DNA of 64,000 nt. It comes from Planctomycetota bacterium. GTDB taxonomy: Bacteria > Planctomycetota > GCA-002687715 > CAIWVZ01. The notes below the pieces were generated by a model, which worked only from the letters and a program-made list of their open reading frames with translations, was not told the origin of the DNA and did no database searches. Both the position numbers and the translations under genes were made by a program. Shown here in pieces: positions 1-64,000 of this stretch (the stretch's first letter is position 1; each line of letters begins with the position of its first letter). The stretch is from NCBI GenBank assembly GCA_044222185.1, contig JBGANV010000002.1, positions 256,001 through 320,000 of the forward strand. The letters run 5' to 3'.

Positions 1-2
1 GG

Positions 3-1376
3 CGCGCCGCCGGCATCGTCGACGTCACGGAGGGCGACGCCCGCTCCGAGGTCACGCTGCCCTCGCGGGTCGACGTCACGGTACAGATCACGATCGACGG
101 AGCGAGCCGCCTCCCCGAAGCGTTCTCGCTGATCACGCCGCGGGCGACGCACGGCCCGATCGTCGAGATCCCCGATGAAGGCGAGCTGCGTTTCTCGCTG
201 TGGCCTCCCGACGGTGAGGCGTTCGCGGACGTCATCGTCATCGGACGGAGCGTCTGGCCGGAAGAGTCGGCGCGAGTGTTCGTGGGGAGCGGCGCCCGCG
301 ACGCCACGTTGAGCGTCACGATGCACGCCGCGTGGCCGATCCTCGTCGAGGTCACTCCGCCCGACGACGAGTGGTTCTCGCTGGCGATCGAGCGCTTCCA
401 GGAGCCGCTCGGCCGCTGGTTCGCAGACCTGGGCACCGTGGGCCGCAAGGTCGGCGCCAACCTGTACGCATTCGAGCTGGTGCAGGAGCGGCGGTTGCGA
501 ATCGTCGACCGGGAGACCGGGTGGCGAAGCCCGGAGTTCGAGGTGACGAACGAGCCCGCGACGCGACGCATCCACGTCGATCTGCGCGGCGCTGGCTGGA
601 TCCGAGGAGTCGTCGACGTTCCGCCAGGAGCGGCGCCCGGGCTCGCCGTCGTGGAAGTCGAGCGCGACGGCGAGGCCGTACCGGTGCTCACACCCGTGAG
701 CGACGATGGGACGTTCCAGGTCCGTGCTGGCCGTGACCAGCGCGTGCGACTCACGGCGAAGCACGTCGCGCTCGCGCCCGACGGCGAACGCGCCACGGCC
801 TTGGTCAGCGGCCCGGTCCAGGGCGTGCGATTGCGTCTCGTTCGAGGCGTGACGGTGCTGGGACGATTCGCCACGCGGCCTGGCTTCGCCGGCGAGGGAA
901 TCACGGTCCTGGCATTTCGGGACGAAAGCCAGGAGGCGACGGTCGCGCTCACCGTCCGGCCCGACGTCGATGGCGCGTTCCGTTTCGGGGGCCTCGCGCC
1001 GGGGCGGTGGCGGTTGTGGTTCGACGCGCCGTTCGCCGCGCCCGTGAGCGTGGGCCCGCTCGACGTGTCGGAGCCTGTGCTCGACCTGGGCGAGCTTTCG
1101 CCCCCGGCAGGCGCCACGTTGACCGTGACGCCCGACCGGCCCGGCGATCAGCCCATCCCCGCGTTCGACGTCGTCGCACGATCGAAGTCCGTTCCCGTCT
1201 ACGAACGGAGGGCCACTTCGGTGGCTGGATCACCAGTCACCGTGCAGGGGCTGGGGCCAGGCACCTTCGAGATCACCCTTCGAACGGCTCGGAACACACT
1301 CATCCCCAAGTCCCAGCGAGCCGTCCTCGAGTGCGACGGGAGAGCCCCCCTTCGAATCGTGTTCGAAATGCGCTGA
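3..1376 (+). CDS. Carboxypeptidase-regulatory-like (prealbumin/transthyretin-fold) repeat protein, 5' partial
   Basis: The frame of ORF 276..1376 stays open back to position 3, so the gene starts before the window. It has repeated beta-sandwich motifs such as 'DDGTFQV', 'DVDGAFRFGGLAPGRWRL' and 'VQGLGPGTFEI'. Confidence 0.65.
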   Translation, partial: RAAGIVDVTEGDARSEVTLPSRVDVTVQITIDGASRLPEAFSLITPRATHGPIVEIPDEGELRFSLWPPDGEAFADVIVIGRSVWPEESARVFVGSGARDATLSVTMHAAWPILVEVTPPDDEWFSLAIERFQEPLGRWFADLGTVGRKVGANLYAFELVQERRLRIVDRETGWRSPEFEVTNEPATRRIHVDLRGAGWIRGVVDVPPGAAPGLAVVEVERDGEAVPVLTPVSDDGTFQVRAGRDQRVRLTAKHVALAPDGERATALVSGPVQGVRLRLVRGVTVLGRFATRPGFAGEGITVLAFRDESQEATVALTVRPDVDGAFRFGGLAPGRWRLWFDAPFAAPVSVGPLDVSEPVLDLGELSPPAGATLTVTPDRPGDQPIPAFDVVARSKSVPVYERRATSVAGSPVTVQGLGPGTFEITLRTARNTLIPKSQRAVLECDGRAPLRIVFEMR

Positions 1377-1452
1377 CTCCACCGCGCGCCCGGATCCGGC
1401 ATATGATCCACCGCGGCCGAATCCCGGCTTCGGCACGCAATCAGGGAGGCGA

Positions 1453-1943
1453 GTGAGAGCTCTCGAAGGGCGGTTGATCCTGTTGATCGCAGCGGCGCTC
1501 GCAGCGGGGACGTCCGCCGTCCGACTCGCGACACGCTGGGATTCACGAGACGTGAGCGCGATCCAGGCGAGTCTCCTCCGGACGGATGAGGAGCGCACGA
1601 ACAGCACCCTGCCCGCGTACGCCGTGCTGAGACGCGCCGTGCCAGACCACGGAACCGTGGTCGTCGTGATGGACCTCGATCCGGTGCAGATCAGGGACGG
1701 CGCCATGCTGCGGAGCGCGTCGTTCCCGCGGCGGTTCATCCCGTTCGTTCCCGGCGTCGTCAACTCGCCCCTGGGCATCCTCGGCAGCGAGGCGCAGCTC
1801 GAGCCGTTCCTCTCCCGAGCCTCTCCCGAGCCTTCTATGCGTTCGTCCTCGCCACGACCCCGCCGGCGTGGGTGAAGGCGGGGACGCCCGTCGCGACCGG
1901 TGACGGGTTCACGCTCTGGCGGATCGAGAGGCCCGGACGATGA
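1453..1943 (+). pseudogene. Membrane-anchored hypothetical protein frameshifted by an 11-bp tandem duplication (or an assembly artefact)
   Basis: There is an N-terminal hydrophobic helix and a GGGAGG RBS. CTCTCCCGAGC is duplicated at 1810-1831. Removing one copy extends the frame to TGA at 1941-1943, which overlaps the next ATG (ATGA). Confidence 0.6.
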
Positions 1944-3373
1944 TCGGCGAAGGTCTCTCGCTCGTCGTCGCCCTCGTCCTGCCGTGGGTGCTCGGAATCG
2001 CATCCGTCACCACGCTCGGCTTCCACATCAGAAGAGACGGGCCAACCGTCCTGGCCTGGGGATGGCTCGGCGGGATGTTCCTCGTGGCCGTCCTCACGTT
2101 TCTCGCGCTGGTGCTCAGGGTCCCGCTCGCGGTTCTGCCGTGGAGTGTCGCCGCCGTCTCCGCCGGACTGGCGGCGCCGCAGGTCATCGCAGCGATGCGC
2201 CGACGACGCGATGGACCGCAGCCGTGGACCGCGCCGCGAGCAGGCCTCGCCTATCTCGCGGGGATCGCCGTGGCGCTCATCCCCCTTCTCCACGGGATTC
2301 TCGTCACGAACGCCATCCCTGCAGTCGACGGGGATGCGGCCTTCATCTGGGCGGCGAAAGCCAAGCTCCTCTACCTCGAAGGTGGATTCACGGATCGTGT
2401 CGGCGAGCGCCTGGCATTCGCATCACGAATGATGCTGGACGTCGAGCATGCCGACTACCCCATGCTCCATCCGCTGAACCAGGTCTGGTTCTTCGCGTCA
2501 TGTGGAGACATCCGACTCTGTGACGCACGACTGCCGTCGCAGCTCGCCGGACTCGCGGCGGTCCTCGCCACGATCGGTGCCGTTCGCCGCGTCGCCGGGC
2601 GACTGCTTGCCGTGTTGATCGGGCTCGTGGTAGCCGCCGGTCTCACGAGGGCAACGGCGGCCGCCGACGGGATGGCGGACGGAATCGTGGGGTTCTGCTT
2701 CCTCGTCGCCGTTGACTGCGCGTGCCGCCACGTGGAATCTGGCGAAGTGCGCTGGTGGCGTCTGATGAACGTGGCGCTCGCATCATTGCTGTGGACGAAG
2801 AACGAGGGGGTGCTCCTCTCCGTGGCGCTGGTTAGCGGACTCGTGCTCGCCGCCGCACTGCGGAGGGTCCCATGGCGCGCACTCCGGCCTGCCCGGCGGA
2901 CTGAACTTCTTTGGGGCTCGCTCCTGGTGGTGGGACCGACCATCACCCTGTGGTTCACGACGCGCTACGGACTCGCCAACGACATGTTGCACGCGCCGTC
3001 GACGGGGAAGTCCTTCGTCGCGGCAGTGCCGGAGCACCTCGCAGACCGTGGCCCGGCCGTCCTGTCCTGGTTCGTTCGAAACGTGGTGCTCGACGTCGAG
3101 AACGTCTCCGGGATCTTCGCCGTGTGGCTGATCGGCACCGCCGTCTTCGCGCGTCGGGCCTGGACTGGCACGAGCTTCGTCGTGACGACGACCGCGCTCG
3201 CCGCGGCCGCGGGCATCGCGCTGGTGTTCATCGGAACTCCGCACTCCCTCACCTGGCACCTCGAGACTGCTGGCCTCCGGGTATGGAGCCAATCCCTCGG
3301 TGTCGTCGGCCTGGCCTTGGGTCTGCTGGCCGGCCCACCGCCATCGGCCAGCCGCCCCAACGCCCGCCCGTGA
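1940..3373 (+). CDS. Polytopic membrane protein, GT-C (ArnT/PMT-like) glycosyltransferase-type
   Basis: 477 aa with many TM helices. Motifs 'DAAFIWAAKAK', 'HADYP' and 'WTKNEG' are typical of GT-C-like membrane proteins. Confidence 0.6.
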   Translation: MIGEGLSLVVALVLPWVLGIASVTTLGFHIRRDGPTVLAWGWLGGMFLVAVLTFLALVLRVPLAVLPWSVAAVSAGLAAPQVIAAMRRRRDGPQPWTAPRAGLAYLAGIAVALIPLLHGILVTNAIPAVDGDAAFIWAAKAKLLYLEGGFTDRVGERLAFASRMMLDVEHADYPMLHPLNQVWFFASCGDIRLCDARLPSQLAGLAAVLATIGAVRRVAGRLLAVLIGLVVAAGLTRATAAADGMADGIVGFCFLVAVDCACRHVESGEVRWWRLMNVALASLLWTKNEGVLLSVALVSGLVLAAALRRVPWRALRPARRTELLWGSLLVVGPTITLWFTTRYGLANDMLHAPSTGKSFVAAVPEHLADRGPAVLSWFVRNVVLDVENVSGIFAVWLIGTAVFARRAWTGTSFVVTTTALAAAAGIALVFIGTPHSLTWHLETAGLRVWSQSLGVVGLALGLLAGPPPSASRPNARP

Positions 3374-3454
3374 CAGCCCCGGTGCCGAACGCCGATCGCC
3401 CTGCCGAACGGGCGAGAGAAAGAAACGGAGAGAGCGTGCGCACGAAGGGGTGAA

Positions 3455-3707
3455 GAAGCCCCACGTCCTCCGCCGTCCCCGGCGCGGACTGGCCGGACCG
3501 CCGCGCGCCTCGCGCGGTCCAACCGGCATGGGTTGCCGGCGCGTTCGAGATCACTGACCCTCGTTTGATCCTCGAAGCTCTGACCCCCGTGGACATCCCC
3601 CGCCGCGCTCGGTCCTCTCCCCCGCCTTGCGCGCGCTGCGGTGGAGCCGCGGTCCGGCGGTCGCGGCCCGCCCGCCGCCGGCGCCGAGCGGGTGGACGGG
3701 CGCTCCG
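3455..3707. repeat. Diverged REPIN-like element, related to the 44.6-kb repeat
   Basis: 'gtcctccgccgtccccggcgcggactggccgg...ccaaccggcat...cgagatcactg...tgatcctcgaa...ggcgctcc' aligns by eye with 44583-44770. Confidence 0.55.
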
Positions 3708-3777
3708 TCCGCTCCGGACCCGCTGATTTCGCGTCGACCACTCGGACGGCGGCCAACGCCGCGTACCCTGCTCGGTC

Positions 3778-5187
3778 GTGAACGAGCGCCAGAGCGAGAT
3801 CATCGTCGTGGGAGCAGGGGCCGCAGGCCTCATGGCCGCCCTGGCCGCGCGCGGGGCCGTGGACGATCACGGCCGCTCCCAAACGCCGGCGGCCGATGGG
3901 CCGTCCGTCATCGCACTGGACGCGTCGTCGAAACTCGGGTTGAAGATCCTCGTCTCGGGCGGGGGTCGATGCAACGTTGCCAATGAGCGCGCGGACGAGC
4001 GCGACTTCGAGACCGACACTCCGCATCTTCTGCGCGGCTACCTCGCCGGCTTCGACGTCCAGGCCGTCCAGACGTACTTCGAGTCGCGCGGCTGCCCCCT
4101 CTACGCCGAACCTCTCGGGAAGCTCTTTCCACGCAGCGACGACGCGGCCGACGTGCTGGGCACCCTCTTGAACGCCTGCCGCGACGCCGGTGTCGACATC
4201 CGCACGGGCGCCGACGTCACGGAGATCACCGCCCACGATGCCGGCTGGCGCGTCGCGACGGCCGAAGGTCCGACGTTCCAAACCAGTCGTGTGATCGTGG
4301 CCACGGGCGGCAAGAGTCTGCCGAAAACGGGCTCACGCGGATTCGGATTCGAACTCGCGCGCCGCGTGGGTCACAAGATCGTGCCGCCGCTGCCTGCACT
4401 CACACCGCTCCTGTTCGACGAGGAGTCGCCGTTCTCGGATCTCGCGGGTGTGACGCACCCCGTGATCCTCACGCTGGTGCCTCGCACGATCACCATCGAA
4501 CAGGCCGCCGGCAAGAAGTTCAGACCGATGGCGCGCGCGGCAGGCAGTTGCCTCTTCACGCACCAGGGCGCAAGCGGGCCTGCGGCGCTCGACGTCAGCG
4601 GCGTCGCCGGAAGAGCGCTCCACGAGAAGCAGGACGTCGTCCTCCGCGCCGATGTCTGGTCGCTCACGCACCCGTCGGGAGCCTTCGCTCCGTTCCTCGA
4701 ACTCCCCAAACCGCCCGGAGCATCGCTGGCTGCCGCCGACGTTCCTCGCACGCCCACATTCGAGGAGTTCATCGCCGACGCGCGCAAGGAGGCCTTCGCC
4801 GGGTACCGCCAGCTCGGCAACGTGATCGCCCAGCGCGCCCCGAAGTCCCTCGTGGATGCGCTGCTCACGGAGGCCGGGGTGGATCCTGAACGTCCCGCGA
4901 AGTCGGCCACGCTCCACGATTGGCGCCGCACGCACGCGGCGCTCACGTTCTGCGACGTGCGCTTCGTGGGAACCGACGGCTACGAGAAGGCCGAGGTCAC
5001 GAGCGGCGGTGTTCCCCTGTCCGAACTGCGCCGCGGGACCCTCGAGAGCCGCCATGCACGGGGCCTCTTCTTCTGCGGTGAAGTCGTCAACGTCACGGGC
5101 CGGCTCGGCGGGTTCAACTTCCAGTGGGCGTGGTCGAGCGGGTTTGCCGCGGGCCGCGGTGCCGCGCAGCCGTCGCCGCCAGTGTGA
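3778..5187 (+). CDS. HI0933/BaiN/YhiN-family flavoprotein (NAD(P)/FAD-dependent oxidoreductase)
   Basis: GAGAAG dinucleotide motif, 'KILVSGGGRCNVAN', 'ATGGKSLPKTGSRG', 'AEVTSGGV' and 'GRLGGFNFQWAWSSG'. Confidence 0.92.
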   Translation: MNERQSEIIVVGAGAAGLMAALAARGAVDDHGRSQTPAADGPSVIALDASSKLGLKILVSGGGRCNVANERADERDFETDTPHLLRGYLAGFDVQAVQTYFESRGCPLYAEPLGKLFPRSDDAADVLGTLLNACRDAGVDIRTGADVTEITAHDAGWRVATAEGPTFQTSRVIVATGGKSLPKTGSRGFGFELARRVGHKIVPPLPALTPLLFDEESPFSDLAGVTHPVILTLVPRTITIEQAAGKKFRPMARAAGSCLFTHQGASGPAALDVSGVAGRALHEKQDVVLRADVWSLTHPSGAFAPFLELPKPPGASLAAADVPRTPTFEEFIADARKEAFAGYRQLGNVIAQRAPKSLVDALLTEAGVDPERPAKSATLHDWRRTHAALTFCDVRFVGTDGYEKAEVTSGGVPLSELRRGTLESRHARGLFFCGEVVNVTGRLGGFNFQWAWSSGFAAGRGAAQPSPPV

Positions 5188-5206
5188 CTCGGCGGACGAC
5201 CGCCGC

Positions 5207-7000
5207 CTAACGCAACGCCTTCCTCACCGCCTCGAGGAGCGTCGCCCGTTCGCGCAGCGGCGCCGAACACGCGTCCATCGTGCAGACGTAGGCCGCCGCG
5301 TCAGTCGCATCGCCACCCTCGGGCGGCCGGCGATCGATGAGAACGCGGGGATCACCGAGGCCGCGCAGGGCGGCGACGAGCCCGTCCGCCGCTGCATCGC
5401 CGGACGGGCCGGCGATCGCCACGTGCACCCACGGATCGAGAAGCTCGTCCAGCCCCAAGAGGTATTCGCCCACGAAACGCCCTTCCTCCTGCCAGATCCT
5501 GTCGGCTGCGAACGCCCGCAGGCAGCGCTCGCCTGCTGCCTGGAGCTGCTCGTCGTTCGTCATGCGACCGAGCCTGACGAGAAACCGGGCAGCCACTGCG
5601 TTCGGAATCAACGGGCGGCGCCGCAGCGCCAGGGATCCGACGGCGGCGGGATCGACCGTGCTCGCGAAGAACGCGCCGGTCTGCAGATCGAGGAAGCTCG
5701 TGACGAGGACGGCGGCGAGGCGTTGCGAACGCGCAAGCCATACCGAGTCGCCCGTGCTTTCGTACAGGCGCAGAAGCGCACGGCCCATCCACGCCTGGTC
5801 GGCGAGGTGCAGGACGCCAGAGCTTCGGTCCGATCCGTGATTGAATCCCCCGCCGACGGCAGCGTGCGAAACGATCACCCGTTCGGCCGCCCGGAGCGCG
5901 ATCGCCCGATACGCAGCGTCGGCCGTGGCGTCGAAGAGCCGCGCATACGCGTGGATCAGCTGCCCGTTGGCGTCCGCGTAGACGTGCTCGTCGACGCGCG
6001 GGATCCCGCGCCGCCGCCGCTCCTCCGCGTTCAACGCGTAGTACGTGTGGCCATCGACGAACGGACGCGTATCGCCGGGATGTGCGCCCACATCCGCGTC
6101 CTGGGTGACGTAGAAAGTCCCATCCGGCGCCGTGAGGAACGCCGCGACGTAACGGTGGATGTCTCGCGCCCGCGCGAGCCACACGGGGGTCCTCGTCGCC
6201 TGGAAGGCGTCGGCGAGGTTCTGGAGAGCTCCCGCCTGGATGCTCGCGAGCTTCTCGAAGTGCGGGTGGTCCCAGTCATCGGGAACCGAGTATTGATACA
6301 TGCCCCCAAAGACCGGGTCGATGAGCTTCGTCTCGGCGGTGAGCGTATCCAGCGCACGCCGGCGATCTGATTTCGACGAGGTCACGGCCCGCCAGAACAC
6401 CTCCTCGATCGGCGCAGGGAGCGGGTACTTCTGAGTCCGACCCCAACCGGCAAGGCGATCGTCGAAGAGCGAGTCCAATCTCGCGGCGACGCGGTCGCGC
6501 ACGGCGGCAAGATCCGCCTTGGGATCGACGGCGGGGCGGAGCGGATCCTGACGTCCACTCAGCTTCCCCTGATCGAGGTCGCGCACGACGCCTTGCAGGA
6601 GCTTCAGGAACACGTCCGGCTCCTGGAACCCGCGCCGCTCCGTCACCGGCTTCGCATCCGGCGTGAGGATCGCGTCCGCCGGCCACCCCCAATCGGCATA
6701 GCGCTCGGCGACGTCGGGGCGCGCGTCCGCGTCCACGCGGACGGCCATGAACCGCTCGTTCAGAAGTCGCGCCACGTCTGCCTGGGCGAAGGTGCGCTCA
6801 TCCATGACGTGGCACCAGTGACACCAGGCCGCCGCCACGTTCACGAGGATGGGACGGTTCTCCGCCTTGGCGCGGGCGAAGGTTTCGGCGCTCCATTCAT
6901 GCCACGAAACGACCGGGCTCACGGTCGGAGCCTGGGCCGTCCCCGGCACCAGTGCCGCACCGAGACAAACGACGAATCGCAAGAGCTGAGTCGGCTTCAT
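5207..7000 (-). CDS. DUF255/YyaL (SPATA20-like) thioredoxin plus six-hairpin glycosidase-like protein with signal peptide
   Basis: 'WCHWCHVMDERTF', 'RPDVAERY..WGWP', 'WDHPHFEKL' and C-terminal 'AYVCTMDACSAP'; N-terminal signal peptide. Confidence 0.88.
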   Translation of the reverse strand: MKPTQLLRFVVCLGAALVPGTAQAPTVSPVVSWHEWSAETFARAKAENRPILVNVAAAWCHWCHVMDERTFAQADVARLLNERFMAVRVDADARPDVAERYADWGWPADAILTPDAKPVTERRGFQEPDVFLKLLQGVVRDLDQGKLSGRQDPLRPAVDPKADLAAVRDRVAARLDSLFDDRLAGWGRTQKYPLPAPIEEVFWRAVTSSKSDRRRALDTLTAETKLIDPVFGGMYQYSVPDDWDHPHFEKLASIQAGALQNLADAFQATRTPVWLARARDIHRYVAAFLTAPDGTFYVTQDADVGAHPGDTRPFVDGHTYYALNAEERRRRGIPRVDEHVYADANGQLIHAYARLFDATADAAYRAIALRAAERVIVSHAAVGGGFNHGSDRSSGVLHLADQAWMGRALLRLYESTGDSVWLARSQRLAAVLVTSFLDLQTGAFFASTVDPAAVGSLALRRRPLIPNAVAARFLVRLGRMTNDEQLQAAGERCLRAFAADRIWQEEGRFVGEYLLGLDELLDPWVHVAIAGPSGDAAADGLVAALRGLGDPRVLIDRRPPEGGDATDAAAYVCTMDACSAPLRERATLLEAVRKALR

Positions 7001-7181
7001 TGGACGTGAATCCCAACGAAAACACTACGCCTCCGTCGGCTGATTGGATTCTTCGCACTCCGACTACCGAAGCCCTACTGCTGCAACGCAGGGCGTCCGG
7101 TTAGATAATGAGCCCGCATGGAGGATCCCGCCCCCCGGACTACCGGCTGGCGGATTCGCCGCGCGGGAACGAGAATCAGCC

Positions 7182-8312
7182 ATGAAACCTTTCACGCGTG
7201 AAGACCTGCAGAACCTCCTCGCCAAGCATGCACAGCCTTGCGTGTCGATCCTCCTGCCCATGCAGCGACACGCGCCTGCATCGCACGAAAACCAGATCCG
7301 CTTCAAGAAGGCCGTGAAGACGGTGGAGGCGGCGCTCGCGCAGAAGCCGGAATACAAGGCCGGGGCGCCGGAGATCCTCACGAAGCTCGCCACGCTCGAT
7401 CGGGACGAAACGTGGGCACAGAACCGTGACGCCCTGGCGGTCTACTGCAGCCCCGAGTTCCTCGCGTGGTGGACCTTCGCCGAGACGATGCCGGAGACGG
7501 TGGCCGTTTCCGATTCCTTCTTCACCAAGCCGTTGCTCAAGTACCTCCAGGGCGAGGTGCGCTACTACGTGCTCGCCCTGACGAAGGACAACGTCACGCT
7601 GTTCGAAGGCGGACGCGAGTCCCTCGATCCCGTGCACGTCCCAGGGATGCCCCGCGGGATGCGCGAACTCGAGAGCAAGGCACACGGTCAGGGCGTGGCC
7701 GTCCGCTCCACCTCGGGACATGGGACGGTGCACTTCGGGACCAGCGGCAGCGAGGACGACGGCAAGCAGGACCTCCGGGCCATGTTCCGCCTGGTCGATC
7801 GCGCGCTCCTACCGCTCACGCATGATCAACGTGTTCCGCTGATCCTGGCCACGTTCGATCACTATCACGGCCTCTTCCACGAGGTTTCGAAGAACCCGGC
7901 CCTCCTCGACGAACGCATCGAGGGCGACCCTGAGCGGATGTCGCGTGAACAGATTCGCGACCGCGCGCTCGCGATGCTGACCCCGCGCCGCACGGAAGCG
8001 CTGAAGGCCGTCGCCGAGGCCTACGGCGTGGCGGTCGCGAGGCATCGGGGGACGAACTACCTGCCCAACATCGCGAAGGCGGCCACGCAGGGTCGGGTCC
8101 AGACGATGCTGATCGAGGACGGACGCCACGTGCCGGGCCGACTCGATCGGGCAACGGGCGATGTGTCGTCGCCGCGAACGGCCGAGGACGCGAGCACCGA
8201 CCTCCTCGATGACGTGGCCGAGCTGGTGCTCGCCGCCGGCGGAAATGTCTACGTCCTGCCGAAGAGCCTGATGCCGACGGACGTCGGCGCCGCGGCGATC
8301 TACCGCTACTGA
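7182..8312 (+). CDS. baeRF3-family (aeRF1/Pelota-like, Balon-like) ribosome-associated factor
   Basis: 'PCVSILLPMQRHAP...QIRFK', 'YYVLAL', 'AATQGRVQTMLI', 'DLLDDVAELVLAAGGNV' and C-terminal 'AAIYRY'. Start set at ATG 7182. Confidence 0.82.
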   Translation: MKPFTREDLQNLLAKHAQPCVSILLPMQRHAPASHENQIRFKKAVKTVEAALAQKPEYKAGAPEILTKLATLDRDETWAQNRDALAVYCSPEFLAWWTFAETMPETVAVSDSFFTKPLLKYLQGEVRYYVLALTKDNVTLFEGGRESLDPVHVPGMPRGMRELESKAHGQGVAVRSTSGHGTVHFGTSGSEDDGKQDLRAMFRLVDRALLPLTHDQRVPLILATFDHYHGLFHEVSKNPALLDERIEGDPERMSREQIRDRALAMLTPRRTEALKAVAEAYGVAVARHRGTNYLPNIAKAATQGRVQTMLIEDGRHVPGRLDRATGDVSSPRTAEDASTDLLDDVAELVLAAGGNVYVLPKSLMPTDVGAAAIYRY

Positions 8313-8320
8313 ACCGAGGC

Positions 8321-8343
8321 GTCCCGACGCGCGGGACTCTTTT
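8321..8343 (+). terminator. Putative intrinsic terminator after the baeRF3 gene
   Basis: Hairpin GTCCCG-acgcg-CGGGAC followed by TCTTTT, 9 bp after the stop codon. Confidence 0.45.
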
Positions 8344-8560
8344 GCGGATCACGACTTAGAGCTGAGTCGCCCCGACGGCTCGGGAGTCCGGGCGGCGATG
8401 CCGTCCCCCCCGGTGAGTCACGCCGCCGGGGCCGGGACGCCCCACGAGCCGGGGCTGACATTGCGCTTGGCGGGGAGGATATACTCCTCAGCTCACCATT
8501 CCCCCCGGGTTCACCCACTCCGCAAAACCCAGTTCCCACGTTTGAAGGAGCCACCTCTCC

Positions 8561-10678
8561 ATGAGGCTTCGCCTTCCCGTTCGCTCATTGGCAATCGCAA
8601 TGCTCTCGGCGTCCTTGATGTTCGCGCAGACCGGCACGGGGCCTGACGTCATCGTCGGCGATCTCACGGGCCCGCAGGCCTTCGGTGTTTCCGGCGGCAT
8701 CGCGGCCTACTCGGTCGGTACCGATTCCTGCAACAACGGCACGCAAGTCGTCCAATGGCAGGGCGGCAACAACCTGCACCCGGTCATCGGACAAAACCTC
8801 TACCGCCTGAAAGGCGGACATTTCGAGCAGATCGGCATGTCGTGGCTCAAACATGGGTTCACGGCTCTCGCCAACAGCCTCTGCTTCCCATGCCAGAACC
8901 CGGGCACGGGCGCGTTGCTGGGCGTCGGTTGCTCAGATCCGTATGGCTCGGGCCTCAACGGCACCCAGTCGAATCTGGGACCCCGCAGCGAGGTGAACGC
9001 CGCGACGGGCGTGTTCCTCTTCCCGTTCGGCGGTGCGGCCGGGTATGACGCGACGATCGGTCGGCGTCTCCAGGCGGCGGTCGTCGACGTCGATCCCACC
9101 CAGAACGCGGGCGCGGTCTACGCCTTCGAAGCCCAGTACGTCACGCAGGACGACGCGCTCGCCGGCAACAAGAACAACAACTGCTCCTACCGTCGGGCCA
9201 CCTTCAACAACAACGCGACGTTCAGCTCGAGCTTCGCGGCGTCGACCGTGCGCATGCAGTCCGCCCTGTACTTCTGGAAGGCGATCGACCCCGCGGTGAC
9301 GATCCAGAACGTGGACATCCCGGGCGATGGCCGGTTCGAAGTCGCGTACAAGGTCGCTCCGGCCGGCGCAGGCATCTATCACTACGAATTCACCGTCCAC
9401 AACCTCAGCTCGGACCTCTCGGGCCAGGCGTTCCAGGTGAACTTCGCGGCGCCGACGTCGATCACCAGCCCCTACTTCCACGACGTCAACTACCACTCGG
9501 GCGAGCCCTACGACGGGACCGACTGGTCGACGACCACGACGCCGACCTCGATCAAGTGGGAGACGGCTCTGTGGTGCGCGAACCCCAACGCCAACGCGCT
9601 CCGCTGGGGCACGTCGTACACGTTCGCGTTCAACGCCTCCTCGGCGACATTCAGCGGCTACACCATCACGCCGTTCAAGCCCACCGCATCGTGCCCGGCG
9701 CAGCCCACGATCCCGCAGGTCGGGTCGTACTCGGTCAACACGAACGCTCCGTACACGTTCACGGACATCTCGGCGACCGGCACCGCCGGCCCCGTCGGCG
9801 ACGACGTCTCCTCGACCGTGACGCTCGGCTTCACGTTCCCGTTCTTCGGTGGATCGCTGACCCAGGTCAAGGTCTCGACGAATGGTTACCTGTGCCAGAC
9901 GAGCTCGAGCGGCACCGTGTTCAACCCGACGACGTTCCCGAACACCTCGGAGCCGAACGGCATGATCGCCGGCCTTTGGGGTGACCTCCTCCCGAACTCG
10001 GCCGCGAACGGAACCGTTCGCTATTCGACGACCGGCTCGGCCCCGAATCGGCAGTTCATCGCTCAGTGGACCAACGTGGCTCACTTCTCGAACACGGCGC
10101 TTCGCGACACCTTCCAGGTGGTCCTGAAGGAGAACGGCGAGATCCTGAACACGATGGTGTCCACGAACAGCGGGTCCTCCGGATTCACGCGCGGCGTCGA
10201 GAACTCGACGGGAACCGCCGGCATCAGCTCGACCGGACCGTACACGGGTGGAACGACCTGGTCGTACAACTACTCGACGACGGTTCTTCCGTCGGCGGAC
10301 ACCTACGTCCTCGGCAGTGGCGCGCCAAACACGAACCTCACGGTTCGCATCGTCAGCACGGCTCGCCAGGCGCCGGTGATTCTCATCGCCGACACGAACC
10401 CGGGCCCGACGTCGCTCGGCGCTCTCGGCAACCTGCCGATCGGTTTCGTCAGCCCGCTGGTCCTCGCGGACGGCGCTGGCGTGTTCGCTCCCGCCGACCC
10501 GGCGGCTCGCACGAACTGCGAGTGCGGCGTGTTCGACTGGACGTTCAACACCGGACCGGCGGGACTCCCGCCGGGATTGACGGTCTACTTCGGCGCCGTC
10601 GTGATCTTCAACGGTTCCGGCCCCACGCCACCGAACGGTCAGTTCCACATCGCACAGCAGGGCGTGCTGAACACGTGA
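8561..10678 (+). CDS. Secreted planctomycete-type protein: Cys-containing N-terminal domain, nidogen-like domain and C-terminal beta domain
   Basis: AAGGAG RBS and signal peptide. 'GPDVIVGDL', 'HPVIGQNLYR' and 'SWLKHGF' in the N-domain; 'LGFTFPFFG...VSTNGYL...IAGLWGDL' is nidogen-like. Confidence 0.75.
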   Translation: MRLRLPVRSLAIAMLSASLMFAQTGTGPDVIVGDLTGPQAFGVSGGIAAYSVGTDSCNNGTQVVQWQGGNNLHPVIGQNLYRLKGGHFEQIGMSWLKHGFTALANSLCFPCQNPGTGALLGVGCSDPYGSGLNGTQSNLGPRSEVNAATGVFLFPFGGAAGYDATIGRRLQAAVVDVDPTQNAGAVYAFEAQYVTQDDALAGNKNNNCSYRRATFNNNATFSSSFAASTVRMQSALYFWKAIDPAVTIQNVDIPGDGRFEVAYKVAPAGAGIYHYEFTVHNLSSDLSGQAFQVNFAAPTSITSPYFHDVNYHSGEPYDGTDWSTTTTPTSIKWETALWCANPNANALRWGTSYTFAFNASSATFSGYTITPFKPTASCPAQPTIPQVGSYSVNTNAPYTFTDISATGTAGPVGDDVSSTVTLGFTFPFFGGSLTQVKVSTNGYLCQTSSSGTVFNPTTFPNTSEPNGMIAGLWGDLLPNSAANGTVRYSTTGSAPNRQFIAQWTNVAHFSNTALRDTFQVVLKENGEILNTMVSTNSGSSGFTRGVENSTGTAGISSTGPYTGGTTWSYNYSTTVLPSADTYVLGSGAPNTNLTVRIVSTARQAPVILIADTNPGPTSLGALGNLPIGFVSPLVLADGAGVFAPADPAARTNCECGVFDWTFNTGPAGLPPGLTVYFGAVVIFNGSGPTPPNGQFHIAQQGVLNT

Positions 10679-10853
10679 TCGTCGGGCAGCGGTCGCCGCG
10701 GCGAACGTGCGCCGCGCGACCGCAGCGATCGTGCGGATTCGCCGCCACGCGATGATCTCGTGCCGCGACGCCATCCGTAGCCGTTGAACCGCGCGAGACG
10801 CGCGGCGGTCCGGCCGGGCCCCGCCGAGACGACGGTGGCCCGGCGCTCCCGCG

Positions 10854-12758
10854 CTATGGAAGGCCGAGGAGTTTGTCGACCGTCTGCTGCGAGATCGGGT
10901 GATAGCCCGGCCGCGCCTTGGAGTAGATCCGTCGCGCCATCGCGAGCCCATCGGGCGTCTTCACCAACTCGGTGTAGAGCGGCTTGAGGAACTTCCGCCG
11001 GCCGATCGAGATCAGGAACTCTTCCAGACGAGGGTACGCGGCTTCGTAGCGCGCGCGAATCGCGCATTGCAGCCAGCTCGCGGCCACCTCGGCGTTTCCG
11101 CGGCTCGTGAACCCGAGCGCACGGTCGAGTTCGGCGAGGCGCGACGCGTCCAGAGTCTCCGGCAGCTTCTCGAGGAAATGCAGCCACTCGGCGGTATTCC
11201 AGGCTTTCGTGTCGAGCTCCGCCGCGGCGCGGCGGCCTGCGATGAAGTCGGCGGCGGCCGTCGCCGGCGCGGCGAAGACTCCCTCATCGAACGCCGGGAC
11301 GTTCGGCGGGAGCAGCTCGTCGTAGAGCCACTCTCGAACGCGGATCGATGCCATCGCGGCTGCATCACCGCCGAACAACCGCTCGGTGAGGAATCGCTCG
11401 AACTGAGGCGTCGTGACGGATTGGAACGCGTGCTCGTCGAACCAGCTTCGCAGGAACGCATCGAATCGCTCCCGCCCGACCGTCCGCTCGAGCATCGTGA
11501 GGAAGAGCGCGCCCTTCTCGTAGGCGACGTCCGTCATGCCGTCGTCAGGGTCGCGTCCCTCGAGGTCGATGTAGAGCCGCGTGTCCTTCGGCTGGCCTTT
11601 CAGTTCCTCGAACGTCGACTGCAAGCTGCTCTTGCCCAGGATCGACTCCTGCGTCGCCGTTCGCGTGCCATACACGCGCTCGACGATTCGACGTTCGAGG
11701 TAGACGGTGAACCCCTCGTTCAGCCAGAAGTCGCGCCACGTCGCGTTCGTCACCAGGTTGCCGGACCAGGAGTGAGCGAGCTCGTGCGCGATCACGTTGA
11801 CGAGCGAGCGGTCTCCGGCGAGCAACGTCGGCGTGGCGAACGTCATCATGGGGTTCTCCATGCCGCCGAACGGGAAACTCGGTGGAAGCACCAACACGTC
11901 GTACCGATGCCACCGATACGCGCCGAACATGCTCTCGACGGCCTCGAGCATCTTCTCGAGGTCGGCGAACTCGCTGGCGGCGCTCGCGACGACCTGGGGC
12001 TCGGACCAGACGCCCGTTCGATCGCCGATGGAGAGGAACTTCAAGTTCCCCGCAGCGACGGCAATGAGGTAGGGCGGGATCGGGATGGGCATGGCGAAGC
12101 GGAATACGCCCGGCTCGTCGGAGCGTGATCGGTTCTCGGCCGACATCACGACCGTCGTCCCGACCGGCACGCGAACGACCGCGTCATAGGTGATCCGAAG
12201 CCCCGGCGAGTCCTGACACGGGATGAAACTCCGCGCGTTGATCGCCTGTGCCTGGGAGAAGAGGTACGGCCCGGTCTTCGACGCCGTCTGTTCGGGTGCA
12301 AGCCACTGCAGTCCCGAGGCCCCGTCGCCCGTGCGGTAGCGGATGCGCACCGCCGTCGTCTCCGCCGTGACGTCCACGATCAACGGCGTCCCCAAGTTGG
12401 CGTCGACGGTGCCGAACCGGAACGCGACCGGCCGTGGCCCGGCGGGCAAGATCAACTCGGCGGCCTCGACCGCGAGCCCCCGCGTATCGAGGATCAATCG
12501 GCCCGCCTTCACGGGAGCCGAGAGCGTCAACGTCGCCGTCCCGGCGATCGCCTTGCGTTCGAAATCGATGGTCCAATCCAGGGACACGTGGCTCGTGCGC
12601 ACGTCCTGGGGCCGGGCGAACGTGTGCACGTCCGTGAACGGCTCCTGCTCAACCCTCGAGCTCATCGGCGACTCCTTCGGGACACTGCATGAGACCGCCA
12701 GGCCGAGGGCGAGAGCGGTCAGGAGGATGGATCGTGCGATATCGGTGCCTTGGATCAT
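10854..12758 (-). CDS. M1-family aminopeptidase (leukotriene A4 hydrolase-like), probable lipoprotein
   Basis: GGMEN exopeptidase motif, HELAH-x18-E zinc motif and 'AYEKG'; lipobox-like 'LAVSC'. The real start is about 12758, not 14510. Confidence 0.93.
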   Translation of the reverse strand: MIQGTDIARSILLTALALGLAVSCSVPKESPMSSRVEQEPFTDVHTFARPQDVRTSHVSLDWTIDFERKAIAGTATLTLSAPVKAGRLILDTRGLAVEAAELILPAGPRPVAFRFGTVDANLGTPLIVDVTAETTAVRIRYRTGDGASGLQWLAPEQTASKTGPYLFSQAQAINARSFIPCQDSPGLRITYDAVVRVPVGTTVVMSAENRSRSDEPGVFRFAMPIPIPPYLIAVAAGNLKFLSIGDRTGVWSEPQVVASAASEFADLEKMLEAVESMFGAYRWHRYDVLVLPPSFPFGGMENPMMTFATPTLLAGDRSLVNVIAHELAHSWSGNLVTNATWRDFWLNEGFTVYLERRIVERVYGTRTATQESILGKSSLQSTFEELKGQPKDTRLYIDLEGRDPDDGMTDVAYEKGALFLTMLERTVGRERFDAFLRSWFDEHAFQSVTTPQFERFLTERLFGGDAAAMASIRVREWLYDELLPPNVPAFDEGVFAAPATAAADFIAGRRAAAELDTKAWNTAEWLHFLEKLPETLDASRLAELDRALGFTSRGNAEVAASWLQCAIRARYEAAYPRLEEFLISIGRRKFLKPLYTELVKTPDGLAMARRIYSKARPGYHPISQQTVDKLLGLP

Positions 12759-12860
12759 GGCGGGAATGCTACCCAAATGCGCTCGCAGGCCAGGCTGCCC
12801 CACGGTCGCTTTGCGCCTGTACAATGCCCGGCCCGCCCCGCGGAACCATCGCTCACCACC

Positions 12861-13328
12861 ATGCTGAACCCAGAGTTGTTCGGAGACCTCCATCGCACGC
12901 GAACGATGGTCCGCATCATCGGTGCAGCCATGGCACTGAGTGCCGGAGTGTTCGCATTCGTTGTCGACGCCGCGATCGCACACGCGACGCCGACCGCGCC
13001 GCCACCTCAGGACGACCTGCTCAAGAACCCATGGCTCGGCGTCTGCGTCGCTCTCGCGCTGATGGGAAACCTGGTCGGCGCGCGCGTGCACGCGATCCAC
13101 GGTTCGATGGCGTATCGAACGGAGAAGTCGGCGCGCATCGTTCTCGTCACGCTCGGCATGTGCGAGGCCGCCACGCTGATCGGGCTCGTGCACGTGATGC
13201 TGTCCGGGAGCTGGGACGTGAAGCTCGCGCCGATCATCGGGGCCGTCGCCTTCATCCTTGCGTTCCTCCGGAGCGAAGTCGTGTTTCGGCACCTCATCCG
13301 AAGCGATGTGGGCCCCGCGGAGCTTTGA
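12861..13328 (+). CDS. Small 4-TM membrane protein upstream of the ECF/kinase pair
   Basis: Four hydrophobic helices including 'GMCEAATLIGLV'; ends 6 bp before the ECF gene. Confidence 0.6.
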   Translation: MLNPELFGDLHRTRTMVRIIGAAMALSAGVFAFVVDAAIAHATPTAPPPQDDLLKNPWLGVCVALALMGNLVGARVHAIHGSMAYRTEKSARIVLVTLGMCEAATLIGLVHVMLSGSWDVKLAPIIGAVAFILAFLRSEVVFRHLIRSDVGPAEL

Positions 13329-13334
13329 CCCACC

Positions 13335-13904
13335 ATGCCATCCCGCCACCCTGACGTCGGGCGCGATGAAACGATCGCTCCCGGAGCCTCCGGAATGACG
13401 ACGAGCGCGGCGAAGTTCCTCCCGCTCATCTACGACACGCTCGCGAGCCTCGCGACGAACATGTTGAAGCAGCAACCGCCTGACTTCACACCGCGCCCCA
13501 CGGACCTCGTTCACCAGGCGTTGTTGAAGGTCTGCCAGGTCGGCGGTGTCGACTTCCAGAGTGACAAGCACCTCTACTGCGTTGCGGCCCGGGCGGTCAG
13601 ACAAGTGCTGATCGATCATGCGCGGCGCCGTCAGCGCCAGCGCGGAGTCCTCGCCATGCGCGTCGAGTTCGACCAGATCGACAACCTCGCCATGCGCCGC
13701 TCGGTGGACCTGCTCCAGTTCTCCGGGCTCCTGGACGAGCTGGCGCGCATCGATCCTCGTCGCGCCGACTCGGTCGAGCTCCGGTACTTCGGAGGCTTGC
13801 AGGTCGAGGAGATCGCCCGCCTTCAGGGCGTCTCCAAGTCGACCGTCGAGCGCAACCTGCGAGCCGGCGTCGCCTGGCTCAAGCTCGGTATGCGCGATGA
13901 CTGA
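13335..13904 (+). CDS. ECF sigma factor, kinase-associated type (ECF43/TIGR02999-like)
   Basis: 'LPLIYDTL', 'PTDLVHQALL', 'AARAVRQVLIDHAR' and 'VELRYFGGL..EEIA...VS.STVER'. Confidence 0.88.
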   Translation: MPSRHPDVGRDETIAPGASGMTTSAAKFLPLIYDTLASLATNMLKQQPPDFTPRPTDLVHQALLKVCQVGGVDFQSDKHLYCVAARAVRQVLIDHARRRQRQRGVLAMRVEFDQIDNLAMRRSVDLLQFSGLLDELARIDPRRADSVELRYFGGLQVEEIARLQGVSKSTVERNLRAGVAWLKLGMRDD

Positions 13905-16626
13905 CCTGACGGGCGAGCCGGCGGACGCGGTCCGAGAGATCTCCGCGCCGAGTGCTGCCGACGCACGGGTCCAACGGGCGCTGAACATCTTCGACGCGGT
14001 CTGCGATTTCGGTGCCGCGGAACGTGAGGCTGCCATCGCCGACGCCTGCGGAACCGACGCCGGCCTGGAACGACTCGTCCGCGACCTGATCGAAAACGAC
14101 GCCGATCCGGCGGACCCGCTGGCAGCCCTCCGCGCGATCATGCCGACTCCCCCGCCCGAGGCGAGTCTGCTGAACGCGTTCCCGACCATACCGGGCTTCG
14201 TGATCCTGCGCCGCGTCGGTGTCGGTGGGATGGGCTGCGTGTACGAGGCGCGACAGTTCACTCCGCCGCGTCGCGTCGCCATCAAGACACTGCGGGCGGG
14301 GATGCTCACCGCCGACACGTTGCGACGGTTCCACCTGGAGGCGGCCGCGCTCGCACGCCTGGACCACCCCTCGATCGCACGACTGTTCGAGGTCGGCTCC
14401 GTCGAGATGGCCGAGGGGACCCAACCGTTCCTCGTCATGGAGATGGTCGACGGCCAGCCCCTCGGCACATGGCTGAGCGCGGCCGGACCCGACCGACGCG
14501 CTCGGCTCACTCTCTTCGGCTGCGTCTGTCAGGCGGTGCAGATCGCCCACAACAAGGGCTTCATCCACCGTGACATCAAGCCCAGCAACATCCTCGTGGA
14601 CGAGACCGGGGCGCCCCATCTCATCGACTTCGGCCTCGCCGTCGCGCTCACGCCGGATGCCCTCGGTCCGATCGGCGTGACGAACCACGCGCCGGCCCTC
14701 GGCTCGTTTCCCTATGCGAGTCCCGAGCAGGTCGAGGGCTCCGTCGACGCGGACACGAGGTCCGACGTGTACTCACTCGGCGTCGTGTTGTTCGAGATGC
14801 TCGTCGATCGCACGCCATTCGACCTCGGCGGACGCGGCCTCCTCGGCGCGCTCGAATTCATGCGGTCAGCGGAGGCTCCCAGGCTCGACGCCATCGATCC
14901 CACGTGCGACGCCGACCTCTGCGCCATCGCGCAGAAGGCGCTCGAGCGTCAACCGGGCGATCGCTATCAGTCACCGCTCGCTCTCGCGGAGGACGTCACG
15001 CGATACCTGGCGGGCGAACCCGTGCTCGCGCGACCGCCGGAGTGGCGCGACGCCCTGCAGAAGTACCTGCGGCGCAACCGCCGGCGCGTGGTCCGCGTCG
15101 CAGCCGCCGCCGTCGTCGCCGCGTTGGGCATCGTCGTCGTGATCGTGCTCGCCGTCATCGCGATCCAATCCCGTTCGGTGGAGGCGGCGCTCACGGCCGT
15201 GATGGGCAGCGAGGTCGATGAGCACCTCACCGACGCCATGTCGAGCGCCGACGAAGCCGTGCCCGCTCCCGAGCGAGCGCGGATCTACGCAGCCGAGATC
15301 AAACGGGTCGACGCATGCCTTGCGAGCGTGCCTCACCTCGGCGGATTCCGACGACGACGCGCGCGCCTGCTCAGCGAACTGGGGGCCGCACACCTCGAAT
15401 GCGGAAACACCATGGCGGCGAACGAGAACCAGATGGCGGCGCGGGTCGCCGTCCGGCAGATCCTCGCCGACCGTCCGCACGATCGTGCCATACAGCGGCT
15501 CGACGCCCTGATCACCATCCGCCTCGGCGACCTCCAGAAGGACGTGAACCCGCTGCTCGCCGAGCCCTTCTACCGCGAGGCGATGAACGTCCACCGATCC
15601 CTCCTCAGTGAAGCGCCCGGTGACGACGAGATTCGCGATGACCTTTCGTGGAGCTACGAGCGACTCGGTGACCTGGAGCTCACGGCGGGCGACCTCCGCG
15701 CCGTCGACGCGCTGTGGAGAGAACGCGAACGCCTGGTCGATGACCTCCTCGCTCGGCGTCCAAACGACGCGAACACGCTCCGAGCGAAGCACTACGCGTT
15801 GGCCGAGCGCGCCCACATCGACGAAGTCCTGTTCGATCTCGAGGCGGCGCGCGCGCACAGGTTGGAGAGCCTGGACTACGCCCGCGCCGCGCTCGCTGCC
15901 ATGCCGCGCAGCCCGTTATGTCGCATGGCGTACCAGGGCGCCGTCGCGGCGACGATCCAATCGTCCGACGACCGCAGCAAGGAGTCGACGGCGACGGTCC
16001 TGGCGCGGATGCACGACAACGTCGCATCCATCGCGGCCAACGCCGAACTCGACCCCGCGAACTACCGCCAGCGGGAGCGGTTGTGCAGCGCAATCCACGG
16101 ACTCGGGAATCTCCTCGACGAGCACGGCGAACGAGCGGCGGCAGCCTACTGGTTCGAGTACACCATCGCCTTCGGGGAGGCGATCGCGTCCCGGTTCCCA
16201 CAAGCGGTCGAGGCGAGCGCGTTGATCGACCAGTCCCACCACCAACTCGCGATCGGGCTTCGGAATCTCGGCCGGCGCGCCGAAGCCGACCTTCACGCAG
16301 CACTGGCGCGGGCATCACACGTGGGGCCCCGTCGCCCGGCCGATCCCCCATCGGCATGGCTCCTTTGCAGCGAGTGCCAGATGTCGACGGCCCCGTCGAA
16401 TCCGGGCCTCGCTCCGATCTTCGTCGATCAACTGCGCCGCGCCCGCCGGATCTATCCGCGGAACTACGCGCTCGCGCGGCAGCTCGCGGAGCTGCTCGAG
16501 TCCATTCACGACCTTCCCGCCGCGGCGGACGCGTGGCGCGATGCCATCGTCACCCTGCCCGACCGCCCCACCCCGCGCCGTGCCGAATACGAACGGCACC
16601 TGCGGCGATGCCTGGGTGAGCCCTAG
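13897..16626 (+). CDS. Hanks-type Ser/Thr protein kinase with TM helix and TPR-like C-terminus
   Basis: GVGGMG, VAIK, HRDIKPSN, DFG and 'YASPEQ'. The start overlaps the sigma factor stop codon. Confidence 0.92.
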   Translation: MTDLTGEPADAVREISAPSAADARVQRALNIFDAVCDFGAAEREAAIADACGTDAGLERLVRDLIENDADPADPLAALRAIMPTPPPEASLLNAFPTIPGFVILRRVGVGGMGCVYEARQFTPPRRVAIKTLRAGMLTADTLRRFHLEAAALARLDHPSIARLFEVGSVEMAEGTQPFLVMEMVDGQPLGTWLSAAGPDRRARLTLFGCVCQAVQIAHNKGFIHRDIKPSNILVDETGAPHLIDFGLAVALTPDALGPIGVTNHAPALGSFPYASPEQVEGSVDADTRSDVYSLGVVLFEMLVDRTPFDLGGRGLLGALEFMRSAEAPRLDAIDPTCDADLCAIAQKALERQPGDRYQSPLALAEDVTRYLAGEPVLARPPEWRDALQKYLRRNRRRVVRVAAAAVVAALGIVVVIVLAVIAIQSRSVEAALTAVMGSEVDEHLTDAMSSADEAVPAPERARIYAAEIKRVDACLASVPHLGGFRRRRARLLSELGAAHLECGNTMAANENQMAARVAVRQILADRPHDRAIQRLDALITIRLGDLQKDVNPLLAEPFYREAMNVHRSLLSEAPGDDEIRDDLSWSYERLGDLELTAGDLRAVDALWRERERLVDDLLARRPNDANTLRAKHYALAERAHIDEVLFDLEAARAHRLESLDYARAALAAMPRSPLCRMAYQGAVAATIQSSDDRSKESTATVLARMHDNVASIAANAELDPANYRQRERLCSAIHGLGNLLDEHGERAAAAYWFEYTIAFGEAIASRFPQAVEASALIDQSHHQLAIGLRNLGRRAEADLHAALARASHVGPRRPADPPSAWLLCSECQMSTAPSNPGLAPIFVDQLRRARRIYPRNYALARQLAELLESIHDLPAAADAWRDAIVTLPDRPTPRRAEYERHLRRCLGEP

Positions 16627-16683
16627 GCCCGAGGACGTGGGCGGCCGCGAGCGCGACGCATCGCCCGGTCCAGCTGCGCGGCG

Positions 16684-17913
16684 TCACATCCCCGATGAGC
16701 CAGTTCGATCGGCGTTCGTGTCGGAACCGGCGGCTGATTCCCGCACGAGTTGATAGGCGTCGCGGAACGGCAGGCCCTTTTCCACGACGAGGCGATAGGC
16801 CTTCTCGGCGGCATGAAGCGAGGGATCGATGGCCGCGCGCGTCTTCTCCGGAACGAACGAAATGCCCGCGACGGCATGGGCGAGGAGGCGCGCCGTGTCG
16901 CGAACGGCGTCGAGTCCACGGAACAGCGGCGCTTTGATCAGCTGGTAGTCGCGGTGGTAGCCAGACGTCATCTTCGTGGTGATCTGCATCACCTCGAACA
17001 AGGCCGTGACGGCGACGGCCGTACGTCCTCGGGCCAGTTCGAAGAGATCCGGGTTGCGCTTCTGGGGAAGCATCGACGACCCGGTCGTGAAAGCGTGCGG
17101 GAGCTTCACGAACCCGAACTCGGACGTGTTGAACAAACAGAGGTCCGCCGAAAGACGTCCCAGGTCCTGGCCCAACAGGGCGGCTTCGAACAATGCGGAC
17201 GCCTCCGCCTTCCCACGGGACAGCTGCACGGCCGTGACGGGCTCGTGAACCTCGGCGAACCCGAGCGTGCGAGCGGTCATCTGGCGGTCGAGGGTCAGCA
17301 CGGGAACGCCGTAACCCGCCGCCGATCCCAGCGGGTTCTTGTCGGCGCGGCGTGCGGCGAGCGCCAGCCCGGCCGCATCGTCCCGGATCTCCGACGCGAA
17401 ACCCCCGGCCCACAGTGCGACCGTCGACGGCATGGCGCGCTGCATGTGCGTGTATCCAGGCAGCGCCACGGCCCCCTGCCGCACGACCAGTCCGTCCAGC
17501 GCTGCGGCGACGTCGTTCGCCTCGCGGGCGAGCTCCGCGAGCGCCGCCTTCAGGAACAGGCGCACGGCCGCAAGGACCTGGTCGTTCCGCGATCGACCGA
17601 GGTGGATGCGGCGACCAGCTTCGCCGACCGCGGCGACGAGCCGATTCTCGAGCGCCGTGTGGCAGTCCTCGTCGGAAAGCGTGACGTGCCACTCGCCGCG
17701 TGCGTGCGATGCGGCGATGTCCGCGAGTGCACGGCTCAGTTTCTCGAGGTCCTCCGCGCTCAAGTACCCGGCCGCATTCAGCATGTCCGCGTGCGCGGCC
17801 GAAGCCTCGGCATCGAACGACACCAGTCGCTCATCGAGAACGTGATCCTCGCCCGCGGTGTACCGCAGGACGAGATCGTCGAGAGCCTCACCGCGATCCC
17901 AGAGCCGCGTCAT
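16684..17913 (-). CDS. argH: Argininosuccinate lyase
   Basis: 'EDCHTALE', 'GRSRNDQV', 'PGYTHMQRA' and the signature 'TGSSMLPQKRNPD'. Confidence 0.95.
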   Translation of the reverse strand: MTRLWDRGEALDDLVLRYTAGEDHVLDERLVSFDAEASAAHADMLNAAGYLSAEDLEKLSRALADIAASHARGEWHVTLSDEDCHTALENRLVAAVGEAGRRIHLGRSRNDQVLAAVRLFLKAALAELAREANDVAAALDGLVVRQGAVALPGYTHMQRAMPSTVALWAGGFASEIRDDAAGLALAARRADKNPLGSAAGYGVPVLTLDRQMTARTLGFAEVHEPVTAVQLSRGKAEASALFEAALLGQDLGRLSADLCLFNTSEFGFVKLPHAFTTGSSMLPQKRNPDLFELARGRTAVAVTALFEVMQITTKMTSGYHRDYQLIKAPLFRGLDAVRDTARLLAHAVAGISFVPEKTRAAIDPSLHAAEKAYRLVVEKGLPFRDAYQLVRESAAGSDTNADRTGSSGM

Positions 17914-18994
17914 CGCTTCGCTCCTGTCTCGCGAACTCGAGCGCGAGATGTTCATAGAAATGCGCACCCTCGATGATCTCCGATTCGAGGACGAATTCGT
18001 CGGGCGTGTGCGAACGCTCCGTCCTTCCCGGTCCGACCTTGATCGTGGGGATGCCTCGGAAGAACACCATGTCCGACAGCGTCCGCGATCCGAAAGTCTC
18101 GGATTCGGGGCGCGCGCGCCGCGCTGCCTGCACGAGGGGATGATCGGGACGGATCTCGCACGGCTTCAGCCGATCGGAGATCACGCGCACCTCCGCCGAA
18201 GTCGCCTGGCGCAGCCGTTGCACGAGAACCTCGTGCCCGGGCTCGGGATTGGTGCGGACGTCGAACACGCACGTGGCCTCGGCCGGGACCGTGTTGCGAG
18301 CCGATCCCGCGGCGAGGACCGTCGGCTCCGCCGTGACGTCACCGAGCATCTCGTGCGCCGAGCCCCAGTCGACGTCGTGGGTGCCGACGATGTCCGCGGC
18401 GAGGCGGCGGATCGGATTCTCGATCCCCAGCGTGCGCGCATTCGCGGCGTGACAGGCCTTCCCCGACCGCTTCAGCTCGACGATCAGGAGGCCCTTCTGC
18501 GCCACGGCGACGTCGAGCGCCGTCGGCTCTCCCACGACGGCCGCCGCCGGCGCGAGACCGCGATTGCGCAGCTCCGGCACGAGCATTTCGGCGCCCTTTC
18601 CCCCGGTCTCCTCCTCGCACGTCAACGCGAGCATCAACCGCACGTCGAGCGAGGCCTGGCGTTGCTGCAGTCGCAGGAACGCGGCGGTCATGGCGGCGAC
18701 CGAGGCCTTCGCGTCGTTGCTCCCCAGCCCGAAGACCTTGCCGTCTTCGGCGCGGACGTCGTAGGGATCACGTGTCCATGCGGGGGTCGGCGGCACGGTA
18801 TCGAGGTGACTGTTCATGCAGAGGATCGGCCCGCGGCCGATCATGGCGAAGACGTTGTCACCGACCCGGTGAACGTCGACCCCGCGCTCGCCGAGCCATC
18901 CCTGCACGAAATCGCAGATCGCGCGCTCCTGGTGAGAGACCGAGGGCGTCCTCACCAGCGCTCGATGGAATGCCAGAAGCTCCGCGTCGTTCAT
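17888..18994 (-). CDS. argE: M20 N-acyl-ornithine/N-acyl-citrulline deacylase (ArgE/ArgE')
   Basis: 'NSHLDTV', 'GLGSNDAK', 'CEEE', 'VGEPT' and 'GPGRTERSHTPDE'; lies inside the arg operon. Confidence 0.85.
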   Translation of the reverse strand: MNDAELLAFHRALVRTPSVSHQERAICDFVQGWLGERGVDVHRVGDNVFAMIGRGPILCMNSHLDTVPPTPAWTRDPYDVRAEDGKVFGLGSNDAKASVAAMTAAFLRLQQRQASLDVRLMLALTCEEETGGKGAEMLVPELRNRGLAPAAAVVGEPTALDVAVAQKGLLIVELKRSGKACHAANARTLGIENPIRRLAADIVGTHDVDWGSAHEMLGDVTAEPTVLAAGSARNTVPAEATCVFDVRTNPEPGHEVLVQRLRQATSAEVRVISDRLKPCEIRPDHPLVQAARRARPESETFGSRTLSDMVFFRGIPTIKVGPGRTERSHTPDEFVLESEIIEGAHFYEHLALEFARQERSDDAALGSR

Positions 18995-19968
18995 CCCCGC
19001 GTGCTTTCGGCGGATTTCAGGATCGCTTCCACGCGACCGTTACCCGTCTGCTCGGCCGGAAGCAGGTCACGCATCTCCATGACGATGAGCGTCCCCGCGC
19101 CTTCGTTCGTGAAGATCTCGACGAGAAGACTGTCCGGACCACCTCCGATCACGTGAACCCGCTTCACACCGCCGTAGAGCGCCTCCTTCGCCGCGTTCGC
19201 CTTGGGAAGCATGCCCGCGTCGAGCGCGCCGCGCTCGAGCAGCGTGTTCAACCCACGCACGTCCGTGTACGAGATCAGCGAGGAGGGATCGTTCTTGTCC
19301 TCGAGGATGCCGGGGGCCTCCTGGAGGAACACGAGTTTCTCGGCGCCCATCTCCCGGGCAAGCGTGGCTGCAACCGTGTCGGCGTTGACGTTCAGGATGT
19401 TGCCCTGGTCGTCGGCGGTGAGCGGGCTCACGACGGGCACGTACCCCGCGTCGAGCAGGCGCGTCAGCACGGACGCATCCACGGTGACGATGTCGCCCAC
19501 GTGACCGAAGTCGACGGTCGTGCGAACCTCGCCTGCGATCTTCACGCGCGGCGGGCGGCGGCGGGCGCGGATCAGCCCTGCATCGACTCCCGAGACTCCG
19601 ACGGTGGGCAGTCCCGCCGCGCGCGCCGCCGCGAGGATCGCCGTGTTGATGGCGCCGTTCATGGTCATGACGGCGACTTCGAGCGTCTTCTCGTCCGTCA
19701 CGCGCCGGCCGTCGACGAACAGGGTCTCGATGCCGAGCTTGGATGAGAGCGCGGTCGTCTGCGGCCCACCACCGTGGACGATGACGATGCGGACGCCGAG
19801 TTCTCGCAGGATGCTGACCTGCTCGGCGATGCTGCGCAGCCCGGCTGCGTCTCCACAAACGGCGCCGCCCATCTTCACGACGAACGTGCGGCCCTTGTAC
19901 AGGCGGATGTAGGGCAGTGCGCGCTTCAGCGCGTCCATCGTGGCGTTGCGATCATGAACCGAACTCAT
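18991..19968 (-). CDS. argB: N-acylglutamate kinase
   Basis: 'FVVKMGG', 'VHGGGPQ', 'GRRVTD', 'LNVNAD' and 'GMLPK'; AAAGGA RBS. There is no fused GNAT domain. Confidence 0.95.
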   Translation of the reverse strand: MSSVHDRNATMDALKRALPYIRLYKGRTFVVKMGGAVCGDAAGLRSIAEQVSILRELGVRIVIVHGGGPQTTALSSKLGIETLFVDGRRVTDEKTLEVAVMTMNGAINTAILAAARAAGLPTVGVSGVDAGLIRARRRPPRVKIAGEVRTTVDFGHVGDIVTVDASVLTRLLDAGYVPVVSPLTADDQGNILNVNADTVAATLAREMGAEKLVFLQEAPGILEDKNDPSSLISYTDVRGLNTLLERGALDAGMLPKANAAKEALYGGVKRVHVIGGGPDSLLVEIFTNEGAGTLIVMEMRDLLPAEQTGNGRVEAILKSAESTRG

Positions 19969-20058
19969 GGGTGTTCCTTTCCGCGGCCCCGAACAGGGGC
20001 ACCTGAATCTGTGCTTCGAGCGAACCAACGGCTTCCATCGCGCGCACCGGGCTGGGGG

Positions 20059-21075
20059 TCACGTGCTCCACTCCGGACGCGTCAGCATTTCATGAAGAAG
20101 GGCCTTCTGCGCATGCAGGCGGTTGCCCGCCTGCCGCACGACGATGCTTCGCGGCCCATCGAGAACCTGATCCGTCACCTTCACGTTGCGTCGAACGGGG
20201 AGGCAGTGCATGAACTTCGCGCCCGGCGCCGACTCGGCGAACCACGGCTCGTCGACGCACCAGCCCTTGAGCGGGGCGCGAAGGGCCGCCTCCTCCGCGT
20301 TCTGGCCGTAGCGCGACGGCGCCGTCCACGACTTGGTGTAGAGGACGTGCGCGCCCCGCATCGCGGCGCGGCGGTCGTCGGTCTCCTGCACCGAACCGCC
20401 GGAGGCGAGCGCGAGCGCACGGGCGTCGGCCATCACCTCATCCGGAAGGGCGAAGCCCTCGGGACGAAGCACCGTGACGTTCATTCCGCGCCGCGCCGCC
20501 ATGCGCACCGTCGACGACGCGACGGCGAGGGGCAGCTGCTTGGGATGCCACGCCCACGACAGCACGAACTTCCCGCCCTGCGCCGGAATCCCAACGTCGT
20601 CCAGGGTCTTCCAGTCGGCGAGCGACTGGCACGGATGCGTGATGGCGGATTCGAGGTTGATGAACGGGCGGGGTGAGAGCTCGGCCATGGCGTGGATCAC
20701 GGGATCGGCCAGATCCTCCGCCAGATCCTTGCCGCGGGCGAAGCACCGCGCCGCGAGGACGTCGCAGTACTGCGACAGAACGGGTACGGCCTCGCGGATG
20801 TGCTCCGCGGCGTCGCCGTCCATCACGACGCCACGACGCGTCTCGAGCTGCCAGGACCCCTGGCCCGGTGTGATCACGAACGACCCGCCGCCGAGCTGGA
20901 CGATCGCCGCCTGCATGGAGGCGAGCGTGCGCAGCGACGGATTCATGAACAGGAGTCCGACGACGCGATTGCGCCCGACGTCGCTGCGAGGCGCGCGCTC
21001 GAGCGCCTGCGCGCGTGCAAGCACCGCCGCCAGCTCATCCCGATCGAGATCCGATAGATCGATGAACTTCTTCAC
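20059..21075 (-). CDS. argF: N-acyl-ornithine transcarbamylase (ArgF', AOTCase/SOTCase family)
   Basis: 'NPSLRT', 'W.LE...G.VMDG...EH', 'HPCQ', 'WAWHPK.LP' and 'FMHCLPVRRN' mark the acyl-ornithine transcarbamylases rather than classical OTC. Confidence 0.92.
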   Translation of the reverse strand: MKKFIDLSDLDRDELAAVLARAQALERAPRSDVGRNRVVGLLFMNPSLRTLASMQAAIVQLGGGSFVITPGQGSWQLETRRGVVMDGDAAEHIREAVPVLSQYCDVLAARCFARGKDLAEDLADPVIHAMAELSPRPFINLESAITHPCQSLADWKTLDDVGIPAQGGKFVLSWAWHPKQLPLAVASSTVRMAARRGMNVTVLRPEGFALPDEVMADARALALASGGSVQETDDRRAAMRGAHVLYTKSWTAPSRYGQNAEEAALRAPLKGWCVDEPWFAESAPGAKFMHCLPVRRNVKVTDQVLDGPRSIVVRQAGNRLHAQKALLHEMLTRPEWST

Positions 21076-22241
21076 GCCGGGATTTCCTTCAACGCCGCGA
21101 GCAAGCGATCGACGTGATCGTCCTCGAGGATCAACGGGGGGAGCAGACGCACGATGTTCGGGTCGTTGGCACCGCCGGCGAGGATGCCGCGCTTGCGCAG
21201 CTCGCCGAGTATCTCCTTGGCCGGCCGCTTCGTGCGCAGACCGAGCAGATAGCCCATGCCCTGCGTCGCGACGACGGGACCACCGATCGACTCGGAGAGG
21301 ATCCGCTTCGAGAGGCGACGCACCCGAGGCAGGAGCTGCTCCTCATCGATCGTGCGCAGCACGACGTCGACGAGCGCGCACGCCAGGGGCCCACCGCCGA
21401 ACGTCGTGCCGAGGTCGCCCTTCTTGACGATCGACGCGAGCGCATCGCCGAGCATCACGGCTGCCACCGGGAACCCGCCCGCGAGCCCCTTGGCGGTCGC
21501 GAGGATGTCCGGCGTGACGCCGTACCCTTGCGCCGCGAACGGGTACCCGCTTCGTCCGACTCCGCACTGCACCTCGTCGAAGATCAGGACCGCGCCGCGC
21601 TGGCGCGTGATTTCACGTGAGGCGTGCACGAATTCCTGGGAGAGCGAACGAGCGCCGGCGAGGCCCTGCACGGGCTCGAAGATCACGGCCGCCACGTCGT
21701 CGCCCACCGCCTCGTCGAGACCATGAACGTCGTCGAGGTCGACCGTCGTCGTCGCGAACGGCTTGTTCGGGAAGGCGTACCAGGCCTGGTTGCCATCCGT
21801 GATCGCCGCGGCGGCGGCCGTCCGTCCGTGGAATGCACCCTTCAACGCGACGACGCGCGGGCGCTTCGTCGCCAGGAACGCGACGCGAAGCGCGTTCTCG
21901 ATGGCCTCGGCGCCGGAATTCACGAAGAAGACCTTGGAGAATCCCGCCGGTCCGAAATTGATGAGCGCCGTCGCGGCCTTCTGGCGTACGGCGAGGTCGA
22001 CGGCGTTGGTCTGGAAGAACAACCTCCGGGCCTGCGCATCGAGCGTCGCGCAGAGCTTCGGATGGTCGTATCCCAGAAGCGCCACGGCGTGACCTCCATA
22101 GAAGTCCAGGTAGCGGCGCCCGTCGCGGGCCGTGATCCACACACCCTCGCCGCTGACGGGTTCCACGTCGATCTGGTGGAAGACGTCCAGCAGCGCCGAT
22201 GCCTTCGCGGGTTCCTTCTCCATTTGCGTTCCTGTCGTCAT
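21072..22241 (-). CDS. argD: Acyl-ornithine aminotransferase (class III PLP)
   Basis: 'NSGAEAIENA', 'FHGRT', 'EPVQG', 'FDEVQCG', 'AKGLAGG' and 'GTTFGG'. Confidence 0.92.
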   Translation of the reverse strand: MTTGTQMEKEPAKASALLDVFHQIDVEPVSGEGVWITARDGRRYLDFYGGHAVALLGYDHPKLCATLDAQARRLFFQTNAVDLAVRQKAATALINFGPAGFSKVFFVNSGAEAIENALRVAFLATKRPRVVALKGAFHGRTAAAAAITDGNQAWYAFPNKPFATTTVDLDDVHGLDEAVGDDVAAVIFEPVQGLAGARSLSQEFVHASREITRQRGAVLIFDEVQCGVGRSGYPFAAQGYGVTPDILATAKGLAGGFPVAAVMLGDALASIVKKGDLGTTFGGGPLACALVDVVLRTIDEEQLLPRVRRLSKRILSESIGGPVVATQGMGYLLGLRTKRPAKEILGELRKRGILAGGANDPNIVRLLPPLILEDDHVDRLLAALKEIPA

Positions 22242-22248
22242 GTCTCTC

Positions 22249-23325
22249 TCAAGCCCAACCGAGGCCGGGCAGTTTCAAACCGCACGAGTCGTCCAGGTCG
22301 AACAGCCTGTTCATCCACTGCACTCCGCCACCAGCCGCGCCCTTCGTCAGGTTGTCCACGACGGACGTGACGACGAGCGTTCGACCCCTCGTCGCGACAC
22401 CGATGCGAACGCGATTGGTACCGACGACCTCCGTGAGCTTGGGCGCAATCGTGCTGGCGCGGACGAAGCCCTCGCCATAGAACGCGTTGACCGCCGACGC
22501 GAGGTCCTTCGCATTCGCATCGCGCTTCAGCGTCATCCTGAGCGTCGCGTGGATGCCGCGCACGAAGGGGCCGGAGTGCGGCACGAACTGCACGTCCGGC
22601 TCCGCACCGGGACGCGCCGCGCCGATCAGCATGCGCATCTCGGCTTCGTGCCGGTGCCCGAGCGGGTTGTACGCGTACAGGTTCCCGCTGCGCTCCGGGT
22701 GATGGGTGTTCTGCGCCGGCGTGCGGCCACTTCCGGAGCTTCCCGTCACGGCGGCCACGAAGACGTCGGCCTCGACGAGGTCTGCGGCGAAGAACGGAAA
22801 GGCCGCGACGGTCACCGCCGTGGTGAAGCAGCCGGGCTGCGTCGCGTGTGCCGGCGGTCTCCCGCGGAAGTGCTCGGGCACGGCGCAGACGAACTGAGGC
22901 AGTCGCCCCGGGGCCTCGTGCTCGTGGGCGTAGATGGCCGCATACCGCGCGGGATCTCGGAAGCGGAAGTCCGCGGACAGATCCACGGCCTTCGCGTCCG
23001 CTCGCGCCGCTTCGGCTGCGGACAACACACGGTCGGCGAGCGACGCCGTGGCGCCGTGCGGCGTGGCGAAGAACAGTCCCACGGGCCTGCCCGAATGGAA
23101 CAGGGACGCGTGCTCGTCCTGCGACCGGAACGTCAGCCCGTCGACGGTCGTGCCGGCGAGATGGGGAAACGACGCCGTCACGGATTCGCCGCCCTGGGAT
23201 GTCGAGAACACGGCCGCGACACGGAAGCGCGGATGCAGCGAGAGGATCCGCAGCAGCTCGCCGGCCACGTAGCCCTGTCCACCGAACACGGCGACGTCGA
23301 TGAGTTCGCGGTCAGGCGCCGTCAC
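22249..23325 (-). CDS. argC: N-acyl-gamma-glutamyl-phosphate reductase
   Basis: 'GGQGYVAGEL', 'ATPHG', 'DLSADFR', catalytic 'PGCF', 'HRHEAE' and 'DNLTKGAAG'. Confidence 0.95.
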   Translation of the reverse strand: MTAPDRELIDVAVFGGQGYVAGELLRILSLHPRFRVAAVFSTSQGGESVTASFPHLAGTTVDGLTFRSQDEHASLFHSGRPVGLFFATPHGATASLADRVLSAAEAARADAKAVDLSADFRFRDPARYAAIYAHEHEAPGRLPQFVCAVPEHFRGRPPAHATQPGCFTTAVTVAAFPFFAADLVEADVFVAAVTGSSGSGRTPAQNTHHPERSGNLYAYNPLGHRHEAEMRMLIGAARPGAEPDVQFVPHSGPFVRGIHATLRMTLKRDANAKDLASAVNAFYGEGFVRASTIAPKLTEVVGTNRVRIGVATRGRTLVVTSVVDNLTKGAAGGGVQWMNRLFDLDDSCGLKLPGLGWA

Positions 23326-24406
23326 CCGAGCCTCCCAGGTTCTGGACCGAAGCCACCGACTTCATGGCCGACGTGCCGAGCACGACGGTGACGAGGCCGG
23401 GCGCATCCGACCGAGCGTTGTGAGCGGGCGTAGACGTTTCGCGTTCGACGAGCTTGGTGCCCGCGCTGTTGTCCGTCGCTGGACCGGTGACGACGGTCGT
23501 TTGGAGATCGTGGCGCTCGCGGAGCAGCCGCACGCCGCCCCACGCCGCCACCGGGTCGTTCGCCGCGAGCACGACGGCGCTGAACGTCTTGCGAACGGGC
23601 ACGTCGTCGAGAATGGCGTCGACTCCGTAGAGCCCCAGAAGTCCGTCACCCAGCTCGAGGACGATGACGTCCGGGCGCTCCGCGGCGAGCTTCGTGAGCA
23701 GCGTGCGCGCGGCACGGGGCGCGGACTCGGCGGTCGTCGTGACGATGCCGAGATCGGTGAAGATCATGGTGCGACGGGCGCCCGCATCCTCCATCGCCAG
23801 GATGTCACGACGAAGCGACACGCCCGTGGTCTTGCCCGCGGCGACGCGGAATCCGCGATGCGTGAGCTCCTGAACGAGCGCGCACGCCGCGGCCGTCTTG
23901 CCGGCGTTCATGCACGACCCGACGACGGCGATCACGGGAATGCCCTGGACGTCCAGGCGATCTTCGAGGTGAATGGCGCCCTGTGTGATGTGCGCCGGCA
24001 CTCCGATGCGCTCGCCGAGGTAGGGGAAATGGAGAACCTGCCCCAGCACCTCGCAGACGAAGGGCTGGCCGAGATCGGGGTTGACGCTGTCGCAGATCCC
24101 GATGACGCCGCCGAGGTTCAGGATGTTCACCTTGTCGCCCGGCTTCAGCGATTCGGGAAGGTGACCCGAATAGCCGAAAAGCGCCTTGCGGTGTCCCAAC
24201 GCGCCGGCGACGACGTCGCCCGGTTTGATCTGCGAGAAGCGGCCCGACGGCAGCTCGAGCTGGTTGTAGGTGCTCTTCGACGTCAACACGCGAATGGCGA
24301 CGACGCTCCCTTCCGTGCACGTGATGTCCGCGGAGACGCGGACTTCGCGCGACAGCTTGCAGTTCATCGTCACCGAACCGATCTTGTCGATCAGGATCGT
24401 CTTCAC
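23312..24406 (-). CDS. DUF1611/DgcN-like P-loop protein; candidate alternative N-acylglutamate synthase
   Basis: P-loop-like 'VVGSCMNAGKT', 'AGKTTG', 'RDIL.M.DAGA' and 'ELGDGLLG'. The GTG start overlaps the argG stop (GTGA) and the stop overlaps the argC start. Confidence 0.75.
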   Translation of the reverse strand: MKTILIDKIGSVTMNCKLSREVRVSADITCTEGSVVAIRVLTSKSTYNQLELPSGRFSQIKPGDVVAGALGHRKALFGYSGHLPESLKPGDKVNILNLGGVIGICDSVNPDLGQPFVCEVLGQVLHFPYLGERIGVPAHITQGAIHLEDRLDVQGIPVIAVVGSCMNAGKTAAACALVQELTHRGFRVAAGKTTGVSLRRDILAMEDAGARRTMIFTDLGIVTTTAESAPRAARTLLTKLAAERPDVIVLELGDGLLGLYGVDAILDDVPVRKTFSAVVLAANDPVAAWGGVRLLRERHDLQTTVVTGPATDNSAGTKLVERETSTPAHNARSDAPGLVTVVLGTSAMKSVASVQNLGGSGDGA

Positions 24407-25608
24407 GCCTGCGCTCCCTTCGCCCGTTGATGCAACATCCCGGGCAGCGCCAGAAGCCGCGAGAACCCGCGGGCATCGCTGGCCGTCCATTCACCCGTCG
24501 CCTCGCCGTACACGCCGCGGGATGCGGCCTTGAGCGAGTGGGGCGACGCCACTCCCTCCACGAAGCACGAGCCGGTGCGCAGACGGAACGTCACGGTGCC
24601 CGTCACGCGCTCCTGCGAACGAATGAACAGCGCTTCGGCATCGCGGCAGGCGGGTTCGAGGAATTGCCCTTCGTGGATCCAATCGCCGTAGATGGCGGCG
24701 ACCGTGTCCTTCAAACGCTGCTGGCGGCCGGTGAGCGTGAGTTTCTCCAGCTCGCGGTGCGTTTGGATGAGGATCGACGCGGCGGGCGCCTCGAACGCCA
24801 CACGGCCCTTGAGGCCGAAGATCGTGTCACCCAGGTGGATCCCGCGGCCGACGCCGAACGGCGCCGCGAGCGCGTCCAGTCGTTCCACGAGCGGAACGGC
24901 GCTCAATCGCGTGCCGTCGACCGCCATGGGAACGCCGGCGTCGAAGGAGACGGTGTGCACCTCCGATGCACGCGGCCGATCGAAGGCGCCGCGCGTCAGC
25001 ACCCACGCATCCTCGGGGAGCGTGGCGATGGTGTCCGTCGTCTCCTTCCCGCCGATCGTGCAGCCCCACAATCCGCGGTTGACCGAGTACGCGGCCTTCT
25101 CGGCGTTCACGGGATAGCCGTGGGATTGGAGGAACTTCACCTCCTGCTCCCGTGACAGGCCCAGGTCGCGAATGGGCGCGATGATGTCGAGTTCCGGAGC
25201 GAGTGTCCGCAATGCGACCTCGAACCGGACCTGGTCGTTGCCCGCCGCGGTGCATCCGTGCGCGATGGCTTTCGCGCCGAGCTGTCGCGCGACGTCAGCG
25301 ACGACCCGGGCCTGGAGTCCGCGCTCGGCGCCGACGCACAGCGGATACATGTTGCCCCGCAGCACGTTGCCCATGACGAGAAACCGGAGCGTTTCGTTGA
25401 AGAACGACTCGCGTCCATCCACGAGGATGTGTTTCTTCGCACCGAGCGCATTCGACTTGCGCTCGAGTTCGCGGCGCGCGTCGTCATCGAGGCCGCCCGT
25501 GTCCACGGTGACGGTGATGACGTCCGTGCTGTATTGCTCCTTCAGCCAGGGCACGCAGTACGACGTGTCGAGCCCGCCGCTGAAGGCGAGGACGATCGGA
25601 TCACTCAT
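24403..25608 (-). CDS. argG: Argininosuccinate synthase
   Basis: 'LAFSGGLDTS', 'AHGCTAAGNDQVRF' and 'GLKGRVAFEAP'. Confidence 0.96.
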   Translation of the reverse strand: MSDPIVLAFSGGLDTSYCVPWLKEQYSTDVITVTVDTGGLDDDARRELERKSNALGAKKHILVDGRESFFNETLRFLVMGNVLRGNMYPLCVGAERGLQARVVADVARQLGAKAIAHGCTAAGNDQVRFEVALRTLAPELDIIAPIRDLGLSREQEVKFLQSHGYPVNAEKAAYSVNRGLWGCTIGGKETTDTIATLPEDAWVLTRGAFDRPRASEVHTVSFDAGVPMAVDGTRLSAVPLVERLDALAAPFGVGRGIHLGDTIFGLKGRVAFEAPAASILIQTHRELEKLTLTGRQQRLKDTVAAIYGDWIHEGQFLEPACRDAEALFIRSQERVTGTVTFRLRTGSCFVEGVASPHSLKAASRGVYGEATGEWTASDARGFSRLLALPGMLHQRAKGAQA

Positions 25609-26074
25609 CGGTTCTCTTCTCCATCCACTGCTGGAGCCGCGCGTGCACGATGGCCTGATCGCGTCGGCTCTGAGTGGCAACGAACAACGTGTCGTCGCCG
25701 GCGACCGTGCCGACGACCTCGCTCCAACGTGCGTTGTCGACCGCGAGGCCGACGGCGGAGGCGCCTCCCGGCGTCGTCTGGACGACGAGGAGATGCGGAC
25801 CCGCAACCTTCACGGCGACGACGTGGCCGAAGACATCGGCTCCGTCCGTCGTCGCGGGCGGTGTCAGCCCGAGCTGATCGGGCAGGATGTAATGGCCGTC
25901 CACCTTCGCGACGCGCATCTCGCGAAGATCGCGTGAAACGCTCGACTGGGTGGCCGAGAGGCCCAGCTGTCGCAGACGCGCCAGCAGCTCCGTCTGGTTC
26001 GCGATGGATTCATCACGAAGCAGCGTGCGGATTGCAGCTTGTCGCTCTTGCCAGATCTCGGCCTTGACGGGCAT
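25601..26074 (-). CDS. argR: Arginine repressor
   Basis: 'RQAAI', 'NQTEL', 'ATQSSVSRDL', 'TTPG.A' and 'GTVAGDDT'. Confidence 0.96.
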   Translation of the reverse strand: MPVKAEIWQERQAAIRTLLRDESIANQTELLARLRQLGLSATQSSVSRDLREMRVAKVDGHYILPDQLGLTPPATTDGADVFGHVVAVKVAGPHLLVVQTTPGGASAVGLAVDNARWSEVVGTVAGDDTLFVATQSRRDQAIVHARLQQWMEKRTDE

Positions 26075-26135
26075 GGCGCACCCTGGCCCAAACAGCCGCG
26101 GCCCGCAGGACCGTCCCGCGGGCCGTGCTGAAACA

Positions 26136-26173
26136 TGCGCATGTTGATACGAAGATGCGCATAAACATCCAGC
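26136..26173 (-). promoter_or_regulatory. Tandem ARG boxes (ArgR operator) upstream of the arg operon
   Basis: Minus-strand cores TGGATGTTTATGCG (26171-26158) and CGTATCAACATGCG (26151-26138) match TGnAT-n4-ATnCA. They are 20 bp apart in an AT-rich patch of GC-rich DNA. Confidence 0.7.
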
Positions 26174-26202
26174 TCCCCCCGCGAGATTTTCTCGCCGCCG
26201 CT

Positions 26203-27434
26203 CGGAACGCCACGCTCGGCGTGGCCGGTTGGCGAGACCGCCGGGCTCTCAATCGCGGCGAGGTGGGCCGGACGACGCGCCCGCTCTGGCACCGCACGCG
26301 GCGGGTTCCCGGCAGGGCGGGAGCCCTGCCGTCCAGCCGCGTGAAACGCGGCGCTCCGGAACGCCACGCTCGGCGTGGCCAGTTGGCGAGACCGCCGGGC
26401 TCGCCGGGGAATCGCCCGCGAGGTCTCAATCGCGGCGAGGTGGGCCGGACGACGCGCCCGCTCTGGCATCGCACGCGGCGGGTTCCCGGCAGGGCCGGAG
26501 CCCTGCCGTCCAGCCGCGTGAAACGCGGCGCTCCGGAGCGCCACGCTCGGCGTGGCCGGTTGGCGAGACCTCCGGGCTCGCCGGGGAATCGCCCGCGAGG
26601 TCTCGATCGCGGCGAGGTGTGCCGGACGACGCGCCCGCTCTGGCATCGCACGCGGCGAGTTCCCGGCAGGGCGGGAGCCCTGCCGTCCAGCCGCGTGAAA
26701 CGCGGCGCTCCGGAACGCCACGCTCCGCGTGGCCGGTTGGCGAGACCGCCGGGCTCGCCGGGGAATCACCCACGAGGTCTCAATCGCGGCGAGGTTGCCG
26801 CGCGACGCGCCCGCTCTGGCATCGCACTCGGCGGGTTCCCGGCAGGGCGGGAGCCCTGCCATCCAGCCGCGTGAAACGCGGCGCTCCGGAACGCCACGCT
26901 CGGCGTGGCCGGTTGGCGAGACCTCCGGGCTCGCCGGGGAATCGCCCGCGAGGTCTCAATCGCGGCGAGGTTGCCGCGCGACGCGCCCGCTCTGGCATCG
27001 CACGCGGCGAGTTCCCGGCAGGGCGGGAGCCCTGCCGTCCAGCCGCGTGAAACGCGGCGCTCCGGAACGCCACGCTCCGCGTGGCCGGTTGGCGAGACCT
27101 CCGGGCTGCCGGGGAATCGCCCGCGAGGTCTCAATCGCGGCTGCCGCGCGACGCGCCCGCTCTGGCATCGCACGCGGCGGTTCCCGGCAGGGCGGGACGA
27201 GCCGCGTGGTCTCGGAACGCCACGCTCCGCGTGGTTGGCGAGACCGCCGGGCTCGCCGGGGATCGCCCGCGAGGTCTCGATCGCGGCGAGGTGGGCCGGA
27301 CGACGCGCCCGCGCTGGCATCGCACGCGGCGGGTTCCCGGCAGGGCTGGAGCCCTGCCGTCCAGCCGCGTGAAACGCGGCGCTCCGGAACGCCACGCTCC
27401 GCGTGGCCGGTCGGCGAGACCGCCGGGCTCGCCG
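26203..27434. repeat. Tandem array of about 177-bp REPIN/BIME-like units (7 units plus a partial 8th)
   Basis: Unit starts (CGGAA/GCGCCACG) at 26203, 26357, 26534, 26711, 26887, 27063, 27213 and 27385. Each unit carries four GC-rich hairpins. Confidence 0.92.
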
Positions 27435-27551
27435 AGATTGACGGCCGGCGCCGCACCAGCGCCGGCGGAGTCAGCCTCGGGCGCGGTCATTGCACGCGGC
27501 GGTCCGGAACCTGGACAGCTCTCGGCTGTTCTGTTGCAGTGAGACTGCCTT

Positions 27552-30359
27552 ATGAGACTTCCCGTCGCCGCGAGTTCGTTGCTCATCCTGATGCCCGCCA
27601 TCCTCGCCGCGCAGGACTCGCGCTCATCGATTCCGCAAGCGTCGCGCGCTCCCACGGACTTGGCACGCGCGTTCGACCGCTACACCAACCACGTCCGCAC
27701 CCGGTGGGATGACAGTCTCTTCTTCGTCGAGTCCGACGGCATTCCCGACCACCAGATGATGGTGGGCATCACGGCGTGGCAGCAGCAGGTCCCATTGCCC
27801 CAGGTCTACACGGGTCAGAACGCGTGGCAGTTCCCCCTTCGACCGGCGGTCGCCGCGAACCCGACCTCGGCGCGCACGCACTTCTTCCGCGGAGCCATCG
27901 CCATCGCCGTGAACGGGGTACCGATCTTCAACCCCATCAAGAACGACGGGACGACGGACACGTTTCTCGCTGGCGAGCTCGACCTCTTCGGCGGCCACTC
28001 CGGTCGCGCAGACGACTACCACTACCACCTGGCGCCCGCGTTCCTGAACGCGGAGGACCCGGCCAAGCCCGTGGCCTACGCGCTCGACGGCTACCCCATC
28101 TTCGGGTTCAAGGAGCCGGACGGCTCGCCCACTCGCGCACTCGATCCCTTCAATGGCCACGATGACCCGAAGCTCGGGTACCACTATCACGCGACGAAAT
28201 CGTACCCCTACCTGAACGGCGGCTTCCACGGCGAGGTCACCGAGCGCGAGGGCCAGGTCGATCCGCAGCCCCATGCGCATCCGATCCGCCCGGCGACGAC
28301 TCCGCTGCGTGGCGCTCGCATCACGGACTTCAGGACCCTGGCCAGTGGCAAGTCCTTCGAGCTCACCTACGAGCAGGCCGGCAAGACGGGATCCGTGCAC
28401 TACACGATCGTCGGCGACGGGACACACCGGTTCACCTTCACGAACACGGACGGCACGACACACGAGGAAACCTACGCCGCCGGTCCCGTGCGCGCAGCCA
28501 CGCCCGCGCCCGCGTCCCGCCCCACCGACCGCCCCAAGCCGCCACGCGGCGGACCGGACCCTGCCGATCCGAATCGCAAGCCGTGGATCGTCGACCACGT
28601 GGCAGAGATGGACCAGAACCACGACGGAGTCCTCACACGGGCCGAGATGACGACCGAGATCCGAACGACGTTCACCGGCTACGACCGCGACGCGGACGGC
28701 AAGGTCACGGCCGCCGAGCGCGACACCCGCGACGGCGTCCGATCGGCCATGGGCGGGTTCGTGCGTGCGCACTGGGCCGAAGTCGACGCAGACCACGACG
28801 GCTCGGTCACCGCGGACGAACTCGAGCGGAGTGGCCTGTCCATGTTCGACAAGGCGGATCGGGATGGGAACGCATCCCTCTCCGCCGCTGAGCTCACTCA
28901 GCAGGCCCCGGCGCCGCCACAGGACGCGGGCCCCGCCAGCCGTCCCGCGCGCGGCGGCGGTCAGCGGCGCGGTGAGGGCCGAGGCGCCGAATCACGCCGG
29001 ACGACGCGCGCGCGCCCACCGGATGGATTCCGCCTCGACGTTCCGAACCGTCCCTTCGATCTGATCCTGACGCGCCCGACGAAGACTTCGATCACCGCCA
29101 GTCTCTACACCGCCGAGGACCTCGAAGGGTTCATCGAGTTCGGGCCCGAAGGAATTCGCGAGCGCAAGAAGTCACCCGTCCGGACGTTCTCCGCGGGCAA
29201 GCCCGCAGAGATCCTCATGGACGGCCTGAACGCCGACACGGCCTGCACGTATCGCTTCTTCCATCGCGCCGCCGGCACCAACGCCACGGACTTCGAGGGC
29301 AGCGAACCCAAGACGTTCCACACGCAGCGAGCGCGCGGCCAGTCCTTCGAATTCACCGTCCAGGCGGATTCGCACCTGGATCCCGGCACCGATCTCGCCG
29401 TGTACACCCGCACGCTCCAAAACGTCGTGATGGATCATCCGGACTTTCACGTCGACCTCGGCGACACGTTCATGACGGACAAACGCCGCGGCAACTTCCG
29501 TACGGCCCTGCTCCAATACCAGGCGCAGCGGTGGTACTTCGGGATCGTCGGTGTGGCTTCGCCGGTCTTCCTCACGGTCGGCAACCACGACGGCGAGATC
29601 GGCTGGCGCGATCAGGGCGATGCCAACGACATGCCTCACTGGTCGAATGCGCAGCGCAAGCTGTACTTCCCCGGGCCCGAACCCGGTGGGATCTACACCG
29701 GCAACACCACGCCGGATGCCGTGAACGGCCTGCTCCAGAACTACTACGCGTTCGAATGGGGCGATGCGCTCTTCGTCGTGCTCGACCCGTTCTGGGCGAC
29801 GCGCGATCACCGAGGCAAGGCCGATGACCGGTGGTCGTGGACACTCGGCGAAGCGCAGTATCGCTGGCTCACGAAAACCGTCACCGAGAGCCGAGCGAAG
29901 TTCAAATTCGTGTTCATCCACCACCTGGTCGGCGGGGCCGACGCCGAAGCCCGCGGCGGTTCGGAGGCGTCCGTGTTCGGCGAATGGGGCGGACGTGACG
30001 CTGACGGCACGCTCGCGTTCCCACAGCGCCGGCGTGGATGGGACGCGCCGATTCACGACCTGCTGCGCCGCGCCGGCGTGCAGGTCGTGTTCCACGGGCA
30101 CGACCACTTCTTCGCGGAGCAGGATCGGGACGGCATCGTCTATCAACTCGTGCCGCAGCCCGGACACCTGGGCAACGATGCCGAGAAGATGGCCGCCGAA
30201 TATGGCTATGCGTCAGGCACGATCCTCCCCCCGCCCGGGTACATGCGCGTGCGCGTCGCGCCCGAGGCGTCGGTGGTCGAGTTCGTACGCTCATCGGTGC
30301 GTGATGCCCGGTCGAACGGCCGCGTGGTTCATTCCTACACCCTGACGGCGCCGAAGTGA
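27552..30359 (+). CDS. Secreted YHYH domain + EF-hand + purple-acid-phosphatase-like metallophosphoesterase fusion
   Basis: Signal peptide; 'DDYHYH' and 'GYHYH'; four DxDxDG loops (DQNHDG, DRDADG, DADHDG, DRDGNA); phosphoesterase motifs DSH, GD, GNHD, HH and GHDH. Confidence 0.85.
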   Translation: MRLPVAASSLLILMPAILAAQDSRSSIPQASRAPTDLARAFDRYTNHVRTRWDDSLFFVESDGIPDHQMMVGITAWQQQVPLPQVYTGQNAWQFPLRPAVAANPTSARTHFFRGAIAIAVNGVPIFNPIKNDGTTDTFLAGELDLFGGHSGRADDYHYHLAPAFLNAEDPAKPVAYALDGYPIFGFKEPDGSPTRALDPFNGHDDPKLGYHYHATKSYPYLNGGFHGEVTEREGQVDPQPHAHPIRPATTPLRGARITDFRTLASGKSFELTYEQAGKTGSVHYTIVGDGTHRFTFTNTDGTTHEETYAAGPVRAATPAPASRPTDRPKPPRGGPDPADPNRKPWIVDHVAEMDQNHDGVLTRAEMTTEIRTTFTGYDRDADGKVTAAERDTRDGVRSAMGGFVRAHWAEVDADHDGSVTADELERSGLSMFDKADRDGNASLSAAELTQQAPAPPQDAGPASRPARGGGQRRGEGRGAESRRTTRARPPDGFRLDVPNRPFDLILTRPTKTSITASLYTAEDLEGFIEFGPEGIRERKKSPVRTFSAGKPAEILMDGLNADTACTYRFFHRAAGTNATDFEGSEPKTFHTQRARGQSFEFTVQADSHLDPGTDLAVYTRTLQNVVMDHPDFHVDLGDTFMTDKRRGNFRTALLQYQAQRWYFGIVGVASPVFLTVGNHDGEIGWRDQGDANDMPHWSNAQRKLYFPGPEPGGIYTGNTTPDAVNGLLQNYYAFEWGDALFVVLDPFWATRDHRGKADDRWSWTLGEAQYRWLTKTVTESRAKFKFVFIHHLVGGADAEARGGSEASVFGEWGGRDADGTLAFPQRRRGWDAPIHDLLRRAGVQVVFHGHDHFFAEQDRDGIVYQLVPQPGHLGNDAEKMAAEYGYASGTILPPPGYMRVRVAPEASVVEFVRSSVRDARSNGRVVHSYTLTAPK

Positions 30360-30408
30360 TGGCCAAGGGCGACGCGTCGGGCTGGAGCGCTCACAGGAGC
30401 TTTTTCGC

Positions 30409-31854
30409 ATGATCCTTCTTCGGTGGAGCCTCGCGGCGCTCGCAGCGGCGTTCACGCTTCTGCGCACCGTTCCGCCCGAGGACACGATCAACCAGATCCT
30501 GGGCCGTCCCACGGATCGATCCATCACGCTGAGCGTCCTGTCGTCCGCCGAGATCGAGGCCTACGTCGAGTTCGGCAAGACGCGGCAGACCTGGGATGGC
30601 AAGACCGCCACTACGATCGTGAAGGCCAACGCTCCCACTGAGATCGAGTTGAAGGGGCTTCAACCGAACACCCGCTACGTGTACCGCCTGATGTCGCGAC
30701 ATCCGGGCGAGCCCGGATATCGCGCCGGGACGGAAGGCACGTTCCACACGCAGCGGGCGCCGGGCAGCACCTACACGTTCGCCCTGCAGGGCGATTCCCA
30801 CCCGGAACGTTCGGGAAAGATGTACGGCGCCGACCTCTACCGCGTGACGATGCAGAACGTGGCGAAGGACCCACCCGACTTCTACATCACCCTCGGCGAT
30901 GATTTCAGCATCGAGCGTCTCATCAGCCGCAAGACGATCGATCAAACCGGCGTAGATCGCGTCTACGCGCATCAGCGGCCGTTTCTCTCCATGGTCGGTT
31001 CGTCGTCGTCGCTCTTCCTCGTGAATGGCAATCACGAACAGGCGGCCCGCTATCTCCTGGATGGCACGCCGAACAATCCGGCGGTGATGGCCGGCCGGGC
31101 GCGCACCAGGTATTTCCCGCTCCCCGCGCCCGATGGGTTCTACACGGGCGACGAGGAGATGGTCGACCACATCGGCCTCCTGCGTGATTACTACGCGTGG
31201 AGTTGGGGCGATGCGCTGTTCGTGGTGATCGATCCTTACTGGCACTCGTCCGTCGCCGTCGACAACGAGGCCGGAGCCGAGCATCAGGACAAGGACGCGA
31301 AGTCGAAAGGGCGGCGCGACCAATGGGACATCACGCTGGGTGATGCTCAATACAAATGGCTGACGAAGACGCTGACGGAGAGCCGCGCGCGTTTCAAATT
31401 CGTGTTCTCACATCACGTGCTCGGCACGGGCCGCGGTGGCGTGGAATGCGCGACGGGCTTCGAGTGGGGCGGTCTCGATCGGCGTGGAGTCTCCGCGTTC
31501 GCGCAGAAGCGGCCCGGATGGGAACTTCCCATCCACCAGCTCATGGTGAAGACCGGCGTGACGATCTTCTTCCAGGGGCACGATCACATCTATGCGCGTC
31601 AGGAGTTGGATGGCGTCGTGTATCAGTCGACGCCCAATCCGGCCGACTCCACGTATACGGCGTTCAATCGGCAGGCCTATCGCTCCGGTGACGTACTGCC
31701 CAACTCCGGGCACCTGCGAGTCACCGTGGCGCCCGAATCCGTGCGCGTGGATTACGTTCGCTCGTTCCTGCCGAAGGACGAGACGGAGAAGGTGCGAAAC
31801 GGCGAGGTGGCTCACAGCTACACCGTGAAGGCGCGGTTTCCTGTTGGGAAATGA
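30409..31854 (+). CDS. Secreted metallophosphoesterase (FN3 + calcineurin-like), paralogue of the upstream C-terminal domain
   Basis: 'GDSH', 'LGDD', 'GNHE', 'DYYAWSWGDALFVVIDPYW', 'SHH' and 'GHDH'. Confidence 0.88.
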   Translation: MILLRWSLAALAAAFTLLRTVPPEDTINQILGRPTDRSITLSVLSSAEIEAYVEFGKTRQTWDGKTATTIVKANAPTEIELKGLQPNTRYVYRLMSRHPGEPGYRAGTEGTFHTQRAPGSTYTFALQGDSHPERSGKMYGADLYRVTMQNVAKDPPDFYITLGDDFSIERLISRKTIDQTGVDRVYAHQRPFLSMVGSSSSLFLVNGNHEQAARYLLDGTPNNPAVMAGRARTRYFPLPAPDGFYTGDEEMVDHIGLLRDYYAWSWGDALFVVIDPYWHSSVAVDNEAGAEHQDKDAKSKGRRDQWDITLGDAQYKWLTKTLTESRARFKFVFSHHVLGTGRGGVECATGFEWGGLDRRGVSAFAQKRPGWELPIHQLMVKTGVTIFFQGHDHIYARQELDGVVYQSTPNPADSTYTAFNRQAYRSGDVLPNSGHLRVTVAPESVRVDYVRSFLPKDETEKVRNGEVAHSYTVKARFPVGK

Positions 31855-31915
31855 CTGCTGGACCGGATCCGCTCTGGGCGCGCGGCGGCGATGTCAGACG
31901 CGATCATTGCTCGGT

Positions 31916-32325
31916 GCGGGTTCCCGGCAGGGCTGGAGCCCTGCCATCCAGCCGCGTGAAACGCGGCGTTCCGGAACGCCACGCTCCGCGTGGCCGGTTG
32001 GCGAGACCTCCGGGCTCGCCGGGGAATCACCCGCGAGGTCTCAATCGCGGCAAGGTGGGCCGGACGACGCGCCCGCTCTGGCATCGCACGCGGCGGGTTC
32101 CCGGCAGGGCTGGAGCCCTGCCGTCCAGCCGCGTGAAACGCGGCGCTCCGGAACGCCACGATCCGCGTGGCCGGTTGGCGAGACCTCCGGGCTCGCCGGG
32201 GAATCACCCACGAGGTCTCAATCGCGGCGAGGTGGGCCGGACGACGCGCCCGCGCTGGCATCGCACGCGGCGGGTTCCCGGCAGGGCCGGAGCCCTGCCG
32301 TCCAGCCGCGTGAAACGCGGCGCTC
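31916..32325. repeat. Second array of the 177-bp REPIN-like unit (about 2.3 copies)
   Basis: Unit starts at 31972 and 32149. Near-identical to the 26.2-27.4 kb array and in the same orientation. Confidence 0.92.
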
Positions 32326-33435
32326 CTATTTCTGCGGGCGCGTCGCGGGGGGTACGCGCGGCGGCGCGGTGCGGGACAACGCTTGGAGGAATGCAACGAG
32401 AGAGTCGACGTCGTCGTCCGTGAGATCGACCGGGCGGAGCAGCGGATCGAGTGCCGGATTCGCCCCGCCGCCGCGGGCATAGAACGTGACGACGTCGCGC
32501 AGCGTCGCGAGGCTGCCGTCGTGCATGTACGGCGGCGACAGGGCGACACCGCGAAGCGACGGCGTCTTGAACCGGCCCAGGTCGTCGGCCGACCGGGTGA
32601 TCGCGGCGCGGCCGGGCTCGGGCCGGCCGTCGATGACGCCCACGCCAGTGTTGTGGAAGCTCTCGTCGGTGAAGTTCGCGCCCGAGTGGCAACGCCAGCA
32701 ACCGCCCTTGCTCTCGTAGATCCACAGCCCGGTCCGTTCAGGGCGCGTGAGCGCTTCCACCTCACCGATGCGGAAGCGATCGATCGGGCTGTCGCCGATC
32801 AGCAACGTCCTAACGTGCGTCGCGAGCGCGTGAGCCACGCCAGCCCCATCGGGCGGCCCCCCGAACGCGGTCTCGAACGCCGCCACGTACTCCGGGTTCT
32901 CGCCGATTCTCCGGACGACCCCCGCCAGGCTGAATCCCATCTCGTCCTCGGCCGCGATCGGAGCGACGACCTGCTCCTCCAGCGTGCTCGCCCGGCCATC
33001 CCAGAAGTAACGGACACCGAATGCGCGATTGAATAGCGACGGCGCATTGCGATGCGTCGTGCGCCCGTTCACGCCGCGCGAATGCGGGCGCGAATCCGCG
33101 AACCCATGATCGGGCAAGTGACACGATCGACACGCGATGGAGCCGTCCACCGACAGGGCCGGGTCGTCGAAAAGCCTCCGGCCCAATTCGGCCTTCTCGA
33201 GCGACCAGGGATTGGTCGGTGGGAACTCCAATGCCGCCGCAAGTCCGAAAGGCGGGGCGGGTTCGCCCTTGGCTGTCGCGGGGCGCGAATCCTGCGCGGG
33301 CATTCCGCCGCAGATCGACATCACCGTCACATAGACGAGGATCCGCGAATTCGCGGAGCGCGGCGCTGACCGACTGACCGCACGGTGCTCGTCCGTCGAT
33401 GGCGTGGACGCCCGCGCATGGGTGGATACAGGCAT
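32326..33435 (-). CDS. Diheme cytochrome c peroxidase superfamily protein (MauG/BthA/MbnH-like); start uncertain
   Basis: CRSCH and CWRCH heme motifs, 'YFWDGRA', 'FKTPSLR' and 'PYMHDGS...VVTFY'. Confidence 0.9.
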   Translation of the reverse strand: MPVSTHARASTPSTDEHRAVSRSAPRSANSRILVYVTVMSICGGMPAQDSRPATAKGEPAPPFGLAAALEFPPTNPWSLEKAELGRRLFDDPALSVDGSIACRSCHLPDHGFADSRPHSRGVNGRTTHRNAPSLFNRAFGVRYFWDGRASTLEEQVVAPIAAEDEMGFSLAGVVRRIGENPEYVAAFETAFGGPPDGAGVAHALATHVRTLLIGDSPIDRFRIGEVEALTRPERTGLWIYESKGGCWRCHSGANFTDESFHNTGVGVIDGRPEPGRAAITRSADDLGRFKTPSLRGVALSPPYMHDGSLATLRDVVTFYARGGGANPALDPLLRPVDLTDDDVDSLVAFLQALSRTAPPRVPPATRPQK

Positions 33436-33537
33436 CGCCGGAGCCTATCACAACGCACTTGCGGCGTGTCCGGCGCATGCGCGCGGGCGTCGCCTGCGGG
33501 CCGCGCTCGAGAGCGCGGCCTGCCAGCCGCCGACGGA

Positions 33538-33834
33538 TCAGACCGACTTGGCGGTCTTGCGGGCGGCCTTCTTCGCCGGAGCCTTCTTCGCTTTGGGTTT
33601 GGCGGCGGGCTTGGCCGCGGCGGGCTTGGCGGGGGCGGCCATCACCGGAGCGGGAGCGGCCTTCGCAGCCTTCGCGGCCTTCTTGGCGCGCGTCTCGACC
33701 TCGGCCTTCGACGTCTTGGCGAGGTCCGCGCGGTGTGAGCGCTCGAACGTCTGGATGTCCTTGAACTGCCCTTCGGCGCTGCGAACGGCGTAGAGCTTCT
33801 TACCGGCTGAGCTGCGGTGGGTCGTGCGCTTCAT
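33538..33834 (-). CDS. Small basic protein with histone H1-like Lys/Ala/Pro tail
   Basis: 98 aa. Compact N-terminal domain 'GKKLYAVR...GQFKDIQT..RSH' followed by AAK/PAK repeats; GGGAG RBS upstream. Confidence 0.75.
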   Translation of the reverse strand: MKRTTHRSSAGKKLYAVRSAEGQFKDIQTFERSHRADLAKTSKAEVETRAKKAAKAAKAAPAPVMAAPAKPAAAKPAAKPKAKKAPAKKAARKTAKSV

Positions 33835-34046
33835 CTGCTTGAGTCTCCCCTGGAGTTCTCGATCACGATGGATCGGGAACGATCGCGTCGAACACGTATG
33901 CGCGTCGCAAACCAACGACGCGACGGCGCAGTCTACTTGCTGCGTGCATGCATGTCACCGGTGAAACGGCCGCGTTCATGCGCGGCATCGTCACGAATCA
34001 CGACGGGCACCAGTCGTGCTATGACTCGCGCACGAAAGGAACGCTC

Positions 34047-36758
34047 ATGGTTTCGACGACTCCAGCCCTCCGAATCGCACTCGCCAGCCTCGCGCTCACG
34101 ACGCTCGCGTCCGCCCAGAAACTGCCGTTCGAGAAGTACAAGCTCGACAACGGAATGACGGTGATCCTGCACGTGGATCACTCGCTGCCGAACGTCACGA
34201 TCAACACCTGGTATCGCGTCGGCGCCCGCAACGAACCGCCGGGACGGTCGGGCTTCGCCCACCTGTTCGAACACCTCATGTTCATGGGCACGCGGCGCGT
34301 GCCTGGCAACGCCTTCGACGTCGTGATGGAGACCGGCGGCGGCTGGAACAACGCGAGCACGAATCTCGATCGCACCAACTACTTCTCGTCGGGACCCTCG
34401 GACCTCCTGCCGACGCTGCTGTGGCTCGACGCCGATCGCCTCGATGAGATGGGGCGGACGATGACCAAGGAGAAGCTCGACAAGCAGGTCGACGTCGTCC
34501 GCAACGAGATCAGGGAAAACGTGGAAAACACGCCGTACGGACGGGCCTACGAGGGGTCTTTCAGCCTCCTGTTTCCCCAGGGCCATCCCTACCACAACGG
34601 GGTCTACGGGACGCACGCCGACCTGACCTCGGCCACCGTCCAGGACGTGAAGGACTTCTTCTCGACGTTCTACGTCCCGTCCAATGCGTCGCTGGTGATC
34701 GCCGGCGACTTCGACCCGGCGGAGATCAAGCCGCTGGTGGCGAAGATGTTCGGGACCCTGCCCGCAGGCGCAGCCCCCACGCCGCGTGCGGTCGCCGACC
34801 CCCAAGTCGAGGGCGTCGTCCGCTCGACCATGCTCGACCGGGTGGAAGTCCCACGGCTCGCCATGTCCTGGATCAGCCCGGGCGGATTCGCGCCGGGAGA
34901 CGCCGAGCTCATGCTCGCCGGGCAGGTGCTGACCGAGGGCCAGAACAGCCGGCTCTATCAACGCCTCGTGCTGCAGGAGCCGCTCGCCGTCTCCGTGTCT
35001 GCCGAGCAGGAGAACAGCCGGCTCAATTCCATCTTCCGGCTCTCCGTCGAGGTCAAACCCGACGCCGACATGGAACGGGTCGAGGCGATCGTCGACGAGG
35101 AGATCCGCAAGCTCCAGGAGTCGGGGCCGACCGAAGACGAGCTCCGCCAGCGGCAGGCGACAGCGGAGCACGAACTGCTCACGAGCCTTCAGAGCGTGGC
35201 GGCCCGGGCCGACAAGCTCAACGAATACGAGTTCTACCTGGGCACTCCGGACGGGCTCGAAAAGGACCTTTCGCGTTTCCGCGGCGCGACCGCGCAGGGC
35301 GTCGCCCAATGGACGAAGCGCGTCCTCGACCTGTCGCATCGCCTGATCATCCGCGTGCTGCCCGATGCCGTGGAGCCGGGGACGTCAGCCCGCGAGTCGC
35401 GCCCCGCCGCGGCCAGGCCTCGCCCGTTCGCTCCGCCGGCGCCGGAGACGTTCAAGCTCCAGTCGGGGATCACGGTCAACTTCTGGCCCATGCCCGACCT
35501 GCCCCTGGTGACGGCGCGGATGACGTTCCTGCCCGGTGGGCCGCTGGATTTGCCCAAGGAAGCGGGAGCCGCCGTCCTCATGGCAACCATGCTCACCGAG
35601 GGTGCCGGCGCGCGCGACTCGGGGGCGTTCTCCGCCGCGCTCCAGCAGCTCGGTGCGACGATGTCGGCGCATGCCGATCGCGAGGCCGTGACGGTGGGCC
35701 TGTCGTCTCTCGCCCGCAACTTCGACAAGGCAGCCGAGCTTTGGGCCGATGCGGTCCTGCGACCCCGATTCGCCGAGGACACGTGGAAGGTCGTTCATGC
35801 GAACCACGTCCAGGAGCTCGAGCAGGATCGTGAGGAACCCACGACCGTCGCGCTGAAGGTCGCCACGCGCGCGCTGTACGGCGACGAGAGCCGATGGGCC
35901 TGGCCAACGGCCGGGCTCGTCGCGACCGTCGGGCCGCTGACACTGGATCGCATCAAAGCGCGCCACGCCGAGCTGGTTCACCCGTCACTCGCCACGATCT
36001 TCATCTCAGGAAGCCTCACGACGGATGAGCTGAAGCCGATCCTCGAGAAGGCGTTCGGGGGCTGGACGTCGGCCGCAACGGCCGCCAGTCGTGTGACGGA
36101 CGATCCCAAGGTGCCGCCGACGCAGCGCATGCTTTTCGTCGACCGGCCGAATGCCGTTCAAACGGTCATCCGGTTTGCGTCGCGCGCCGTTCCGTTCGCC
36201 GACCCGGGGCGAGTTCCCATGCGGCTCTTGAACGTGGCTCTGGGCGGATCGTTCACGAGTCGCCTGAACCAGAACCTGCGCGAGCGAAACGGGTACACCT
36301 ACGGCGCTCGTTCGTCCTTCGAATTCAATCGCACGCTCGGTGCGTTCACCGCTGGCGCCGCCGTGCGCGCCGAGGCCACGGGCGCCGCGCTGAAGGAGTT
36401 CCTGGCCGAGTTCGCGAAGATCCGCGCCGGCGATCTGTCGGATGACGAGGTCACGAAGGCTCGCCGCATGATGAAGACGGAGTTCGTCCAAGGGCTGGAT
36501 TCCATGGAGGGCCGCCTCGGGTTCGCGTCCGAGCTGCTGAGAGTCGAGGCACCGTGGGCGACGATCTCGAAGGACGTGGAGACGTCCGAGTCCGTGACCG
36601 CCGCGCAGGTCAACAAGCTCGCGAAGGATGCGCTCGCCCTCGAGCGCGGCGTGCTCGTGCTCGTCGGCGACAAGAAGCTGATCCTCGAACAGACGAAGGA
36701 CCTCGGGCTCCCGGCGCCCGTCGAAGTGGATGCCGATGGTGCGCCCGTGAAGCCGTGA
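34047..36758 (+). CDS. M16 (pitrilysin/PqqL-like) zinc peptidase, secreted
   Basis: Inverted zincin 'HLFEH', 'NASTNLDRTNY' and 'SRLNQNLRERNGYTYG'; signal peptide and AAAGGA RBS. Confidence 0.93.
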   Translation: MVSTTPALRIALASLALTTLASAQKLPFEKYKLDNGMTVILHVDHSLPNVTINTWYRVGARNEPPGRSGFAHLFEHLMFMGTRRVPGNAFDVVMETGGGWNNASTNLDRTNYFSSGPSDLLPTLLWLDADRLDEMGRTMTKEKLDKQVDVVRNEIRENVENTPYGRAYEGSFSLLFPQGHPYHNGVYGTHADLTSATVQDVKDFFSTFYVPSNASLVIAGDFDPAEIKPLVAKMFGTLPAGAAPTPRAVADPQVEGVVRSTMLDRVEVPRLAMSWISPGGFAPGDAELMLAGQVLTEGQNSRLYQRLVLQEPLAVSVSAEQENSRLNSIFRLSVEVKPDADMERVEAIVDEEIRKLQESGPTEDELRQRQATAEHELLTSLQSVAARADKLNEYEFYLGTPDGLEKDLSRFRGATAQGVAQWTKRVLDLSHRLIIRVLPDAVEPGTSARESRPAAARPRPFAPPAPETFKLQSGITVNFWPMPDLPLVTARMTFLPGGPLDLPKEAGAAVLMATMLTEGAGARDSGAFSAALQQLGATMSAHADREAVTVGLSSLARNFDKAAELWADAVLRPRFAEDTWKVVHANHVQELEQDREEPTTVALKVATRALYGDESRWAWPTAGLVATVGPLTLDRIKARHAELVHPSLATIFISGSLTTDELKPILEKAFGGWTSAATAASRVTDDPKVPPTQRMLFVDRPNAVQTVIRFASRAVPFADPGRVPMRLLNVALGGSFTSRLNQNLRERNGYTYGARSSFEFNRTLGAFTAGAAVRAEATGAALKEFLAEFAKIRAGDLSDDEVTKARRMMKTEFVQGLDSMEGRLGFASELLRVEAPWATISKDVETSESVTAAQVNKLAKDALALERGVLVLVGDKKLILEQTKDLGLPAPVEVDADGAPVKP

Positions 36759-36957
36759 GTCCGGCGCACACCGCCTCGTGCGGCCACCGGAGCCTCTCGC
36801 CTTCAAGGGCCGGTCGGCCGCCGCGCGACGAGAGGCTCGAGCCGACCTGGAGCGAATTCGAGAGGGGTCGTGATCGGTCGTTGCCGATCCGGCTCGCGGA
36901 GTTCGAAGCGGCGTCGGTGTTCGCGCCGATCCCCACCGACTCTCCGCATCAATAGCG

Positions 36958-37369
36958 GGAACGCCAGGCTTCGCCTGGCCGGACGGCAGGGCTCGGCCCT
37001 GCCACGGAACGTGGATGTACTACGTTCGCTGCGGGGACACGGCAGCAGGCACGCGTCATCCGCCGTGCCGCTCGGCTGACCGCGGGGCGACCCTTCCAAC
37101 GTTCGCGGCGGGGCAGAGCCCCGCCGGTCCGGCCGCGCGGAGCGCGGCGCTCCTGGGCCGACCTTGCGCCGTTGGAACGCCAGGCTTCGCCTGGCCGGAC
37201 GGCAGGGCTCGGCCCTGCCACGGAACGTGGACGTGCTGCGTTCGCTGCGGGGACACGGCAGCAGGCACGCGTCATCGGCCGTGCCGCTCGGCTGACCGCG
37301 GGGCGACCCTCTCGACGTTCGCGGCGGGGCAGAGCCCCGCCGGTCCGGCCGCGCGCAGCGCGGCGCTCC
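36958..37369. repeat. Two tandem copies of a 196-bp REPIN-like element
   Basis: Copies at 36958-37153 and 37174-37369, each running GGAACGCC...GGCGCTCC with four hairpins. Confidence 0.88.
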
Positions 37370-37502
37370 GGTCTCCGACGGCCCGGCAACGATTTTCTGT
37401 CAGGAACGCGGGCGCGGTGGGAAGGGGGCCCGGAGGCCGATCCCGCGCGCCGCCTCCGGCCTCGCGATTCCCGAAGCCAACCACCGCGGGGGAGACACCA
37501 CC

Positions 37503-40500
37503 GTGTTCGACCGAAACTCAAACCTGCAACGGCGCGCCGGAAGGGCCATGAGCACCTGGGCTGGGATGCTGCTGCTCACGGCCGCGATTCAGGCCCAGTT
37601 CTCGAACTGCTCGTCCAATTGTCACGTGGTCGGCGGCAACGTCGTCAACGGCGGGGCCGGACCGTTCCTCGCAGGCCACGTCTACCTGGTGAATTCGTCC
37701 CTCGTGGTGCCGGGTGGCCAAACCCTCACCATCCAGGGCGGCGCCGTCGTGAAGTTCGCCGGCGTCTTGGACTTCACCATCGGCGGAACGCTGAACGTGA
37801 CGGGGACCGCTGGGCAACCGGCGATCCTCACGTCCATCGCCGACGACATCGTCGCGGACCACAACGGCAACGGGAACGCAACGTTGCCGGCCCCAGGCGA
37901 TTGGATCGGACTGACCTTCAACGGCGGATCCATAGCGAGCCAGGTCACGGGCCTGAGCGTTCGCAACGCCGGGTGGAATGGGAACCCGGCCATTCGCTTC
38001 AACGCGGCCAGTCCGGCGCTGTCGCAGTGTTCCGTCGTCGCATGTCAGGCGGCGGCCATGAACCTGAGCAGCAACTCCTCACCCACCGTGACGGGCTGCA
38101 CGTTCACCGGCGGATCGCGCGTCGCCGTCAACGTGCCGTGGGCCGCAGTCGCCGGCTTCTCGTCGAACACGGCGAGCGGCCAGTCGGTCTACGACGCCAT
38201 CGAGGTCGACACGACGCTCGCCAGCGGCACGGTGTCGATCCAGAAGTCGAACACGATCAACCAGAGCGGGGCGATCGTGTGCAGTGGCAACGCCACCGTG
38301 GCCGGCAGTGCCACGCTCACGCTCGGCCCTGGCGTCGTCACCAAGATCGCCGTCGTCGCGTCATTCAACGTGTTCGGCACGCTGATCACCAACGGAACCC
38401 TGGCTCAGCCGACGGTGATCACGTCGATCGATGACGACACGTTCGGCGGCGACACGAACCGCAACGCGGGGGCGAGCGCGCCTGCGGCCGGTCAGTTCGT
38501 CCAGCTCTACCTGGGTTCGGCGGCGTCGTCGAGCCAGCTCAATTCGCTGCTGGTCCGCTGCGCCGGCTGGAATGGAAACGCTGCGGTGAAATTCGACCAG
38601 TGCAACGCCACGGCGAGCGGCCTTCGCACGCAGCTCTCGGGCGGCCCCTGTGTCGACCTGAGCAACAACTCGACTCCCACGATGACGGGGTGCGCGTTCG
38701 ACGGGGGCACCGTCGCCTCGACGAACATCCCCTTCGGAGCGCTCGCGGGTTTCACCGGATGCACCGCGTCCGGAAACGCGTCGTACGACGCGCCCATCGT
38801 GACGTCGCCAACCCTCGCGACCGGTCAGTCGGCCGTCGTCTCCTCGACGAACGGGTTCAACGGAAACGGCGTCATCGTGATTCCCACGACGCTCAGCGTC
38901 CAAGCGGGCGCCACGCTCACCTTGAACGCAGGCGTGCGCTTCAAGGTGACCGGCGTCAGCGGGATCTACGTCGCGGGTCGGCTGCTGACCAACGGCGCCA
39001 CCAACAACCCGGTGGTCTTCACCTCGATCGCCGACGACACCTACGGCGGTGACACGAACAAGAATGGGGCGAATTCGGTCGCACAGCCCGGCCAGTGGGT
39101 CGAGCTCAGCATCGGCAACAGCGCCGATCTGAGCGTGATGCAGGGCCTCCTCGTCCGGTGCGCCGGCTGGAACGGCAACCCGTCCGTGCGCTTCGACCAG
39201 TCGACGGCCTCCGCGACCGGGCTGCGCACGCAGTTGTCCGGTGGGCCATGCGTCGACTTGAGCAACAACTCGCGCCCGACGCTCACCAACTGTGCGTTCG
39301 ACGGCGGCACCGTCGCGGCCACCAACGTCCGCTTCGCAGATCTCTCTGCGTTCACCGGCTGCTCGGCGACGGGCAACGCGTCCTACGATGCGCCGCTGAT
39401 CACCACGCCGTCGACGGCTGCGGGCGAATCTTCGACCGTCCTCGCGTCCTACGGGTTCAACAACACCGGCGTCTTCGTGATCCCGACGACGCTGAGCGTC
39501 GTGGCGAACAGTTCGCTGACGCTCGGTCCGGGCGTCCGGTTCAAGGTGACGGGCGTCACGGGGATCTACGTCACCGGAACACTCGTCACGAACGGCACGG
39601 ACGGCGACCCCGTCACCCTGACCTCCATCACCGACGACACGATCGGCGGTGACACGAACAAGGACGGCGCGGCGTCCACGGGGCAACCGGGACAATGGGT
39701 CGAGCTGAACTTCGGCGCCGGATCGAGCGCGTCGATCGTGACCGGGCTTTCCATCCGATGCTCCGGCTGGAACGGCAATCCGTCGATCCGCTGCAGCCAG
39801 GCCAACCCGACGTTCACGAAGGTGCGGACGGCCCTGTCGGCCGGCCCGTGCATCGATCTCAGCAACAACTCGGTGCCTCTCGCCCGTTTCTGCCGCTTCG
39901 ACGGTGGAACCCTCGCCGCCACGAACGTGCCGTTCACTTCGTTCGCCGGGTTCAAGCAATGCACGGCGACGGGCAACTCGCAGGCGAATGCGCCGCGCGT
40001 CACCAATCCGACCGTCGCCAGCGGCTCGACTGCGGTCGTGCGTGCCATCAACACGTTCAACGGCAGCGGGGCGATTCACGTGCCAGGCACGATGACCGTC
40101 GCCGCCGGTGGCACGTTGGACCTGGGACCCGGCGTCGTGATCAAGATCGAGAACGTCGCCTCGGTCAACCTCTACGGCACGGCGCTCTGGCGCGGCACGG
40201 GACACGACCCGGTCGTCTTCACCTCCGTGAACGACGACACGTGGGGCGGCGACTCCAACGTCAACGGGCCCTCCGTCGGAACGAACGGCCAGTGGGTCCA
40301 GCTCTACGTCGACCCGTCGGCGACGGGCGAGCTGAAGCACGTCCGCTTGGCGTGTGGCGGATGGAATGGCAACCCGGCCGTGGTCGCGCGCTCGGCGAAC
40401 GTGACGTTCGATGCGGACCGCGTGGAGCGGTCGGGAGGCAACGGCTTCCAGATCGAGTCGTGCGCCGGATCCACCCTGGACAACATGGTCGCGTGGAACT

Positions 40501-41228
40501 GCGTCGGCACCGGCATCCGCGTCGACGGCGCGAAGACGCTCCGTCACGCGACGGCCGCCAGCTGCGGAACCGGCATCAGCAGCAACGGATCGGGCACCGG
40601 TCCGGGTCTCGCCATCAACTCGATCGCCGCCAACAACTCGACGAACTTCGCCGGCTTCGCCGCCAACGCGGTGACGTACAGCAACGGATTCGGGAGCGGA
40701 ACGGGCAACGTGTCGGGTTCTCCGGCGTTCGTCAACGTCGCCGCGGGCGACCTGAACCTCACGTCGGCATCGCCCTGCGTCGACACGGCGGACGTCGCCA
40801 CGGCCTTCGCACTCGTCTTCGACCACGACGAAGGCTCGCGGCTCTCCGACGGTCGCCTGATCGGCTCGCCGCTGCCGGACATGGGCGCGTACGAGCTCGC
40901 CGCCTATCACCTCGACGTTTCGGGCCATGCCTGGAGCTTCGAGACGATGACGGCCACGGTCGTCGGACCTCCGGGTTCGGCGGCGCTCGCCATCGGCCCC
41001 GGCGGGACGGCGGTTCCGTACGTGCCGTACGGCTTCCTCGTGCTCGGACCGCTGAACACGCTCACGGTGATCGGGATCATCCCGACGAACACGCCGTTCG
41101 TGTACACGCTGCCCGATGAATCGGCGAACGTCGGCACGACGTTCAGCTTCCAGGCCCTCGGCGTCCCGGCGACGAGCGCGACGCTCGGCGCCTTCACGAA
41201 CGTCTACCGCGGCGTTCTGGACGGCTGA
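37503..41228 (+). CDS. Large secreted parallel beta-helix repeat protein (five ~200-aa repeats)
   Basis: Signal peptide. 'TS..DDT.GGDTN' and 'C.GWNGNP' recur with a 600-bp period. C-terminal 'DLNLTSASPCVD...DMGAYE' anchor-like motif. Alternative start at 37548. Confidence 0.85.
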   Translation: MFDRNSNLQRRAGRAMSTWAGMLLLTAAIQAQFSNCSSNCHVVGGNVVNGGAGPFLAGHVYLVNSSLVVPGGQTLTIQGGAVVKFAGVLDFTIGGTLNVTGTAGQPAILTSIADDIVADHNGNGNATLPAPGDWIGLTFNGGSIASQVTGLSVRNAGWNGNPAIRFNAASPALSQCSVVACQAAAMNLSSNSSPTVTGCTFTGGSRVAVNVPWAAVAGFSSNTASGQSVYDAIEVDTTLASGTVSIQKSNTINQSGAIVCSGNATVAGSATLTLGPGVVTKIAVVASFNVFGTLITNGTLAQPTVITSIDDDTFGGDTNRNAGASAPAAGQFVQLYLGSAASSSQLNSLLVRCAGWNGNAAVKFDQCNATASGLRTQLSGGPCVDLSNNSTPTMTGCAFDGGTVASTNIPFGALAGFTGCTASGNASYDAPIVTSPTLATGQSAVVSSTNGFNGNGVIVIPTTLSVQAGATLTLNAGVRFKVTGVSGIYVAGRLLTNGATNNPVVFTSIADDTYGGDTNKNGANSVAQPGQWVELSIGNSADLSVMQGLLVRCAGWNGNPSVRFDQSTASATGLRTQLSGGPCVDLSNNSRPTLTNCAFDGGTVAATNVRFADLSAFTGCSATGNASYDAPLITTPSTAAGESSTVLASYGFNNTGVFVIPTTLSVVANSSLTLGPGVRFKVTGVTGIYVTGTLVTNGTDGDPVTLTSITDDTIGGDTNKDGAASTGQPGQWVELNFGAGSSASIVTGLSIRCSGWNGNPSIRCSQANPTFTKVRTALSAGPCIDLSNNSVPLARFCRFDGGTLAATNVPFTSFAGFKQCTATGNSQANAPRVTNPTVASGSTAVVRAINTFNGSGAIHVPGTMTVAAGGTLDLGPGVVIKIENVASVNLYGTALWRGTGHDPVVFTSVNDDTWGGDSNVNGPSVGTNGQWVQLYVDPSATGELKHVRLACGGWNGNPAVVARSANVTFDADRVERSGGNGFQIESCAGSTLDNMVAWNCVGTGIRVDGAKTLRHATAASCGTGISSNGSGTGPGLAINSIAANNSTNFAGFAANAVTYSNGFGSGTGNVSGSPAFVNVAAGDLNLTSASPCVDTADVATAFALVFDHDEGSRLSDGRLIGSPLPDMGAYELAAYHLDVSGHAWSFETMTATVVGPPGSAALAIGPGGTAVPYVPYGFLVLGPLNTLTVIGIIPTNTPFVYTLPDESANVGTTFSFQALGVPATSATLGAFTNVYRGVLDG

Positions 41229-41346
41229 TCCCACCAGGCCACGTCCCTTCGCGACTCGCTCGACGACTCCTGCTCGTGGACGCCTGGAACGGCGCGCCGA
41301 CGTGCGGGTTTCGCCGAGCGGGTTCGCGACGGGTACTCTGTGTCGG

Positions 41347-43848
41347 ATGATCGAAATGGACCGCACACACTCGCCCGATACGCCGAGCTCGTGGTTCGAG
41401 GACGACGCGACCTTCGCGGCCGTCGTCCGCGAGGCTCTGCGCGACGACTCGCCGACGCCCGGCGTACCAGGATGCAGCGAGCTGCGAGAGATCGGGCGCG
41501 GCGGTCAGGGCGTCGTCTACGCCGCGGTCCAGACGGCCACGCGGCGCCGAGTCGCCATCAAGGTGCTGACGGACGCGCCCGGCCGAACGCGCAGCGCGCG
41601 CATGCGGTTCGAGCGCGAACTCGAGCTCGTGGCGTCGCTGCACGATCCGCGGCTCGTCCAGATCTTCGACGGCGGCACGACGGACGACGGGCGTCCCTTC
41701 GTCGTCATGGAACTCGTCGACGGCGTCCGCATCGACGAGAGCCCACTCGTCCTGGCCGCCCGGGCGAGCGGCTTCGCGCGCCCCGCGGCGGATCCCGTGG
41801 TGTCGCTGTTCGCCGACGTGTGCGAGGGCCTCGATCACGCGCACCGGCGTGGCGTGATCCATCGAGACCTGAAGCCATCGAACATCTTCGTCGACCCGAC
41901 GGGGACTCCCCGCGTCCTCGACTTCGGACTCGCCAAGGCCGCCGGCCTGGCGGGCGAAGGATTCGCCACGACGACCGGCGCGCGGTTCGTCGGCTCGCTT
42001 CCGTGGACGAGCCCCGAACAGGCCGGGGGCCGGCTCGACGCCGTGGACGTCCGCTCGGACGTCTATGCACTCGGCGCCACGCTCTACAACCTCGTGACGG
42101 GTCGCCCGCCGTGCCCGACGGACCTGGATCTGCGGCGCGCGCTCGACGCCGTCATCCACGATTCGCCGACTGCGCCCGCGCGACTCGACCCGCGATGCGA
42201 TCGCGATCTCGAGGCCGTGATCCTGCGCGCGCTCGAGAAGGACCCGGACAAGCGCTACCCCACGGCCGGCGAGATGGGTCGCGACTTGCGTCGGATCCTC
42301 GCGGGCGAGCCCCTCGATGCGCGGCGGGACAACGCGTGGCGGACTCTCGTCAAGCTCGCGAAGCGCCGCCGCCGCCTCGCCATCGGCGCCTCGATCCTCG
42401 CCGTCGCCGCCGTCGCGGTGTTCATCACCACGTGGTCGCTGTGGCGACGTGCCGTCTCCGAGTCGAGGCGCGCCGAAGATTCGCTCGCGTTCTTCCTCGA
42501 CGCCATCGGATCCGTCGACCCGGCGCGCGATGGCGCCGACGCCAAGCTCGCGGATGCACTCGATCGGGTCTCGGCCGATCTCGATCGGCGGCTCGGCGAC
42601 GATGAACGGGATGCGAAACTCAAGTTCCGGATCAGACTGCGGGATCTCTACATTCGCCTCGCGCGCTACGACCGAGCGCTCGCCGAGGCGGAGGCCGTGG
42701 TGGCGCTTCAGCGCGGCGTCGAGCACGCGCCGGGGTCGGCCGAGTCCCGCTCGTACTGGAACGGCGAGGTCCAACGCGGCCTCATCCTCCACAACCTTCG
42801 ACGGGATCGGGATGCGCTGCCCGTCTACAAGGCGAGCTACGAGGGACTGCGCGCTGGGTTCGGCGACGCCGACGGCGACGCGCTCGGGGCGCTCGCGGGC
42901 ATGGGCCAGGTGCTGAAGGGCCTGGGGCAGTTCGACGACGCAGAGCGGGCGCTCCGCGAAGTGATGAGGTTCACCGATGGCCAGTTGCAGACCGAGCGGC
43001 AGTCCCTGTCGCGGGCGCTGGCCGCGGACAACCTGTCGGCGATCGCCGGCATGTTCGGGCGCTTCGACGAGGCCGAGCAGCATCAGCGCGAGACGCTCCG
43101 CCTGTTCACTCTCGTGCAAGGCGAGATGGGGCCGGATGCGCTCGGTGCCGAGTCGAACCTCGGGAGCCTTCTCGCAAACATGCAGCGCTACGCGGACGCC
43201 GAGCGCGTGCTCGCGTCCACCGTCACGAAGATGAAGCAGCGGTTCGGTGCGCGCCACCCGATGACGCTCACGACGATCCACAGTCTGGGCGTCGCACTCT
43301 CGGGCGCCGGTCGGCTCCCGGAGGCGGACACCGTGCTGCGCGAGGCGTACGAGGGGCGCGTCGCCGCTCTCGGCGCCGATGCGAGCGACACGTTGTCGAC
43401 GCTCAACGAGCTGGCTCTGAGCGCCGAACGGGGCGGCAAGCTGGACGAAGCCGAGCGATTGCTTCAGTTGCGGCTCGAGAGTGGACGCAGGGTGATGCGG
43501 ACGCAGCCGCTGGACGGGTTGAGCGCGCTGTCCGATCTCGGGTGGTTCCTCTGCCTCCGCGGCCGCCCTGGCGACGCGCGTCCGCTCTTCGAAGAGCTGT
43601 GCACCACGGCCGCGGGGATCCTTCCTCCGGGCCATTGGCTGAACGCCGACTACTCGGCGAACTACGCACGCTGCCTCACCGATCTCGAGCAATTCGATCA
43701 GGCCGCGGAACGACTGAAGGCGGCGCACGCCGCGCTTTCAGAGAAGCTGGGACCGAACGACGGGCGGACGACGCGGATCTCCAAGTTGATCGACCGCAAC
43801 GCGCGACGTCGCACTGAAGCGGCCACGCGGCCATCCTCGCGTCCCTGA
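41347..43848 (+). CDS. Ser/Thr protein kinase with TM helix and TPR repeats
   Basis: GRGGQG, VAIK, HRDLKPSN, DFG and 'WTSPEQ'; kinesin-light-chain-like TPRs such as 'HPMTLTTIHSLG'. Confidence 0.93.
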   Translation: MIEMDRTHSPDTPSSWFEDDATFAAVVREALRDDSPTPGVPGCSELREIGRGGQGVVYAAVQTATRRRVAIKVLTDAPGRTRSARMRFERELELVASLHDPRLVQIFDGGTTDDGRPFVVMELVDGVRIDESPLVLAARASGFARPAADPVVSLFADVCEGLDHAHRRGVIHRDLKPSNIFVDPTGTPRVLDFGLAKAAGLAGEGFATTTGARFVGSLPWTSPEQAGGRLDAVDVRSDVYALGATLYNLVTGRPPCPTDLDLRRALDAVIHDSPTAPARLDPRCDRDLEAVILRALEKDPDKRYPTAGEMGRDLRRILAGEPLDARRDNAWRTLVKLAKRRRRLAIGASILAVAAVAVFITTWSLWRRAVSESRRAEDSLAFFLDAIGSVDPARDGADAKLADALDRVSADLDRRLGDDERDAKLKFRIRLRDLYIRLARYDRALAEAEAVVALQRGVEHAPGSAESRSYWNGEVQRGLILHNLRRDRDALPVYKASYEGLRAGFGDADGDALGALAGMGQVLKGLGQFDDAERALREVMRFTDGQLQTERQSLSRALAADNLSAIAGMFGRFDEAEQHQRETLRLFTLVQGEMGPDALGAESNLGSLLANMQRYADAERVLASTVTKMKQRFGARHPMTLTTIHSLGVALSGAGRLPEADTVLREAYEGRVAALGADASDTLSTLNELALSAERGGKLDEAERLLQLRLESGRRVMRTQPLDGLSALSDLGWFLCLRGRPGDARPLFEELCTTAAGILPPGHWLNADYSANYARCLTDLEQFDQAAERLKAAHAALSEKLGPNDGRTTRISKLIDRNARRRTEAATRPSSRP

Positions 43849-43954
43849 TGCGCGAGGCCCCTGCAGCCTAAGCTCCCAGCTCAGGTCGATTCGCGACGCT
43901 TCCCGTCAGGCGTTGGTTTTGGCCCGGAGCACGCCCGCCCGGTACTCTTCTGGC

Positions 43955-44548
43955 GTGCCTCTGGACGTCTCCACACATGCCAGTCTGCTCGCCAAGCTTC
44001 GCGAGACGGGCGACGCCTCCGCCTGGCGTGAGTTCGACGATCGCTACCGCGAGCTGGTTTTTTCGTTCGCTCGCCGCCGCGGATTCCAACCGGCCGACGC
44101 CGACGACGTCGCGCAAGAGACGTTGTCGATCGTGCTTCGCGCGATCGGCCGGTTCGAGTACGACCCGAACAAGGGTCGCTTCCGAGGATGGCTCAAGACG
44201 ACGGCGCTGCACGTGATGATGAAGCACGCTCGTCCCGGCGTCGATGCGCTCGATCGCGCCCGCGACGGGACCTCGGTCGTCGGTGAAACTCCGTCCGATG
44301 CCGACGCCGATGCAGCCTGGGAAGTCGAGTGGCGCCGTTATCACATCCGCGTCGCCACGGCGAAGGTCCGCGGCGAGTTCAACGGCAAGGACTTCATGGC
44401 GTTCGAACGCTGCACGGTCGGGGGCGAGTCGGCGTCCGACGTGGCGACGGCGCTCGGCCTCTCCGTCGATTCGATCTACCAGGCCAAGTCCCGAATCCTC
44501 CGCCGCCTTCGCGAGCACGTGGAGTCGCAGGTCGCGGAAGAAGGTTGA
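43955..44548 (+). CDS. ECF sigma-70 factor (planctomycete kinase-associated type)
   Basis: 'STHASLL..L....AWREF..RY', 'DADDVAQE', 'KGRFRGWL' and 'IYQAKSRILRRL'. Confidence 0.9.
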   Translation: MPLDVSTHASLLAKLRETGDASAWREFDDRYRELVFSFARRRGFQPADADDVAQETLSIVLRAIGRFEYDPNKGRFRGWLKTTALHVMMKHARPGVDALDRARDGTSVVGETPSDADADAAWEVEWRRYHIRVATAKVRGEFNGKDFMAFERCTVGGESASDVATALGLSVDSIYQAKSRILRRLREHVESQVAEEG

Positions 44549-44582
44549 CGCGCAGATCTCTGACCCGGAGCGGATCGTCGAA

Positions 44583-44947
44583 GGAGCGCCAGTCTTCCGC
44601 CGTCCCGGCGGAGACTGGCCGGATCTCCGCGCGTCCCGCGCGGGCCAACCGGCGTCGATCGCGGTGCGGTGCGAGATCACTGGTGGCTGAATGATCCTCG
44701 AACGTCCCGCGGCGAATCGACGGTCGCCGGACCGGACGCCGCCGCTGCCGCGGCGGGTCGACCAGCGCTCCGTACGCGATCGTTCGAGAGGCGGGCGACT
44801 CCCGGGTTGCGGGTCTCGGGTTGCCGCGCAATCGCGTCGGCATTCGAAGGAGCGCCAGTCTTCCGCCGTCCCGGCGGAGACTGGCCGGATCTCCGCGCGT
44901 CTCGCGCGGGCCAACCGGCATCGATCGCGGTGCGGTGCGAGATCACC
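44583..44947. repeat. REPIN-like element (44583-44770) plus a second copy of its left ~100 bp (about 44849-44947)
   Basis: 'GGAGCGCCAGTCTTCCGCCGTCCCGGCGGAGACTGGCCGG...GCGAGATCAC' occurs twice. The first copy closes with GCGCTCC. Confidence 0.85.
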
Positions 44948-45000
44948 CGCCTCGCCCCGACCTTCGACGACGCCGACGCCGCGCTCTACAATCGGCTCCC

Positions 45001-45354
45001 ATGAGCGCTCCCGCGGTGCGACGATTTGGTTCGGTGATCGGAGTCAGGGCCGAGCGGCTCGACGAGTACAAGCGGCTGCATGCCGACGTCTGGCCGGGCG
45101 TCCTCGCGCGCATTCGCGAGTCGAACATCCGCAACTACTCGATCTACCTGCGCCGCCTCCCCGACGGCGAGCATTACCTCTTCAGTCATTTCGAGTACAC
45201 CGGCACCGACTACGACGCCGACATGGCGAAGATCGCCGCGGACCCCGAGACCCAGCGCTGGTGGACGTTCTGCGAGCCTTGTCAGAAACCGCTGCCCGAC
45301 CGCGCGCCCGGCGAATGGTGGGCCAGCATGGAAGAGGTCTTCCACTGCGAGTGA
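45001..45354 (+). CDS. rhaM: L-rhamnose mutarotase
   Basis: 'EYKRLHADVWP', 'IRNYSIY', 'TQRWW' and 'MEEVFH'. Confidence 0.88.
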   Translation: MSAPAVRRFGSVIGVRAERLDEYKRLHADVWPGVLARIRESNIRNYSIYLRRLPDGEHYLFSHFEYTGTDYDADMAKIAADPETQRWWTFCEPCQKPLPDRAPGEWWASMEEVFHCE

Positions 45355-45357
45355 CAG

Positions 45358-46227
45358 ATGCCCGTCATCGACGCCCACCAGCACTTCTGGGACCCGAACC
45401 GCGTGGCCTATCCGTGGCTCACGCCCAAGCACGGACCGCTCTACCGCGCCTTCGCGCCAGCGGACCTCGTTCCTGAAATTGCCGCCGCGGGCATCGACGG
45501 CACGGTGCTCGTGCAGGCCGCGGATTCGAACGAGGACACCGAATCCATGCTCGCCATCGCCGCGGAACACGACTTCGTGCGCGGCGTCGTCGCGTGGATT
45601 CCGCTGCTGGATCCGCCCGCCGCGAAGTCGGCGCTGGACCGTCTGCGCGCCAATTCCAAGGTCCGCGGAATCCGTCACCTCATCCACGACGAGCCCGACC
45701 CCGATTGGCTCGATCGCCCGACCGTCCAGCAGAGCCTCGCGCACGTGGCCGCGAGTGGACTCACGTTCGACGTCGTCTCCGCACTCCCCCGTCACCTCGA
45801 GCTCGTGATGGCGATCGCCGAGCGGTTGCCCCACCTCCGTCTGGTGCTCGATCACCTCTCGCGCCCGCCGATCCGGTCACGCGGGTGGGAGCCCTGGGCG
45901 ACGGTCATGGCGCGGTGCGCTGAATACCCCAACGTCTTCGCCAAGGTGTCCGGTCTCGGCACGGAGGCCGATTGGTCGACCTGGACCGCCGCCGACCTTT
46001 CGCCCTACGTCGAACATGCCCGCCGCTGCTTCGGCGCACAGCGTCTCATGTTCGGCTCCGACTGGCCCGTGGCGCTCCTCGCCGGTGACTACGCACGCGT
46101 CGTCCGCGAAACGCGCGCCTGCGTCGCCCACTGGTCCGCAGCCGAGCAGCGCTCGCTGTTCGGCGCGACGGCGGCGGCGTTCTATGGGATCCCGCGCGCG
46201 GTGGCGAGCGGCGGCTCCACCGCCTGA
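45358..46227 (+). CDS. Amidohydrolase-2 sugar lactonase (L-fucono/L-rhamnono-lactonase-like)
   Basis: 'IDAHQHFW', 'VLVQA', 'LDHL..P', 'KVSG' and 'MFGSDWP'. Confidence 0.85.
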   Translation: MPVIDAHQHFWDPNRVAYPWLTPKHGPLYRAFAPADLVPEIAAAGIDGTVLVQAADSNEDTESMLAIAAEHDFVRGVVAWIPLLDPPAAKSALDRLRANSKVRGIRHLIHDEPDPDWLDRPTVQQSLAHVAASGLTFDVVSALPRHLELVMAIAERLPHLRLVLDHLSRPPIRSRGWEPWATVMARCAEYPNVFAKVSGLGTEADWSTWTAADLSPYVEHARRCFGAQRLMFGSDWPVALLAGDYARVVRETRACVAHWSAAEQRSLFGATAAAFYGIPRAVASGGSTA

Positions 46228-46228
46228 G

Positions 46229-46840
46229 TCAGGGCACCGGCGCCCCCGCCTCGACCCACGCGGCGAAGTGGCGCGCGAACTCGGAGTGTGAAAGCGGCGG
46301 CAGCGATCGGCCCTCGCCGGGGTTCCAGCTGCCGAGCACGAGCGCGTCGTGCGTCACGTGATCGACGAGCTGTGCCAGCGACCGTCCCTTGGTCTGTGAA
46401 GGCTCCTTGAACTGAAGGGCCAGCTCTCGAGCGGAGCGTCCTTGGAAGATCATGGGTGCTTCGGGCGGAGGCAGGTGCCACTCGGGATTCCCGGGAGGCA
46501 TGTGCGCTCCGGGCACGTTCTCGGCCTGGTGGCACGCCGAGCAGGTCATGCCGAAGCGGCCATTTCCCGCCGGACCTCGCTTCACTCCCTGCGGGTGCGG
46601 ATGACTGTCGTCGCCCACGAGAGGCACGTCCCCCGCGGGATGACAGTTCATGCATCGTGGATGCATGAAGACCGGATAGGCCGCGAGGAACGAGTCCCAC
46701 GATCCGGAGGCGCTCCTGGCGGGCGTGATCGCGGTCGCTGACCCACGTTCGTCGGTTCGCTCCGATGCGCAGGCGGCAGCGAGCACGAAGACGACGGCGA
46801 TCCAGCCGGCGTGTTCCAGATTCCTGCGGCTCGTCTTCAT
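46229..46840 (-). CDS. Diheme cytochrome c lipoprotein associated with isoquinoline-1-oxidoreductase-type enzyme
   Basis: Lipobox 'LAAAC', CMNCH and CSACH, 'W.LPP'; overlaps the molybdoenzyme gene stop. Confidence 0.82.
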   Translation of the reverse strand: MKTSRRNLEHAGWIAVVFVLAAACASERTDERGSATAITPARSASGSWDSFLAAYPVFMHPRCMNCHPAGDVPLVGDDSHPHPQGVKRGPAGNGRFGMTCSACHQAENVPGAHMPPGNPEWHLPPPEAPMIFQGRSARELALQFKEPSQTKGRSLAQLVDHVTHDALVLGSWNPGEGRSLPPLSHSEFARHFAAWVEAGAPVP

Positions 46841-49011
46841 CGGAGGTCCTCCGCGCGAATCGGGAGACGACGAATGCGTTTGCCCGTCACCGCGAACAAC
46901 GCGTTCGCGAGCGCGGGCGCAACGGGAGGAACGCAGGGTTCGCCGACGCCTCCCATCTTCTCGCCGCTGTCCATCACGTGAGCTTCGACGGTCGGCATCT
47001 CGTTCATGCGCAGGATCGGATAGTCACGGAAGTTGCTCTGCTCGACGCGACCCTTGGCGAACGTGATCTCGCCGAAGAGCGCCGCCGAAAGCGCGAACGT
47101 CGTTCCGCCTTCGACCTGGGCCTTGGCCGCGTCCGGATTGACGACGGTTCCCGGGTCGATGACGCCGACGACGCGGTGGACGCGCGGTCGCCCGTCGGGC
47201 CCCACCGACGCTTCGACGACCGCGGCGCCGACGCTCTCGAACGAAGCGTGCATGGCGATGCCGCGCCCGCGTCCCGCGGCCAGGGGCCCACCCCAACCCG
47301 ACTTCGCCGCCACGAGGTCGAGCACACGCAAGAGCCGCGGCTGCTTCGCCAGGAGCGCGCGACGAAACGCCACGGGATCCTGCCCGGCTGCGTGCGCCAT
47401 CTCGTCGACGAGGGTCTCGACGACGAACGCCGTGTGCGAGTGTCCGACGGATCGCCACCAGAGCACCGGCACGACGCCGGGCGCCCGCATCCACTCGATG
47501 CGGACGTTGGGGATGGCGTAGGGCAGCTCCCGCACGCCTTCGACGGCCGTGTCGTCCACGCCGTCCTTCACGGTGAACGCCTCGAAGGGCGTCCCTGCCA
47601 TCAGCGATTGACTGGTGGTTCGGTGCGACCACGCCGTCGGCATTCCCGACGCATCGAACGCGATCGTGACCGCGTGATGCGCCCGCGGCCGGTAGTACCC
47701 GCCGCGCATGTCGTCCTCGCGCGTCCAGATGACCTTGACGGGTCGACCGACGGCCTTCGAGAGCTGCACCGCCTCCCGAACGAAGTGCGAGTCGACGACG
47801 GCCCGTCGCCCAAAACCTCCGCCGAGGAGCGTCGTGTGCAGCTTGACCTGCTCCTTCGGCAATCCGGCCTCTTCGGCGGCCGCGTCGCGATCACCCGTCT
47901 GGAATTGCGTTCCGACCCACACCTCGGCGCCATCGCGGCGAACGTCGGCGACGCAGTTGAGCGGCTCCATGGGGGCGTGGGCCAGATAGGGAAGGTCATA
48001 GACGGCCTCGATCGTGCGTGCCGCCTTTGCGATGGCGCCGGGGGCATCGCCGTCGTTGCGCGCCACCGCGCCCGGCCCGCGGGCGAGGGTCGCGTACTCC
48101 TCACCCTGGGTCTTCGAATCGAGCGCGCCCTGCGGACCGTCATCCCATTGGATCTTCAGCGCGTCGCGGCCGAGGCGCGCCGCGTGGAATCCGTCGGCGA
48201 CGACGGCAACCCCGCGCGGAATGGCGATGACATCCTTCACGCCGGGTGTGGCCTTCGCCACGTCCGCATCGAAGGAGATCATCCTCCCACCGAACACCGG
48301 CGGCCTGGCAATCACCGCCACGAGCATCCCCGGCAGCCGCACGTCCATGCCGAACACGGCGCGGCCGTTCGTCTTGTCCGGCGTGTCGACGCGATTCGTG
48401 ACGCGCCCGACGATCGTGAACGTCTTGGGATCCTTCAGCTCCACGTCCTTGGGCGGAGTCAGTCGCGCCGCCTCGCGCGCGAGACTGCCGAACGACGCGT
48501 GGCGCTTCGTGTTCGGGTGATGGACGTGACCGCGCTCGGCCCGGCATTCGGTCGTCGCGACGCCCCACCGCTGCGCCGCCGCGGCGACGAGCATCACGCG
48601 GGCGGACGCTCCCGCCTTTCGGAGCCGCTCGAACTCCGTCCACGTGCTCGTGCTGCCTCCGGTCATCTGCACGCCGTAGACGGTGTGGTTGTACGCCGGA
48701 TCCACGGGCGCCGACTCGGCGCGCACCTTCGACCAGTCGGCCTCCATCTCCTCGCTGACGAGCATGGCGGCCGTCGTGTACGTCCCCTGCCCCATCTCCG
48801 AGTGCGGCACGAGCACCGTCACCGTGTCGTCCTCGCCCACGCGAACGAAGGCGTTCGGCGCGAAGGGCTTACCGGATGCTTCCGGGCGCCCAGCACCCGC
48901 GGTGGCGCACCCGGCCGGCATGGTGACGCCGAGCAGGAGGCCACCGGCCGCGAGCGCGCCGAACCGCAGGAAATCCCGCCGACTGTGGCTCAAGTTGAGC
49001 ACGCCGCTCAT
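46837..49011 (-). CDS. Xanthine-dehydrogenase-family molybdopterin subunit (IorB-like) with Tat signal
   Basis: 'SRRDFL', 'EMGQG', 'TGGSTS', 'HAPMEP', 'GGGFGRR', 'WWRSV' and 'GGVGEP'. Confidence 0.92.
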
Positions 49012-49478
49012 TTGGGGGCTCCCGTGCGCAGCGAATCGGCAGCGCGGTGGATCGCCGTCCGGATCCGACAGTAGGTTCCGCACCGGCAGAGGTTGCCCGA
49101 CATGGCGTCGTCGATGTCGTCGTCCGACGGTGATTTCGTTTCGGCGAGGAGGATTGCCGCGGACATGATCTGCCCCGATTGGCAGTAGCCGCATTGGGGC
49201 ACCTCCTCGGCGACCCAGGCGGATCTCAGCGCCGCGCCCGCGGGAGTTTCGAGCCCCTCGATGGTGACGACGCGCTTCCCCACGGCGCGCGAGACGGGCG
49301 CCACGCACGAGCGGACCGCCTCCCCGTCGATGTGCACCGTGCACGCTCCGCAGAGCGCGACGCCGCACCCGAACTTGGTTCCCGTGAGTCCGAGGGTCTC
49401 GCGCAGCACCCAAAGAAGCGGCGTGTCGGGCCGTACGTCGGCAGTGACCGCGTTCCCGTTGACGTTCAGTTCAAGCAT
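49008..49478 (-). CDS. (2Fe-2S)-binding subunit (IorA-like)
   Basis: 'GTKFGCG..LCGACTV', 'QCGYCQSG' and 'NLCRCGTY'. Confidence 0.93.
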
Positions 49479-49572
49479 CGGGTCGGCCTTTCCCTTGTCG
49501 GCGAAGCGACGCCGATTGTAGGCGTGAGCCGAGTCAATGACAGAGCCGACGTGTGCGACTAGAATGCCCGCC

Positions 49573-50745
49573 ATGTTCACCCGTGACTCCGTGCTCTCGG
49601 CCGTCACCACGATCGCTCACGGGTTCGCGTCTCAGCGAAGCCTGCGCCAGCAGCGGCGCGAGCTCGACGCCTTGGATTTCGACGCCCTTCGACAGGCAGG
49701 CTTCGCGCGAGCGACCATTCCAGTGGAATCGGGCGGACTCTTCACGGACACGCGCGGATCGGTGCGCTTCCTCGCTGAGCTGTTGCGAATCCTCGCCACG
49801 GGTGATTCGTCCGTGGCCCTCGTCGCCGCCATGCATCCGGCCGTGATCTCGTACTGGCTCGTGCTCGCCGAGATCGCCGGCGCCAAGCGCGAGCAATGGA
49901 TCGCACAGAGGGATCGCATCTCGCTTGCCGTGCGGGGCGGTGCATGGTTCGGGACGATCACCTCTGAACCCGGCAGCGGCGGAGACATCGCGAAGACCAA
50001 GGCCGTGGCCATCCCGGGCGCCGACGGCGGACCCTGGGAGCTCACCGGGGCGAAGCACTTCGGGAGCGGCTCAGGAATCACGTCGTTCATGGTGACGACG
50101 GCGCGGGTCGGCGGGATCGGGGCTCCGGACATCTTCCTGTTGGACACCCGCACGACGGATTGGAGCGGGGCGTCAGGAATGAAGCTCGTCGCTCCCTGGG
50201 ACGGTCACGGGATGACGGCGACCCAGAGCCACGCGTTCCAGTTCACGTCCTTTCCGGCCGAGCGCCACGCGTTCGCCGACAGTCTGGAGTTCATCCTCGC
50301 GGCTTCCGGAGGCTTCATCGGCTGCCTGTTCGCCGCTGTTTTCGTGGGAATCGTCGAGACGGCAGTGGCCGAGGCCGAGCGAGCTCTGACCCCGCGCCGT
50401 GCCGACCTGCGCCCCTTCGAGCAGTTCGCATGGACACAGGCGGTGACCGATGCGTGGCTCGTGCGGCAGGCCTATGAAGGGATGCTGCGCTCGGTCGAAG
50501 CCGACGGCGGTACGCCCGTGGACGTGCTGCGCGGCAAGGCGGCCATCGCCGAACTCGCCGAATCGACGCTCCGCAACCTCTGCACCGTCGTCGGCGGCGG
50601 GACGTACTCGCGTCGTTCGCCGTTCGGGTTCTGGTTCGAGGACGTACGTGCGCTCGGGTTTCTGCGCCCGCCGCTCCCCCTCCTTCACGACCGACTGTTC
50701 CGCGCGTCGTTCGCTGCGACGGCGTCGAGCGCGCAGGACGTGTGA
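49573..50745 (+). CDS. Acyl-CoA dehydrogenase-fold flavoprotein (DszC/SfnB-like); start uncertain (49537-49573)
   Basis: 'SEPGSGG', '[10 protein letters not shown]', 'WDGHGM.ATQSH' and 'VVGGGTY'. Confidence 0.78.
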
Positions 50746-50754
50746 ACTCGAAGC

Positions 50755-50895
50755 TCAGCGGACCGTGTAGCCGATCGGCGTGGAGATGCAGCCCACGGCT
50801 GCCCCCGTCACGTCGACGCTGATCGCGCCGCGCGAACGACCCGGCGGCAGGCTGAAGGGACCGAACGTCGCGGTCGTCGACGAACCCCGTGGGTC
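50755..50895 (-). pseudogene. Possible remnant of a secreted-protein C-terminus
   Basis: A start-less frame reads DPRGSSTTATFGPFSLPPGRSRGAISVDVTGAAVGCISTPIGYTVR*, resembling the C-terminal beta domains of secreted proteins in this window. Confidence 0.3.
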
Positions 50896-50990
50896 AGATG
50901 TCCACGACCTGCCAGCCCGGACCGCCAAAGCGCGCGCACCGGGCGCCGCGGCGTTTCGCAGGCTGCCTCTCGCTCACGCACGGTCTCGTT

Positions 50991-52799
50991 TCACGGGATC
51001 CGAAGTCGCGCGTAGCTCGAGATCCGGAAGCCCGGCGGCAAGAGCGACCCGCAGACGGCCTGGGCGCCGAACGTGAGCCCATGCAGGTTCGGGTCGTTCG
51101 GAACGACGAAGCCGAGGGTGGCCGTGTCGCCGATCCCCGTGGTGAGCGTCCCCACCTCGAAGACGGGCCACATCCACACGACGCCGGGCAGACCGAGGTC
51201 GAGCGCTGGGTTCAACTCGTTGAAGCCCATGACGAACGTCGCCGGATTCCCCGCCGGCCACTGGACCCTCACGAAGCCGTTGCCCCCGAGCTGATACGCC
51301 GCCGCGGCATCGGAGGTGGTCAGCGCGGGATGACCGTTCAGCGGATCGATGTCGGATGCATTGGGAAGCCCGTCACCATCGGCGTCGCCCCCGTACTGGA
51401 ACAGGCCCATCATGCCCAGCCCCATGTGCATGACGTCGTGGCAGTGGATCACCCAGCGCCCGGGATTGTCGGCGATGAACTGCAACGACTGACTGCTCGC
51501 GCCGAGGCCGATCGGGCGGATCAGGATCGTGTCCTTGATCGGCGGCGCGGTCGTTCCGCCGGCCGTGTTCATCAGGCGCATGCGATGCCCGTGGAAGTGG
51601 ATCGGGTGCCACATCTCCCCGGTCATCATCATCATCGGCATGGTGTTGTTCAGGTTCAGTTGAACCTGGTCGTTCGGCGAGACGGCGAACGGAGTGACGT
51701 TGGGCCACGCCTGGCCGTTGAACGTGAACGCCATCGTCATGGATCCCATCATCCCGCTCATGGTCATCCCGAGGGCGATGGAGTAGTTGCGGTTCGGGGC
51801 CGCAGTGATGGCGGGGACTGGATCGGCCGCGGCCAGGTTCGTGTAGTCGAGCAGCGTGCCCGTCGAGACGTTGGCAGGGACGAACGATGCCGAGGGCACC
51901 GGGTTCGTCGCGCCGGCATAGGCGACGACCGCTCGAACGAGGGTCGCATTTCGGTTGGTGATCGCAGCAGCCGCGAGGCTCCACACCCCCGGATTCGTCA
52001 GATCGACGATGACGTCATAGCGCTCGCCGACCCCGATCGGGATCGCCTGGCGCACGACGGGAACGACGCGCCGTCCATCGGCATGAGTGACCGTCATGGG
52101 ATGGCCGTCGAGCGCCACCACGTAGTGCGTCATGGCCGCCGCGTTGATGAAACGCAGGCGGAGCCGCTGACCGGCCGTCACTCCGATGGGAACCTGGCCC
52201 GCGCTCGTCTTGCCGTTGATGAGGTTGCCGGTGAACGCACTCGTCCCAGGGAACGCCGGCATCGTCATGGAGCCCATCATTCCCATGCTCATGCTCAACG
52301 GGCCGACGGAGTCGTCGAGGATGATGGTGCGCTCCAGATCGAATGGTGGATCGGCGGCCGGGTTGGCGGGATCGACGATGAGCGCGCCCTGGAGGCCCGT
52401 GTTCATCTGGTTCTCCGCGTGCGGATGGAACCAGAACGTCCCGGACTCGTTCGCGACGAACTGGTAGGTGAACTCCTGGCCCGGCGCGACCGCCGGACGG
52501 GACACCCCGGGGACGCCGTCCATCCCCGCGGGGATCTCCAAGCCGTGCCAATGGATCGAGCTGGGCTCCGCCAGGTTGTTCACGAAGCGAACCTTCAGCG
52601 TCTGGCCTTCGGTCACGCGGAGCACGGGGCCCGGCATGGTGCCGTTGTAGGCCCCGACCGTCAGTGCCGTTCCCGGCTGGGGCTGGACCGTCGCGAGTCC
52701 GGCGGTCACGGTGTATTCGACGACCTGGGCGCGGAGGGCGCTCGCCAGCGCGAGAGCAACCAACGGCAACGTGAAGTTTCGACGAACGAAGAGCCTCAT
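50991..52799 (-). CDS. Met-rich three-domain multicopper oxidase with C-terminal extension
   Basis: HWHG, WFHPH, HPIHFHG and HCHDVMHMGLGM copper motifs; 'VRRNF' Tat-like leader; Met clusters. Confidence 0.92.
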   Translation of the reverse strand: MRLFVRRNFTLPLVALALASALRAQVVEYTVTAGLATVQPQPGTALTVGAYNGTMPGPVLRVTEGQTLKVRFVNNLAEPSSIHWHGLEIPAGMDGVPGVSRPAVAPGQEFTYQFVANESGTFWFHPHAENQMNTGLQGALIVDPANPAADPPFDLERTIILDDSVGPLSMSMGMMGSMTMPAFPGTSAFTGNLINGKTSAGQVPIGVTAGQRLRLRFINAAAMTHYVVALDGHPMTVTHADGRRVVPVVRQAIPIGVGERYDVIVDLTNPGVWSLAAAAITNRNATLVRAVVAYAGATNPVPSASFVPANVSTGTLLDYTNLAAADPVPAITAAPNRNYSIALGMTMSGMMGSMTMAFTFNGQAWPNVTPFAVSPNDQVQLNLNNTMPMMMMTGEMWHPIHFHGHRMRLMNTAGGTTAPPIKDTILIRPIGLGASSQSLQFIADNPGRWVIHCHDVMHMGLGMMGLFQYGGDADGDGLPNASDIDPLNGHPALTTSDAAAAYQLGGNGFVRVQWPAGNPATFVMGFNELNPALDLGLPGVVWMWPVFEVGTLTTGIGDTATLGFVVPNDPNLHGLTFGAQAVCGSLLPPGFRISSYARLRIP

Positions 52800-53139
52800 G
52801 AGTCGATCTCCGGTGATTCGCTCCCGGCAACGGCGAGCCGGTTCGATTTGGACGCAGTCTACGGTGCCGCGGCGCCTGCCTGTGTCGTCTGCGCCGGAAA
52901 CCGTTGGGAACTGCGGCCTCCGACACCCTCCCCCACTCGCCAGACTTCGTACTCGAGCGAGTCCCACAGCCACGACGACACGCCGGCGAGCGGGTTCGAC
53001 TCCCTGCGGAAACCGCGCGACGCCGGAGCCGTGACGCGCGACATCGCCCCACACTCTCCACGGCTCCGTTCGAACGCCCCCGCTCCAATGCCAGCGAGGC
53101 CCTTCCTGTTTCGCGCATGTCCACGCACAACTACCACCG

Positions 53140-54606
53140 ATGACCAAGGTCGTGTTGTTGACGGGGGCTACGGGATACGTGGGCGGACGCCTCCTGCCCC
53201 TCCTCCTGCAGCGTGGATGTCGGGTTCGGTGCCTGGCGCGGAAGCCCGAGGCGCTTCGCGGGCGCGTGCCGGCAGAGGTCGAGGTCGTCGCGGGAGACGT
53301 GCTCGACGCGGAATCGCTCGCCGCAGCGATGAAGGGCGTGGATCACGCCTACTATCTCGTGCACTCCATGGGGTCGGCGGGCGACTTCGCCGAGTCCGAT
53401 CGGCTGGGTGCGGCGAATTTCGCCGCGGCTGCCGCGAAATCCGGCGTGAGAAGCCTCATTTACCTGGGTGGGCTCGGGGAGTCGTCGGCGCAACTGTCGC
53501 CGCATCTGCGGAGTCGTCAGGAAGTCGGCGACGTGCTGCGCGCGTCCGGCGTCCCCGTCGTCGAATTCCGCGCCTCCGTGATCATCGGGTCCGGGAGCCT
53601 CTCGTTCGAGATGGTCCGCGCGCTGACGGAGCGGCTGCCGATCCTCGTCACGCCGCGCTGGGTCCGCGTGCCGGCGCAACCCATCTTCATCGGGGACGTG
53701 CTCGCCTATCTCCTCGCCGCGTTGGACGTGCCCCGGGGACGGGAGCGCATCTTCGAGATCGGCGGCGCGGACGTGGTCTCCTACGGCGACGTCATGCGGG
53801 AGTACGCGCGCCAGCGAGGGCTTCGGAGGTGGATGATCCCCGTACCCGTCCTCACGCCGAAACTCTCGAGTCTGTGGCTCGGACTCGTGACGCCGCTCTA
53901 CGCGCGGATCGGGAGGAAACTCATCGACAGCATGCGCCATCCGACGGTCGTTCGCGATGCGGCCGCGCGGAATGAGTTCGCGCTCGGGCCCATCGGCGTG
54001 CGCGAGGCCATCGCACGAGCGCTGCGCAACGAGGATGCGGATTTCGCCGTCACCCGCTGGTCGGATGCCTTCTCGGCCGCACGCACGCCCCAGCCGTTCG
54101 GCGGGACGCGTCTTGGGAACCGGCTCGTCGACTCGCGGTCGCTTCCGGTTGCGGCCCCGACGGCGGCCGTCTTCGCGGCAGTCGAGCGCATCGGCGGAGC
54201 GAACGGCTGGTACTACGCGCAATCGTTGTGGCTGCTGCGCGGGTGGGTCGACCTCCTCGTCGGCGGCGTCGGAATGCGGCGCGGTAGACGGAACCCGACT
54301 CGTCTGGCAGTGGGCGACGTCCTCGATTGCTGGCGGGTCGAGTCCATCGAGCCAGGACGCCGACTGCGACTCGCGGCGGAGATGATTCTTCCGGGGCGCG
54401 CGTGGCTCGAGTTCGAGGTGACGGGTTCCGGCGACGGGAACGCGTCACAGCTCCGGCAGACGGCGATCTTCGACCCTCGTGGCCTGGCCGGTCTCGCCTA
54501 CTGGTACGGCATCTGGCCGCTTCACCAGCTCGTCTTCGCGGGGATGATCCGAGGGATCGCACGCCGTGCCGTCAGGGAGCAGAAGTCCGGCTCGCAGTCC
54601 GGCTGA
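53140..54606 (+). CDS. YbjT-like atypical SDR with C-terminal DUF2867 domain
   Basis: 'TGATGYVGG', 'YYLVHSM', 'GSGSLSFEM', 'IGGANGW', 'AEM.LPGRAWLEF' and 'G..YWY...P.H..VF'. Confidence 0.9.
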   Translation: MTKVVLLTGATGYVGGRLLPLLLQRGCRVRCLARKPEALRGRVPAEVEVVAGDVLDAESLAAAMKGVDHAYYLVHSMGSAGDFAESDRLGAANFAAAAAKSGVRSLIYLGGLGESSAQLSPHLRSRQEVGDVLRASGVPVVEFRASVIIGSGSLSFEMVRALTERLPILVTPRWVRVPAQPIFIGDVLAYLLAALDVPRGRERIFEIGGADVVSYGDVMREYARQRGLRRWMIPVPVLTPKLSSLWLGLVTPLYARIGRKLIDSMRHPTVVRDAAARNEFALGPIGVREAIARALRNEDADFAVTRWSDAFSAARTPQPFGGTRLGNRLVDSRSLPVAAPTAAVFAAVERIGGANGWYYAQSLWLLRGWVDLLVGGVGMRRGRRNPTRLAVGDVLDCWRVESIEPGRRLRLAAEMILPGRAWLEFEVTGSGDGNASQLRQTAIFDPRGLAGLAYWYGIWPLHQLVFAGMIRGIARRAVREQKSGSQSG

Positions 54607-54690
54607 CGGCGGACGGACCGTGGATCGAGACGCCCTGACGTCGCCCTCGTGACGACGGGGCGCGTGAGCGTCAGGCTGCCACCGTCGCGC

Positions 54691-57096
54691 TCAATCGTTC
54701 GGCAGCTTGGACATCGCGGCCATGACGTCGTTCAGCCGCCTCTCGTTGCCGAGTCGCGCGAAATGGGTGCGCGCCCAGGTGAACAGTTTGCGTGCCTGCT
54801 GCGTGCGACTTGGGAACTCGGCCGCCACGCGCGCGGTCGTGACGAGGATCTCCGGGTCCTGGGGCTCGAGCTCGAACACCACGTCGACGAAGTTCTCCGC
54901 CTCTTCCTTCGAGACGATCTCCGGATGGTCGAGATGGATCGCCAGCAGACGCCACGGTGCCAGCGGAGCCTGGGGGTAGTCCCGCAGGATCGACCGATAG
55001 TTCTCCGCGGCCTCCTTCCACTTCTGGTCACGTTCGTCCAGTCGGGCGAGGACGAACCGCGCGCCCTCGCTGCCCTTGCGGATGCGAAGCGCTTCTTCGG
55101 CGTAGGCGCGCGACCTGACCGGGTCCCGATCGAGCACCGTCAGCGCCAGCATCTCGTAGACGATGTTCGCGGAGACGCGCACCCGGTCGGCGCGCTGTTG
55201 CTTCAACTCGTTCTCGACAGTGCGTAGCGCCGCGTCGAAACGGGCGTTCCCGTCGGCCGTGGTGTCGAGGGATTCCATGGCGACGGCGACTGCACCGATC
55301 AACGGTTCGTCAGGCGCCAGCTTGAGCGCTTCTGCAAGCGTCTCCTTCGTCGACTTCACGAGTTCGGCGCGTTCGTCCCGATCGGCCTCGCGGATCTGGG
55401 AATAGCCCATGGAGACGAGCATGGTCCTGGCGATGACGTGATTGGGGTCCAGGTCGAGGAAGCTCTGGAGGATCTCCGTCGCCTTCTGGAATCGGCGGAG
55501 GCGGAAGTTCGCCAGCGCGAGGCCGAAGCGGCTCTGGGGCCAGGTCGGGTTCAGCTGCTTGGCTTTCTCGAAGGCCTCGGCGGCGTCGCGCGAGCGACCA
55601 TTCGTCACGAGGAAGATCCCGAGCGACGTCAAGCGGACGGGATCGGAGATGCCCTCGATCTTCGCCGACTCGAGCACGGTCTTGGCTTCCGCTTCGCGAC
55701 CCATGAATCTCAGCACGGTTCCGCGAGCGAAGCGGAGTGCGGCATCGTTGGGCGCGATCTTCAGTCCGCGATCGAACTCGGCGAGAGCCCGATCCGGCTG
55801 ATCCGTGTTGAACTGTACGAGTCCGCGCTGGAGATAGACCTCGACCAGCGACGGGTCCAACTGCTGCGCCTCGTCGAGCAGCGGGAGCACGTCGGACGGC
55901 TGTCCACCGATGGCGCGCATGAGGCTGCTCTCGAGTTTGGATCGGGCGAGTTGCTTGTCGTTCGCCTGACTGCGGACGAGTTGCCAGCCGATGATCACCG
56001 CGGCCACGACCACGAGCGCGGTGATCCCGACGGAAACGCGCCGGCGCCGCACGAACTTGATGATCCGCGTGAGCGTTCCCGCGGGTCGCGCGAGGATCGG
56101 CTCGTCCCTGAGGAAGTGCTCGAGGTCGTCGCCGAATTCGGCCGCCGTCGCGTAGCGGCGCTCCGGATTCCGCTCCATCGCCTTCAGGCAGATCACTTCC
56201 AGGTCGCAGGGAACGTCCGGGTTGTGGCGGCTCGGCGGAACGGGGTCGTCCGTCTGGATCCGCTGGATCATCAAGTGCGTGGAGGTCTCTTCGTACGGTC
56301 TGCGACCCGCGATGATCTCGTAGAGCGTGACGCCGAGCGCGTAGATGTCGCTGCGTCGCGTGATGGCTTCACGGCTCGCGGACAGCTGCTCGGGGCTCAT
56401 GTACGCGAGCGTCCCCATGACCTCGCCGGAGAGCGTCAGCGTGTCGCCCGCGGCTTCCGTGCGAGCGAGGCCGAAGTCGGCGATCTTCGCCACGTCGTGG
56501 AGATCGACGAGGATGTTGGCCGGCTTGATGTCGCGGTGGAGGAGGCCTGCTTCGTGCGCCGCGTGCAGACCCCGCGACGCCGCAATGAGGATGCGCAACA
56601 GGCGGCGCGTCTCCGTCGCTTCGGGGCGATCTCCGGGCCCACTCGGCGCGGAGACTCTCAGCGGGCTCCCGGCAGGGACGTCGACCGACGTGGACGGCGA
56701 CAGGACCTGATCTCCCAGCCGAACGGTCGACGTCGACTCGGCCGACGGAACCGTCAGCGGGTTTGCCGCGCCCGAGCGCTGGCGAAGCAGCCTCTCGAGC
56801 GGGCTGCCCTCGACGAACTCCATGGCGATGAACTGCTGCCCGTCCGACTCGCCGTAGGCGAACACCTGCACGATGTTGGGATGTGTGAGCTTGGCTGCCG
56901 ACGCCGCCTCGCGGCGGAATCGCTCGACGACCTGACGGTTCGAACGGTTGATCCCCAGGATGACCTTCAACGCCACACGCCGGTTCAGCGACGCCTGTCG
57001 CGCTTCATAGACCACGCCCATGCCGCCGCGACCGATCTCGCGAACGATCTGGAAGTCGCCGATGCGAAGCGGTGATGAAAGCGGTTCGATGGTCAC
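54691..57096 (-). CDS. Ser/Thr protein kinase with TM helix and TPR repeats
   Basis: GRGGMG, VALK, HRDIKPAN, DFGLAR and 'GTLAYMSPEQ'. Confidence 0.93.
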   Translation of the reverse strand: MTIEPLSSPLRIGDFQIVREIGRGGMGVVYEARQASLNRRVALKVILGINRSNRQVVERFRREAASAAKLTHPNIVQVFAYGESDGQQFIAMEFVEGSPLERLLRQRSGAANPLTVPSAESTSTVRLGDQVLSPSTSVDVPAGSPLRVSAPSGPGDRPEATETRRLLRILIAASRGLHAAHEAGLLHRDIKPANILVDLHDVAKIADFGLARTEAAGDTLTLSGEVMGTLAYMSPEQLSASREAITRRSDIYALGVTLYEIIAGRRPYEETSTHLMIQRIQTDDPVPPSRHNPDVPCDLEVICLKAMERNPERRYATAAEFGDDLEHFLRDEPILARPAGTLTRIIKFVRRRRVSVGITALVVVAAVIIGWQLVRSQANDKQLARSKLESSLMRAIGGQPSDVLPLLDEAQQLDPSLVEVYLQRGLVQFNTDQPDRALAEFDRGLKIAPNDAALRFARGTVLRFMGREAEAKTVLESAKIEGISDPVRLTSLGIFLVTNGRSRDAAEAFEKAKQLNPTWPQSRFGLALANFRLRRFQKATEILQSFLDLDPNHVIARTMLVSMGYSQIREADRDERAELVKSTKETLAEALKLAPDEPLIGAVAVAMESLDTTADGNARFDAALRTVENELKQQRADRVRVSANIVYEMLALTVLDRDPVRSRAYAEEALRIRKGSEGARFVLARLDERDQKWKEAAENYRSILRDYPQAPLAPWRLLAIHLDHPEIVSKEEAENFVDVVFELEPQDPEILVTTARVAAEFPSRTQQARKLFTWARTHFARLGNERRLNDVMAAMSKLPND

Positions 57097-57236
57097 GTTC
57101 CGATCCCAGTGGGGACGAGCGGGAAAAATGAGGCAGAGGATACCGGCCTTCCCCGGTCCGACGGAAGGCGGCGATCGGAGGTCGTGGGACCCTCAGGCAC
57201 CCGGCGATCGGGGCCAGAGCGGAGCCGCGGAGTGGC

Positions 57237-57752
57237 TCAGAGCGTGCGCTGGTAGAAGGTGTCGCAGGCGCCGTGGCCCGTCTCACCGCGCGGCGAACAG
57301 ATCGAAGCAAACCCGCGCCGCTCGTAGAGCTTCCGCGCGGCCGTCATGTTGTGCCTGGTCTCGAGGTACATCGTCCGATAGCCGACACGCCGGGCGGCTT
57401 CGATGCAGAGGTCGATCAGCTTGCTGCCGTTTCCGAACCCGCGGCCCTCGGCGAGCAGATACATCTTGCGCAACTCGCAGATTCCGTCCCGCGGATCGGA
57501 TCCGGCGAGCGGGCCGAATCCCGCGCCCCCGACGACACGGGCGTGACCGTCGCCGTCGACGCGCTCGAGCACCCAGTAGCTCGCATCGCCGCCCGGATAG
57601 GCGCGCGACATGTAATCCAGCTCGGCGTCACTGCTCGCGAACCCAGGGCCCACGCAGGCGAACTCCGCCAGCGTCTGCCTCACGATCGCACCGATTGCGA
57701 CGTCGTCGGTCGCGTCGATCGGCCGGATCCGCCACGTCACGTCCTTCGCCAT
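57237..57752 (-). CDS. GNAT N-acetyltransferase (YjgM-like)
   Basis: 'CELRKMYL', 'RGFGNG', 'YLET' and 'LYERRGF...TGHGACD'. Confidence 0.88.
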   Translation of the reverse strand: MAKDVTWRIRPIDATDDVAIGAIVRQTLAEFACVGPGFASSDAELDYMSRAYPGGDASYWVLERVDGDGHARVVGGAGFGPLAGSDPRDGICELRKMYLLAEGRGFGNGSKLIDLCIEAARRVGYRTMYLETRHNMTAARKLYERRGFASICSPRGETGHGACDTFYQRTL

Positions 57753-57753
57753 G

Positions 57754-59793
57754 TCACCGGCTCCTGGACTCGGCGACCCTGCGCTCGCCGATGAGCGACC
57801 GGCGGATCTCGAGTTCCAGCGGCGTCGCCTTGGGATCGAGCTCGAGCTTGAAGTTCTCGACGATGCGCGGCGACGTGCGATGCTCGATCACCTTCTCGAC
57901 ACCCGAACGCCGTACGGTCACCTTCACCACGTCCCCGGGCGTGGGAACCGCCAGCGCCGCGCGAGCCTGCGCCAGGTTGGATATGGCCGTGCCGTTCACG
58001 GCGACGATCTGATCGTCGCCCATGAATCCACTCTTCTCCAAGGCCGAGTCTGAGGGTGGCGAGCCGATGACGATCCGGTCCTCGATGGCGCGCAGACGGA
58101 GTGCGGCCGAATCGGGTGACGCCGGGATCGTGACTTCGATCGTCTTTTCGTCCGTCGCGCGGCGGATCTTGATCGCGACCTTCTGTCCCACGTCGGCGCG
58201 CCGCAACGCCCGCGTGAGCGCTCCGCCCGAGCCCACCTCGACGCCGTCGACGGCGAGAACGACGTCGCCCGTCTTCAGTCCGGCTCTTCCGAACGCCGAC
58301 TGCTCGTCGACCCGCACGGCCACTCCGTTTTCCGCCGACGTCACTTCGAAGGCGACGGCGGGCACGACGCGTTTCGTGACGGCCGCGGTGCAACCCATGA
58401 AGCGGAAGTAGTGTCCCCAGTCGATCTCCTGTGCGGACGAGACGTGGCGCAGGAAGAAGTCGTGGAGGTCCACGCCGGTAGCGTCGTAGATGGCCGTGAC
58501 CACGTCTTCCGACTGGAACCCGACGGGTCCCGAGAAGCGCTGGAACATCAACCGCATGGCGTCGTCGAGGCACTTTGCGTTCTCGGTCCGCCCGCGGATC
58601 TCCAGGTCCATGAGGAGGCCCAGGATCTCACCCTGGGTGTAGTAGCTGATCGCGCCGCTGAGGTACGCGCTGTCCCAAACGGTCCATGACGCCTCCTCGG
58701 GCGAGATCACGCGACTCGCCGGATTGCCGACGAACCCCGAGATCGTGCCGTCGTAGGAGCTGATGAACTGCTCTTCGCTCATCAGCCCGGCGCGGGCCAG
58801 GATGATGTTGGCGTAGTAGCTCGTGAGACCTTCGCTGATCCACAGGCTCTTCGTGCGCACGGGGCCGTCGTAGTCGAACGGCCCCAGTGCCTTGGGCCGC
58901 AGCCGTTTGACGTTCCAGGTGTGGAAGAACTCGTGAGCCGTCACCCCCTGCAGCGCGTTCGGGTTCTGGCGTAGCGCCGTCGAACTCGTGCCGATGGTCG
59001 TCGACGTCAGATGCTCGAGTCCGCCGCCTCCGCCGTTGGAGTAGATGAACGTGTAGTGCTCGTACGGCACGCCACCCATGATGTCGCTCGCCGCGACGAC
59101 GATCCGACGCACGCAATCGACGACCTTCGGTGGATCGAACGGGATCGCCTTGCCCTGGTTGTCGTAGGCGACGCGGCACGGCACGCCCTTCACCTCGAAG
59201 TTCCAGGTTTCGATCTTTCCGAGGAGGACGGGGCAATCGAGGAGCCAGTCGGCGTTCTTCGCCGTGAACACCATGGGATCGAACGTGGGCGACAGGCCCG
59301 TGCCGACCTTCCAGTCGGCCGGGAGCTTGAACCGCACGTGGGCGGGCAGCTCCTTGTGGTCGCGCCAGTAGAGATAGTTGCGGGGGCCGTCCAGGAGCCC
59401 GCCATGCTGCGTCAGATAGCTGCGGTTGTTGACGCCGCGACCGGGCTTGTCGAAGGTCCACCGCACCGTGATCCGAGTCGCACCCTTGGAATCGACCACC
59501 CAGGTGAGGTCGTTCGGATGCGTGACGGCGCGCGCAGCTCCGCGCTCGTCGACGGCCACGACGTCCTTGATCTGCTTGGCAGCGTTCATCAGGCGGTATG
59601 AGCCCGGCGCCCACGCGGCGACCGACAGCGCCACTTCCGCGCGGTCCGGCCCGAAGATCTCCAGCGCGTGGTGGAAGGCGTCGAAATCGTCGTCCCTGAC
59701 CTCGACCTCGTACAGAAGCCTGGGCGCACCCTGACCGGCGGCCAGGGTCGCGGCAAACAGGATCGCGGCGAGAACTCGGATCTGGCGAAGCAT
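57754..59793 (-). CDS. M61 glycyl aminopeptidase with two PDZ domains
   Basis: 'AWAPGSY', 'GGGLEH', 'AHEFFHTWN' and 'LWISEG.TSYY'; C-terminal PDZ motifs; signal peptide. Confidence 0.92.
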   Translation of the reverse strand: MLRQIRVLAAILFAATLAAGQGAPRLLYEVEVRDDDFDAFHHALEIFGPDRAEVALSVAAWAPGSYRLMNAAKQIKDVVAVDERGAARAVTHPNDLTWVVDSKGATRITVRWTFDKPGRGVNNRSYLTQHGGLLDGPRNYLYWRDHKELPAHVRFKLPADWKVGTGLSPTFDPMVFTAKNADWLLDCPVLLGKIETWNFEVKGVPCRVAYDNQGKAIPFDPPKVVDCVRRIVVAASDIMGGVPYEHYTFIYSNGGGGGLEHLTSTTIGTSSTALRQNPNALQGVTAHEFFHTWNVKRLRPKALGPFDYDGPVRTKSLWISEGLTSYYANIILARAGLMSEEQFISSYDGTISGFVGNPASRVISPEEASWTVWDSAYLSGAISYYTQGEILGLLMDLEIRGRTENAKCLDDAMRLMFQRFSGPVGFQSEDVVTAIYDATGVDLHDFFLRHVSSAQEIDWGHYFRFMGCTAAVTKRVVPAVAFEVTSAENGVAVRVDEQSAFGRAGLKTGDVVLAVDGVEVGSGGALTRALRRADVGQKVAIKIRRATDEKTIEVTIPASPDSAALRLRAIEDRIVIGSPPSDSALEKSGFMGDDQIVAVNGTAISNLAQARAALAVPTPGDVVKVTVRRSGVEKVIEHRTSPRIVENFKLELDPKATPLELEIRRSLIGERRVAESRSR

Positions 59794-59970
59794 GGGGACT
59801 CCCAAGTGGATGCAACCGGTCATGCGTGGCGAACAGTCTGCCCCCGGCGGGTCGCCCATCATACGGGAGAACTCGTCGTCCGCCTCCCGATGGCGCCAGC
59901 GCCCATGCGGATAGGATGTCCGCTCGTCGCGCCGGGCCCGGGAGCCGGTCTGCCGCGACCGGAGCCAGTG

Positions 59971-61209
59971 ATGTCACCACGCCGTCTCGTTCCGCTCGTC
60001 GTCCTCTTCGGGCTCGTCTCCGTCCTCGCGCCGGCGCAGGCGGCGGCGTCCCGCCCGACGATGAAGGGCACGCTGACGACCGAGAAGGGAGTCCGCGTCC
60101 TGCGACTCCATGGCTCGCACGAGGAGATGGGTTTCGCCCACGGATACCTGCTCGCCGCGGAGATCGTGGAGGGACTGGAGAGCTACATCATCAACTCTCC
60201 GGTCGTACTCGGCGCGAAGTCGTACACGGAGGTCGTGCTTCCGAAGGTGAAACGACTCATCGCGTTCTCCCCCGAGCACGAGGCCGAGCTCCGCGGGATG
60301 CTCGCCGGCATTCGCGAGGGCTTGGGCGGCAAGGCGCCCGTCCCGCTCCTCGGACGCGAGCTGGAGTTGATCGACCTCCAGGCGCTGAACAGCTACGGGG
60401 ACTGGTACCGCTTCGCATGCTCGAGCTTCTCCGTCTGGGGAAAGCTGTCGGCGGACGGCAAGGTGATCACGGCACGGAACTTCGACTTCCCGCCCAAGCC
60501 GATCCTCGAAAAGACCCAGCTCCTGATCGGCTACGCGCCGGCGGACCTCGCCGAGAAGCGCTGGGTCAACGTGGCGTTCCCGGGGATCATCGGACTGATC
60601 TCGGGCATGAGCGAAGACGGCGTGGGCCTGTTCGTGCACGACGTGGCGCCGAAGAAGGGAGCGGAGTCGGCCGGCGTCCATTCGCGGCTGCTCGCCCTCA
60701 GGGACGCGATCGAGGCCGCACCGGCGGCGGACGCCGTCGTCACCGTCCACAAACTCCTGCGCGACCGCACGACGTGGATGGGCAACAACGTGCACGTGAC
60801 GTCGCCCTGGGACGGGACGCTGCGCCCTGCCGGAATCATCGAATACGACGGCCTCGAGTCGCTCGACGAGGGCGCGACGCTCCGTCTCTCGGACGACGCG
60901 GACGAGTACGTGCTCTGCACCAATCACTACCGGCTGCGTGCGACCCCGCAGAAGTGCTCCCGTTACTCCCGACTCTCGAAGCAACTCGCCGAGCTGGCGG
61001 AGAAGGGGAAGAAGGTCGACCCGACCGTGGCGCGGTCGCTGATGTCGTCGATCACGCAGGATTCCTTGTTCTCCCGCACGGTTCATACCGTCATCTTCCA
61101 GCCGTCCGACAAGCGTCTCTCCGTGATGATGACGCATGGCGGCAAGGTCGCGCCGGCCTCGGAGCCGGTGACGTTCACGCTGGACGAATTGCTTCCGCCA
61201 CGACGATGA
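59971..61209 (+). CDS. C45-family autoproteolytic Ntn hydrolase, secreted
   Basis: 'LHGSHEEMGFAHG', nucleophile in 'ACSSF', 'ARNFDF' and 'CTNHY'. Confidence 0.82.
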   Translation: MSPRRLVPLVVLFGLVSVLAPAQAAASRPTMKGTLTTEKGVRVLRLHGSHEEMGFAHGYLLAAEIVEGLESYIINSPVVLGAKSYTEVVLPKVKRLIAFSPEHEAELRGMLAGIREGLGGKAPVPLLGRELELIDLQALNSYGDWYRFACSSFSVWGKLSADGKVITARNFDFPPKPILEKTQLLIGYAPADLAEKRWVNVAFPGIIGLISGMSEDGVGLFVHDVAPKKGAESAGVHSRLLALRDAIEAAPAADAVVTVHKLLRDRTTWMGNNVHVTSPWDGTLRPAGIIEYDGLESLDEGATLRLSDDADEYVLCTNHYRLRATPQKCSRYSRLSKQLAELAEKGKKVDPTVARSLMSSITQDSLFSRTVHTVIFQPSDKRLSVMMTHGGKVAPASEPVTFTLDELLPPRR

Positions 61210-62498
61210 ATCGCAGTTTCCTGGTGTTCGTCGCGCTCGCTTGCGCGCTGCGCGGTCAGGAGTCGGCGCCAGCCGGATCTTCGGCCACGCCTCCGAGCGC
61301 CGAGCTGCGGGCCGCCATCGAGGCCTACCTCGACGAAATCTCCGATGGTGTCGCGGCGGGGCTCCTCGAGAAGCTCGTCGCGCGCAAGGACGCGGACGGC
61401 TACTCCGTGCTCGAAGCGTTGAAGACGTGCTCGGTTCCGCTCGCCGCGACCATGGAGGACCTGGTGCCGTATCGGGACCAGCACCTCATGACGCGAGCCC
61501 AGCTCCCGTCGAGTCACGCGCGCACGGGCCCGAGACGGCCCATCGTCTTCGACATCTCCGGCGGAGGGGCGGTGGCGCACCTGAAGCTCGACGACGCCAT
61601 CGTCTGCTTCGTCCACGGCGAGACGGAGATGAACAAGTACACGCCGCCCGAGTTCAGCGACGAAGGGCGGGACGGCTTCCTGAAGGTGCTGCGTCGGACG
61701 TGTCATCGCGCGCATGGAGATCCGAACCGCATGTGGCTGTGCGGGTTCTCATGGGCCGGACACGCGTGCTTCGACACGGCGATGCACCGGCCGGACGTCG
61801 TTCGCGGAATCATCCCGCTGGCTGGCGCGCCGCGTCACGTCGCGTTCAGGCTGCTTCCCAATCTGCGCACGACGGAAGTCGACGCGTTCACGGGCAAGAA
61901 GGACGATCCGATCCTCGTCTGGAACCTGGAGGAGGTCGGCCGGCTCGCCAACGCGCAGAAGCTCGTCTATCGGCTCACGACCGATCCAGAGGCGGGTCAT
62001 ACCCTCCCGTTGCGCGGCATCGACACGGTGGCGAAGACGGTCTCCGTCATTCCTCCACGCGATGACGGCAAGATCCTCTCGGGTGTGATTCTCGGCGACT
62101 CGGCCTTGGTCGAAGGTCCGTTCCTCCGCATGGACGCCATCGATGCGTCACGCGTGAAGGAGCCTGATCGCATCACGGTGCAGCCCGGTCTCTCGGAGGA
62201 GGAGCTGCGCCGCGTGCGCATCAAGTCCGTCGAGAAGAAAGTCGTCAAGCTCACCTGGAGTCTCGAGACGGCGAAGGGCGGCGCGTCGACGCTCTCGGTG
62301 GTTCCGGACGGGGTCACGGGATTCACGATCTTCCTCCGCGAGCCGTGGTTCACGCCGGGCCAGCACGTGACGGTTCGCGCCAAGGGCAAGACCCTCTTCA
62401 ACGGCGCACTCGTGCCCGATCCGCAGACGCTCCTCTCGGAGGCGCGCCGTACCGGCGAGCGGCTGCGCCCCACGTTCCGGGCGATCCAGGTCCGCTGA
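61206..62498 (+). CDS. Secreted alpha/beta hydrolase
   Basis: Signal peptide; 'GFSWAG' nucleophile elbow, 'GKKDD' and 'AGH'. ATGA overlap with the upstream gene. Confidence 0.72.
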   Translation: MNRSFLVFVALACALRGQESAPAGSSATPPSAELRAAIEAYLDEISDGVAAGLLEKLVARKDADGYSVLEALKTCSVPLAATMEDLVPYRDQHLMTRAQLPSSHARTGPRRPIVFDISGGGAVAHLKLDDAIVCFVHGETEMNKYTPPEFSDEGRDGFLKVLRRTCHRAHGDPNRMWLCGFSWAGHACFDTAMHRPDVVRGIIPLAGAPRHVAFRLLPNLRTTEVDAFTGKKDDPILVWNLEEVGRLANAQKLVYRLTTDPEAGHTLPLRGIDTVAKTVSVIPPRDDGKILSGVILGDSALVEGPFLRMDAIDASRVKEPDRITVQPGLSEEELRRVRIKSVEKKVVKLTWSLETAKGGASTLSVVPDGVTGFTIFLREPWFTPGQHVTVRAKGKTLFNGALVPDPQTLLSEARRTGERLRPTFRAIQVR

Positions 62499-62562
62499 CG
62501 CCACGCGGTTGCCGGGTCGTGGATTCCGTGGTGTCATGGTGCCACGACGATCGGGAGACTGC

Positions 62563-63675
62563 ATGTCGAGAGAGGCCCTCGTACGGTTCGTCTGTGCGTT
62601 GTTCGCCGTGGTCGCCATCGGCTGGGCGCAAGCAGGCGGCCCCGTCGCACGACCGGCCTCCGCCGAGCCGCCTGCGTCGCGGCCGGCCATGGACGTGCCG
62701 CGCCCGCCGTTTCCCTACTACGTCGAAGAGGTCACGTTCGAGAACAAGGCCGCCGGGATCACGTTCCACGGAACCGTGACGCGCCCCGAGGGAAGGGGGC
62801 CGTGGCCCGCGGCGGTCCTCATCGCTGGAGCCGGCGCTCACGATCGCGACGAGACGGTCGGCCTGCACAAGCCGTTCATGGTGATTGCCGATCGCCTCAC
62901 GCGTCAGGGCATGGCGATCCTGCGTTACGACAAGCGCGGAGTGCGCGGCACCCGCGGCGACGTCATGAAGGCCACGAGCGTCGACCTCGCGAAGGACGCC
63001 GAGGCCGGGTTCGACTATCTCCGAGGACGACCGGACGTGGACGCGAGCCGCGTCGGCGTGATCGGGCACAGCGAAGGCGGGATGCTCGTCTTCATCATCA
63101 CGGGGAGCCGGCCTGAAGTCGCATTCGCCGTTTCACTCGCGGGCGTGAGCACGGACTGCGAGACGGCGTCCAAGCAGTTCGCACTGCTGCTCGCCCGCGG
63201 GGCAGGAGTGTCCGAGCTCATACTGATCCCGGGGCGCCTGCTCATCGGGCGGATCATCGACGTGCTCAAGGCTTCGAAGGATCAGGCATCGGCGGAAGCC
63301 GAGTTGCGGACGTTCGTGCCGGCCGAGTTCATCCCCTTCGTCGCCTCGCCGTGGGTGCGCTTCTTCGTGACGTACGACCCGCGACCGTCCATCGAGCGCA
63401 CGCACTGCCCGGTGCTCGGGATCTACTGCGAGAACGACGTCATGGTGTCGCCGACCACGAACGCGCGCGCGTTGCGGCTCGCCCTCGTGCGAGGAGGCAA
63501 CACCACCTTCGACGTGGAGACCTTCCCCGAGACGAATCACATGCTTCAGCCTGCGTCGAAGCGGCAGGCCATGGATTTCACGTCGAGCGCGTTCTCCATC
63601 GCCCCGCCGATCATGGAGAAGCTGACGACGTGGCTCGCGGCTCACGTGGGCAGGCCCGCCGGCGACTACAAGTGA
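62563..63675 (+). CDS. Secreted alpha/beta hydrolase (S9/S15-like)
   Basis: 'G.G..DRDE', 'RYDKRG', 'GHSEGG', 'ENDVMV' and 'NHMLQ'. Confidence 0.88.
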   Translation: MSREALVRFVCALFAVVAIGWAQAGGPVARPASAEPPASRPAMDVPRPPFPYYVEEVTFENKAAGITFHGTVTRPEGRGPWPAAVLIAGAGAHDRDETVGLHKPFMVIADRLTRQGMAILRYDKRGVRGTRGDVMKATSVDLAKDAEAGFDYLRGRPDVDASRVGVIGHSEGGMLVFIITGSRPEVAFAVSLAGVSTDCETASKQFALLLARGAGVSELILIPGRLLIGRIIDVLKASKDQASAEAELRTFVPAEFIPFVASPWVRFFVTYDPRPSIERTHCPVLGIYCENDVMVSPTTNARALRLALVRGGNTTFDVETFPETNHMLQPASKRQAMDFTSSAFSIAPPIMEKLTTWLAAHVGRPAGDYK

Positions 63676-63717
63676 AGCCACCGGCGAGCTGAAAACGTCA
63701 GACGTCCGTCAGAATCG

Positions 63718-63999
63718 TCACTCCAACGTGTGAGTCCCGTGCGCGACGGCGCCGCCCGCCCGGATCGCGGCCGCGACGAGCGTCGCCTCCGCCAGCTCCT
63801 GCTCAGTCGCGCCTGCCTTGCGCGCTTTCTTCGCGTGAAGCTCGATGCAGTATCCGCACTGGGTCGTCAGGCCCACGGCGACGGCCATGAGCTCCTTGTA
63901 CTTCAGCGGAATGGCGCCCTCGCCGAATGCCGCCGCGTCGAAGGCGACGAAGCCCTGCATGGCGGCGGGAGCCAATTCGGCGAGGCGTTTCATCTTGGT
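63718..63999 (-). CDS. Carboxymuconolactone decarboxylase/AhpD-family protein, probably 5' partial
   Basis: 'KYKELMAVAVG.TTQCGYCIELH'; the frame is open to the window edge. Confidence 0.85.
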   Translation of the reverse strand, partial: TKMKRLAELAPAAMQGFVAFDAAAFGEGAIPLKYKELMAVAVGLTTQCGYCIELHAKKARKAGATEQELAEATLVAAAIRAGGAVAHGTHTLE

Positions 64000-64000
64000 C

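Follow-up and report, generated by a model that had tools for sequence, protein, structure and literature searches.

In the arginine operon described here a single gene is without assignment, and the only step of the pathway that is missing is the first one. The product of this gene, called X in the following, is a P-loop protein that probably performs this step, as judged from comparative genomics. The best explanation overall is that X is the step-1 enzyme of an N-succinyl linear pathway and works by a mechanism similar to that of dethiobiotin synthetase, which we propose tentatively.

An arginine operon without a known first enzyme

The window, which is the whole stretch of 64,000 nucleotides that was analysed, belongs to a contig of a Planctomycetota bacterium. 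The gene of X is located at 23312-24406 on the minus strand and its translation comprises 364 residues followed by a stop codon, with the motif VVGSCMNAGKT at residues 161-171. The coordinates, the length, and the motif had been stated correctly by the sequence-only reading. The overlaps that it described with both neighbouring genes are also present: the start codon of X, GTG at 24406, shares the sequence GTGA with the argG stop codon, and argC, which starts with GTG at 23325, overlaps the end of X (stop codon 23312-23314) by 14 bp. An AGGGAG-like Shine-Dalgarno sequence is found about 7 nt upstream of the GTG. This GTG, and not the upstream ATG at 24490, is regarded as the true start because the homologues start at the same residue (alignment A2). 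The open reading frame is real, because 7466 of the 8000 scored candidates are homologues of X at E<=1e-3, with 69-100% identity for the top 120. The plus strand of the same region is open as well, but this reading was rejected as the mirror of a high-GC gene, the conserved product being that of the minus strand. A scan for promoters and terminators did not rise above chance level.

The genes are arranged on the minus strand in the order argR-argG-X-argC-argD-argF'-argB-argE-argH (Table 1). ArgB consists of the AA_kinase domain only and does not contain a GNAT domain, and searches with domain and family models confirmed that the operon has neither ArgA nor ArgJ nor an ArgB-GNAT fusion. The same is true for argA and argJ at the level of the genome (7.08 Mb in 16 contigs, 93.8% complete), in which neither was detected: the ArgJ model PF01960 has no match, and the model for classical ArgA, TIGR01890, matches only the kinase domain of ArgB. 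An ornithine carbamoyltransferase above the cut-off is not found in the genome either. None of the nine genes with GNAT domains in the genome belongs to the operon, and the one closest to it (57237-57752) is generic, although a short GNAT-type synthase may still be among them. The Xanthomonas-type NAT domain PF04768 has no match in the genome, but its control also matched nowhere. ArgA is built from a kinase-like and a GNAT domain, and the N-succinylglutamate synthase of Bacteroides is of the GNAT type; two papers on Bacteroides and the gut reportedly deal with this GNAT enzyme. X itself contains no GNAT, kinase-like, or ArgJ domain at E<=10 in Pfam and NCBIfam. With ArgA, the short GNAT synthases, the Bacteroides enzyme, and ArgJ it shares the proposed place in the pathway, while the folds are unrelated.

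Table 1. Genes of the arginine operon and features of X in the window
Feature	Position	Strand	Evidence
argR	25601..26074	-	PF02863, 64.7 bits
argG, argininosuccinate synthase, ATG start	24403..25608	-	TIGR00032, 304.8 bits (cut-off 268.2)
X, candidate step-1 enzyme (N-succinyl-L-glutamate formation)	23312..24406	-	translation, homologues, AF2 model
X, N-terminal all-beta domain, residues 1 to ~150	23957..24406	-	domain model pLDDT 95.6
X, C-terminal BioD-like (SIMIBI) P-loop domain, residues ~153-345	23372..23950	-	VIA-align, hhalign
X, P-loop GSCMNAGKT, residues 163-171	23894..23920	-	A1 (64 sequences), motif counts
X, invariant K192, aligned to second lysine of dethiobiotin synthetase	23831..23833	-	3fgn profile alignment, hhalign against BioD
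X, invariant E251 (ELGDG), aligned to BioD VEGxGG glutamate	23654..23656	-	A1, hhalign
argC	22249..23325	-	TIGR01850, 264 bits (cut-off 233.6)
argD-like class-III N-acylornithine aminotransferase	21072..22241	-	PF00202, 293 bits; NCBIfam argD equivalog models below cut-offs
argF', N-acylornithine carbamoyltransferase; Ala90 codon 20806-20808	20059..21075	-	NF003384, 381.6 bits (cut-off 288)
argB, N-acylglutamate kinase; start uncertain, ORF open to 20028	18991..19968	-	TIGR00761, 218.8 bits (cut-off 151.3)
M20 ArgE/DapE-type deacylase, presumed N-acylcitrulline hydrolase	17888..18994	-	PF01546 and PF07687; NCBIfam models below cut-offs
argH; start uncertain, ATG 17913 possible	16684..17967	-	TIGR00838, 285.8 bits (cut-off 279.5)

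Gene context and distribution of the X family

Homologues of X account for 923 cluster representatives in a 50%-identity protein library (E<=1e-10), and a scan of GTDB revealed relatives in at least 527 species-level genomes. All source names seen for them are 'hypothetical protein'. As far as sequence similarity defines it, the family is large and unnamed. The association with arginine genes is not particular to the window. Among the best 80 of the 527 loci, which represent at least five phyla, arg genes surround X in all 80 and are always encoded on the same strand, the neighbours being argC in 74, argG and argR in 72 each, argB in 64, and argF' in 59 loci. A gene for an M20 deacylase is present in 29 of these 80 loci and is missing from most gammaproteobacterial ones. 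In addition, X was found joined to ArgG, ArgC, or ArgD in 16 proteins, each represented by a single sequence on a single contig, and to an AA_kinase domain in the 626-residue protein P0194. These were rejected as functional evidence. We read them as frameshifts or merges during gene calling because the neighbouring genes overlap, and they support the gene order only.

The distribution was analysed in 151 genomes of the window's phylum, leaving a weaker tier of paralogues (25-33% identity, no Pfam match, no arg context) out of the orthologue counts. A strong orthologue of X is encoded in 48 of these genomes. ArgJ accompanies it in one of the 48 (G104) and is found in 54 of the 103 genomes without X, and ArgF' above the cut-off is present in 44 of the 48 compared to 10 of the 103. 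Classical ArgA is absent from all 151. At the level of families, 26 contain X alone and 26 ArgJ alone, and three are mixed. Fisher tests gave p = 8e-11 and 1e-23, but these values are overstated since related genomes are not independent, and the counts are to be preferred. The mutual exclusion of X and ArgJ could also merely reflect that X travels with the ArgF' operon. Furthermore, it means little by itself that ArgA and ArgJ are missing, because 49 of the 151 genomes have neither these nor X, and other solutions or auxotrophy must be common. A tblastn search with X did not reveal a homologue in the ArgF' regions of six genomes of the phylum that have ArgF' but neither X nor ArgJ. Six ORFs without assignment were examined in the arg clusters of three of these genomes (G028, G060, and G085), of which five have no Pfam match and one is a radical-SAM protein; two of them were compared to the X profile and are unrelated (hhalign probability <1%). 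The proposal of the sequence-only reading that X is a non-GNAT synthase for step 1 is thus supported, in terms of comparative genomics, by the slot in the operon, the conserved arg context, and the near-exclusion with ArgJ, while the family label attached to that proposal has to be given up (see below).

Relation to an earlier prediction

The sequence-only reading referred to a similar proposal for homologues elsewhere, and this was right. Appendix 2 of GapMind 2026 predicts the family of X as the missing ArgA, with proteins of the ACG33_RS14135 type as N-succinylglutamate synthase, and this is given as a prediction only (bioRxiv 10.1101/2024.10.14.618325). As far as the accessible text goes, the same function was predicted there independently. 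X is regarded as a member of this family, judged through proxy sequences from Steroidobacteraceae: a homologue from a Steroidobacteraceae MAG (L035:8001-9080) is 59% identical to X over 360 residues with 442 bits (self-score about 788), and many Steroidobacteraceae loci show 57-61% identity. The name Steroidobacter denitrificans does not appear among the 120 X matches listed. X has the same operon slot as ACG33_RS14135, the same absence of ArgA and ArgJ, and the same succinyl-type ArgF'. The two differ in phylum, the nearest named matches of X being Planctomycetota, and in that the X cluster includes an M20 ArgE-type gene whereas S. denitrificans, according to the accessible part of the GapMind paper, has neither ArgA nor ArgE (bioRxiv 10.1101/2024.10.14.618325). 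Literature searches did not find a paper joining DUF1611 and arginine, and among the matches listed for N-succinylglutamate synthase GapMind 2026 is the only one that deals with new or alternative enzymes by its title or abstract.

Domain architecture and relatives of X

The AF2 model of X (pLDDT 96.1, pTM 0.93) shows two domains. The N-terminal beta domain has conserved polar residues (S11, E51, R73) and the invariant P84 (alignment A1). Compared to 48,161 PDB chains with VIA-align, its best Z is 3.1 and none reaches Z>=5; Foldseek finds nothing at E<=0.001 (best E 0.44), and an Atlas search gave no named lead (best score 0.86). For the modelled domain no solved relative was found in these searches, which does not imply that the fold is new.

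The C-terminal domain superimposes with VIA-align Z 15-17.4 on DUF1611, CTP synthase, dethiobiotin synthetase, HypB, and SRP GTPases. In profile comparisons X is closer to BioD, with an hhalign probability of 95.5% (E 1.5e-8) versus 57.8% (E 1e-4) for DUF1611, and its top profile match in the PDB is the dethiobiotin synthetase 3fgn (E 2.6e-4). The relation is visible by profile-profile comparison only: a search of the PDB with the sequence alone gave nothing significant (best E 0.31), and neither BioD nor AAA_26 models match at E<=10. X and BioD share the GKT loop, the second lysine, and a Walker-B-like glutamate (K170, T171, K192, and E251 in X). In the P-loop G169 and K170 are invariant and T171 is found in at least 90% of the 64 sequences of alignment A1. 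In the motif counts GK-T/S is present in 55 of 61 motif matches of X and the second lysine in 57 of 61, and in BioD both are present in 18 of 18. BioD and the synthetase domain of CTP synthase align to X with Z 16.2-16.9. Both enzymes phosphorylate a carbonyl or carboxylate group and then add an amine, which is the type of chemistry required when the acyl group of an N-acyl amino acid is to come from a free acid. X differs from BioD by the additional N-terminal domain of 150 residues and by its arg instead of bio gene context. That X is a divergent BioD was ruled out, because a true BioD is encoded alongside X in six of the 13 X-carrying genomes among G000-G040; in G000 there is no match to bioD at E<=1e-15.

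The label DUF1611/DgcN given to X by the sequence-only reading fails. The match to PF07755 scores 15.7 bits (E 0.01) at a gathering score of 25 and is confined to 38 residues around the Walker A motif (156-193). PF17396, the Rossmann-like N-terminal domain of DUF1611, does not match X, whose model has the all-beta domain instead, and the profile is nearer to BioD. The fold of X resembles that of DgcN (Z 16.2) no more than those of CTP synthase and dethiobiotin synthetase (Z 16.6-16.9). A separate true DUF1611 gene is present on contig 7 of the genome (197.8 bits). It adjoins a gene of the enolase superfamily, the usual DgcA-type racemase partner of DUF1611, whereas X is located between argG and argC. 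True DUF1611 and X co-occur in G000, G002, and G022. The Atlas automatically names the nearest clusters of X 'DUF1611 domain-containing protein'. A survey reports dgcN in Woeseiales in the accessible part of its text (PMC12363236); that these calls are members of the X family is speculation.

ATP or acyl-CoA

The P-loop domains of DgcN and other DUF1611 proteins (7XRJ, 2OBN, 2G0T) have the same general fold as that of X (rmsd 2.7-3.0 over 180-186 residues) and head the VIA-align ranking (2obn Z 17.4, 2g0t 16.9, 7xrj 16.2). It could therefore be possible that X is an acyl-CoA-dependent N-succinyltransferase like DgcN, whose P-loop would hold the phosphates of succinyl-CoA and not ATP. GapMind 2026 and the sequence-only reading both imply this variant, and we consider it somewhat less likely than an ATP-dependent reaction. 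The context evidence for step 1 fits it equally well, the hhalign alignment of X to DUF1611 spans 240 columns, and the accessible GapMind text gives a Foldseek match of ACG33_RS14135 to 7XRJ with E 1.4e-7 (bioRxiv 10.1101/2024.10.14.618325). Only one characterised relative, DgcN, acts on the amine of glutamate, which is also the supposed substrate of X, and as DgcN is called an acetyltransferase (title of PDB entry 7xrj; bioRxiv 10.1101/2024.10.14.618325), this speaks against an ATP-dependent reaction. The fold scores are alike for DUF1611 (Z 16.2-17.4) and for CTP synthase, BioD, and HypB (Z 15.9-16.9) and do not separate these groups. However, the DUF1611 match stays below its threshold, an unrelated beta domain replaces the Rossmann-like one, and DUF1611 chains are missing both from the PDB sequence search and from the 42 profile matches. 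Foldseek with the whole model retrieved P-loop NTPases only, 7xrj not being among the matches listed; it surfaced only on structural re-alignment with VIA-align, at rank 11. In addition, DUF1611 has GK-M/R in 14 of 15 sequences and no second lysine in 13 of 15, in contrast to GKT and K192 in X. The ATP mechanism is favoured because X is nearer to BioD by profile and has the GKT loop and the second lysine that DUF1611 has lost. If X catalyses step 1, dependence on ATP seems slightly more probable than dependence on acyl-CoA, and we narrowly favour the ligation of succinate and glutamate by ATP over the transfer from succinyl-CoA.

A different view would give X an auxiliary part in the succinyl-type pathway as an NTPase, such as that of a regulator, an assembly factor, or a factor inserting metal, while a short GNAT protein encoded elsewhere in the genome, which has nine GNAT genes, makes N-acylglutamate. 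The closest folds of X do include HypB, MobB-like, and SRP-type NTPases, and the 49 genomes without X, ArgJ, and ArgA manage otherwise. Nevertheless we regard such a role as quite unlikely. None of the GNAT genes belongs to the operon, a metallochaperone for the M20 deacylase would not be expected in gammaproteobacterial clusters without this enzyme, and the 69-82% identity across phyla together with the strict either/or with ArgJ suits a core enzyme better.

The acyl group

The sequence-only reading left open whether acetyl or succinyl is attached, and the carbamoyltransferase next to X allows a prediction. The accessible GapMind text cites Shi et al. 2007 for the statement that ArgF' is succinyl-specific when position 92 (Xanthomonas numbering) is A, P, S, or V (bioRxiv 10.1101/2024.10.14.618325). 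Alignments to Xanthomonas and Bacteroides chains place Ala90 of the window's ArgF' at this position, which is A, S, and V in the Xanthomonas chains 3l02, 3l05, and 3l06 and P or E in the Bacteroides chains. The ArgF' of the window is predicted to be of the succinyl type. Of 59 ArgF' genes linked to X, 52 encode A here, three V, three S, and one Q. Provided that X does perform step 1, its product is most likely succinylated. It is improbable that X instead attaches acetyl or some other acyl residue, or that its product is another N-modified glutamate: the NCBIfam name of the neighbour, N-acetylornithine carbamoyltransferase, and the single Gln would agree with this, but the other 58 linked enzymes, and that of the window, have A, V, or S, and the acetyl-type Glu is found in none.

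We know of no amide-bond hydrolase with a P-loop fold, which weighs against X filling another missing step such as that of the N-acylcitrulline deacylase. Such a role is very improbable: the absence of ArgE besides ArgA from S. denitrificans in the accessible GapMind text and of the M20 gene from most gammaproteobacterial loci would leave room for it, but X and the M20 deacylase share an operon in the window and in the 29 loci mentioned.

Proposed mechanism and implications

From the observed gene order, distribution, fold, and conserved residues we infer a reaction of X, the two substrates of this reaction, and what each residue does in it. X would succinylate the alpha-amino group of L-glutamate, and the N-succinyl-L-glutamate would pass to ArgB. 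Mg-ATP would be bound by the P-loop domain through K170 and T171, and a carboxylate of free succinate would be phosphorylated with the assistance of K192 and E251. The P-loop Thr and the second Lys have the roles assumed here for X in dethiobiotin synthetase. The amine of glutamate, held with the help of the N-terminal beta domain, would then attack the succinyl phosphate, giving N-succinylglutamate, ADP, and phosphate. The succinate freed later by the M20 deacylase could be reused.

Perhaps X is even an ATP-dependent succinate-L-glutamate ligase and the founder of a new class of enzymes, combining a BioD-like P-loop domain with a beta fold not seen in solved structures and starting arginine synthesis without acyl-CoA. 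Together with the deacylase it would, in thousands of species, run a succinate cycle at the expense of ATP, which would correspond to the recycling of acetyl by ArgJ. Carriers would then be found in Planctomycetota, Acidobacteriota, Myxococcota, Gammaproteobacteria, and other groups, and the ATP reading, if true, would mean a new route to N-acyl amino acids and a new protein domain. Homology-based labels such as 'dgcN' or 'DUF1611' on members of the X family may be wrong. In a large set of environmental bacteria step 1 of the arginine pathway lacks an annotation, and pathway predictors may score the carriers of X as arginine auxotrophs.

A candidate first-step gene in the arginine operon

X, a P-loop protein encoded in the arginine operon of the window, probably supplies the first step of arginine synthesis. 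Translation and the matches of its neighbours to Pfam and NCBIfam models confirm that it is a real gene within this operon, as the sequence-only reading had claimed. Its GTG start overlaps the argG stop in the tetranucleotide GTGA, its stop lies 14 bp within argC, and the start residue is the same in homologues. The order on the minus strand, by Pfam and NCBIfam, is argR, argG, X, argC, an argD-like aminotransferase gene, argF' (for N-acylornithine carbamoyltransferase), argB, a gene for an M20 deacylase of ArgE/DapE type, and argH. ArgF' scores 381.6 bits against NF003384 (cut-off 288), and Pfam and NCBIfam place no GNAT domain in ArgB. In the whole genome (7.08 Mb, 16 contigs, 93.8% complete) ArgJ was not found, the sole match of the classical ArgA model was the kinase domain of ArgB, and no ornithine carbamoyltransferase exceeded its cut-off. 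The observation made from the sequence alone is upheld.

Two arrays of a 177-bp unit, the first directly upstream of argR and the second 5 kb away, yield long spurious ORFs on either strand. The window also encodes a generic GNAT acetyltransferase 33 kb from the arg operon, one of nine GNAT-domain matches in the genome.

Coordinates of the genes and repeats discussed in the text
Feature	Position	Strand	Remarks
X	window 23312-24406	-	364 residues + stop; VVGSCMNAGKT at residues 161-171
177-bp tandem repeat, first array	window 26247-27197		5.4 copies, 95% match
177-bp tandem repeat, second array	window 31916-32326		2.3 copies, 97% match
GNAT acetyltransferase	window 57237-57752	-	top NCBIfam matches RimI and ArsN1, both far under cut-offs
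DUF1611 protein and following enolase-superfamily gene, contig 7 of the same genome	L001:1072-3203		DUF1611_N 84.6 bits, DUF1611_C 197.8 bits
Sister family of X, copy in G135	L084:1509-2537
Sister family of X, copy in G115	L085:1567-2595

A published prediction for the family

The sequence-only reading was right that a similar proposal had been made for homologues. In its account of the family, GapMind 2026 (bioRxiv 10.1101/2024.10.14.618325) predicts an N-succinylglutamate synthase from context and comparison, the grounds being operon position, exclusion with ArgA, a weak Foldseek match of a family protein to the D-glutamate N-acetyltransferase DgcN (7XRJ, E 1.4e-7, rmsd 5.6), and linked ArgF' proteins with a succinyl-type residue. 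A Steroidobacteraceae homologue from an arg cluster of this kind shares 59% identity with X over 360 residues, and on the strength of this proxy for the reference protein ACG33_RS14135 X is assigned to the predicted family. The function proposed for X is a reasonable prediction that had been anticipated in print; the family label DUF1611/DgcN attached to it is incorrect in detail.

Distribution of X and its arg-gene context

Among 151 genomes drawn across the phylum, which are related to one another, 48 encode a strong full-length X orthologue (at least 212 bits, 39-100% identity). ArgJ exceeds its cut-off in 55 genomes, comprising one of the 48 X carriers and 54 of the 103 genomes without X, while ArgF' does so in 44 of the 48 carriers versus 10 of the 103 others. 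In 29 of these 44 genomes the ArgF' gene and X share a contig and are at most about 4 kb apart. Classical ArgA is found in none of the 151 genomes, and 49 have neither X nor ArgJ. By a hand count of taxonomic families, 26 have only X, 26 only ArgJ, and three are mixed. That X travels with the ArgF' operon could be enough to explain the exclusion of X and ArgJ.

The sole sampled genome with both, G104, carries an argR-X-argB cluster (L088, G104:C165). Because its 12.3-Mb assembly is 87% complete with 3% contamination, this could reflect a mixed bin or true redundancy. Six genomes encode ArgF' without X, ArgJ or ArgA (G144, G065, G028, G060, G085, G098; L125-L130), and tblastn found no X homologue in their fetched ArgF' regions. 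The unassigned ORFs in the arg clusters of G028, G060 and G085 comprise five without a Pfam match and one radical-SAM protein; two of the unassigned ORFs were compared with the X profile and are unrelated. A sister family of about 340 residues, 25-33% identical to X (L084-L087), has no Pfam match, and no arg gene was detected by tblastn in the 4 kb fetched around each of these four copies. ArgJ is present in three of the source genomes (G135, G115 and G007, for L084-L086) and absent from the fourth (G094, for L087).

The family is large. Of 8000 candidates scored, 7466 are relatives of X at E<=1e-3, and the best 120 of these are 69-100% identical and, where the source gives a name, called 'hypothetical protein'. 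A 50%-identity library contributes 1449 matching cluster representatives at E<=1e-3, of which 923 remain at E<=1e-10 and 190 at E<=1e-30. A scan with one genome per species gave at least 527 relatives among 600 candidate stretches. The best-scoring 80 of these loci, which are thus biased to close relatives of X, comprise by a hand count from record titles 43 from Gammaproteobacteria or Pseudomonadota (including many Steroidobacteraceae and Woeseiaceae), 22 from Acidobacteriota, seven from Planctomycetota, six from Myxococcota or Deltaproteobacteria, one from Fimbriimonadaceae and one unclassified. In all 80, tblastn with the nine window proteins found same-strand arg genes around X. These are argC (74), argG (72), argR (72), argB (64), argF' (59), argD (55), argH (52) and the M20 gene (29); contig ends truncate many of the loci. 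Among these 80 loci (L004-L083), copies from Myxococcota and Acidobacteriota MAGs share 71-75% identity with X, against only 39-65% for many orthologues in the sample of its own phylum, which suggests that the whole arg operon may have moved between phyla.

The acyl group

The window ArgF' aligns without gaps to Xanthomonas chains, and its Ala90 falls in the only column that differs among 3l02, 3l05 and 3l06 (A, S, V); Bacteroides chains have P there (1js1, 2fg6) or E (2g7m). The position decides between acetyl and succinyl substrates according to Shi et al. 2007, as cited in GapMind (bioRxiv 10.1101/2024.10.14.618325). The 59 X-linked ArgF' genes encode A in 52 cases, V in three, S in three, Q in one and E in none. 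Because of Ala90, and of A, V or S in 58 of the 59 linked proteins, the pathway is predicted to run on succinylated intermediates.

Relation to DUF1611 and BioD

X proved to be DUF1611/DgcN-like only remotely. It reaches 15.7 bits against Pfam DUF1611 (cut-off 25), over 38 P-loop residues only, and 24.6 bits against MobB (cut-off 26.6). A true DUF1611 protein is encoded on contig 7 of the same genome, directly followed by an enolase-superfamily MR_MLE gene, whereas X lies in the arg operon; the contig-7 genes look like a DgcN/DgcA-type D-glutamate pair separate from X. The AlphaFold model of X (pLDDT 96.1, pTM 0.93) has an all-beta N-terminal domain followed by the P-loop domain. Among re-aligned Foldseek candidates, all spanning residues about 153-356, DUF1611 chains come top (2obn Z 17.4, 2g0t 16.9, 7xrj 16.2), on a par with CTP synthase (16.9), dethiobiotin synthetase (16.6) and HypB (15.9). 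A profile of 64 family members has dethiobiotin synthetase 3fgn as its top PDB match (E 2.6e-4), and no DUF1611 chain is among its 42 PDB matches. With alignments of 15 DUF1611 and 18 BioD (dethiobiotin synthetase) sequences from the phylum, hhalign gave 95.5% (E 1.5e-8) for X and BioD versus 57.8% (E 1e-4) for X and DUF1611, and 96.0% for DUF1611 and BioD. The motif counts set the three families apart, the GKT loop and second lysine being common to X and BioD but lost in DUF1611. G169, K170, K192, E251 and D284 are invariant in the X-family alignment. No bioD match (TIGR00347, E<=1e-15) was found in the genome of the window.

Motif residues in the three families
Family	GK then T or S	Second lysine some 22 residues downstream
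X family	55/61 motif matches	57/61
BioD	18/18	18/18
DUF1611	1/15 (M or R in 14/15)	2/15

Proposed mechanism

In enzymes of the BioD and CTP synthase kind, an oxygen of a carbonyl or carboxylate group is phosphorylated before an amine is added. The residues common to X and BioD and lost in DUF1611 indicate that X may use Mg-ATP. If X catalyses the first step, an ATP-dependent ligase is narrowly favoured over transfer from succinyl-CoA, which the published analogy to DgcN would imply and which has somewhat less than an even chance. As an ATP-dependent ligase, X would join free succinate to glutamate by BioD-type chemistry, and the succinate freed by the deacylase could be reused. We infer both the substrates and all residue roles of X.

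The N-terminal domain modelled alone (pLDDT 95.6) gave no Foldseek match at E<=0.001, and against 48,161 representative chains its best Z was 3.1, with none reaching 5. These searches found no relative, which does not by itself prove a new fold.

To the published prediction the present analysis adds a domain without a solved relative, a case in which all other arginine steps are encoded in the operon, an independent replication in another phylum, and sequence-based support for a mechanism like that of BioD, which may depend on ATP.
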